Of a stretch of DNA of 64,000 bases, positions 1 through 64,000 are shown one piece after another. The notes beneath the pieces were generated by a model that saw nothing but the letters and a program-made list of their open reading frames with translations, ran no database searches and was not told where the DNA came from. The stretch comes from Salpingoeca rosetta. Taxonomy: Eukaryota; Protista; Choanoflagellata. The stretch is taken from positions 3,259,102 through 3,323,101 of the forward strand of contig JAWQFM010000001.1 of the NCBI GenBank assembly GCA_033442325.1, written 5' to 3'. The position numbers and the translations under genes are program-made. Positions within the stretch are counted from its first letter, which is position 1, and every line of letters begins with the position of its first letter.

Positions 1-1618
1 GCGAGCAGCAGCAACAGCAGCGATGACAACGACAGCAGTGACAACGACGAGAACAAGGTCGCATCAGCTCAAGCTGCAACCGCGTTTGTGACAGAGTATG
101 CAGGGCTGATGTGCAATGTGTTGAAGCAAGCCATGAGCACGCTGTTCCACCGCCCACCACGCAAGTGTTTGGCGCCGACCGCAGCCATCACACAGCTGGC
201 GGCGCATCACGCCTTGTTCAAACTGCACGCACACGTACAGCTTGCTGCAGACCCCAAACACAGCCAGAACAGCAAGAACAAGGACGTGAGCGGCACCTTG
301 CGCACGTGGGCGAAGGAACTTCGATCCTTCCTCGACGCAGCACTGCGCAGGGCTCGTGAGCAGGATGCATTGGACGCCACTGCCCAGTCCCTTGCAGAAG
401 CGCTGCTCTTCTTGCACGGCATGTGCATGCTGCACGCCGCCAGCAACGGCACCGAGGAAGATGATGGCAACGGCAATGGCAAGCGCCCCACAGCCACCCT
501 GTTTGCTGGTGCGTGCGGTGTTCTTGAGCGGATGTGTCTCGCGCTTCTGACGCACGCCGGGCGTGAATCCATCGCCGAGGAGGCAGCACAAGCCATGCAA
601 GCCCAGCACGCCCACATTTCCAGGCACAGCGAACGCGCCGAGAACGTTGTCGATGAGGATCAGGGGCAGCGCATTTTCTCTCACGCACAAGAACACCAAC
701 ACAGTGGCGCAGATAATGGACAGGATGGCAGCAAAACTGTGGCAGCAACGGCCCCCGAAAGTAGTCTGGAGCAGCTCTTGTGTGACATTGACTTGTTGGT
801 GCAGTCCGTCTCCAGCAGTCCCGCGCCAACACAAGCAATTCTCGATACGGCCACTACTATCGCCACCGCACTCGAAGCCTTCGGCCCTCAGCACGACCTG
901 TCCACCGCTCTTCTCTCGGATGTCATCACAGGCACTTCCAAGGCCCTGGCCCTCGCATATGGTGAGGGGCGTGTATGTGTGTGGGAATTTGTAGCTGCGT
1001 GTGTGAATTTGTCGCTCCTTTACGTCGGTAACTGAGGTGCACGGCATGTGCATGCTGCACGCCGCCAGCAACCGGCACCGAGGAAGATGATGGCAACCGG
1101 CAATGGCAAGCGCCCCCACAGCCACCCTGTTTGCTGGTGCGTGCGGTGTTCTTGAGCGGATGTGTCTCGCGCTTCTGACGCACGCCGGGCGTGAATCCAT
1201 CGCCGAGGAGGCAGCACAAGCCATGCAAGCCCAGCACGCCCACATTTCCAGGCACAGCGAACGCGCCGAGAACGTTGTCGATGAGGATCAGGGGCAGCGC
1301 ATTTTCTCTCACGCACAAGAACACCAACACAGTGGCGCAGATAATGGACAGGATGGCAGCAAAACTGTGGCAGCAACGGCCCCCGAAAGTAGTCTGGAGC
1401 AGCTCTTGTGTGACATTGACTTGTTGGTGCAGTCCGTCTCCAGCAGTCCCGCGCCAACACAAGCAATTCTCGATACGGCCACTACTATCGCCACCGCACT
1501 CGAAGCCTTCGGCCCTCAGCACGACCTGTCCACCGCTCTTCTCTCGGATGTCATCACAGGCACTTCCAAGGCCCTGGCCCTCGCATATGGTGAGGGGCGT
1601 GTATGTGTGTGGGAATTT

Positions 1619-1665
<47 letters not shown>

Positions 1666-4027
1666 TAGCTGTGTGTGTGTGGGGGGGGGGGTTGCTGTCG
1701 CAGTGTTGGTTTGCCGTGAGGCACCAGGTTGTGCATACACACGCGCGCTGGAACTGCCACGAAACATGTAGTGATAGTGAGTCCACCACCTAACGCCATG
1801 ACCTTGAAATGCGTGATGTGCACTGCACTCGGTCCATGACTACGTACAGGCCGTGTGTTGCAGAGCAAGGAGCGAAGCGGCACAGACGCGCCTGTGTGGT
1901 GCCGTCTTGCCACGGCAGTGAACCAGCTCTCTCAACACTTGTGCGACGCTGCTGATACGAAAACCACCGCGTGGCTGTGCCAGGTTGGACATGGTGTTGT
2001 CTCATTCCTCTGTGTGTGTGTGCTTGTGTGTGTGCTTGTGTGTGTGTGTGTGCTTGTGTGTGTGTGTTTGTGTGTGTGTGTGTGCTTGTGAGTGTGCGTT
2101 CGAGTGATGTGCGCTTGGTTTGTGTGCTGTTTGCCAGATGTTTGCGTACACGTGCGTGCAAGTGTGCGCATTGTGTCGTGTCTAAATTGGCCCGGCATTT
2201 CTTGCAACAATGCAGCACTGTGTCGAGCCGAAACGTTGCGTTCTGTTCATGAGCAGCCGCCAAACCGCCCGCCTTACCACTAATGTGCCATCCACACCAA
2301 CACCACACCGTACTAAACACGGATTCAGGCTCTCTGTGGGTTTGTCCGAGCAACTTGGCCCATCGTTACTGCTGCAGGTGCGATTTTCACTTCCCAACGT
2401 GTTTGCGGTCACCAATGTGGCCCAATGCCATGATGTGTTGCGTGGAACGCGTGCGGCTTGCATTCGCGCGGTTGCGCGCGCGTGTGTGGTTGTGAACATT
2501 TCGATGCTGGTGCAATCGCTCACGCCAAAGTTTTTCGTGCACGCGCCGCAGAAGACGGAGGCGATGGCGCCGCCGGTGAAAGCCTTTCTCGAGGCATTGC
2601 CTGCATGCACCTCTGCATCACCACAGACAACCGCTCATGCTTGGCAGAGGTTGGCTCATACACGATTCACACGTGTGTGTGTGTGAGTGAGTGTGTGTGT
2701 GTGAGTGTGGTTTGCTCGTGTGAGAAAGCGCGCGTGTATGCCTTCCCGCTTTGTTTTCCCTTGTACTTGTACACGATGCGCTCACTCACATTCGTCCAAA
2801 TCGTGTTCATGCTGCAGGATAATGTGAGCACGCTGCTGTCCATGTTCGACACACTCGCGTACAACACTGCCCTTGAGCTCTACCGATCGCGCCATCGTCG
2901 GCAGCGCCAACAGCAGCAGCAGCGCCACGAACTTCCTCTGTTGTGTGCGGTGCTCTCGTACTCCGCTGCTGTGTGCACCCACCAATCACCGGCAAGCGCC
3001 TCTGCAATCAAGCACAGGGCAGCACGCCGTGATCTCATGACAAAGGTGTGTGTGTGTGTGTGTGTTTGTGTGTTTGTATGTGTGTGTGCAGTCAGCGAGC
3101 AGACAGCGCATGTCGTGCTTATACCCATCACCGCTGTGCTGCTTGTGTGCATTGCAGTTTGTGCTTGGCCGCCATTGCGCTCCTCTCAGCTCACCTCCGA
3201 TTACACCGTACACCACCACCCTCGCCGATTGCTTGCGCACCCCCCCCCAAAACCAACCACTACCACATCACGCATGCATATCTGCGGCTGCAGCTGGCGT
3301 GTCGAACGCACGGCCAAGCAAAAGGCACTGCGATCAAGGCTGTGCTCGCGTGCATGGGGCGAACTGACCAGCAGGCGCGACTGTGCGCATGCGAAGATGC
3401 GGCTCTAGTCTGGTCTCATGTGCTTTCTGCAAACACCTCGCTCATAGCGATTGACACCGGTACATCAGACGCGCCTTGCCAACAGGAGCGGTTTCGCCTC
3501 GCATGGCAAACGCATGATGACACCACGGTCGCACCACAGCCAACGGCACCACTTCTTCCTCACCTGCTCAGGCAATTCCTCACTGATGCGGTAGGATGCA
3601 CACATACATGTGCAATTTTGCACGTGCGTGTGTCTGCTTGCACTTTGGCGGTGGAGGTTGAAATGTTGCACCTGTGTGGGAGAGGTGTGCGCGCGGTAAC
3701 AAGCCATCTTTTTGTTGTCAACGGCTGAGTGTTTTGCTCAACCCATTCAATGCATGCGCGTGTGTGAATGATCAACAACAGCCCGGTCCCAGCATTGCCG
3801 CTCTACTCGAGACACTGGCGCACCACAACCCAAAGGTGCACGTGACGGCACACACGCATGCGTACATGTTTGCTCGGCTGCGTTGCTGCTGATGCTTTGC
3901 TGTATCGTGTGTTGGTCTACTTGCGTATGTTTGCGTGTGTGTATGTGTGTGTGTGTGTGCGCGTGCGTGCGTGTGTGCGCGTGCGTGTGGGTGGGCGGGT
4001 CTACATGTGTGTGTGGGTGGGTGGGTC

Positions 4028-4066
<39 letters not shown>

Positions 4067-7000
4067 GCAGGGGTCCACTCTGTGTGTGTGTGTGTGTGCG
4101 TTGCGGCGGGTGTGCCTGCGCTGTAGCTTGGGTTTGTTTGCACATGTCTGTTGTCAATCCACTTGCACTTGGATCCAGTCCACCCACCTTGCACTCATTG
4201 CGCCCACGTTCCATTTCACCTGCGTCGCCACCATGTCCATCACCGTCACTGTACAGGCTGGCGCGTCCCGGGGTGCATTCATCCTCCTGCTTGTAGTGCT
4301 CGAGCACGCGTTGGGCGCGAGCGAGGGAACACGTGGCGGTCGTGTCGACGATGCAGTCCCAAGCATCACTTTGAACACCTTGACCAACGTTGTGCTGAAC
4401 ATTTTCCACTACAGGTGCGTTGGTGTGGCAGCTGTCTTGCGCTTGTGACATCGAGCGGGTTTGTGTGCCTCCTGCTGTCGTCACATGTGCCACTGTTCTG
4501 CGACTGACGTACTCCAACACACACACACACACAACACACCCCCCCCCCGCCATTCACAACGTACTGCTGGTACTTGTTCATTCCTATTCTTTCATCTGCT
4601 CCGCTGCGTTGACACACACACACGCACACGCACACTTGTGCACCAACGATTGCGTTGCAGGCTGCAGTTGGGTGTGCCAAAGACCACGGCTATTGCGGAG
4701 AGCTTGCTGTCCTCGTCCCTCCATGTGGTGTTTGAGAGTCTCTTAAAGCATATGGACACTCTGCTTGCTGCAATGTCACCGTCGTCGCAAGGCGTCACTG
4801 TCTCAACCAGCGCTGCGCGGGCCCTGCTTTTTGCTGATCCGACAACCGGTCTTGAGCCCAAGCCTTCGTCTGGCCTGGCCCCAGAGCTTTGCGCCTCCCT
4901 GTGCCTTCTCTTTGCCAGCAACTACGACGCGACAAACATGGTCCGCACCCTCATGTTTGTGATTTGCCAGCGAATTGATTGCAGTCAACTGCAGACACGC
5001 ACACGCACATGCACATATGTACGTGTCCGTATGTACACCCATGTGAAGCACGCCCACACGCTCACAAGTGCACACGACCACACGCTCACAAGTGCACACG
5101 ACCACACGCTCACAAGTGCAAACGCATACGCACCCTCTCTCCCCCCTGCCTCTTTCTCTCTTCCTCGCGACACACACACACATGTAAAATACATGTCTCA
5201 CTTATGTGTCTGCTTTCATGGAGCACCCGTTCTTACATGACATGCTTGTGCGTTTCACTATTCAGGGGCTGTGGCTGAACCAGTTGCAGTGCGTGATGCA
5301 AGATAAGGAGGAGGGGTGTCACGATGACTACGATGAGACTGCTGTCGTGTTCTCCCTGCTGCACAGACACTGGCTCTCCCTCTGTTCCACACTGGGCATC
5401 ACCAGCAACCACAACCACAGCAGCAGCTTGAGCAGCAAACGCAGTGAAGACAATGTGACGACAGCACATGGTGTCGCAAACACCGCCCGCAATGCAGCTG
5501 TTGAGGCGCTCACCGCTGCTGAGGATGAGCTGGATGCGTGTGTACAGCAGCTTGAAAGTGACGCACCGCACGTTGCCTTGCATTCGCTGCTCGCACGCGT
5601 GGAAGCGGGCACCTCCTTGCAGGCCACGCTGGACGCGACGCGGTGGCGAACAGTGTGTGCTTTTGGCCCTCTGGTTAACACGCGCGCGGTGCTGCTGCTG
5701 GGGCGGTGCTACGAGCACATGGGCTGGGTCAGTCATGCCACAGCGTGCTTTCGCCGCCTGCAAACGCAAGCAGGCCGTCTCAGCAGCAGCGGCGTAGACG
5801 CTCTTGCCCGCTCCCACATGGCCGACGTGCTGCTGTGGGCTGGGCGCGTTGACAGCGCACGCGAGGTACTTGACACACCAGCACGTCACGTCGTCGAATG
5901 CCCCACGCTTCCAGCACCGAGCAAAGACAACGCGACTGTCTCACCAACTGCACCAACATCTCCGCCCTCATCCGCACCGGAGCCCATCGCCTCCATGGCA
6001 GCGTGCACTCGGGCCGAGGTGCTCACACGCATGGGGGAGGCGACAGGTGCTGCGCTGTGCAGCTGCATTGCCACAGCAGCGGCAGCCGTTGTGAACACGC
6101 AACAACGTGTCAGCGCCATAAGGAACAGCTTGGCACACGACTGCTTGTCCACCTCTTCTCGTGGTGATGGACAGCCTCCCACGGGATGTGACGCGCACAA
6201 CCAACACCTTCTTCCATCTTGGCTGAGACTGCTTGCGGCTCGTGCACGCGTGAACGTGCACAACGCACTCTCCCACCAGGACACAGACTCTGGCGATGCA
6301 GTGGACGCCATGACCGCTGAGGTGAACAAGCTCAACATTGCAGACAGCAACCACCAGCAGCAGCGGCAGCATGAGGGGCAGGTGCAACCCATCCAAGAGC
6401 AGCAACAGCGTCGACAACAGCCACATTGCGGCCAGCGTCGCACGGAACGCAAGGAGGGGCGACGCGACACGACAAAGACGAACGAAGCGACACAGCGCCG
6501 GAGGAAGGCGGGCAAGAAGTGCACACCGCACGACGCGAATGATGATGCCAGTGTGAGCTGTGACAATGAGAGTCTGGGAAAACGCGAAGCTGCGGCCGCC
6601 TTTGACGCTGATGTGCGTCGCAAAGCGCTGTCGAAGATGCTGGTGAAGGAGCTGAAGCCGATGCTGAGGTCAAAGGGACTGAAGGTGTCGGGGTTGAAAG
6701 CAGAGCTGGTGGAGCGATTGTTGGAGGCGGAAGCAGAGGAGGTCGATGCCGCCGCCGTCGCCGCTGCTGCTTCTGCTGCTTCTGCCGTTGCAGATGCTAA
6801 CGCAGATGATGCAGAGGTACAAGAGGAGGAGGGAGGAGAAGAAAACGGAGGAGGAGCAGAAGAAGGAACGGGGAGCGAGGCGTGTAGTGACAATGACGGT
6901 GAAGCCTGCGAAGACTGCCTTGATGGCAGCGATGATGTGATGCAGCGCCCACAACTCGAGCTGGAGAAAGAGGAGCGGGACACGACTTATGCAGAACACA

Positions 7001-10000
7001 TGCGCAGCAGCCGAGTCCCTCTCTGCAAGGAGGATACAATGCACTGGCTGCAGCAGCACGCCAACCACCCTCTCGTAACCGTGACACCTTCTCCCGAAGC
7101 AGAGTCAAACACGGAGCCGCCCCCAGCGCAGGAGGTGCGTGTGTATCTGTGTGTGCGCATGCTTGCGTGCGTGCGCATGTACGTGTGTGCACGTGCTTGC
7201 GTGTGTGTGTGTGAGTGTGTATGTGTGTGTGTGTGCTCTTCACGTTGTCACGGTTGACACCACGCCAACCTTCTTTCAGCGTCCCCAAAATTGTTACTGC
7301 CACTTGTACATCAACACTTCGCACGCAAACACACACACACATACACTCACACACACGCACACATACACGTTTTGAGCAGGTCATTGCGCAACAGTGGAAG
7401 GCGGTGAATCAGCATTTTGCCTGGCGAGTTCAGGCTTCCGCTCAGACGAACAACAAACGCAAGCACTTTCAAGCAGCAGCAGCAGTAGCAGATGTGTGCG
7501 GACAAGATGCGTCTGTGAAGCAGATTGCGGCAAGTTTGCCGGTGGGCGTGGCGCTGTGTACGGTGTCGCGCCTTCAAGAAAGCACGCTGTTGCTGTCACG
7601 GGTTGTTCGGAGATGTGACGGCCAAGTGGAGAGCATTTCAGTGCCAGTGGTCGCCGACACCTGCGATGCATGGGGACACCAGGACGATGAAGACGCCATG
7701 AGCTGCGAGGAGGACGGAATTGCGAGCGGACCAGACGCGGTGATGGGCACTGCGGGCCGTCGAAGAAAACCGCCAAAGCTGGAGCTGTTCAAGCTGGAGG
7801 AGGAGGATGAGGAGGACGAGGACGAGGAGAAAGAGGGGAATGAGTGCGCTGGGTGTGCGGAGGTGGGAGAGGACACAGAAGAGACAGTGCAGACGAGGGT
7901 ACGTCGCAACAGCAGCAGCAGCAGCGGCAGCGGCAGCAGAAGGCGAATGAGAACACGTCGAACGTCAAGGCGACGCGTGTGTGAACAAGGGCTGCGGAGC
8001 GTCGTGGAAGGTGACATCATGGGCAGCAACGAGGGGTCAGCCGACATGAAAGTCACACAGTTTGGTCACGTGCGCCGGCGCTTTGAACCCCTCGTGGCGA
8101 CGGCAACGACATGCCAACGGCCTCGTCAACCGAGGAGCACGAACAACCGTACCACTGCCCGTGGTAGCGATGGCGATGGTGATGCTATTGCTGATATGGT
8201 TGTGCGCATGGCTGGCATCATTCAGGACAACAAGGCGTCGATTGCAATGGACGGCAGCACGCCGGAGGGCCGGCGGCGGTGGTGGCAGACGCGTCATGCA
8301 CTCGACGCACGACTGCAGCGCTTGCTTGAGGAGATGGATGAAGGCGTGCTTGGCCCGCTACGTGGCCTGCTTGGGGGCGAATACAGGAACCCTCAGCTCA
8401 ACAACTTCATCGACGATAAGGTGTCACAATTTGATGTCATTAATGTTTTGCTGTCTGGTGAAAATCAGGAAGCGCATCCTTTGGCATTGTGCTCATTCCA
8501 TACCTGGTTGTCCATATGTGGTTTTCTGCGTTTTACGTGCACCGGCACGTCTTTTTGAGTGCCGTCATGTTGACATCAGTGTGTTGCGTTTGTTTATTTG
8601 TTCTTGTTTTGTTTTTGTTTTGTTTTTTGGCCCTGCTCACACTCACAATGCTACTGTTGTGGTGTTGTCACAGGTGATCAAGCTTGAACAAGAGCTCGGC
8701 GTGCCTCAGCTCCAGCGGCCGCTGTTGCGTGCGCTGGTGTCCACTGTGACGGAGGATGCGTGTCGAGGTCGAGCGTTCAGTGCTCAGAGATGGTCTCGCG
8801 TGGCACATGGCCGCCTGCTTCACACCACAGTTGACGATGCACAGGTGAGGGAGGATTTGTGGAATGGGTACTGGCATGATGCGAACATGTGACGTGGCTT
8901 CCGTGTCAATTCATGGCCTTGTTTCGCTCTGCTAACCGTATTGAACCATTTTGCTTGGGTGTTGTTTCCTCGTTGGCACCCAGAACAACCTCGCCCCTGT
9001 GTTCTCGAGACTACACACCGACGCCCGCGCGTTTGCTCACGAGGTGAACACCATCCTCTGCTTGGCATGGCCGGGGGTGGAAGTGTGGTTGCCTGTGCTG
9101 CTGCTTCTCCTTGCACAAGTTACCTTCCTCTAACGAACGCATTGGCTGGTCCTCTGTGCTGTGTCATGACAGGTGCTTGGCCTCCCGACAGAAGCAACGA
9201 CAAGCGCAACAGGCGGTACGACAGCAGCCGCTGATGTCCCGGATACACCCATTGCCTTCTCCCGCTCGAGAAAGGGCAAGGCGCGCGCGCGTGTCAGGAG
9301 TGCGGCCGTACAATCCAGTGCAACAGCGGACACGGCCGTGCGACGCAAACACACCTCAGCCCCGGCGTCACTGTTTGGCTTTGAGAGCGACCCTGATGAC
9401 GACCACGAGCCAGTGGGGCCCGGCACCGCACAGGGCAGCAGCAATGGCGATGGCGTTGGCGCTGATGCAATGCGAAAGCGACAGGATCTTGTTGACAGTG
9501 CGCTGCAACGCGAACACACGCTGCTGTTGCTCGACGGCGATTTGCAGATGCTGCCGCTGGAATCCATGCCCTCTCTCCGGTCACAGCCCGTGTCGCGTCT
9601 TGTGTCGATTCAGCACCTGCAGCACTTGCTGGCGCTACATGAGAAACAGGATGGTTGTCACGATCAGCAGGACATTTGCACTTCCGTATCTCTCAGCAAC
9701 TGCACGTTCATCATCAACCCCGCAGGCGACCTTTCCGCCACACAAGGTCACAAAGCGTTTGATGCCTTTGCTACTTTGTTTGTGGTTGTGTGGTTATGTG
9801 TGTGTTTGCATGTGTTTTTTTTTTGTGTTTGTTTGTGTGTGTGTGCTTGCTTGATTTGTCTGTGTGTGTGTTTGTTTGTGTGCTTTGTTCCTTGAATATG
9901 CGCGTGTCCATGCATGAGTGCGCGTATTGGAACAATGCCTCCGATCCTGACGCATGTGCTTGTGCATGATAGAACGCATACTACCTGTGGTGAAGCGGCT

Positions 10001-10098
10001 TGGATGGAGCGGACATGCTGGGCAGGCCGTCACTGCAACGCAGGTGCGTGCTGTTGCAACGTGAGCGTGTTGGACACCCACACGGACACGCGAGCGCG

Positions 10099-10136
<38 letters not shown>

Positions 10137-11390
10137 CACACAAGCGCACGCACACACACACACACGCACGCACGCACGAAAACACACATGCAAGCGTGCC
10201 GAGACACAACAGCTTCGACACAGTATGTTCAACACTCATGTGTGACTGCTTGTGTTGACGTGTACTTGTAGTTTGCCGCGGCTGTGGAAGGGGCGGATGT
10301 GTTTATGTTCTGCGGGCACGGATCCGGCCGCAAATACATCCAGGTGGGCGCCTGCGTGTCCTGTTTTCACAACGCGTTTGAAGTGACTCTTTCAGATGGC
10401 CTGTGTGCTTCACCTGTGCGCCCAAACAATTACGCATTCTAGCACATATGTTCACAACACCCGCATATCTAACACGCATTCACGAACTCGCGTGCAACGC
10501 ATATATTTGGACACACACACTCGCTTACTGTACCTCCCTTTTCTTATTTTTGGCGCAGAGCGATCAAGCGCGCCGGCTGCAGGCGCGCCGCGGGATCATG
10601 CTGATGATGGGCTGCAGCAGCGGCCGCCTCAATCCACAGGGCTACGTAAGCTGCCCTGCAACAACACCCTCATGTACATCCTGATCGCGCGTGGCTGCGT
10701 GCATGACAGTGCGGCGGTGTTGCCGTGTCTGCACGCCACACCAACCTCGCACACACGCACACACGCACACACACACACACGCACACACGCACACACACAC
10801 ATGCATGCACATTCGAATACACACACACACACACATGCACACCTGCACACATGGACGTGTCGGCTGCATCTCAACCCCCTTGCCTCACCTTCTCAATCAC
10901 CTCCATGTGCCCTGGACCTATTGCTATGTCCTGCAGTACGATGCGGACGGGATGGTGCTCAACTTCATCGAATCTGGGGCGCAGGCCGTTGTCGCCAATC
11001 TTTGGGACGTCACCGACCTGGACATTGACAAGTTCACACTCCACATGCTCCAGGTGGGAAACATGCTTTGTGCGACAGCACCTGAATTGTATAACGCAGT
11101 GGACAGTCGGTCTGCCGGTGTCCATGCCACATCATGATCGCAGTTCGCCTGGCTAACATGATGCTCCATCCCCCAACCCCACCCCTCACCACCGCCACCA
11201 CTCTTCACCACTACCACAACTGCAGGACCTGGAACGCGTCAAGACAAGAAGTGGTGGTGATGTGCCTGAAGCGTGCAAGGGCCTGTGCGACCTTGTGGCA
11301 AAGGCGCGGCGTGAATGCTTCCTGGCATACCTCAACGGTGCTGCACCCGTTGTGTACGGTCTGCCCGCACACTTTGTGCCTGCAGCGTGA
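1..11390 (+). CDS. ESP1: Separase (peptidase C50), multi-exon, 5' end outside window
   Basis: Spliced C-terminal exons give the separase motifs RRWWQTRHALDARL (~8270), LLLLDGDLQMLPLESMP (~9520), FIINPAGDL, the catalytic His exon 10272-10343 (DVFMFCGHGSGRKYI), the catalytic Cys exon 10559-10645 (LMMGCSSGRL), VVANLWDVTDLDIDKF and YLNGAAPVVYGLP, with TGA at 11388-11390. Frame 1 is open from base 1. Exon boundaries in the upstream helical/TPR-like part are not all resolved. Confidence 0.93.
413..1620 (+). repeat. Near-identical tandem duplication (413-992 / 1038-1620) inside a separase exon; probable assembly artefact
   Basis: The copies differ only by extra C's near the start of copy 2 (caacc, aaccgg, gccccc). 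The junction is 45 bp of unrelated-looking sequence. Confidence 0.85.
6628..6732 (+). other. SAP DNA-binding domain embedded in the separase CDS
   Basis: LSKMLVKELKPMLRSKGLKVSGLKAELVERLLEAE matches the SAP consensus LxxLxVxELKxxLxxRGLxxSGxKxELxxRL. It is in frame within ORF 5206-7257. Confidence 0.85.
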
Positions 11391-11887
11391 GCATCCTACG
11401 TTACTTGTTGTTTGATGAAACACGGTAGTGGTATTGGTGGAGGTGTTGGCTTGAGATGCAGGGTTGCTCCCTGCATGTGTGCAACACATTGTTTGTGCAA
11501 GTGCGTTTGAAGATAACTGCCCTAAGGAGTGGTGTGGCTCGCGTTGAGGCCTTGCTGCGACCACCATCTGCGTTGCGTGCTGTCCTGAATGGGAAAATTG
11601 TCTACTCGTCGTTCATAAAGGAAGTGCTGAAGTGGCAACAACTACAGCTTGTGTGATGGCGGGGTAACATGAACAACACGCAAAACACATGAAATAACAA
11701 CACACAAAACAATACTTGCATGCAACTAAGGCTCGTGCTACTCCTTAACAGAACGCCCGGTGCAAACACCAGCACAACATTGAAATGGCGCTGCAAACGT
11801 ACACTTGCAGCACCTAAAACCTGCAATCGGGAAACACCAGGAGCACATGGGCATTGGTTCAACAACCTCGAATGAAAAACTTCGCAA

Positions 11888-14800
11888 CTAAAGGGAGGAC
11901 ACGCCCTCCCCAGGCTCTGCTCCATGTTCTAGGAGTATTTCCCTAGCTTCTGCAAACGATGGGCGATCCTGCGGATGTGTTGCCATGCAGCGCTCCGCTA
12001 GCGCCCGATACCAACCGTCAACAACTGCAGAGTCGTCGTGGGTGGGGTGGCGCGTTGTTGGTTTCGCAGCATGAGGGTTGAAGAACAGTGTCTCGTTGGC
12101 GAATCAAAGCAATCAATCGGCACGACAAGAAGGTTGACGAGAAACTCATGCACAAGAACTCGCTATCACTTGCGCAATACGCATGTGTGCACAAACACGC
12201 AAGTACACACAAACACGTAGGTACGCAGGGATATGCATTTGCGTGGAATCACCTTTAACCCCCCCCCCCACACACACACACTCACTCACACATACACATC
12301 TCATGCTCACACATGCACACATCACATATACATACACAAATACAACACATAGACACATAGACACGCACAGGCACACATACAACACACACACACACATACA
12401 TACACACACACACACACAACACAAACCTACCAGAACACGCTGGGCTGTCGTTGAAGCTGAGGGTCTTTCCTGCCGCAAGAAGTTGACACAAGACATCACG
12501 GTACCTCCCCGGCAGAGAATGCCCAGTTCTCCTCTTCTCCTGGGCCACCAAATCTGGCTGCTGCTCGGCCGCAAGCTCCCACATGAGCACGCCAAAGCTG
12601 AACACGTCTGCCTTGTTCGAGTAGCCCTCGCCAAGTGCCACCTCGGGCGCCATGTACGCGGGCGTTCCTGCGGCCCCGAGCTTGTTCTCTTCCTCCTGTG
12701 TCGTCAGGTGGTGGATTGTGCCAAAGTCGGTGATCTTCGCCCGCAAATACGACGACACCAGCACATTGCCACTCTTCAGATCCCTGTGGTAAGGATAACA
12801 CGCAGTTTAGCACACCCAAGCATCAGGTCGCGAACATGTGTGTTCCCGTGTCGGCATACGTACAAGCGAAACCTAGCACATGACACAAGGGGAGGGGGGG
12901 CACACAAGCACTCGCACATTCACCCACGGCACCCTGCTTCACCAAGATCCTCGTAGCATAAAGCTTTCTCCATTGCACAAGTAGCGAAAACAAACACAAG
13001 GTCGCCAAGTCGGGCTCCTCCCCCTTGACTTCCGCCAACACACAGGCACACACACACAGACACAGGCACACAGACACACAGACACAGACACAGGCACACA
13101 GACACACAGACACAGACACACACACACACGCACACATGCATGTACACACGTACCTGTGAAAGTGGTCGTTCTCGTGGATGTACTGCATACCGCGGCTGAT
13201 GTCCAGGGCAATACGCTTCTTCAGAGCCCAAACAGTGGCGGGCACGGCGACATGCTCATCAACATGTGCCGTTAACGTGACTGTGTGCGCCTGCTCAGTG
13301 TTCAGCTTTGGCACTGCACTGCGACGTCGGCGCCAAGTGCCTCGCCGCTCAGGCTCTGGGGCAAGCAGGGGGACACGAAGGCTCGTTGTTGTGGACATGA
13401 GGTCGCCGCCATCGCCACCACCACCACCACTACCAGCACCACCATCATCGTCATTTGCTGTCCTGCTGAGGGACATCTCCATGCCTTCCTGGCCCAGATT
13501 GTCCATGCCAATGGCAACGTCATCAAAGGCAAGCTCGCGCCTGAGATTTGTGAGCAGCGCTGCAAGCGTCTTTGTGCGGTTTGGGCCGCGTGCAACCCGC
13601 TCATCCACCGTGCCAAGCAGGTGGTCCAGGGAGCCGTGCGCGACAAACTCAAGCACGAGGAACGGGCACCCGTCGGGGGTCGTGCCGGCGCCAAAGAAGA
13701 GAACAATGTTTTCGCACTGCTTGCCGACCTCGCGCAGAAACTCCGCCTCCTTCTCAAACTCCTCGATGGTGTCCTCGTTGAGCTCCTTGAGGGCCTGGTG
13801 CAGGATCTTGACAGCCACCGTCTGCTCGCCGTACTTGGCGCGCTTGACCATGCCGTACGTGCCCTTCTCGACGACACCCTCAAAGTACAGGTGGTTGTAG
13901 GGGATGTGCCAGCTGGCCTTGAGCTTTGCCAGCTTCTCTTCGTTGGCGCGGATGATGCGCTTGTCCTTGGCGCGGGCGCGGTACTGCCAAACGAACACGG
14001 CAGACCCAATTGCCAACACCAGCCCGATGGACACACTGAGCGACGTGATGAGGATGATTTTGCTCCTGTCACTCACACAGCGCCCACCTTTGCTGACGAA
14101 TTCGTTGGCGCAAGTGCAGCGGAAGTTGAAGGAAAGCTGCGTCTGCAGCTGCTCTGGGTCGTCGCGCGGGCGCACGTGCACGTGGTCAAAGGAGGGCCGG
14201 CACACAACCGGTGTGTTCTGCATGGTGACCACGGGCGCGTCGGGCCGGTTTGGCGTGTCAAAGCGGTCCTGGCCAAGGAACTGCTGTGAAGACAAGACGA
14301 TGGGCCGGTTGGTCACGGCCTGCATCTGCAGCAGGCGGTCCATCCAAGGGTTGTCGCTGAAGTCGACCACTTCGCCGTTGAGGACGCACCGCTGGAAGAG
14401 CTCGGGCCCCTGCGCCTTGAGGAGCGGGTTGTCCACGCTGCGGTAGAAGAGGATGCGTGATCCCCACCCATTGCAAAGAGGGGCGATGGACTCCACGCGC
14501 GTGAAGGAGAGGTCAATGGCTTCGGCGCGGGGCAAGAGCAGCTGCGTCAGGGACGTGCACCGCATGAGCACCAGCTGTTCCAGCGCGTTTCGGATACGAA
14601 GGGTCTTCAAGTGCGCATTTTTTGGCATGAACACGGACCGGAACGTCTTCTGCGGGCACAAGTCAATGTGGACGTAGCCTGTGTTGGTGAGGGCAAACTC
14701 CTCCACATCGTCGTTCAGGATTTTGCACAGGGATTGGGTGCTGATGATGTTGTCGGTCATGCCTGGCCAGCCCGCCGCAAACCGCACCAGGTTGAGGTTC

Positions 14801-17568
14801 AGCCGCGTGAGCCGCTGCGGAATGGTGGCGGGCAGCTCCACCCCGGTGATGTCGAGGGCGCGCAGGTTCTTGGCGATGTCGTCCTCGGTGTGGTGCCTGT
14901 CATCCAGCGGGTCCAGGGGTCGAGCCTTTGAGTGTTCGAAGGAAGGGTCCGCGGCAAACTCGAGCGTGCTCAGCTTGGGAAGGTGGAGCAGAGGCACAAG
15001 GTCGACGTCTCGGATTCGGTGCCCGTTTGAGAGCAGGATGCGCAGGTTCTTCAAGGGCGAGAAATCTGGGAGCTCCATCAAGGGGTTGTTGTGCAGGCGC
15101 AGCTCCTCAAGGGAGGGAAGCGGCACGTGGCTGAAGGCGGTGAGCGAGTTGAAGGTGAGAATGAGCGTGTGGAGGTTCTGGCACGCGGCCAGGAGGCGGT
15201 CGTGGATCCGGTCAAGGAAGTTGCGGCCGAGATCGAGGTACTGCAGCTGGGACAACGAGGCAAAGATGCGGGGATGGAGGTCGTTGAGGTTGTTGTCATG
15301 AAGCGAGAGGGTGGTGAGGTTTCGCATACCAGTGAAGGCAAGCTCGTGCACGGACGCGATGTCGTTGCTGGTGAGGTAGAGCTCGGACAGGCTCACGAGG
15401 CGATTAAAGACGCCGCGCTGTATTGTGACAAGCCTGTTGTTGGTGAAGCTGAGGCTGGCCAGGCGGGTGAGGGGCGCCAGCAAGGAGCCGTCAATGGCGG
15501 TGATGCGGCCTTGAAACAGAAATAGCTCCTTCAGCATGGTGGTCGCGGTGAAGAGCCCCGGCGGCAGGGCTTCCAGTTGCGTGTTGGTGATGTGCAAGAC
15601 CTCGAGGCGGGTCTGGTGCTTGAAGACGCCGGCAGGCAGGGCCTCGATTGGGTTGTTGTCGAGGAACAGGTGGGTGACGGAGGTGACGGTGCTGAAGGCG
15701 TCTGGATCGAGGGTGATGATGCCGTTGTGTTTGAGGTTGATGGAGGTGATGTTGTCCAGGCCAGCAAAGCTGTGGGAGGTGAGGGTGGTGAGGCGATTGT
15801 CCTGGAGGTTGAGGCGCTTCAGTTTGGGGTTTCCTTGGAAGGCGTCGGTGTCGATGCGGCGGACCTGGTTGCGGTTCCAGTACAGCGTCTCCAGGTTGGG
15901 CAGGCTGGAGATTGTGCGGTTGGTGAGGATGGAGAGGCCGTTGCCGCTCACGTCGAAGGTTTTGATTGAGGGCCCGCGGATGAACACGTTGGTGTCGTTG
16001 TCTGCTTTGGTGGCGCGGAGCTCCGGCAGGTCGCTTCCGCTGAGGTCGACGGTGGTGATGGCGGACAGCGGGTTGAGGGTGGAAAGCACGAACATGCGGC
16101 TTTCCAAGCCATGGATGCCAATGGTGTCCACGAAGGGAAACTTGAAGGTGAGCACGAGCTCAATGTCCTCGGAGAGCATGCTGCCGGTGATGGTGAGGTT
16201 CTTTGGCTGAACCAGGTCAAACAGCGATTGCAAGAACTCTCTTCGGTTTTCGCTGGGCGGTGGCAGGGGCCGCTTCCCGGCCTCAATGTTCAGGACCAGC
16301 TCTGGGTTTTCGCGCGCGAAGGTGCAGTCGATGCGAAAGGCGGGGGAGATCTGGCAGATGACAGGCCGCTGCAGGACATCCGAGCCGGGGACGGTGGATG
16401 TTGTTGAAATGGTTGGTGCGGTGGTGGGCTGTGTCGCCGTGGTAGGTGGTGTTGCCTCACGTCGGACTCTGCTCAGTTGTGGCGGCTGTTGTGGCTGTCG
16501 GTGGAGCTGGTGTTGTAGTTGTTGCTGTGCGAAGTGGTCTTGTGCCAGTGTTGCCGGCTGCGCCGCGTATATGTGTGGATGCGGTGGTTGCTGTGGTGGG
16601 CGGTGTTGAGGCGGATGCTCATCCGGTGGAGAACGCGGGATGTGGCTTGCTCGACGTGGCTGCCGTGTCATCATCGTCGGTGCCGGGGTTGAAGGTGCTT
16701 CAGGGTCCCGTTTGTTGTCCTCGCGTAAGTGCTCAGGTGTAATGCGTGCGTGCTCTGTGTGGCTGTGTGCAGCGGGCGCCGTGTGTGGTCGCGCAGGCCC
16801 TGTGCGAGGCTGTGTTGCCGGGTTGGGGCCGGCGGTGTGTATCCTGTGCCAGGTGCAAAACAGCTCAATGAAAGACTCGAGTGTGCGTGCGTGGTCGCTG
16901 TGTTGTTGCCTGAGGGAGGCCGGTGATGGTGGCAGCGTGCTGTTCTTGCTGTTGGAGGGCACTGGGCCTGGGCGGCGCTCTGGTCTCTGTTCAGGATCAG
17001 TGTTTGTTGTAGCGCTGTTGCGGTACCATTCTTCGCCAATGGTGGTCATGGCGAGCAAGGATGCGCGAGCTTGTTCACAGGCCCGTGCGTGGGCTGTGCA
17101 GCCTGCACCGAGCCAAAACGTGGCCGGGTCATGCTCTTCCTTCTGCTGCACGATGTTGTCGAAGCGACTTGCTCCAGTTGCACCTGAAGTGCTCTTCTTG
17201 TTTGGGGTTGGACTGCTGCACACGCTGCTCTGGTCATGAGTGACAGTGTTCTTGTTCTTGGTGTTGTGCTCTTCATGTGTCAGCGCAGAGGCGGAACTTT
17301 GGGCGGGCACAAGGAGGAGGATAGCGATCGCCGTGACACAGGCAACAATGAGGCGTGTCCTTGGGCCGCAACTAGGACGAGCACGCAGAGAACCTTGGGG
17401 CCGAGTGCCATCCACTGCTTTGAAATGGGTACATGTGGCATCGCTGTGTTGAGCGTGCTGCTGAGCGTGCTGCTGAGCGTGCTGCTGAGCGTGGTGCTGA
17501 GCGTGGTGCTGAGCGTGCCGTTTTGCGCACCCAGCACGCCCTCCAGCCCCAGCCTGCACGGCCAGCAT
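11888..17568 (-). CDS. LRR receptor-like kinase (signal, pro-region, LRRs, TM, TKL-type Ser/Thr kinase), about 1634 aa
   Basis: Exons 17568-13154, 12783-12431 and 12024-11888, all GT-AG and in phase. It has an N-proximal hydrophobic segment (LIVACVTAIAILLLVPA), many LxxLxLxxNxL repeats and a TM (IILITSLSVSIGLVLAIGSAVFVW). Kinase motifs are VAVK, HRDLKSGN (across the splice), DFG, GTPAYMAPE, DVFSFG and CMATHPQDRPSF. It ends GVSSL*. Confidence 0.9.
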
Positions 17569-17950
17569 TGTCTTGTGGTTGTTGTGAACACGAGTGTTTG
17601 AGTTTGAGTGAATGAAGGGAGGGAGGAAGGAAGGGAGCAAGGGAGAGGAAGGAAGGAAGCAAGGGAGGGGAAGGAGCTAAGGAGGGAGGGAGGGGTGGAA
17701 GGATAGCTCGGTCTTGGGTGTGCTCTTGCTTGTGGTTTGTGTGGTGGGATTTTGAGCTTGCAGGCAGCGCGGGCGAATGAAAACGACAGGATGAAACGTA
17801 GCCAGGGAGAGAGGGCAAGATGGAAATTTGGCGTGTATCGTTCCCCAATCGCCACAACCCACGTGTGTTTGTGCGAAGAGGACAAGCAAGACGAACCAGG
17901 AAGCACCACACACATCACCCACACAGCATCGCACACCAGCCAACGCAGAC

Positions 17951-19087
17951 ATGGGAAGAAAGCGAAGCGCCAAGACGCGCCAGCGCGAGGCTGAGCGTCG
18001 CAAGCAGTTGCAGCAGCACGGCGTGAAGGTGCTAGGCATGGGGATGAAGAAGAAATCCGGTGCAAACAGGAAGAACAAGAACGCGCGGGCGTTGCTGGAT
18101 GAACAAGTGCTTGCAGGACACAACCCGTTTGCCACCAAGCGCAACTCCGGCAAATCTATCAAGCTCCGCCAGAAGACCTTGCTTCACGACTACAAATCCC
18201 GCTCCAAATCAACGCGCTTTGCAGATCGCCGCCTTGGCGAGAACGATTCTGTACGTGCACATATCGTGCATGTGTGTGAATGTGTGCATGTGCGTGTGTG
18301 TGCACGCGTGTGTGGGTGTGCACGCGTGCATGTGTATGCGCGTGCATGTGTGTGCATGTGTATATGTGTGGGTGTGCACGCGTGTATGTGTGTGCATGTG
18401 TACATGTGTGGGTGTGCACGCGTGCATGTGTATGCGTGTGTATGCGTGTGTATGTGCATATGCATGTGTGTCTTCAGCGCCCTGTCTCTGCCTGTGGGCA
18501 TGCACTTGGTTGCGCGTTGTTATAGCCATGCACTCGTTTTGCTGCTGGTTGTTGCCGCTGTGGCTTCCATTCCCGCCTGTTATTCGCTCATGCATGCCCC
18601 CACCTTACTACATGTTGTTTGCTCTCACACAGGACCTTGCGGTGGAAGATCGTGCCCTACTTCGCGTGGCCAAAGAGCGCGCAAAGTCCTTCAAAGGCAA
18701 CTCCAAATACAACATCGACTTGGAAGGCGATGAAGAAGGCTTCGAAGAACGCGTAGGTTCCTGCATGTTCTGTCTCCATGCTCACACGTGTTTGTTGTTG
18801 CTCTGTCTGTGTGTGTGTGTGTTTGTGAAGCCACCTCCGCTGGCATCACACACACACACTCACACGTGTTTCACGCAATCACACACGCATACACACACTC
18901 ACGCTCACACACACACACACACACGCGCGCACTCATTCACTCAAACTCATGCACACGTTCCACGCAATCACGCACGCATACACACACTCACTCTCACACA
19001 CACGCACTAATTCACACACACACACACACCCGCGCACTCATTCACTCACACCCAACACACACACACACACCCAACACACACACACCC

Positions 19088-19137
<50 letters not shown>

Positions 19138-22100
19138 AGGAGCTGCTGCCGTCAGACGACGACGAGATGTTTCAGGAGCAGGAGGAGGCGCTGACGACGG
19201 AGCAGATTGCGGACATGGCGCGGTTTGGCGGCATGACCAGGCGGCGCGGCGCCGAGGACCGCGTGCGGATGCTGGAGGAAGAGATGGCGAAGAAGCAGCA
19301 TGAGATGAACGACCCGCTGCAAGAGCTCAAGGACCTGGACGCAGAGTACGGTGAGATGGAGCAGGAGGTGGTGCGCGCCGCCAACGCCGCCGTCAAGGCC
19401 GGCCGGGTGCCCGAGGAGCGGCAGACGTCGGACTTTGATCAGCTCGTGCTGCAGCTGCAGATGGAGCCCAGAAACGAGGCCAGCAACCACATTAAGACAC
19501 AAGAGGTCAGCGACAGCGCAACACGTGTGTGTGTGTGTTCGTGTTCGTGCTTTTTGTTCGTGTGTGTGTGTGTGTGTTTTTGTTCGGGTTCATGTTCGTG
19601 CTATGTTTGTGTTCTGTTATTGTTTTCGTTTGTGTGTGTATGTGTGTGTTTGTGTGTGTTCGTGTGTCTGCTTGCATGATCGTGCACCGTCGTTGCTCGC
19701 ATCCTGTTCTTGCTCGTGCGCTAGTTTTGCGTTGCTCATGCTGTTGTCTCTTGTTTGCGTGTGATTGCAGGAACGCGACAAGGAATATCAGAAGAAGCTG
19801 GAGCGTCTCGAGAAAGAGCGAATCAGGCGGTTCGTGCATTTGCGTGCACACACCTTGATGTGCTGCATACACGTATGCTGTGTCGTTGATGCACATCCAA
19901 CTCCACCAGGTCGCTTGGGGCACACTGCACTGTCGATGCTCATCCCTCTCATGCCACACCATATTTTGCATTCGCAATATCGCACTGCAGAATGGCGGAT
20001 GATGGTACGGGCGCCGATGACGACGACGCAGGCATCCTCGATGTGCCTGCACACCACCGCAAGGCATCAAAGAAGGCAAAGACCAAGGGCGGCGACACAA
20101 AGGAGCTGAAAGTGCTGTCACCAGAAGCAGAGCTTGCTGATCTGCCGCTCCCTGAGCTGTTGAAGAAGCATCTCCTCGCCATCCCCACGGGCGCAGGCAA
20201 AACAGACACCCTCACGGTAGGTTGGCTGCACATTTGCGACTTGGTTGCTCTGCGAGTGTGGCGAAAAGGCGGGACGATGTGTGACTGTAATAGCATGTTT
20301 CATGTGCTGCTTTCAATTGTCGCTTCTCCTCCACCATTTGTGTTGCCGACGCTTGACCTCACTGCCCTTGTGCTCTGCGCCCGTGTGCTCGCACCCGAAC
20401 GCGCCCTGAATCAACAGCGCCGGTACAACCTGCTGTGGACGGCTATCGAGAAATATGTGAGCGCCACGAAAGCAAGCGACTTGGCGCCCATCAACAGAGC
20501 AATCAGGTTTGGCGCTGTGGTGCTGGCTCTCAACTAGGCACCTGCTTCTGTTGCGGTATTTGCTCGAGCGCCTTTCCTGCCTACACATGCCCGCTTGCGT
20601 ATGTGTATGACCTTGATTATTGCGCCTTCCCCCTATCGCCACCACTCACCCTCCCTCTTGTCATTCATCTCTGTACTTTTGCTCGCCTTGACCGACTGGG
20701 ATGCAGAACCCTGTTTGAGATGACACAGAGCATTCCGCGACCGGCCGCTCACTGGTGTCGTGCGTGGTGCCAATCGCTCCACCAACAGCTCGCAGCCAAG
20801 ACAAACCCAAACTACCCGCGCCTCAGCCACCTCATCGTCCTCCAGGTGTGGCGGGGTTGTTGTGCTCGTTTGTTTGTTGTGTTTGTTTGTTATGTTTGTT
20901 TGTTATGTTTGTTTGTTGTGTTTGTGTGTATTGTGTGTTTGTTTGTTGTGTTTGTTTGTTTGTTGTGTGTATTGTGTTTGTTGTGTTTGTTGTGGTGTGT
21001 TTTGCAGGTGTTTGTTTGTTTGTTGTGTGTATTGTGTGTATTGTGTTTGTTGTGTTTGTTTTGCAGGTGTTTGTGGTGTGGGTTGTCAGTGTGTTGTCGC
21101 ATGTGTGTTTCGTATGTACGTGTGTGTTTGTGTATTGCGCATTGGTTGCGCTCCGTGCTGCGTTGTTGCTTTGCAACTTTGTCACTCATGGTCGTGTCTC
21201 CCCGCCCTTCTCTTCTGTTCTTGTGCCCGTCTTTGACATTGCCAATCCCCTGCTCCTGCGTTTTGTTTCTCTGCACGATCCCCCACTGCCTGTTGCAGCT
21301 GTTCCCGATTCTGTTCCCGTCAACGGACTTCCGCCACCCCGTGATGACGCCAGCATTCCTCATCATGTCCTGCCTCCTCACGTCTTGCAACGTCGCCTCC
21401 CTCAGAAACATCGCCGCAGGTGCGCGCTGCTGCCGTTTGCGAACGCGTGCTTGGTTTGTTGTGGCTGGTTGTGACTGTTGGCGGTGGTGGTGGTGGTGAC
21501 GCGTGGCTACTGCTGTTGCTGCTCGTTCCGTATCCTGTGCCGTGACGTGCCGGCCTGAGGTGCATCGTATTCTGCGGGGTGTCGCAAGCGGTTTCAGTGG
21601 CGTGTGTGCGCTGGGATGCGCTCTCGCTTTCGTGTCTGGTGTTGTTGTTTTATGAGCATCTCCTTGTTGTTGTCCTTCAGGGCTTCACATCACCACGTGC
21701 TACTTGGAGGCCATACGTGAAGCGAAACGCTTCGTCCCTGAAGCCGTCACATTCCTCACCAGCACCCTCCTCCTCACTAGCAGCAAGGTACGCGGCCGTT
21801 TTTCGTGCAGCAACGAGTAACGAAACGCGCATTTGCTTATGTTTCTGCCGCATCTCCTGCTGTTGCGGCGCTATCATGTGTTCTCATAGAAGATGGTGTG
21901 TGTGTGTGCATGTGAACGTGTGCAGTATTCGCGGGTTGAGTGCCTGCCGCCATTCCAAAAGCTGTCAGCGTCAAAGAAGGCCATGCTTGCATGCAAGTCT
22001 CCGCCTACGACAGACAGCACACCGTAAGTGAGCTGTGTGTGTGTGTGTGAATGGGGCTCCTTTCATGGGCGGTGTTTGAGCAATCTCATGTGGTGCTCAT

Positions 22101-22720
22101 CGTTGGGCTTGTCACCATTTGCTGCATGTGTTGGTGAGCAGGAAGCTGTCGCTGCGGCTGCTGCAAGTTGGTGCAAAGGAGATGGAGGAAAGCGAGGAAG
22201 AGATCAAGCAGCAGCTCATCTACACGGCGCTGCGCCTCCTCTCCACCGCCTTCTCCATCTACTCCAGCTACACAGGTGCGCGCGCACGTGTGTGTGTATT
22301 GTGTGTATGAATATGCGCGTAACTGCGTGAGTGCGCGAGTGTGTGTATGTGAGCTTGAGTGAGTGCGTGTGTCTTTTCTGTTGCTGATGTGGACGAGCCT
22401 TCCATTCACATGTGCTGCTCTGCGCACCTTGCCGATCGCTTTGCCTTCCAGCTGTGTTTGATGGCTGCAAGCACGTGCTGCCTTGCCTGCGGGACATTGC
22501 GTCCTCCAATAACCATCCGCGAACCACTCGCAACCTGAGCACACGCCTCGCCGACAAGATTGAGCAGCAGACGACCGACACGCGCCACCACCTGCAGTTG
22601 CAGGCGCACCGGCCCGTGCCGCTGCCAGAACTCGTCCCCGAGTTCAACGAGGTCTTCATCGACCGCAAAGGACGCAAGATCTCTGGCGAGGAGCGCGACA
22701 TTGGTGCGGCTTACGTGTAC

Positions 22721-22795
<75 letters not shown>

Positions 22796-23448
22796 GTCGT
22801 GTGTGTGTGTCTGTGTGCGCGTGTCTGCGTTTTGCGTTTCTTGTGTGTCTGTGTGTCTGTGTGGGTCCGTGCGACCGCGTGTACTCGTCTGTGCGACCGC
22901 GTGTACTCGTGTGTGCGACCGCGTGTACTCGTGTGTGTGTGTGTGCGTGTGTCTTTCTGCTTGGTCTGTGCTGTGCACTGCTTAAACACGTCTGCAACTC
23001 ACGCACCACCCGCATCCACCTCACGCGCAACCATGCACAATACAACCCAACCCAAACAGCGCGGCTGCAACACCAGTACAAGAAGGAGCGCAAGGGCGCC
23101 ATCAAGGAGCTGCGCAAAGACACCAAATTCCTCGCCCGCGTTCGCCTGGAGGAGCAAAAGGAGAGAGACGCAGAGAGGTATCGTGGTTGCGTCATGTTTA
23201 TGTGTGTGGCGTTGCTATTGTGGTTGTATGATTGTGCGTGCATGCATGCGTGCGTGCGTGCGTTCTACCAGTGGTTGTGGTTGTGGGCATGCATGGGCGC
23301 GTGCACGCGTCACCTTGCAAACGGCTGCTCACCAATTGTATCACGTTTGGCACATGCGCACAGGTGGGCCAAGGTCAAAGAGGTGGAGGCTCTCATGGCA
23401 GAGAGCAGACACGAGGAGAAGATGCTCAAGCGCCCACGCCGCAGGTAG
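17951..23448 (+). CDS. NOP14: Nucleolar protein 14 (SSU processome), multi-exon
   Basis: MGRKRSAK start; NPF; [19 protein letters not shown]; DFDQLVLQL; [13 protein letters not shown]; [15 protein letters not shown]; [11 protein letters not shown]; [18 protein letters not shown]; [25 protein letters not shown]; stop TAG at 23446-23448. Confidence 0.92.
20848..21120. repeat. Degenerate TTG/TG low-complexity satellite in a NOP14 intron
   Basis: Recurring TTTGTTGTG(T) units, including a duplicated GTGTGTATTGTGTTTGTTGTGTTTGTT...GCAGGTGTTTG block. Confidence 0.85.
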
Positions 23449-23810
23449 CTCTACACGTTGTCGCCATCGGTGTGCATGTCAAGTTCCACGCGTGCACATG
23501 TGTGTGTGCGTATGTGTGTGTGTGCGTATGTGTGTGTGCGTGTGCTTCTGTGTGCGTGAGCCTCTGTGTGTGTGTGTGTGCGTCTCCTACACAGTGGTGG
23601 CATTCGTATGTTTGCTGTTGTCTATTCTGAATGAAAGAAGCCGACATCTAGAGAGTCAAGCATGCGAGGAGAACGGGAATGACACTTAATCAGGGGACGT
23701 AATTATTAATCATCGAAAAGGGGGGGGGGGGCGAGGCGCGTCGAATTGAAGTGTATCTTCTCTTCCCCGAATCCCCCCCCCCCTTCTAGTGAGTGACACA
23801 CACACACACA

Positions 23811-23893
<83 letters not shown>

Positions 23894-23972
23894 CGCACAA
23901 TCATCATCGTCGTTGTTGTCGTCAGTCAAGAAAACTGCTTTAGCTTAGCCAACACCCCAGCTCGTTGGCGTG

Positions 23973-24478
23973 TCACGCGGACGTTGGTGGTGTGGATGCA
24001 GCCACGGCATTGGAGAGGGCAGGGGAGTGTGCGGGCAGTGGGGACGTTTGGTGTGCAGACGAGGCCGGGTGGTGTGGTGGCGGCGGCGGTGATGGTGGCG
24101 TGTCGTCAGCAGACCGATTTGCCATCTTGCTCAAAAACACGCCAAACCCAACCTAATTGTGTGTATGTATGAGTGAGTGTAGGAAAGAGAGAGACAGAGA
24201 GACAGAGAGACAGAGAGAGTGTGTGCGTGTGCCTGTGTGCGTGCGTGTCTGTGTGTCTGTGTGTGCGTGTGTGTATGTGTGTGTGCGTGTCTGTGTGTGC
24301 GTGTCTGTGTGTCGAGCACAATCTTCTCGGCCCTCGCGCCGCCTTCCCTTCATCTGACCTGGACGACGTTGACGAAGAGGAGGCGGTATTTTGGCGGAAC
24401 ATACATGAAGTTCACGCAGAGTGCCGGCACCCAACACAGGGCCGCGCCTTGTGTCACAGAAGCATGTCGTTCGGTGTG

Positions 24479-24554
<76 letters not shown>

Positions 24555-25322
24555 TGTGAGCAAGCGTGTGCATGCAACCACTTGTTCACTTGGCTTGTGC
24601 GAGCACCACTCTGTGCATACACACACACGCGCGCGCGCACGCACCAATGATCGTTTCGAGGTGGTCTCGTTTTGTCTTCTCCCATGCATCGGTGTGGTTC
24701 ATGCCAGACATCCGTGCGCTGACGTAGAGCGTGACGCCCAAGAACAGCGGCATGTTCAGCGTCTGTCAAGGGGATTGGTGCTTGTGAGACCGGAGAACTC
24801 AAAGCAGCAAAGGGAAGGAGTGCACACGCCATGTCTTGCAGTAGAACACGCACACATGCACATACGCACTATCGTACACATACACATACACACTGGTATG
24901 CATCCACACCCACCTGCACATACACACATACATGCACTCGACGTGTATGCCAACACCCACATACGCGTGTACACGCCGATTTGTACCTGATCTGTGACGA
25001 CCTTCTTAAACGCGAGACGAAACCCTGGCCCGATGCCGTAGAGCTTGTCCAAGAAGCCATACCACATGTGAATGTATGGAGCGTGCACCACGGCGTACCT
25101 GGAAGCACATATGTGTGCGAGACATACGTGAATGACAGATGAGCCAATCCAATCCTCCTCCCCATGCACAACCTTTCACGTCAAGGAAGAGAAACAAAGG
25201 TCCTTCACCATGACGCGTTGATACCATGATGAGAGCCGGACTGCGCGTGCTTCGTCCAGCCACTTGCCCTGCCGCAATTCCTGCTCCTTGGCGTCCAGCA
25301 CGGAGAACTCATAGCGTTGCCT

Positions 25323-25401
<79 letters not shown>

Positions 25402-25816
25402 TGAGACGATGGGGTGAGATAAAGGGGTGTGGAAGTGGGACGCTTGCCAAAGCGTGCACAGGCGCATGTGCACGCACACGCACCTGATGACGTCTGCGGT
25501 TGTGTAGATGGTGAAGGCTGTGCAGCCTTTTGTGATGAACGGTCTCTTCTCCAGCGCATGCGAGTACATGCTCCACGCCCGTGCCCTGCACACAAACGCA
25601 CAACATCAAACCCCACATGAGCTTGACGTGCTGCTAACAAAGGCCCACACGCGTGCACAGACGAACACATTCTGTTGGAGACAGACACGTACAACCGCAG
25701 GAGACGCACACGCAAGACAGAGCACAGGGAGGCACACACGAGCGGACACACAGGCAGGTGCATTTGCGTTTGAGCTCTCACAAGCGGCGCGTGATGGGTG
25801 ACAACAAGCTCGCCAT
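23973..25816 (-). CDS. Mpv17/PMP22 family membrane protein, about 7 exons
   Basis: Spliced product MASLLSPITRRL-ARAWSMYSHALEKRPFITKGCTAFTIYTTADVI...APYIHMWYGFLDKLY..AFKKVVTDQ...WVPALCVNFMYVPPKYRLLFVNVVQ-VGFGVFLSKMANR, all typical Mpv17/PMP22 motifs. Stop TGA at 23973-23975. The start codon is inferred from splice phase. Confidence 0.88.
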
Positions 25817-25939
25817 AATCACGTGACCCGCCGTTCGTTCAGTGGTGGCATTTGAGGATTTATGGCCAAGGAGGACTTGCAAGGCAAAACAAGGGGAAAA
25901 CAACCCACACAACACAACACAACAACACAACACACATGG

Positions 25940-31347
<5,408 letters not shown>

Positions 31348-31957
31348 GGGTGGTGGCTGGCTGGTGTTGGCTCGGTCTGCTGGGATGAGACGAGGAAAAG
31401 CAGCGAGCGGTTGGTTGTTGGAAGAAGTGGACAGAAATTCTTACGCGACAGCACAAAACCCCGTTGTATTGACGGTGGAAGACTTTCAAGGCACAACAAC
31501 TGTGGTCTGCTGACATGAAGACTCGCTCAGTGTCGCATCATCACTTCTGTTCGACATGTTTACCTTTTCAACCTCACACACCCACACACGCATGTACACG
31601 GGCACACACGCATGCACACCCACACACGCATGCACACGGGCACACATGCACACGGGCACACAGGCACACACATGCATGCGGCCAGCACTGCTATGTATTG
31701 TGTGGTGTTCCAGGGACGTGCGGGAAGGGAACACCGCGTCTGGGTCAAACTTGGCCTTGCGTTCTTCATGACGGGCGATGTAGAAGCAAGCAAGCTCGTC
31801 GTCATCATGATTGCGTTGGCAAGACCGTGTGTGTTTTGTTGTTCCATTCTGTTTCACACATGACGTATCCCATTGTTTCCTATCCAAACCAACACCATTG
31901 ACCTCAGCAGAACACGGCACACAAGTGCCAACAAGGTGCACAAAGCATGTTCTGCGC

Positions 31958-32023
31958 CTATACGCGCGGAGCACTCCTATCATTCGTCTTGGCCTTTCTC
32001 AGCGACTTGCCCTACGTGCGAGT

Positions 32024-32088
<65 letters not shown>

Positions 32089-32690
32089 TGTGGGTGATTG
32101 GCCGCAAGTGGTGCAGTTTTCAGCGCATGCAACAAACAAGACGTCATGGAAGCTCGCGGCGCACATGCAACAGTTAGGAGGCGGCGTACCTGACGAATGG
32201 ACGACAACAAGGCACCCCGACCTTCCGAACTCGCAGGACGCTGCTGCTTCTGTACTTGCTGTTGCTGTGGCCGCTGTTGTGGCTGTGGCTGTTGTGCTTG
32301 CTGTTGTTGTGGTTGTTGCTGTTGTGGTGGGCGGGATGGGGTGGCCTGCTGTGTTGACGCCGTGGACGCCGCTGGGGCACTACGCAGAAGCAGGATGGGC
32401 GAGGACATGTGCAGAGTGAATGGGTGCGAGCCGTAATCACAGTCAACATGGCATGGGGTATGACAGGCAGCGATGTGTTGTTGCATTGACTCACGCTTTG
32501 CGCGGTGTTGCTGTGACAGATGAGGTGGAGAAAGAGGTCTCCCTGCTCACGCGCCGCTTTCGTGGCCGCGGCCTGCACACACGAACAAGTACAGGGTGAT
32601 TAAATACACGAACCTGTGTGTGCGTGTATCTGTGTGTGTGTGTGTATCTGTGTGTGTGCGTGTATCTGTGTGTGTGTGTGTGTGCGTGTA

Positions 32691-32737
<47 letters not shown>

Positions 32738-33724
32738 ACGTGAACCCTTTTTTTTAGATTATTGAGGAATCCGGAAACATATAAAAAGATTAATAAAAAG
32801 ACTCGGAGGCGGGGCGCCCCGATATCTTATTATAATGTGCGTTTATAATTATCCATCCTTTTTTATCCCCTAATTTGATTGGGGGTGTGGGGGTGGAATG
32901 CAGTTTATTTTACACCTTCATTCATACTGTCGTATCGTACTTGTGATTTNNNNNNNNNNNNNNNNNNNNNNNNNNNNNNNNNNNNNNNNNNNNNNNNNNN
33001 NNNNNNNNNNNNNNNNNNNNNNNNNNNNNNNNNNNNNNNNNNNNNNNNNNNNNNNNNNNNNNNNNNNNNNNNNNNNNNNNNNNNNNNNNNNNNNNNNNNN
33101 NNNNNNNNNNNNNNNNNNNNNNNNNNNNNNNNNNNNNNNNNNNNNNNNNNNNNNNNNNNNNNNNNNNNNNNNNNNNNNNNNNNNNNNNNNNNNNNNNNNN
33201 NNNNNNNNNNNNNNNNNNNNNNNNNNNNNNNNNNNNNNNNNNNNNNNNNNNNNNNNNNNNNNNNNNNNNNNNNNNNNNNNNNNNNNNNNNNNNNNNNNNN
33301 NNNNNNNNNNNNNNNNNNNNNNNNNNNNNNNNNNNNNNNNNNNNNNNNNNNNNNNNNNNNNNNNNNNNNNNNNNNNNNNNNNNNNNNNNNNNNNNNNNNN
33401 NNNNNNNNNNNNNNNNNNNNNNNNNNNNNNNNNNNNNNNNNNNNNNNNNNNNNNNNNNNNNNNNNNNNNNNNNNNNNNNNNNNNNNNNNNNNNNNNNNNN
33501 NNNNNNNNNNNNNNNNNNNNNNNNNNNNNNNNNNNNNNNNNNNNNNNNNNNNNNNNNNNNNNNNNNNNNNNNNNNNNNNNNNNNNNNNNNNNNNNNNNNN
33601 NNNNNNNNNNNNNNNNNNNNNNNNNNNNNNNNNNNNNNNNNNNNNNNNNNNNNNNNNNNNNNNNNNNNNNNNNNNNNNNNNNNNNNNNNNNNNNNNNNNA
33701 AATGCGCGCGCGCGCACACACACA

Positions 33725-33795
<71 letters not shown>

Positions 33796-34627
33796 CACGG
33801 CACAGCAAGAAAGCAAAATGTGTGTTGTTGGTTCACGCACGTCCACGTGTGCTTTACCTCGAGGACTTGGCGACCAATGAGTGCAATTTGTTTGAGCGGC
33901 AGCGGTGGCCGCAAACGCGTGTATTTTCGGTCCCAAACCTGCAACGGGTTGCTCTGCACAGCGATGCACGACAACGTGAGGGCTGTAGCTGCATGCTTAT
34001 GCGTGCGTGCGTGGTGAGGTGTGTGTGCGTGCGTGCGTGCGTGTGTGTGTGTGCGTGCGTGCGTGCGTGTGTGTGTGTGTGCGTGTGCGTGCGTGTGTAT
34101 GTGTGTGTGTTGTCGTGTGGTCTTTTGGTTTGGTTCTGCTGCGCAGGAGCATTGCGATTGCAAAGTGCTGCCACAACTGACATGATGGATGACGTCTTTG
34201 AGCGACCCTTTCATGGCAAACGGCAGCACAACGACAGCCATGTCCTGCCAAAGGAAGACAGACAGAGAGAAGGGCATGTACGCACGAGAAGTGTGTGAGC
34301 CATAAAGTGATGTGCGTACTCTGCGGACACACACACTCTCTCTTTCTCGTTCACACACGCTCACACACATGCGTATACACTCCCCATTCACACACGCGTA
34401 TGCATTCGTGCCATGCCAAACCTGGCCTGAGATGAACCCAACGTGGTGGATCGGCAGCACATATGGGTGGTGCAGGATGTGGAACATTTCCCGCAGCGTC
34501 TGTCGTGCGTGTGTGTGTGTGTGTGTGCGTGTGTGTGTTAGTGAAACGATCGATCAGCAGTAAGCCTGCACACCTTGACGTCCTTCACTTGTTGTTGATG
34601 TGACATCCACGAACGCCATGCAGTCAA

Positions 34628-34714
<87 letters not shown>

Positions 34715-35842
34715 AACGAACCCGCTCTGTCGGGGCGTCAAAGGGAAAGCAGCAGCGGGTCGACCGTGGCAGCGTGTACAGCAGCTTGCGCTGACCGTGG
34801 TGTGTGACAGCAAACCACCCTTTGTTCACCTAACACCCAGACATAAGCGGCACCATCAAGGGACAACTTCAGTCACGTGGATGATGATGGGGCACATCAC
34901 GTGCATCGCATACAGTGGCATCGCACTTTGCACACACACACACATACACATGCACATGCACGTACGCACGCGCAGACACACACATGCATGTACGCAGACG
35001 CACACATACACGCACACGCACACACGCACGCACACACACACGCACCCTGCTGCCAATGGGGCCCAGAGGCGTTTCAAGCTCAAATTCGGGGTGGGAACGA
35101 AGGTAGTACTGGCAATTGAGCAGCTCAGCCTCTGCATACGCAAGATTCCAGCCAACAGCGGAGGATGTGGCATGAGTGCGCGTGGAAGCACGATCCAACT
35201 CATGTACCGAACAACGAGGGCAGGAGATATGGATTGGAAGATTCAAAACAAGTAGTCAAATCATCAAATCACACATGACAAGGGATTTTGATATGTTGTT
35301 GAGCAGGCGAGGATGCGTACGTGTTTCGTCTCTTGTCTTGCGCATGGTCTCTGTCATTAAGAACGTCTGCACAGATGTCGAGCCACTGGACTCCAGTGAC
35401 ACATACCCACGCCTTCGCCTGTCACATCGAGGTTGTGGGAACAATGGGGCGGATACCCGTGAGCACGCATGAGCACGCATGAGCAATCCATGTGCAATCC
35501 ATGTGCGTCCATGTACGTCCATGTGCATTTATGTGCATCCATGTGCATCTGTGGGCGACCTAAATCCGACATGGCCACAATTGCGGCAACGTGGCTTGTC
35601 AGCAACAACACATCCCCCCCCCCTCCTCCCTGCATCTCTCCATTGGCTACCCCTGCTCACCTTCGTCGGATGCAATACCAAACTAGGACGACGATGATCA
35701 GGACCACGCCAACCGCAATCAGGATGGTGGCCTGCATACCAAGCAAATGACAACCACACCCCATTATGCAAATGTGTGCATTCGTTTGGTGGGCTGGAAC
35801 GACAGCAGCCACCACATCAAGCCATTCGCTGCACTGTCCTCT

Positions 35843-35924
<82 letters not shown>

Positions 35925-36036
35925 ACACACACACATACACACACACATACACACACATACACACACACACACGCACACACACACTGACCCAGATGTTGTC
36001 CACGAAGAAGGCCTTGATGTCGTCCCCAGCCCCCAT
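31958..36036 (-). CDS. Slob/PXK-like pseudokinase with an N-terminal TM helix and a C-terminal WH2 motif; interrupted by an N-gap
   Basis: [16 protein letters not shown]|[24 protein letters not shown]|RRRGYVSL; [23 protein letters not shown]|VNKGWFAV; HHPYVLPI; KGSLKDVIH; [14 protein letters not shown] (PXK/Slob-like N-lobe). The WH2 is [11 protein letters not shown]|[17 protein letters not shown], with TAG at 31958-31960. Confidence 0.8.
32950..33699. other. Assembly gap (750 N)
   Basis: Run of N, preceded by an AT-rich, low-quality-looking read end at ~32740-32949. The kinase C-lobe exons of the PXK-like gene must lie in this gap. Confidence 0.99.
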
Positions 36037-36210
36037 CTTGATCTGCTGCTGCTGTGTCCTTCTCTGCTGCTCTGCTCCAAATCCGCTGAATTCGCTGACT
36101 CAGCACTTCCACCGCGACCAACCAGAAAACAACACACACACAAACAAAACAGCCAGAGCCACTCTGCAAGAAGCCACTGGCCACTGCAAGCAACCACCTG
36201 CCAGACGACG

Positions 36211-45865
<9,655 letters not shown>

Positions 45866-46350
45866 CCGTTTTCCGTTGTCCCTGACGCTGTGTTTGATTC
45901 GCGGAGTGCATTCGCTTCGTTGCTGTTCTTCCCCTTCGTCTGCGTTTCCCCCCACATTGCCATGCCAACGTGTTACGTGCGACTTTTGGTGAAGGTCACG
46001 TTCCCTTTCTGTTCCCTCTGCGTGTCCTGTCATGCCACACCACATGGCATAACATTCGTTCTGTTTTGCTGTGATTGCTCAAACCCCTGTCGTGGACTGG
46101 ACACGTGAACGGTCACCTTCAGCAAGAATAACAACAATGGCCACCAGTCGACGCACCACACGCCACAATCATTGCGGAGAGCGAGGCGTCGAAGCACCAG
46201 CGTGGCAAGGGGGGGAGGTGTAACATAACAACAAGTCACAGCAAGCTGGCGATTGTAGCTCAAAATGCGTCAACTGCAGCGAAGCAAACGGCTGCGAGCT
46301 GTACGTTTGGAGGAAGTAGCAAACTGTCAGCAGCACCAGCATGTGTCACG

Positions 46351-46928
46351 CTAATCAGCAGAGGTGAGAGTGGGCAGCAGGAGGTGGAAGACAGCGCCGG
46401 ACGGACGATACACATGACTCAGCGCCAAGTCGCCACCAAGCAGCTGCGCATATGTGCGCGAGAGGGGAAGCCCCACACCCTCGCCCTGATGACAAGAGGG
46501 AGTGGTTGGCGTGTTCATGCATGCACGTCGTGAGCATGTGTTGTTGCTACGGGTTTGTCACCGGATGTTGTTTGAATCAGGTGCAAACAACACACACACA
46601 CATACACACGCACGCACACACACGCACACACACACGCACACACACACATACACACACACATGTGAGATGTGCTCACCGCCAGCACGCCGCCAAAGTCGCC
46701 AGAGAAGGTGTACGAGGGGTTCTTGTTGGCTGCCTGCGACGTGAAGAACCAGTCGAAGATGGAGCGTTCGATGCGCAAAGGAACGCCGGAGCCTGGTGGT
46801 GATACGCAGGGGAAGAAGGAGACGCGTACGTGGGCAATACGAGTGGTTAAATTACCCGTCAACTGACGTCCGTCATACATACACGCACACACACACACAC
46901 ATATGCGCATATATACACACATATATTT

Positions 46929-46984
<56 letters not shown>

Positions 46985-48114
46985 CTACGAGCGCGAGAGT
47001 GCCTCACCCGAGTCGACGACGGCAATCTTTGCCAGCTGGTGGTTGAACCTGGACAGGCGAATCTCAATTGGGGGCGCCATGTCTGCGTCAATGCCATGCC
47101 TGGATATCGTAGCGGCTGTGACGCGGTAAAATCGCATTGTACAGCTGGTGTGAGATGGCGTGATCTTGCGAGTTGTCGTCGCCCTCACCAGCAAGTAACA
47201 AATATACACTCCGTGAAGTAAATGCACACGTACACATGTGTACACATGCATAGTGCACACACACAGAAAAGCAACGACACGCGCATCTTTGACAAAACTG
47301 TGACGGACCAGACACTTACTGAATGCGTTCTTGAGGAGCTCGCGCAACAACGTGTCGAGATACATGGGAATGGAGACAAGCGGAGAAGGGAGAGAGCGCA
47401 AGCTGTCGTCGATGTGAACATGAGGCGCCACGCCGTGCTTCTCCACAGCAAGCGAGGACACATCCATGATGACCACATCCAGGAGGTTGCGCAGGTTGCC
47501 AATGTCTTGTACGAGCAGCGCATCTGGCTGCCTCAGCATGTTCTCCTCATCGACCTTGTGGCCTTGCGTTCGAAGCATGTCGCCAAGCGCGTCATGGCAG
47601 AGGTCAGGGCGCGGTGCGGGCTGCAGCGGGTTCTCGGCAGGGTCTCGAACAAGGTCATCCAGTGAAGCAATGGCGTCAGGCGGCAGGTCCTGCGCTGCTT
47701 GCTGGCGTATTCTCTTGGCGGTGCCCTGTGAGTCAGCAATGTCGCTGCAGTCACCAAAGAGCGTGCTGTTGCTGAGCAGCCAGATGTGTTCCGTCAACAT
47801 ACGTGCTGCCAAGCACGCTGTCGCCATGCACCCAATATGTCGCTGTGTCATCATCGGAGCAGCTTGGCGCTCATCTTCCATGGCTTCCCCATGGATGAAA
47901 TCATTCCATACTGACACGGCCTGCTTGCGCGCCTGCAGCGGTTCTTCCCTGTAGTTGTGTGTGTGTGTGTGTGTGCAAGTGCGAGCGCATGTGAGTGAGA
48001 GAGAGAGTGTGTGTGTGTGTGTGCCTGGCATCATATGGTAGCGGAAACGACACAACTCCATGCCCACGCACACACACACACTCACACACACACACACAGA
48101 CACACGCACGCACG

Positions 48115-48154
<40 letters not shown>

Positions 48155-48337
48155 CGCGACATGAAGGCGCACGCACAGAATGTCGTCTGGAGCAGCCTCT
48201 GTCAGGAACTTGAGACGCGGCAGGTCGTTCCCCAACTTGACCACAACATTAGCCAAAGACCGCAGTGACACTTGCCCAGCTCTCGCTCCCCACAACAACC
48301 CAATCAACCCTCCACCGCCACTCGCCGTCGCTGCCAT
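46351..48337 (-). CDS. Mitochondrial alpha-ketoacid dehydrogenase kinase family (PDK/BCKDK-like, GHKL fold), divergent
   Basis: N-box YLDTLLRELLKNAF, G1 VVDSG|SGVP, SIFDWFFTS, G2 GVLA|GEGVGLPLSRTYAQLLGGDL. Stop TAG at 46351-46353. PDK versus BCKDK cannot be resolved by eye. Confidence 0.82.
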
Positions 48338-48490
48338 GATGCTGCTGATGATTGATGATGAGCCTCAAGGCGGGTGCGTGCCAGCACACAATCCAAAGCA
48401 AGCAACAAGTCAAGTCCTGCCACTGCAATGCCGAAACTTTAAAACGGTGTTCAATATTTTTCCCAACTTTGATCAGCCAGCCAGACGACA

Positions 48491-49103
48491 ATGAGCGAGC
48501 GAGCCGCTGTGATGCTGCGCCATGTTGAGGCGTCGAGGAAGCGGGTGGGCAAGGACAGCAACGAGGGTGCAAACAACAGCACCACCACCAGCAGTAGCAG
48601 CAACAACACAAGAAGAGATTCGGCACCATCAACTGCTGCGGTGGCAGCAGCAACAACACTCAGTGAATACAGGGAGGAGCTTCGCAAGCTTGAAAAGGAA
48701 CTCAGGACCTTCATTGACAAACGAAACTGCCACCCAATCATGCTGCGCTTGGCATGGCATGACGCAGGCACATACAACCGCCATGTCCCCTGCTTTCCAG
48801 ACTGCGGGGGCGCAAACGGCAGCATCCGGCTGTCCCCTGAGCTGAAGCACGCAGCCAACGCGGGCCTTGAAAAGGCGGTCCGCTTCCTTCAACCGTTTCA
48901 TACAAAGCACCCGATGGTGTCGTGGGCAGATCTCATTCAGCTGGCGGGTGCGCTCGCCGTGGAGCTCGCCGGCGGCCCGCGTATTCCAATGCGCTACGGC
49001 CGTATTGATGCCGATGTACCAGCAGAAGAAGGCAAACTGCCAGACGCCAACCCAGCTTCCCCTCTCGACCACGTTCGGAAGGTGTGTGCATGTGTTTGGG
49101 TGG

Positions 49104-49153
<50 letters not shown>

Positions 49154-50144
49154 TTATGGTGTGTGGTGCCGTGTGGTGTTTGCATGTGTGTGTGTGTGCG
49201 CGTGTGGCTTGCTTTGCCTGCTGATCGTGACTTCTGTGGTCAGATAAGCCAGCAAGCTGCTGTGTGTCTATGGCGACATGCAGGCCCAATTTTTCGTGTA
49301 ACTGTGCACCTGAGTTGTGGTCTTACTCTCACGACCCGCCCATCCGCTATCGACTCCATCACACCCACCGCACACGCAACAGGTGTTTGATCGACTGGGC
49401 ATGACGCCCAAGGAAACCGTTGCTCTCATCGGCGCTCACACAATTGGGCGTGCTTTCAAGGTGTGGGTACATCGTGTGCGTGTTGATGCTGCTCTCACCC
49501 TCGCGATTGCCTTTGTGGAAATAACGCGCGTGAGCCAAAGTGCACGATGAACTGACCACGCGCACGTGATGCCGCACTTCCTCTTACACGTGGCCAATGG
49601 TGGTCGGAGTTCCTTTCTGTTTTCATTCACGCACACGCACCCACACCCTCACATACACCCTCACATACATATGTTGTTTTCGTTTTCTCTGTCCATTCCG
49701 TACACCCTCACACACACACACATACACACACCATGACACAAACACACACACATGCACACATCATGACACAAACACGTACGCATGTGCACACAGGAGCGCA
49801 GCGGCGTCACAGAATATGGCTACGGCAACGACAAAGGCACACCACACACACGCTCAACACACGTTGCACGCGGAGATGGACACGCGGGTATTGGTATGCC
49901 TGGTGGTCAGTCGTGGACGAGCAACTGGCTCAGCTTTGACAACGCCTTTTTCCAACAAGCATACAAGTCAGACAAGGCACTGCTCTGGTTGCCAACCGAC
50001 AGTGCCGTCGCCAAGGAAGAATATGCCAGGCACTTTCGTCAGTTTGCCAGCGACAACCGCAGCTTTCTCGCTGCATATGCACCGGCCCACAAGAAGCTGT
50101 CAGAGTCTGGCTCCATGTTTGCATTCCACGTTGAGCTCGACTGA
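48491..50144 (+). CDS. APX: Ascorbate peroxidase (class I heme peroxidase), 339 aa
   Basis: Exons 48491-49081, 49383-49460 and 49794-50144. Distal site CHPIMLRLAWHDAGTY; GGANGSIR; proximal site GAHTIGRA; ascorbate-binding Arg in ERSG; GGQSWTSNWLSFDNAFF; LLWLPTD; AHKKLSE. Confidence 0.93.
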
Positions 50145-50153
50145 AGTGTCGTT

Positions 50154-51605
50154 GAAATGATGGACTGGTCATGGTGTTGGAAATATGTAAATTGATTGGA
50201 GGAAGGTCAAGCAAGCACAGCACTTGCCTCTCTCTCCCTTTGTCCCGCAACTGCCACTTATTCGCGTTTGCTGTGTCATGTGAGGGTTTTGTTAAACCAG
50301 TCACCATGCAACTGTCATGTCTCACTTCAACTACAACGGATGGCAACTGTATGGTTGATGGAATAACAAAAGCCTGAGCAGCACAGTCAACAAGCAACCA
50401 CAACACACGACTCAAACAACGCATGCAAACTCAGAAAAGCAGGAAGCCAGGAAGCGGCTTCAAGGGGTAGGACGTGAATGACAAGAAGCAAAGATCGGAC
50501 AGGAACAACGCTCAAAAGAGGTCACACAAGAACGCTACAGCCTGGGACGGCAGGCGTCAACCAGCATTATGCAAAAGGTGCACACACGCACACACACGCA
50601 ACACAGCACAGCACACCCTCACTCTCTCACACCCTCACTTTCACACACACACACACACACACTCCCTCACTTTCACTCACTCCCTCACTTTCACTCACAG
50701 CAACACAAAGCACAGCACGTACACACACAAGGACAGTACATGACCTCACACTAAATCATCGTCAAGGTCCTTGCATTCGTGATGATGGCAGCGAAGCGGG
50801 CAATTCACCGTTGCTGTGCCGCTGTCGTGACAAATACACGACCCCAGACCCCTGCAGTTCACAGACCCTTTTGAAACCCCAAAAATACAGTGGAAATGAT
50901 GGACTGGTCATGGTGTTGGAAATATGTAAATTGATTGGAGGAAGGTCAAGCAAGCACAGCACTTGCCTCTCTCTCCCTTTGTCCCGCAACTGCCACTTAT
51001 TCGCGTTTGCTGTGTCATGTGAGGGTTTTGTTAAACCAGTCACCATGCAACTGTCATGTCTCACTTCAACTACAACGGATGGCAACTGTATGGTTGATGG
51101 AATAACAAAAGCCTGAGCAGCACAGTCAACAAGCAACCACAACACACGACTCAAACAACGCATGCAAACTCAGAAAAGCAGGAAGCCAGGAAGCGGCTTC
51201 AAGGGGTAGGACGTGAATGACAAGAAGCAAAGATCGGACAGGAACAACGCTCAAAAGAGGTCACACAAGAACGCTACAGCCTGGGACGGCAGGCGTCAAC
51301 CAGCATTATGCAAAAGGTGCACACACGCACACACACGCAACACAGCACAGCACACCCTCACTCTCTCACACCCTCACTTTCACACACACACACACACACA
51401 CTCCCTCACTTTCACTCACTCCCTCACTTTCACTCACAGCAACACAAAGCACAGCACGTACACACACAAGGACAGTACATGACCTCACACTAAATCATCG
51501 TCAAGGTCCTTGCATTCGTGATGATGGCAGCGAAGCGGGCAATTCACCGTTGCTGTGCCGCTGTCGTGACAAATACACGACCCCAGACCCCTGCAGTTCA
51601 CAGAC
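50154..51605. repeat. Apparently identical tandem duplication (50154-50866 / 50893-51605, period 739 bp); probable assembly artefact
   Basis: The copies look identical by eye, including their microsatellites, with a 26-bp junction. It duplicates the last ~40 codons and the downstream region of the LRR gene. Confidence 0.85.
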
Positions 51606-54600
51606 TGCAGACGTGGGCTGCTGCGCACGTCAATGTAGCCCTCAATTTCAGCGAGCCCAGCCAAGTCAATCGACGTCAGCTGGGCGTTGCCAACCATCCT
51701 CAGCGCAGTCTTGATGCTTGTTGACGTGCTGCTACTGGCAAAGCTGACGTTGCGAAGCGACGGGTTCCGTGAGATGATGACCTGACCAGCGTCACTCAGG
51801 CCCCTCACGTCCACCGTGATCAGCTGGCCATTGTCCAAGATGTTGAGTTTGTAACCAACGTGGACGCAGCTTCCATTTAGCGTCAGTGATGACATTGTGT
51901 TCTCGTTGATGGAGAGAAAGTTGATGCTTGTGAGCGCGCCGAAGGTGACGCTGGAGATGGCATTTTCATTCAAGACGACTGAGTGCGCCGTGCTCATGTT
52001 TCCAAAGTCGACCTCGGTCAGCTGATTGCCATTCAAGTTCAGGAAATCCGCGCTGTCAATGTTTTCCAGGCGAATCGCGGTGAATGCGTTGTTGGCAAGG
52101 TTGAGTTTGACGTCAGTCGTGGGTGCCGTAAAGCTGATTTGCGTCAATGAGTTGTTCATGAGGCTTACGGTTCTCCAGGAGTGAGAAGGCACGGAAGGCA
52201 AGTGAATCCGGGAGATGAAGTTGTTGTCGAGCGACAGAGAGTCAATTCTGGTCACGTCGCCAAAGGTGACAGACGTGAGCCGGTTGCTTTTAGCGCTGAG
52301 CTCAGTCATGAACCCCTTCTGCCCATCGAGATGCAGCTTGCCCAGCTGATTGTTGTCCAGATACACTTCTTTGAGCGTGGTCACAGCCCCAATCTCAAGG
52401 CGAGTGAGCTGGTTGTGCCTGGCACTCACAGTCTCAAGGTTGGTAACACGGCCAAAGTCAAGCACTGTCAACTTGTTTGAGTCCAGGTACAGGCTCGTGC
52501 ACGTGTCCATCTTACCAAAGCTGAAGTGGGTCAAACTGTTGCTTTCCAGGTCGATTCCATCTCCCACGAACAAGTTGGTGATGCCAAGGTCAAACGACGT
52601 CAAGTCGTTGTTTTCGAGGGAGAGGAAGCCGCCAATATGGGCCAGGTTGCCGTGCCAACTCTCAGTCAGCTTGTTCCAGCTCAGGTCCACGTCACCTTCA
52701 ACCATCGTTAGCGTTCCCAGATCAAGGGACGACAATTTGTTCTCGCTGAGGCGTAGAGAGCCACTGATGACCGAGACTCCATCAATGTGCAGTCTACTCA
52801 CGTCAGTGTTCGTAATCTCGAGCCCATACGCGATGCGCGGAAGCGAGTTGAAGGAAATCTTGGTGACTGGGTTGTAATTCATCGAAACGACACCGTTGCC
52901 GTTGCTGCCCACGCTCTGTAGATCTCCCAGGTGAATGGACGTTAGCAGATTGCCACCCAGTTCAAGGCGGCCAACATGTGTGAGCTCTCCAAGGTCCAAG
53001 AACGTGAGGTCATTGTCCATCAAGTCTATGGCGCCAGTCGTGCTTGCCAAGCCACCGATCCGCAAGGATGTGAGTTGGTTCTTGGAAAGCCACAGCCCAA
53101 AATCAACCTTGGTGCCAGATCGAAACGTGATGTTGGACAAGGGATTGAACTGCAGCCGGACATCCAGCACGTTCATCTCGCCAAAGTGAACGCTGGTCAG
53201 CGCATTGTGCTTCAGGTCCACTAAGCCACCAATTGATTGGATGCGGCCAAAATCGAGCGCGGTGAGCTGATTGCGGGAAGCACTGAAGTCACCGCCAATG
53301 CAAGTCAGCTCGCCAAAGTCTATGGAAGTAAGGCGATTGTCACCCACGTTCACAGACCCGTTCACGAGTCGAATCGACCCAAACGCAATCGAGGTGAGAT
53401 TGTTGCTGGACACATCAAGAAACCCATACCAGAACGACCAACTGCGGTCAGTGTTGCGCGGCCATTTAGGCAGACCGCCAATCTGTGTCAGTTGGCCAAA
53501 GTCAATCGACTGTAGGCTGTTGTCACGCAATGCCAAGCTTTGAATGCTGGAGAGCCGCCCAAACCGCACTCGACGCAAGCGATTGTTACTGGCATACAGA
53601 CCGCCTTCAATAACTACTCCTGGCTCGCCATCGCTGTCCAGATACAAGTCCTCGATGTTGTTGTTACCCAGGACCAGATCTCCGCGAATCCGCCTCAGCT
53701 TTCCGAGCTCAAAGGACTGCAGTTCGTTGCCATCTAGGTTCAGGAGTCCATCAATCACCTCAAGATTGCTGGCAGGCCAACGCCGGAGCTTGTTGTCGCT
53801 CAGGTCGACGCTCCCATCAACCGCCTTCAGGTTGCCAAAATCGAGCAGGTGGATGGCGTTCCTGTCCAAGAATATGTTGCCAATACGCTCAACTTGAAGA
53901 AAGTCAACCATCGTGAGGCTGTTGTGGGACAGGTCCACCCCATGCTCAAGGGTTCTGAGATCGCCAAAATCAAGCGTCTCCAACGCGCCATTCCTGCCAT
54001 AAATCTGTCCGCTGATGGAGGTGATGTGCCCGAGAAGAAGTTCGCGCTCCGACAAGCTCAGAGACAAGTCAGTCGTGATGGCACGTAGGTTGGACACCTC
54101 TGGACAGCAACAGGCAGACACCGAGAACGCGGTCTTGACGTGGTCCTGTTGAAAGCGAGTACGGCTGTCATAATCGTCGCAGCTCAATATCTCATCGCTT
54201 GGGGCTTCGCTTGGTGCTTCGCTTGGTGCTTCGCTTGGACCGGGTTCTCCAACGCTGCGCTTTCGCACAACCGCAACGGGTACAGCCACAATCAGGACAA
54301 GGCACAGCACGGCCATGCCAATCATAACCAGTCGACGAGTGGTGCAGCGGTTGAGCACAGAAGACAGCCGGTTGCACATCCAACCAGGCTGCTGAGAATG
54401 AGTGGGCCCACCTCGCCTAGGTAGCAGACGAGCTCGGGCGTTGGCAATCATGGGCCCAAGCAACGCCCGCGTTTCGATGTCTCCTTGCTCATCAAACTCA
54501 AACGGAAGTATGTCGTCCTCTTCTGATCCACTGGCGCCATCCATCTTCGTATCAGGCAACACATGATGGCCATCGTCCTGCTCATCCTCGGAGAATGCTG

Positions 54601-54892
54601 TCGCGTGGTCGACCACTTTGCTGTCCGCGCGGGTTTGCGTGCCTGCAGGCAAGTTGTCGTCGTTGTTGTCACTGCTGTCGCTGTCAGGGTGCAGATCTCC
54701 TCTACCCTGCCTGTTGACGTTCACAGCGGGCTGCTCTTGGCCTTGTTCTTCGTTTTGCATGCCGGGCTGCACGTGGTGCTGCTGTTGCTGCTGCTGCTGT
54801 TGCTGTTGTTGTTGGTGGTGGTGGTGTTGTTCATGTTCTTGTGGCGTTTCGGCATCTGGCCTCTGAGCCGCCGCCACTCTTCTGTCGTCCAT
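51485..54892 (-). CDS. Intronless type II membrane protein with about 35 atypical 21-22-aa LRRs, about 1135 aa
   Basis: Single ORF (51485-55093); first ATG at 54892 (MDDRRV). It has a polyQ/acidic N-tail, one TM (LVMIGMAVLCLVLIVAVPVAVV), a (PSEA)n stalk, a Cys cap, repeats of LTxLDFGxLxxIxGxLxLxxNx and a Cys-rich C-cap. Confidence 0.88.
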   Translation of the reverse strand: MDDRRVAAAQRPDAETPQEHEQHHHHQQQQQQQQQQQQHHVQPGMQNEEQGQEQPAVNVNRQGRGDLHPDSDSSDNNDDNLPAGTQTRADSKVVDHATAFSEDEQDDGHHVLPDTKMDGASGSEEDDILPFEFDEQGDIETRALLGPMIANARARLLPRRGGPTHSQQPGWMCNRLSSVLNRCTTRRLVMIGMAVLCLVLIVAVPVAVVRKRSVGEPGPSEAPSEAPSEAPSDEILSCDDYDSRTRFQQDHVKTAFSVSACCCPEVSNLRAITTDLSLSLSERELLLGHITSISGQIYGRNGALETLDFGDLRTLEHGVDLSHNSLTMVDFLQVERIGNIFLDRNAIHLLDFGNLKAVDGSVDLSDNKLRRWPASNLEVIDGLLNLDGNELQSFELGKLRRIRGDLVLGNNNIEDLYLDSDGEPGVVIEGGLYASNNRLRRVRFGRLSSIQSLALRDNSLQSIDFGQLTQIGGLPKWPRNTDRSWSFWYGFLDVSSNNLTSIAFGSIRLVNGSVNVGDNRLTSIDFGELTCIGGDFSASRNQLTALDFGRIQSIGGLVDLKHNALTSVHFGEMNVLDVRLQFNPLSNITFRSGTKVDFGLWLSKNQLTSLRIGGLASTTGAIDLMDNDLTFLDLGELTHVGRLELGGNLLTSIHLGDLQSVGSNGNGVVSMNYNPVTKISFNSLPRIAYGLEITNTDVSRLHIDGVSVISGSLRLSENKLSSLDLGTLTMVEGDVDLSWNKLTESWHGNLAHIGGFLSLENNDLTSFDLGITNLFVGDGIDLESNSLTHFSFGKMDTCTSLYLDSNKLTVLDFGRVTNLETVSARHNQLTRLEIGAVTTLKEVYLDNNQLGKLHLDGQKGFMTELSAKSNRLTSVTFGDVTRIDSLSLDNNFISRIHLPSVPSHSWRTVSLMNNSLTQISFTAPTTDVKLNLANNAFTAIRLENIDSADFLNLNGNQLTEVDFGNMSTAHSVVLNENAISSVTFGALTSINFLSINENTMSSLTLNGSCVHVGYKLNILDNGQLITVDVRGLSDAGQVIISRNPSLRNVSFASSSTSTSIKTALRMVGNAQLTSIDLAGLAEIEGYIDVRSSPRLQSVNCRGLGSCICHDSGTATVNCPLRCHHHECKDLDDDLV

Positions 54893-55453
54893 GATAATTT
54901 GGTCCTTTGGTCTTCTTGATGGGTAGCGACTGCGCTGCGAGATGGGAAAGCAAGCTTGCAAGCGGCTTTGGACAAGCTTCCCGTTGAAGGTTGAAGGGGA
55001 AGGCTGGAAGGAAGACTGGAACTTCCGGGCTAGGGAGGTGTGTTCTTCTGTTCTTCGTTCTCTTGTATGTGCTTTCTTGTGCACTGCTTGCACTGTTTGT
55101 AGTTGGTTGTGCGCGCAGTTCCAGGAGTCTCGTGAGTGAGTTCGTGATCTCCTGATCTCTTCCCACTCGGCACCTCAGGCAGCGCAGCACACTCCTTCTG
55201 TGGTTCGTGAAGTGTGGGATCTTCTCAGCTTACTTAGCAGCTTCTCGGCTTCTCGGCTTCTCTTTGATCTGAGGAGGGAGGCAGGAAGGGTGTCCTGTCC
55301 TTCTGTCTCAGTGTCTCAAAAAGCAGCACCGTCCACAAGCACCAGCAACAAAGGAAAAGTTGCTTCTTGGGAAAAGGCGTGATACAAGACAACTTGTGGA
55401 AAACACCACTAATTTTCTCTCGCATCTCCAGTCGCAGAAGCAAGCCAACCAAG

Positions 55454-56916
<1,463 letters not shown>

Positions 56917-57168
56917 TCTGTCTCTCTCCTTTCTCTCTTCGCTGCGTGGTATCCAACTATCTGCCTGCTACCTCTCTCTCTCCCTCTCTCTCTCTGCGTG
57001 CCCTCCCCTCGGTGTCACATCACGCTTGTCATTCATCACACATTACAACCAGTTCGGCTTATCCAAGCCAACGCATCCATCCATCCATGCAGCAAGTCAC
57101 ACATCACATTCCACCACCACCACCAACAACAACCAAACAACCGTTGCAAGAAGCAACCAACAGTGGCC

Positions 57169-57285
57169 ATGGAGGGGGTTGTCAGTAGCAGGGATGTTGA
57201 CGATGGTGGCGATGGTGATGATGACCTTGTTGTGGTGAGCAGTGGTAGCTGGGTGTGCGACCTCTCTGCCACAGATGATGTAAAT

Positions 57286-57317
<32 letters not shown>

Positions 57318-58342
57318 AGAAGGGGTGCCGTTGCTGTCGCTGGCGGAGCGGCTGGCCCAGCGTCGGCCATCGCTCATGGCGCAGCACACGGGGTCTGCCG
57401 CCAACAAAGTGTGCTCGGGCCTGCAGCTGGATCTGGGCGATGCAAGCACAGCGGCCACGTCTCCGCACCCGCTACGACGGCGACAGCAGCGGCGGCAGCA
57501 TCAACGTCAGCCCGGCAGCCGTGAGGCCAGAGGCACAGCAGTTGTGGACGGAGGCGGTGACACTGAACCAGACAACAGCAGCGACGACGACGGTCACGGC
57601 AGTGATAGCGATAGCTTACCGAGCACGCAGCTAGCCGTCGGAACAGCAAAGCACAGCTACAACGAGAGTGCCGACGACAATGGCTTTGGCAGCAGAGAAG
57701 TGGCTGTACGTGTCAACGCACGCAAGAAGGCTAAGGTGGGGACGACAACGCAGGCAGAGCCGTCGCGGAGCAGCAGCGGGGACCAAGCGCAAACAATGAC
57801 GCGACGGGAGCAGCAAGCTCTGGCGAAGGAGCAGCGAAAGCGCGAGCGAGAGCAGAGGAAGAAGCAGAAGGAACACAGCACTGCGGTGCGCAAGCTTGTG
57901 CGTGCCACGTCCAAGAAGAAAGATGTGGCTGCTCACCTCGCCACCATGAGGTGCCACATCTCTTCTGCGCTGCTCAAGGTGCTTGATGATGATGATAATG
58001 TGTGTGTGTGTGTGTGTGTGCGTGCGTGTGTGTGTGTGTGTGTGCGCGCGCGTGCGTGTGTGTGTGTGTTTGGCTTGCAGCTGATTGACAGCTGTGCGCA
58101 TGAACGTGTGCTCATCTTTATTCATGCACACACACGCGCGCGCATCAGGATCGCGCACGGTCGGCGCTGCGGGAAACGCTGTCGCAACACGATGTCACCA
58201 TCGTGGAGGAGCACGACGGTCCACTGGCCGCGTTGGGCCGTACAGTGTGGTGGCAGCGCAGGCGCGATTCTGTGGACACACAGCAGGCCCAAGTTGTGTC
58301 CACCCTCGAAGACGAGCCACACTTGCTCGTCCTGGTACGCCG

Positions 58343-58415
<73 letters not shown>

Positions 58416-59283
58416 CACATCGTATCCTCAACTAGTCAGCCCTCCATATCACCACTCACATTCCCCTCCTCCTTGGCTCAGGTGTCAGGGAAGGAGCTGG
58501 TTACTCTCATTGACAAGGAGAGCGGCTTGAAGGACTTTATTGCTTCCATCAAGGCCGTCATTGACCCGACATGGAAGGTGCGCTCAGCCAACGTGCAGTC
58601 CCGCTCATTGCAGACTGGGAGACTCTGTGTCTGTGTGTCTGTGTGTCTGTGTACAATTACAGTACACGGGTGCGGTTCACCGCTGACACGACTTGTTGTA
58701 ATCGCCGTCACTGTACAGATCACGCTTGTGATTGAAGGGCTGGAACGCTTCTTCCGTGCGCAGGACAGCAAGGAGCACCGCGCATTCGTTGCACATGTGC
58801 ACGGCGGTGAGAGCGGCGGTGGGAGGTCGGCGAAGCGGCCCAGCAGATCCGCCCGGCCCAGCAGATCCGCCCGCAACAGCGCACCCAGCACCAGCGTCAC
58901 ACGCGTCATCGGTCCGTTTGTGCAGCTGCAATTGGGTCTGCGTCTGTCTGCCCGTCCGTCTGTCCGTCCGTCTGTCTGTCTGTGAGTCTGTCTTCCTCTT
59001 CCTGCTTCTTCCGCCTTTCCCTCTCCCTCTCTCGCCACTGCTGATCGCTCCTCACACCTCGTGCACCACCACCACCAGCCGAGCACGTGCTGGTGTGGCT
59101 GCAGATGGATGCAGAGGTGTATCCCCGACTCACTACGTCTCCGTCAGAGACAGCAGACCTCCTCCTCCGGATGACAAAGGTGGGGTGGCCATCGAGAACC
59201 TGCTAACGCAGTCTTTGATTTGTTGCACACACGATGTCCTGCAAGCACAAACGTGCAAATGTTCGTGCACATATTCACATTGT

Positions 59284-59362
<79 letters not shown>

Positions 59363-59365
59363 TGC

Positions 59366-59411
<46 letters not shown>

Positions 59412-59939
59412 ATATACACGCACCCCGGACTGTGCAGGCCGTGGCGACGTCTGTTNNNNNNNNNNNNNNNNNNNNNNNNNNNNNNNNNNNNNNNNNNNNN
59501 NNNNNNNNNNNNNNNNNNNNNNNNNNNNNNNNNNNNNNNNNNNNNNNNNNNNNNNTCTGCTTGATGATCTTTGGTGCATCCTCGTTTCAGCACACGCGAT
59601 TGCACAGCGGTTTCGCTCTCCGCACGCCCTCACCGAGGCGCTCTGCTTGCAGGACTTGAGGCAGTCTCAGAGGTGTGTGCATGTGTGTGCATGTGTGTGT
59701 GCGCATGTGTTTGTTTGTGCAGCTTTGTGGCTGCCCCTCGTTCGTGATGTCGCCATCTCTACCGTTTTCTCTCCACCTCACGAACACCCTCCCACTGCAC
59801 GGTACCCTCCATCTCAACCGCCCACACTGCCGCGTGCCAGATGGTCCCGCGCGGGCGCCGGCAGCGCATTGGCCGCGCAATTGCTGCCAGAATGCTCAAG
59901 TTCTTCACCGCCACAGACCCGGACCAGCCGCTCGCATAG
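57169..59939 (+). CDS. EME1: Crossover junction endonuclease EME1-like (MUS81 partner), interrupted by an N-gap
   Basis: LLSLAERL and a charged N-terminus; ERCC4-like segments TVWWQRR, EDEPHLLVL, ITLVIEGLERFFR, EHVLVWLQM and LLLRMTK; HhH region AHAIAQRFRSPHAL; C-terminus RQRIGRAIAARMLKFFTATDPDQPLA* (TAG at 59937-59939). Confidence 0.78.
59456..59555. other. Assembly gap (100 N)
   Basis: Run of N inside the EME1-like gene. Confidence 0.99.
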
Positions 59940-59951
59940 CGCACGCAGGGT

Positions 59952-59988
<37 letters not shown>

Positions 59989-60350
59989 GAACGAATGACC
60001 TTGGTGTGTGTGGCACACACGTTGAGATGAATGCGCACGTATGACTGGCGCATCACACACTCACACACGGTTGGCTTGTTGACCTTGTTCGAACTGATAC
60101 CCTTGTTCGTGTGTGTGCTGCTGGCCAGTCCAATGCGCTGTTCTCTAGCCGTTCCGGGAATTCTTCTTGCTCTTTACATGTAGTCTATTCGAATAGATAA
60201 TTGATTGACACCAAGCAATCGTTGAAAGCGTGGCCACACACACGCACACGCACATACACACACATACATACACGTACACACACGCACGTACACGCACGTA
60301 CACACGCACATACACGTACATACACAGATCAACAACAGCAGTAGCAGCAT

Positions 60351-60697
60351 CTAGGCCTCGCTGTCGCTGGTGAAGGAAAGGGAAGCAGCAAGATTGGAAT
60401 GAAACAGTGCAAAGTCGAATGCGCCTGGAGGTCGCGGCGTCGACACAGAAGATGCGGTGAAGACGCGGTCGACGGCAGCTGCATGTGGCAAGGCCGTGGG
60501 CGATGGTGCTGGTTCGTGGCGTGCACTGTTGTGTTCGGGCAAATGTGGCAAGTCAGGGGGTGCCGTCGATGTGCCATTCCTTGACGCGCACTCGTGCTGA
60601 AGTGGCTGCTGCACCTCCTTACCAGGTACACGCTCTCTTCTCAATGAAGCCCGTGTTACTTCTGTCGTTGTTGCTGTTGCTGCTGCTGCCGCTGGTT

Positions 60698-60734
<37 letters not shown>

Positions 60735-63260
60735 CGGTGGTGCTGGTGAGCGTGAGCGTGAGCGAGGGAACGATTCGGGCAGTGGCGGTGGTGGTGACGC
60801 CAGCCGATGCACTGCTGATGGTCGCGGCAGCCGTGTCTTGAAGGCACGAGATGCTTGCTCAGGATCAACCACACGCGAGGCTTGATAACTTAGAACTGGC
60901 TGATGTTGCAATGTGTGTGTCAGCGTTGCTGTTGCTGGCATGACTGTTGGTGTTGCTGCTGTTATTGTGGGTGCACGAGCATCGATGGAAGGGCGTGCTG
61001 TTGTCAGATGCTGCTGCTGGAAGTGCAACGCACCGTGGCGTGGCAGATGCTGCAGTGACGTGTAGGCGTCTTCTTGGTCAGTGACACCACCACCCGTTGG
61101 AATATCATCAATGTGAATTCGGGCGCCCAAGTCATGGCGCTGAGGGGCAATCACCATCGCTGGTGCATGGCCGACACTTGCTTGCAGATGCTGCTGCTGC
61201 TGTTGCTGCGATTGCTGGTGCTGGTGCTGCTGGTGCCACTGTTGTGACTGCAGAGCTGATGACACGGATGTGCGCGCGTACAAGACGCTGCCTCGCTTGC
61301 TGTCGTGGCGGCTGTTGTTGATGCTGACACGGCGTGTCCGCTGCCCCTGCATGGTGGCGTACTCGCCATCAGACACGAACGTGGAGCCGTAGCCCGTGCT
61401 CGGATTGCTGCTGCTGCTGTGGCTAACGTGCGCAATTATGGGGACACTCGTTGGGCGCAAGTGCTGCGGTGCGTCGTGCCGGTGCATTGCAAAGCCCTGC
61501 TGTTTCAGCTTGGACATGATATTCACCACATCCCTCGGCGGCACAAGTGGCGAGCCGTCTGCTCGCTGCTGGTACTGGTACTGCTGCTGCTGATGCTGTT
61601 GGCTATCTGAGGGGAAGGAGATCTGCTGATGTTGCACGTAACACTGTTGCTGTGGTTGAGCAATGTTTGGACCAGCACACATGACTGGCGCAACAGGAGT
61701 TGCCGATGTCTGGTGCTGCTGCTGCTGCTGTTGCTCTTGTTGTTGTTCTTGTTGCATCGTGAATTGCTGCTGCATGGCAAAGAGTTGCTGCTGCTGCTGC
61801 TGCTGCAGGACGTGTGCTTGCGCTGGGTGGATTGGATGCATCACCCCACCAACATCAACAGCATCAGCACCGCTGCCCCCATCCCACGACACCACAGCGG
61901 AGTCACTGCCCCTCTTCTGCGGCCCTGAAACAATGCTGTTCCTCCCAACACTATCAGTCCCACTACTGCTACCACAACCGCTCCCAACAGCACAACTACC
62001 ACGGCTGCCACGATCACCCAGCGCCATCTGCGTCCCTGTGATGTGCAGTGTTCCCTGCAGTTCGCGGCCCGCTGCCACTGTGCGCATGGTGGACGTGAGC
62101 GTGTGTGCGATATCGGCGAACGAGGGGCGTTCCTGAGGATCCGCCATCCAGCACTGGAGCATGAGTCCGTACACCTCGAGAGGACAGCACGCAGGGCAGG
62201 GCAGGCGATGGCCAGAGGACACAGCCTCCACCACAGCGGTGTTGGACATGCTGCTGTACGGCTTCTCGCACGCACTATCGCGCATGGAACAGAACCATGT
62301 GATGGGCGTGTGAATGTGTGAATGTGTGTAAGTGAATGCGTGTGTATGCGAGTGTGTGAATGTGTGCAAGTGAGTGTGTGTGTATGCGAGCGTGTGGATG
62401 TATGCGAGTGTGTGCATGTGTGAATGTGTGGATGTGTGTGAGCGTATGTGTGTACGTCTGTGTGTACGCATGTGTGGGTACGCATGTAATGTGCGAGGAG
62501 AACTTGGATGAAGCGGGGATGCAATGGCGAATACACCCACAACCGCGTGTGCAATAAAGCCATGCGTGCAGGCGGTGAAGTGGTGGGCATGTGTGGCGTG
62601 TACTCACTTTGTCGCAATCTCGAACAGCACAATGCCATAGCTCCAAACGTCGCTGGCAGTGGAGAACTGGTGCATTCAACAAATGAATATGAGCGGATAC
62701 AACACGTGATTGGGAAGCGCGAGACGGCAACTGTACACGCTGCTTATAACACGCCAACACATCCTCGTGCACCAACACACGAACATCTCACGTGAACACA
62801 CCTGCACAGAAACTGATTTACAGACACGCAGGCACACTTTCAGACACACGCACGCACTGATGCATGAACACATGAATACAGAGCAGACACCCCTCCCTGC
62901 ACACGCACATCCGCACGCCACACAGGTTGGCTCACCCGCTGGAGGTTGAGGACTTCGGGCGCCGTCCAACGGACAGGGATGATCTTCTCCTGGTGCATCT
63001 CGTAGTACTGGTGGTCCTTGAACAATCCAAAGTCGGCCACTTTGCACGTCATGTCTGCACTCACAAGCACGTTGCGTGCAGCAAGATCCATGTGCAACGC
63101 GCCAGCCGTGGAAATGGCCCGCATGCCTACACAGAGAGAGAGAGGAGGTATGTTCGAGCATGTGATGAATAGGAGGAGCCACGGAGAGGATACTTCAAAT
63201 CAACGTGCGCGCACACGCACCCATGACGCGTGTTTGGGCCACGTGGTGCACAAAACCACA

Positions 63261-63301
<41 letters not shown>

Positions 63302-64000
63302 CAACAACAGCAACGACAACAACACCACCACCACCAACGACAACACACACTCGCGTGTACCTCTGGCAATGTCGCGGGCCATCTTGAGTTTTGTGGCCCA
63401 GTCGAGTTGGCGGCGAAGCGTGTAGCGCTGCAGGAACGAATCCAACGCCCCGTGCTCGCAGTACTCCAGCACAAGCAGCATGGGCTGGTCACCAGCCGTC
63501 ACCACGCCAAGCAGCTGCACAATGTTCTTGCAGTGGCGAAACTGCGCCAGAGACGCGGCCTCATACCGCAAGTTGGTGTCGTCGTACGTGCCGTCAGGGA
63601 ATGCCCGCGTCATCTTCACAGCAACGGGAAGTGCGGTGTCACCAATCACTGTCGCCCTGTTGTGCCACCTTGAAACCAAAGCAGCCAAGGCCAAACACAG
63701 GCGTCTCAGCCAGCCGCCACGTTGACAACAACCAACACCTCCACTACCAGCATCATCGGCAACATTGTATGCAGCATCGTGATGTTTCTCGTCGCAGCCC
63801 CAGGTCTCACCGCCCCAGGTCTCACCGCCCCAGGCATCGTCATCGTCACCATCACTCGAGCTGAAAGTGATGCTGTTGCTGTCGTCCGAATCATCGCCAC
63901 CGTCTGAGTGTTCATCGCCGGTGACAATCGGAGTTTGCGAGACAGCCAGCGGTTCCTGCTTCCAACCCTCTCCGCCCACATCGCCATCACCAATATGACT
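60351..64000 (-). CDS. Tyrosine kinase with an HM catalytic loop (HMTK-like) and a long Q-rich C-tail; 5' end outside window
   Basis: VAVK; NIVQLLGVV; LVLEYCEHGAL; HMDLAARNVLV; KVADFGL; IPVRWTAPE; FSTASDVWSYGIVLFEI; PYSSMSN..GHRLPCP..LMLQCW..PQERPSF. Stop at 60351-60353. Confidence 0.9.

What the first reader, a model, noticed from the sequence alone, without database searches (positions are those of the whole stretch)
6340..7135. Separase with a SAP DNA-binding domain in its unstructured insert
Seen: a canonical SAP motif (6628-6732), flanked by basic and then acidic low-complexity sequence, in frame between the TPR-like helical region and the C50 protease exons. Known: animal and yeast separases lack a SAP domain, the equivalent disordered loop holds regulatory sites in vertebrates, and DNA stimulates cohesin cleavage by separase. 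Inference: this lineage may hard-wire separase to chromatin through an acquired SAP tether, an architecture I do not recall being described.
Basis: partly seen in the sequence, partly recalled or inferred. Interest (0 to 1): 0.72.

Follow-up and report, generated by a model that had tools for sequence, protein, structure and literature searches.

The report
Separase with an inserted SAP domain
The only separase gene of this protist, the protease that cuts cohesin to release sister chromosomes, has a small SAP nucleic-acid-binding domain inside the flexible loop before its protease part; no other separase sampled here has this, and it could be a built-in chromatin tether.

Summary
Pfam SAP matches window 6628-6732 above its curated cut-off (E 2e-8). 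A SAP profile built from the genome's other SAP domains, with this one left out, scores it 43 bits. An AlphaFold model (pLDDT 85) superposes on solved SAP domains at 0.6-0.9 A. A basic tract precedes the domain and an acidic tract follows it.

The SAP lies inside one 1,869-base exon (5266-7134). Intron-free transcript contigs from two studies join that exon, across a GT..AG phase-0 intron (7135-7379), to the Peptidase_C50 exons. One 6.8-kb contig spans everything to the last exon. Ten exons keep one frame (1,408 codons). The catalytic His and Cys are present. It is the genome's only C50 locus.

No SAP was found in 91 separase representatives from fungi, plants and other eukaryotes, in four further genomic separase loci, or in any solved separase. 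No paper in the searched library describes the architecture.

Two things remain open. The insert of close relatives (other choanoflagellates, if the genome is Salpingoeca rosetta) could not be retrieved, so age and conservation are unknown. DNA binding and chromatin tethering are inference only.

Verdict: a real, apparently undescribed variant of a known enzyme, of moderate interest.

The parts
1..5265 (+). 5' part of the same gene, not modelled: several N-terminal helical exons. The first exon starts about 670 bases before the window.
   Evidence: Transcript contigs extend 1,812 nt (X6) and 2,825 nt (X4) of mRNA upstream of 5265. Open frames on the + strand run from L003 into the window. No Pfam domains were found. 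Exon borders could not be checked here.
5266..7134 (+). SAP exon (623 codons): helical TPR-like part, P/S-rich linker, further helices, then the low-complexity insert that holds the SAP domain.
   Evidence: It is one stop-free frame, with acceptor AG at 5264-5265 and donor GT at 7135-7136. It is covered end to end by transcript contigs of two studies (table 8). hhalign places residues 139-203 on the conserved TPR-like pair of 28 separases (E 4e-4, probability 35%).
6406..6525 (+). Basic tract upstream of SAP: 15 Lys/Arg in 40 residues, including RRRK. It may act as a nuclear-localisation signal or an auxiliary nucleic-acid contact.
   Evidence: Composition count and motif scan. The function is inferred.
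6628..6732 (+). SAP domain (helix, extended loop, helix).
   Evidence: Pfam PF02037 E 2.3e-8. Genome scan gives 39 bits at these exact coordinates. Leave-one-out HMM gives 43 bits. Invariant L, G, K, L, R, L positions are shared with ten other SAP domains of the genome. AF2 pLDDT 85. Structural matches to Tho1, DEK, E1B-AP5 and Hcc-1 SAP domains.
6706..6945 (+). Acidic and Ala-rich tract following SAP: 26 Asp/Glu in 80 residues, no Lys/Arg across 6766-6945.
   Evidence: Composition count. The single-sequence AF2 model of the exon predicts coil here, but that model is poor.
7135..7379 (+). Intron (245 nt, GT..AG, phase 0, TG/CA simple repeats) between the SAP exon and the first protease-domain exon.
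   Evidence: It is absent from contigs X4 record 1 and X6 record 3, which abut 7132 and 7378 (a two-base tie, equivalent to 7134|7380). Raw RNA depth is 0.22 here against 5.5 in the next bin.
7380..8420 (+). Exon with the start of the protease (pseudo-protease/substrate-binding) region. It also holds a second acidic/Ser/Arg low-complexity insert.
   Evidence: Pfam Peptidase_C50 E 5e-12, profile positions 25-115. Matches to solved separases of Chaetomium, yeast and human over the WWxxRxxLD helix. An orthologous exon sits on marine metagenome contig L005.
8674..9043 (+). Two small exons (8674-8844 and 8984-9043).
   Evidence: GT..AG joints in raw RNA reads and contigs. The frame is kept.
9173..9746 (+). 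Central C50 exon.
   Evidence: Pfam Peptidase_C50 E 1.7e-17, profile positions 208-289. Joints on both sides are seen in raw reads.
9973..10343 (+). Two exons (9973-10043 and 10272-10343). The second carries the catalytic His in GHGSG, codon 10317-10319.
   Evidence: Joints in raw reads. Translation. The motif matches the separase consensus FGHGSG.
10559..10645 (+). Exon with the catalytic Cys in GCSSG, codon 10613-10615.
   Evidence: Joints in raw reads. Translation. The motif matches the separase consensus MGCSSG.
10937..11390 (+). Last two exons (10937-11053 and 11226-11390) with the stop TGA at 11388-11390. The C-terminus reads LNGAAPVVYGLP, typical of separases.
   Evidence: Pfam C50 profile positions 366-395. 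The loose end of reads after 11054 is found again at 11227. Consensus.

Best explanation
This is the single-copy separase gene of a protist, probably the choanoflagellate Salpingoeca rosetta. Its product, roughly 2,350-2,450 residues by estimate, carries a genuine SAP domain inside a roughly 200-residue low-complexity insert. The insert lies between the last TPR-like helices and the start of the C50 protease region, about 70-110 residues before that region. Four things are shown: the domain is real, it is in the same exon as separase helices, that exon is spliced in frame to the protease exons, and the mRNA is expressed. The mechanism is inferred. By this reading the SAP, helped by the basic tract before it, binds double-stranded DNA or chromatin. 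That would concentrate the protease where DNA-bound cohesin sits, providing in cis the DNA contact that is reported to stimulate cohesin cleavage by vertebrate separase. The following acidic tract may shield the basic elements until DNA competes. My odds: architecture about 0.93; nucleic-acid binding by the SAP about 0.6; a role as chromatin tether for cohesin cleavage about 0.4.
For: SAP identity. Same transcript: X6 record 3 (6,849 nt) and X4 record 1 (5,255 nt) lack the intron 7135-7379 and the later introns. Six later junctions are also seen in stranded raw RNA reads, all with the first mate on the minus strand, which in most stranded libraries puts the RNA on +. The ten exons 5266-11387 keep one frame with no stop, 4,224 nt or 1,408 codons. 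Catalytic His and Cys are present. It is the only C50 locus in the 55.4-Mb genome, so the SAP-bearing form is the cell's separase. In run X20 read depth on the SAP exon is similar to that on the protease exons, which speaks against a dominant SAP-less transcript. Background for the mechanism: DNA binds separase and stimulates cleavage, and human inserts 1 and 2 are regulatory loops (PMC10317155; PMC12609080 citing Sun et al. 2009). SAP domains contact DNA or nucleosomes in Tho1, DEK and Ku70 according to the PDB entry titles.
Against: There is no biochemical or localisation data. No orthologue's insert could be retrieved, so conservation, the best proxy for function, is unknown. SAP is a promiscuous module, and some SAP domains bind RNA or proteins. 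Disordered loops tolerate neutral insertions. In run X19 depth on the SAP exon is 2-3 times lower than on the 3' exons; this could be 3' bias or a shorter transcript. The 7134|7380 junction rests on assembled contigs from two studies. Raw reads across it were not listed, because the tool skips the simple repeats of the intron. Positional equivalence with vertebrate insert 2 rests on spacing only.
Confidence: 0.5

Rival explanations
1. The SAP is a real domain in the real protein, but it is not a chromatin tether for cohesin cleavage. It may be a species-specific passenger tolerated in a disordered loop. Or it may serve another purpose: RNA or protein binding, nuclear retention, or regulation by a partner.
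For: No SAP was found in 91 other separases or in four genomic separase loci, so separase clearly works without it. The insert is low-complexity and predicted to be coil. SAP-bearing proteins among the PDB matches include RNA-processing factors such as 3'hExo, SF3B2 and Hcc-1.
Against: The domain keeps all six positions invariant among the genome's SAP domains and folds with high confidence. It is at most 43% identical to any other SAP of the genome, so it is not a fresh, undiverged copy. It sits in the cell's only separase.
Confidence: 0.37
2. A shorter, SAP-less separase made from an internal start is the main functional form, and the SAP-bearing mRNA is a minor or readthrough species.
For: In run X19 depth on 5400-7199 (about 0.1-2.7) is lower than on 7400-9599 (about 5-9).
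Against: Run X20 shows no such step. No cluster of molecule starts was reported near 7380. The frame of the exon beginning at 7380 has no Met for about 115 codons. Contigs of two studies carry the joined form. The helical N-terminal domains are needed for separase function in the species studied so far (established knowledge).
Confidence: 0.06
3. The SAP exon belongs to a separate upstream gene, and the join is an assembly chimera.
For: The junction 7134|7380 is documented by de Bruijn contigs rather than listed raw reads.
Against: The contigs omit precisely a GT..AG intron and keep the frame. The same exon holds separase-type TPR-like helices. The unspliced frame runs into a TG-repeat and stops. 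Two independent studies give the same join.
Confidence: 0.03
4. The SAP match is a chance resemblance within charged low-complexity sequence.
For: The domain is only 35 residues long and sits between biased tracts.
Against: The Pfam score is 10 bits above the gathering score. The independent leave-one-out profile gives 43 bits. The AF2 model and its structural matches are all SAP domains.
Confidence: 0.02

Closest known systems
Separase (separin, Esp1/ESPL1; MEROPS/Pfam Peptidase_C50)
   Same: It has the C50 protease region with the catalytic His (GHGSG) and Cys (GCSSG), the typical C-terminus, a long helical N-terminal part with a TPR-like pair, and large disordered inserts before and within the protease region. 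It is single-copy.
   Different: It carries a SAP domain flanked by basic and acidic tracts in the insert before the protease region. No SAP is present in solved human, yeast or Chaetomium separases, or in 91 representatives from fungi, plants, aphelids and uncultured eukaryotes.
Vertebrate separase insert 2 (human residues 1278-1572)
   Same: It is a long disordered loop emerging from the TPR-like domain and ending some tens of residues before the protease region. It contains acidic stretches.
   Different: The human loop holds autocleavage sites, a CDC6-like CDK1-binding motif, AIL3 and a PP2A-B56 motif (PMC10317155). In this exon neither an [SDE]xExxR site nor a B56 motif was found; the CDC6-like motif and AIL3 were not looked for. 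A folded DNA-binding-type domain is present instead. Equivalence of position is inferred from spacing, not from alignment.
Chromatin-acting enzymes and factors that use a SAP module (Ku70, PIAS/Siz1, DEK, Tho1, FAN1, SLX4, SDE2)
   Same: A small SAP helix-loop-helix is appended to a larger protein that must act on DNA or chromatin. Basic residues flank the domain.
   Different: None of these is a protease of the CD clan. Here the SAP is internal, embedded in a disordered loop of a 2,000-plus-residue protease.

Membership tests
SAP domain (Pfam PF02037) | Profile match above the curated gathering score | tested here: met
   33.9 bits against a cut-off of 23.9, E 2.3e-8. 39 bits in the genome scan at 6628-6732.
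SAP domain (Pfam PF02037) | Bipartite conserved pattern: hydrophobic/Leu positions in helix 1, an invariant Gly in the connecting loop, and K..L..RL in helix 2 | tested here: met
   L19, G32, K34, L37, R40 and L41 are invariant in the alignment with ten other SAP domains of the genome.
SAP domain (Pfam PF02037) | Helix, extended loop, helix fold | tested here: met
   AF2 model with pLDDT 85, H16-25, loop, H34-54. Best structural matches are SAP domains of Tho1, DEK, E1B-AP5 and Hcc-1 at rmsd 0.6-1.8 A and probability 0.96-1.0. The Foldseek E-values are weak (0.1-0.5), as expected for 40 residues. This is a prediction, not a solved structure.
SAP domain (Pfam PF02037) | Binding to DNA (or another nucleic acid) | not testable with these tools
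   Needs EMSA or fluorescence anisotropy with the purified segment.
Separase (Peptidase_C50, PF03568) | C50 profile match above the cut-off | tested here: met
   Exon-wise hits of 46.1, 64.1 and 32.9 bits, each above the 27.8 cut-off, cover profile positions 25-115, 208-289 and 366-395.
Separase (Peptidase_C50, PF03568) | Catalytic His-Cys dyad in the conserved GHGSG and GCSSG contexts | tested here: met
   His codon 10317-10319 and Cys codon 10613-10615. Consensus of 28 separases.
Separase (Peptidase_C50, PF03568) | Long alpha-helical (HEAT/TPR-like) N-terminal regulatory region on the same polypeptide | tested here: inconclusive
   hhalign puts exon residues 139-203 on the conserved TPR-like pair with E 4e-4 but probability only 35%. 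The secondary structure is helical in a poor AF2 model. Transcript contigs extend at least 2.8 kb further 5'. The 5' exons were not modelled.
Separase (Peptidase_C50, PF03568) | Cleavage of the cohesin kleisin at anaphase; inhibition by securin | not testable with these tools
   Requires biochemistry or genetics.
Vertebrate-type regulatory insert 2 | Autocleavage-type [SDE]xExxR sites and a PP2A-B56 motif ([LFM]xx[IVL]xE) in the loop | tested here: not met
   A regular-expression scan found no ExxR-type site and no B56 motif in the SAP exon. The CDC6-like motif and AIL3 of the human loop were not scanned for. The loop is therefore treated as positionally similar only, not as a member.

The most novel reading that the evidence does not exclude
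The basic tract, SAP domain and acidic tract together form a DNA-gated switch built into separase. Off chromatin, the acidic tract would mask the SAP/basic elements, or the basic substrate-binding and DNA-binding patches of the enzyme. On chromatin, DNA would displace it and both tether and activate the protease. Cohesin cleavage would then be restricted to DNA-bound complexes by the enzyme's own architecture. If the cassette is shared across choanoflagellates, it would be a distinct evolutionary solution to the DNA-dependence of cohesin cleavage in the sister group of animals.
Probability: 0.1. Interest if true: 0.8.

Novelty: new variant of a known kind. Interest (0 to 1): 0.5.

Why it matters
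How separase is focused on chromosomal cohesin is only partly understood, and so is why DNA stimulates cleavage. Current structural work still lists DNA contact as a possible specificity factor (PMC12609080). A natural separase with a dedicated DNA-binding-type module would be a ready-made test case. One could delete or swap the SAP and ask whether localisation, cleavage efficiency or anaphase timing change. If the organism is S. rosetta, transfection is available (PMC6333174, title and abstract as listed). The sister-group position to animals would make the comparison with vertebrate insert 2 informative. If it turns out to be a species-specific passenger, it is merely one more example of domain accretion in a disordered loop.

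Tried and rejected
1. Word-index protein searches came back blank: the whole SAP exon, its helical part and the conserved end of the next exon. The length window (at most 1.75 times the exon) excludes full-length separases, and low-complexity words crowd the candidate list, so these blanks say little.

2. The big HMMER search with the central C50 exon gave 91 hits. The nearest relatives were only fragments. P0001 (48% identity) sits on the 1.4-kb Logan contig L004. P0002 sits on the marine metagenome contigs L005 and L006. L005 starts in a CAG repeat about 200 nt before the orthologue of the exon beginning at 7380, so the insert is not covered.

3. A metagenome scan with an alignment of that exon's end returned one spurious locus, L019.

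4. The ESM Atlas feature search gave only weak TPR-like leads, all 0.84 or lower.

5. The supplements of the choanoflagellate transcriptome paper hold no separase or C50 entry.

6. Single-sequence AF2 of the whole SAP exon gave mean pLDDT 43.6, unusable beyond secondary structure.

7. Non-canonical joints in contigs (5608>6760, 6371>6764, 6780>7471; side 21-22 nt) were rejected as chance overlaps of GCT/CAG simple repeats from other transcripts, not SAP-skipping isoforms.

All searches were exon by exon and by reference, and frame continuity was checked arithmetically.

Full report
WHAT IS THERE

The + strand of window 5206-7257 is one open frame. Pfam SAP (PF02037) matches residues 475-509 of it with E 2.3e-8 and 33.9 bits, against a curated cut-off of 23.9. 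A six-frame scan of the whole 55.4-Mb genome finds 13 SAP matches.

I fetched the other SAP segments and aligned ten of them with this one. The six positions invariant across all eleven (L, G, K, L, R, L) are all kept here. The closest of the ten is 43% identical. An HMM built from those ten without the separase copy scores the exon 43 bits.

Sequence searches of the PDB, with the segment and with the eleven-sequence profile, return only SAP domains at the top: E1B-AP5, MKL1, Tho1, Hcc-1, Ku70, pTAC3 and Siz1. An AlphaFold2 model of 6598-6762 built with that alignment has mean pLDDT 85 and the helix, extended loop, helix layout. Its best structural matches are the SAP domains of Tho1, nucleosome-bound DEK, E1B-AP5 and Hcc-1, at rmsd 0.6-1.8 A and probability 0.96-1.0. 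The Foldseek E-values are weak, as expected for 40 residues.

A basic tract lies at 6406-6525 (15 K/R in 40 residues, including RRRK). An acidic, Ala-rich tract lies at 6706-6945 (26 D/E in 80 residues, no K/R across 6766-6945). The motif is not a chance match.

IS IT PART OF SEPARASE?

Peptidase_C50 matches lie downstream on the same strand, each above the family cut-off. They are in the exon beginning at 7380 (profile positions 25-115), in 9173-9746 (208-289) and in 10937-11053 (366-395). These are the only C50 matches in the genome.

Reads and contigs of four public runs were laid on 5200-11199. Two runs of different studies (X4, X6) are kept as assembled contigs that lack introns. X6 record 3 (6,849 nt) covers these pieces in one molecule: 5265-7132 | 7378-7786 ... 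7954-8418 | 8672-8841 | (61 nt) | 9171-9744 | 9971-10041 | (71 nt) | 10556-10645 | 10937-11054, and it continues at both ends. X4 record 1 (5,255 nt) shows the same 7132|7378 abutment and extends 2,825 nt further 5'.

With the two-base tie resolved, the intron is 7135-7379, GT..AG, phase 0. Six downstream junctions are also seen in stranded raw RNA reads (X19, X20). Nearly all reads have the first mate on the minus strand, which in most stranded libraries puts the RNA on the + strand. Reads of the same orientation cover the SAP segment itself. Depth in the intron bin is 0.22, against 5.5 in the next bin.

The loose end after 11054 reappears at 11227. This defines a last exon 11226-11390 that ends in a typical separase C-terminus and a TGA stop. 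With the refined borders, the ten exons from 5266 to 11387 keep one frame without a stop: 4,224 nt, or 1,408 codons. The catalytic His (GHGSG, codon 10317-10319) and Cys (GCSSG, codon 10613-10615) are present and match the consensus of 28 separases.

The N-terminal 200 residues of the SAP exon are helical. hhalign places residues 139-203 on the conserved TPR-like pair of separases (E 4e-4, probability 35%). The next exon begins with the motif that opens the protease region in other separases, and its WWxxRxxLD helix aligns with solved Chaetomium, yeast and human separases.

So the SAP sits in a roughly 200-residue low-complexity insert that ends about 70-110 residues before the protease region. 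This spacing resembles that of human insert 2, which spans residues 1278-1572 (PMC10317155). The equivalence is inferred from spacing only. Of the vertebrate loop's motifs, the two scanned for (ExxR cleavage-type sites and a B56 motif) were not found.

The 5' part of the gene runs from about 670 bases before the window through several exons up to 5265. It was seen as open frames but not modelled. I estimate the full protein at roughly 2,350-2,450 residues.

Every search was exon by exon and by reference.

CAVEATS ON THE TRANSCRIPT EVIDENCE

The 7134|7380 junction rests on assembled contigs from two studies. Raw reads across it were not listed, because the tool skips the intron's TG/CA repeats. 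In X19 depth on the SAP exon is 2-3 times lower than on the 3' exons, while X20 shows no such step. At these depths (154 and 39 reads) this is compatible with 3' bias. A minor SAP-less transcript cannot be excluded.

HOW COMMON IS THE ARCHITECTURE?

An HMMER search of 1.84 billion cluster representatives with the central C50 exon gave 91 proteins, 46 of them 850 residues or longer. Those that carry names come from fungi, plants and an aphelid; the others come from metagenomes and Logan assemblies.

Pfam scans of all 91 found C50 in 89 and SAP in none of the families listed. Three single-member families of the second batch were not displayed. I therefore also ran the local SAP HMM, whose best score on the 91 was 3.9 bits.

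Four genomic loci with whole separase genes from uncultured eukaryotes (L020-L023) have no SAP in any frame, while the window scores 43 bits as positive control. The SAP profile finds no separase chain in the PDB up to E 10. That tests directly the statement that human, yeast and Chaetomium separases lack SAP.

Full-text searches found no paper describing a SAP domain in a separase. The two papers that hold both terms use them in unrelated contexts. The survey of separase regulatory domains does not mention one (PMC5921967).

The public InterPro/UniProt architecture tables could not be checked. An automatic annotation of this gene may already show both domains there.

WHAT COULD NOT BE LEARNT

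The closest relatives in the databases are fragments: P0001 at 48% identity, and P0002 on marine contigs. Their contigs stop short of the insert. Three word searches and a metagenome scan were blank or spurious. Whether the SAP is shared by other choanoflagellates is therefore unknown.

The genome size (55.4 Mb) agrees with my recollection of that species' genome size, but I did not verify the identity.

MECHANISM

The structural facts above are shown. The rest is inferred. SAP domains are small DNA- or chromatin-binding modules found on many proteins that act on chromosomes (Tho1, DEK on the nucleosome, Ku70, PIAS/Siz1; entry titles). DNA is reported to bind separase and stimulate cohesin cleavage (PMC10317155; PMC12609080 citing Sun et al. 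2009).

The most economical reading is that the SAP, with its basic tract, gives this separase a cis-acting nucleic-acid anchor that concentrates it on chromatin-bound cohesin. The acidic tract may modulate this. I put the architecture at about 0.93, nucleic-acid binding at about 0.6 and the tether role at about 0.4.

The main rival, at about 0.37, is a real but functionally different or neutral insertion in a tolerant loop. An internal-start isoform, an assembly chimera and a chance motif are each unlikely.

VERDICT

This is a new variant of a known enzyme. It appears undescribed in the searched literature. It is of moderate interest because it makes the role of DNA contact in cohesin cleavage testable in a tractable relative of animals.

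Noticed in passing
window 486-992 and 1114-1620: There is a 507-nt tandem duplication at 100% identity, with 628-nt spacing, inside the 5' part of the same separase gene. Each copy holds the end of a coding exon plus the first bases of its intron. The copies are out of frame with each other, and a stop follows the first. This is either a very recent duplication or an assembly artefact. It affects how the N-terminal exons should be modelled.
   Followed up: partly
window 12823-17640, minus strand: A convergent neighbouring gene: a 1,605-codon open frame with many leucine-rich repeats (LRR_8, E 3.5e-58) followed by a protein tyrosine/serine-threonine kinase domain. This is a receptor-kinase-like architecture. 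The kinase domain seems to continue in further exons towards 12440.
   Followed up: partly
window 7690-8080 (inside the exon beginning at 7380): A second low-complexity insert lies within the protease region, between its first strands and the WWxxRxxLD helix. It has an acidic run, then a Ser/Gly run, then an Arg-rich run including RRRK. It is much shorter in the marine orthologue L005.
   Followed up: no
L003 6430-6530 (about 1.5 kb upstream of the window): A run of N (a gap or a withheld stretch) and very long CTG/CAG-type simple repeats lie upstream of the gene's presumed start.
   Followed up: no
L005/L006 and the 12-member cluster of P0002: Marine (TARA and other) metagenomes hold a separase about 45% identical in the conserved blocks, with the same exon start as 7380. 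It is probably from an uncultured relative, and longer contigs of it would settle whether the SAP is shared.
   Followed up: partly
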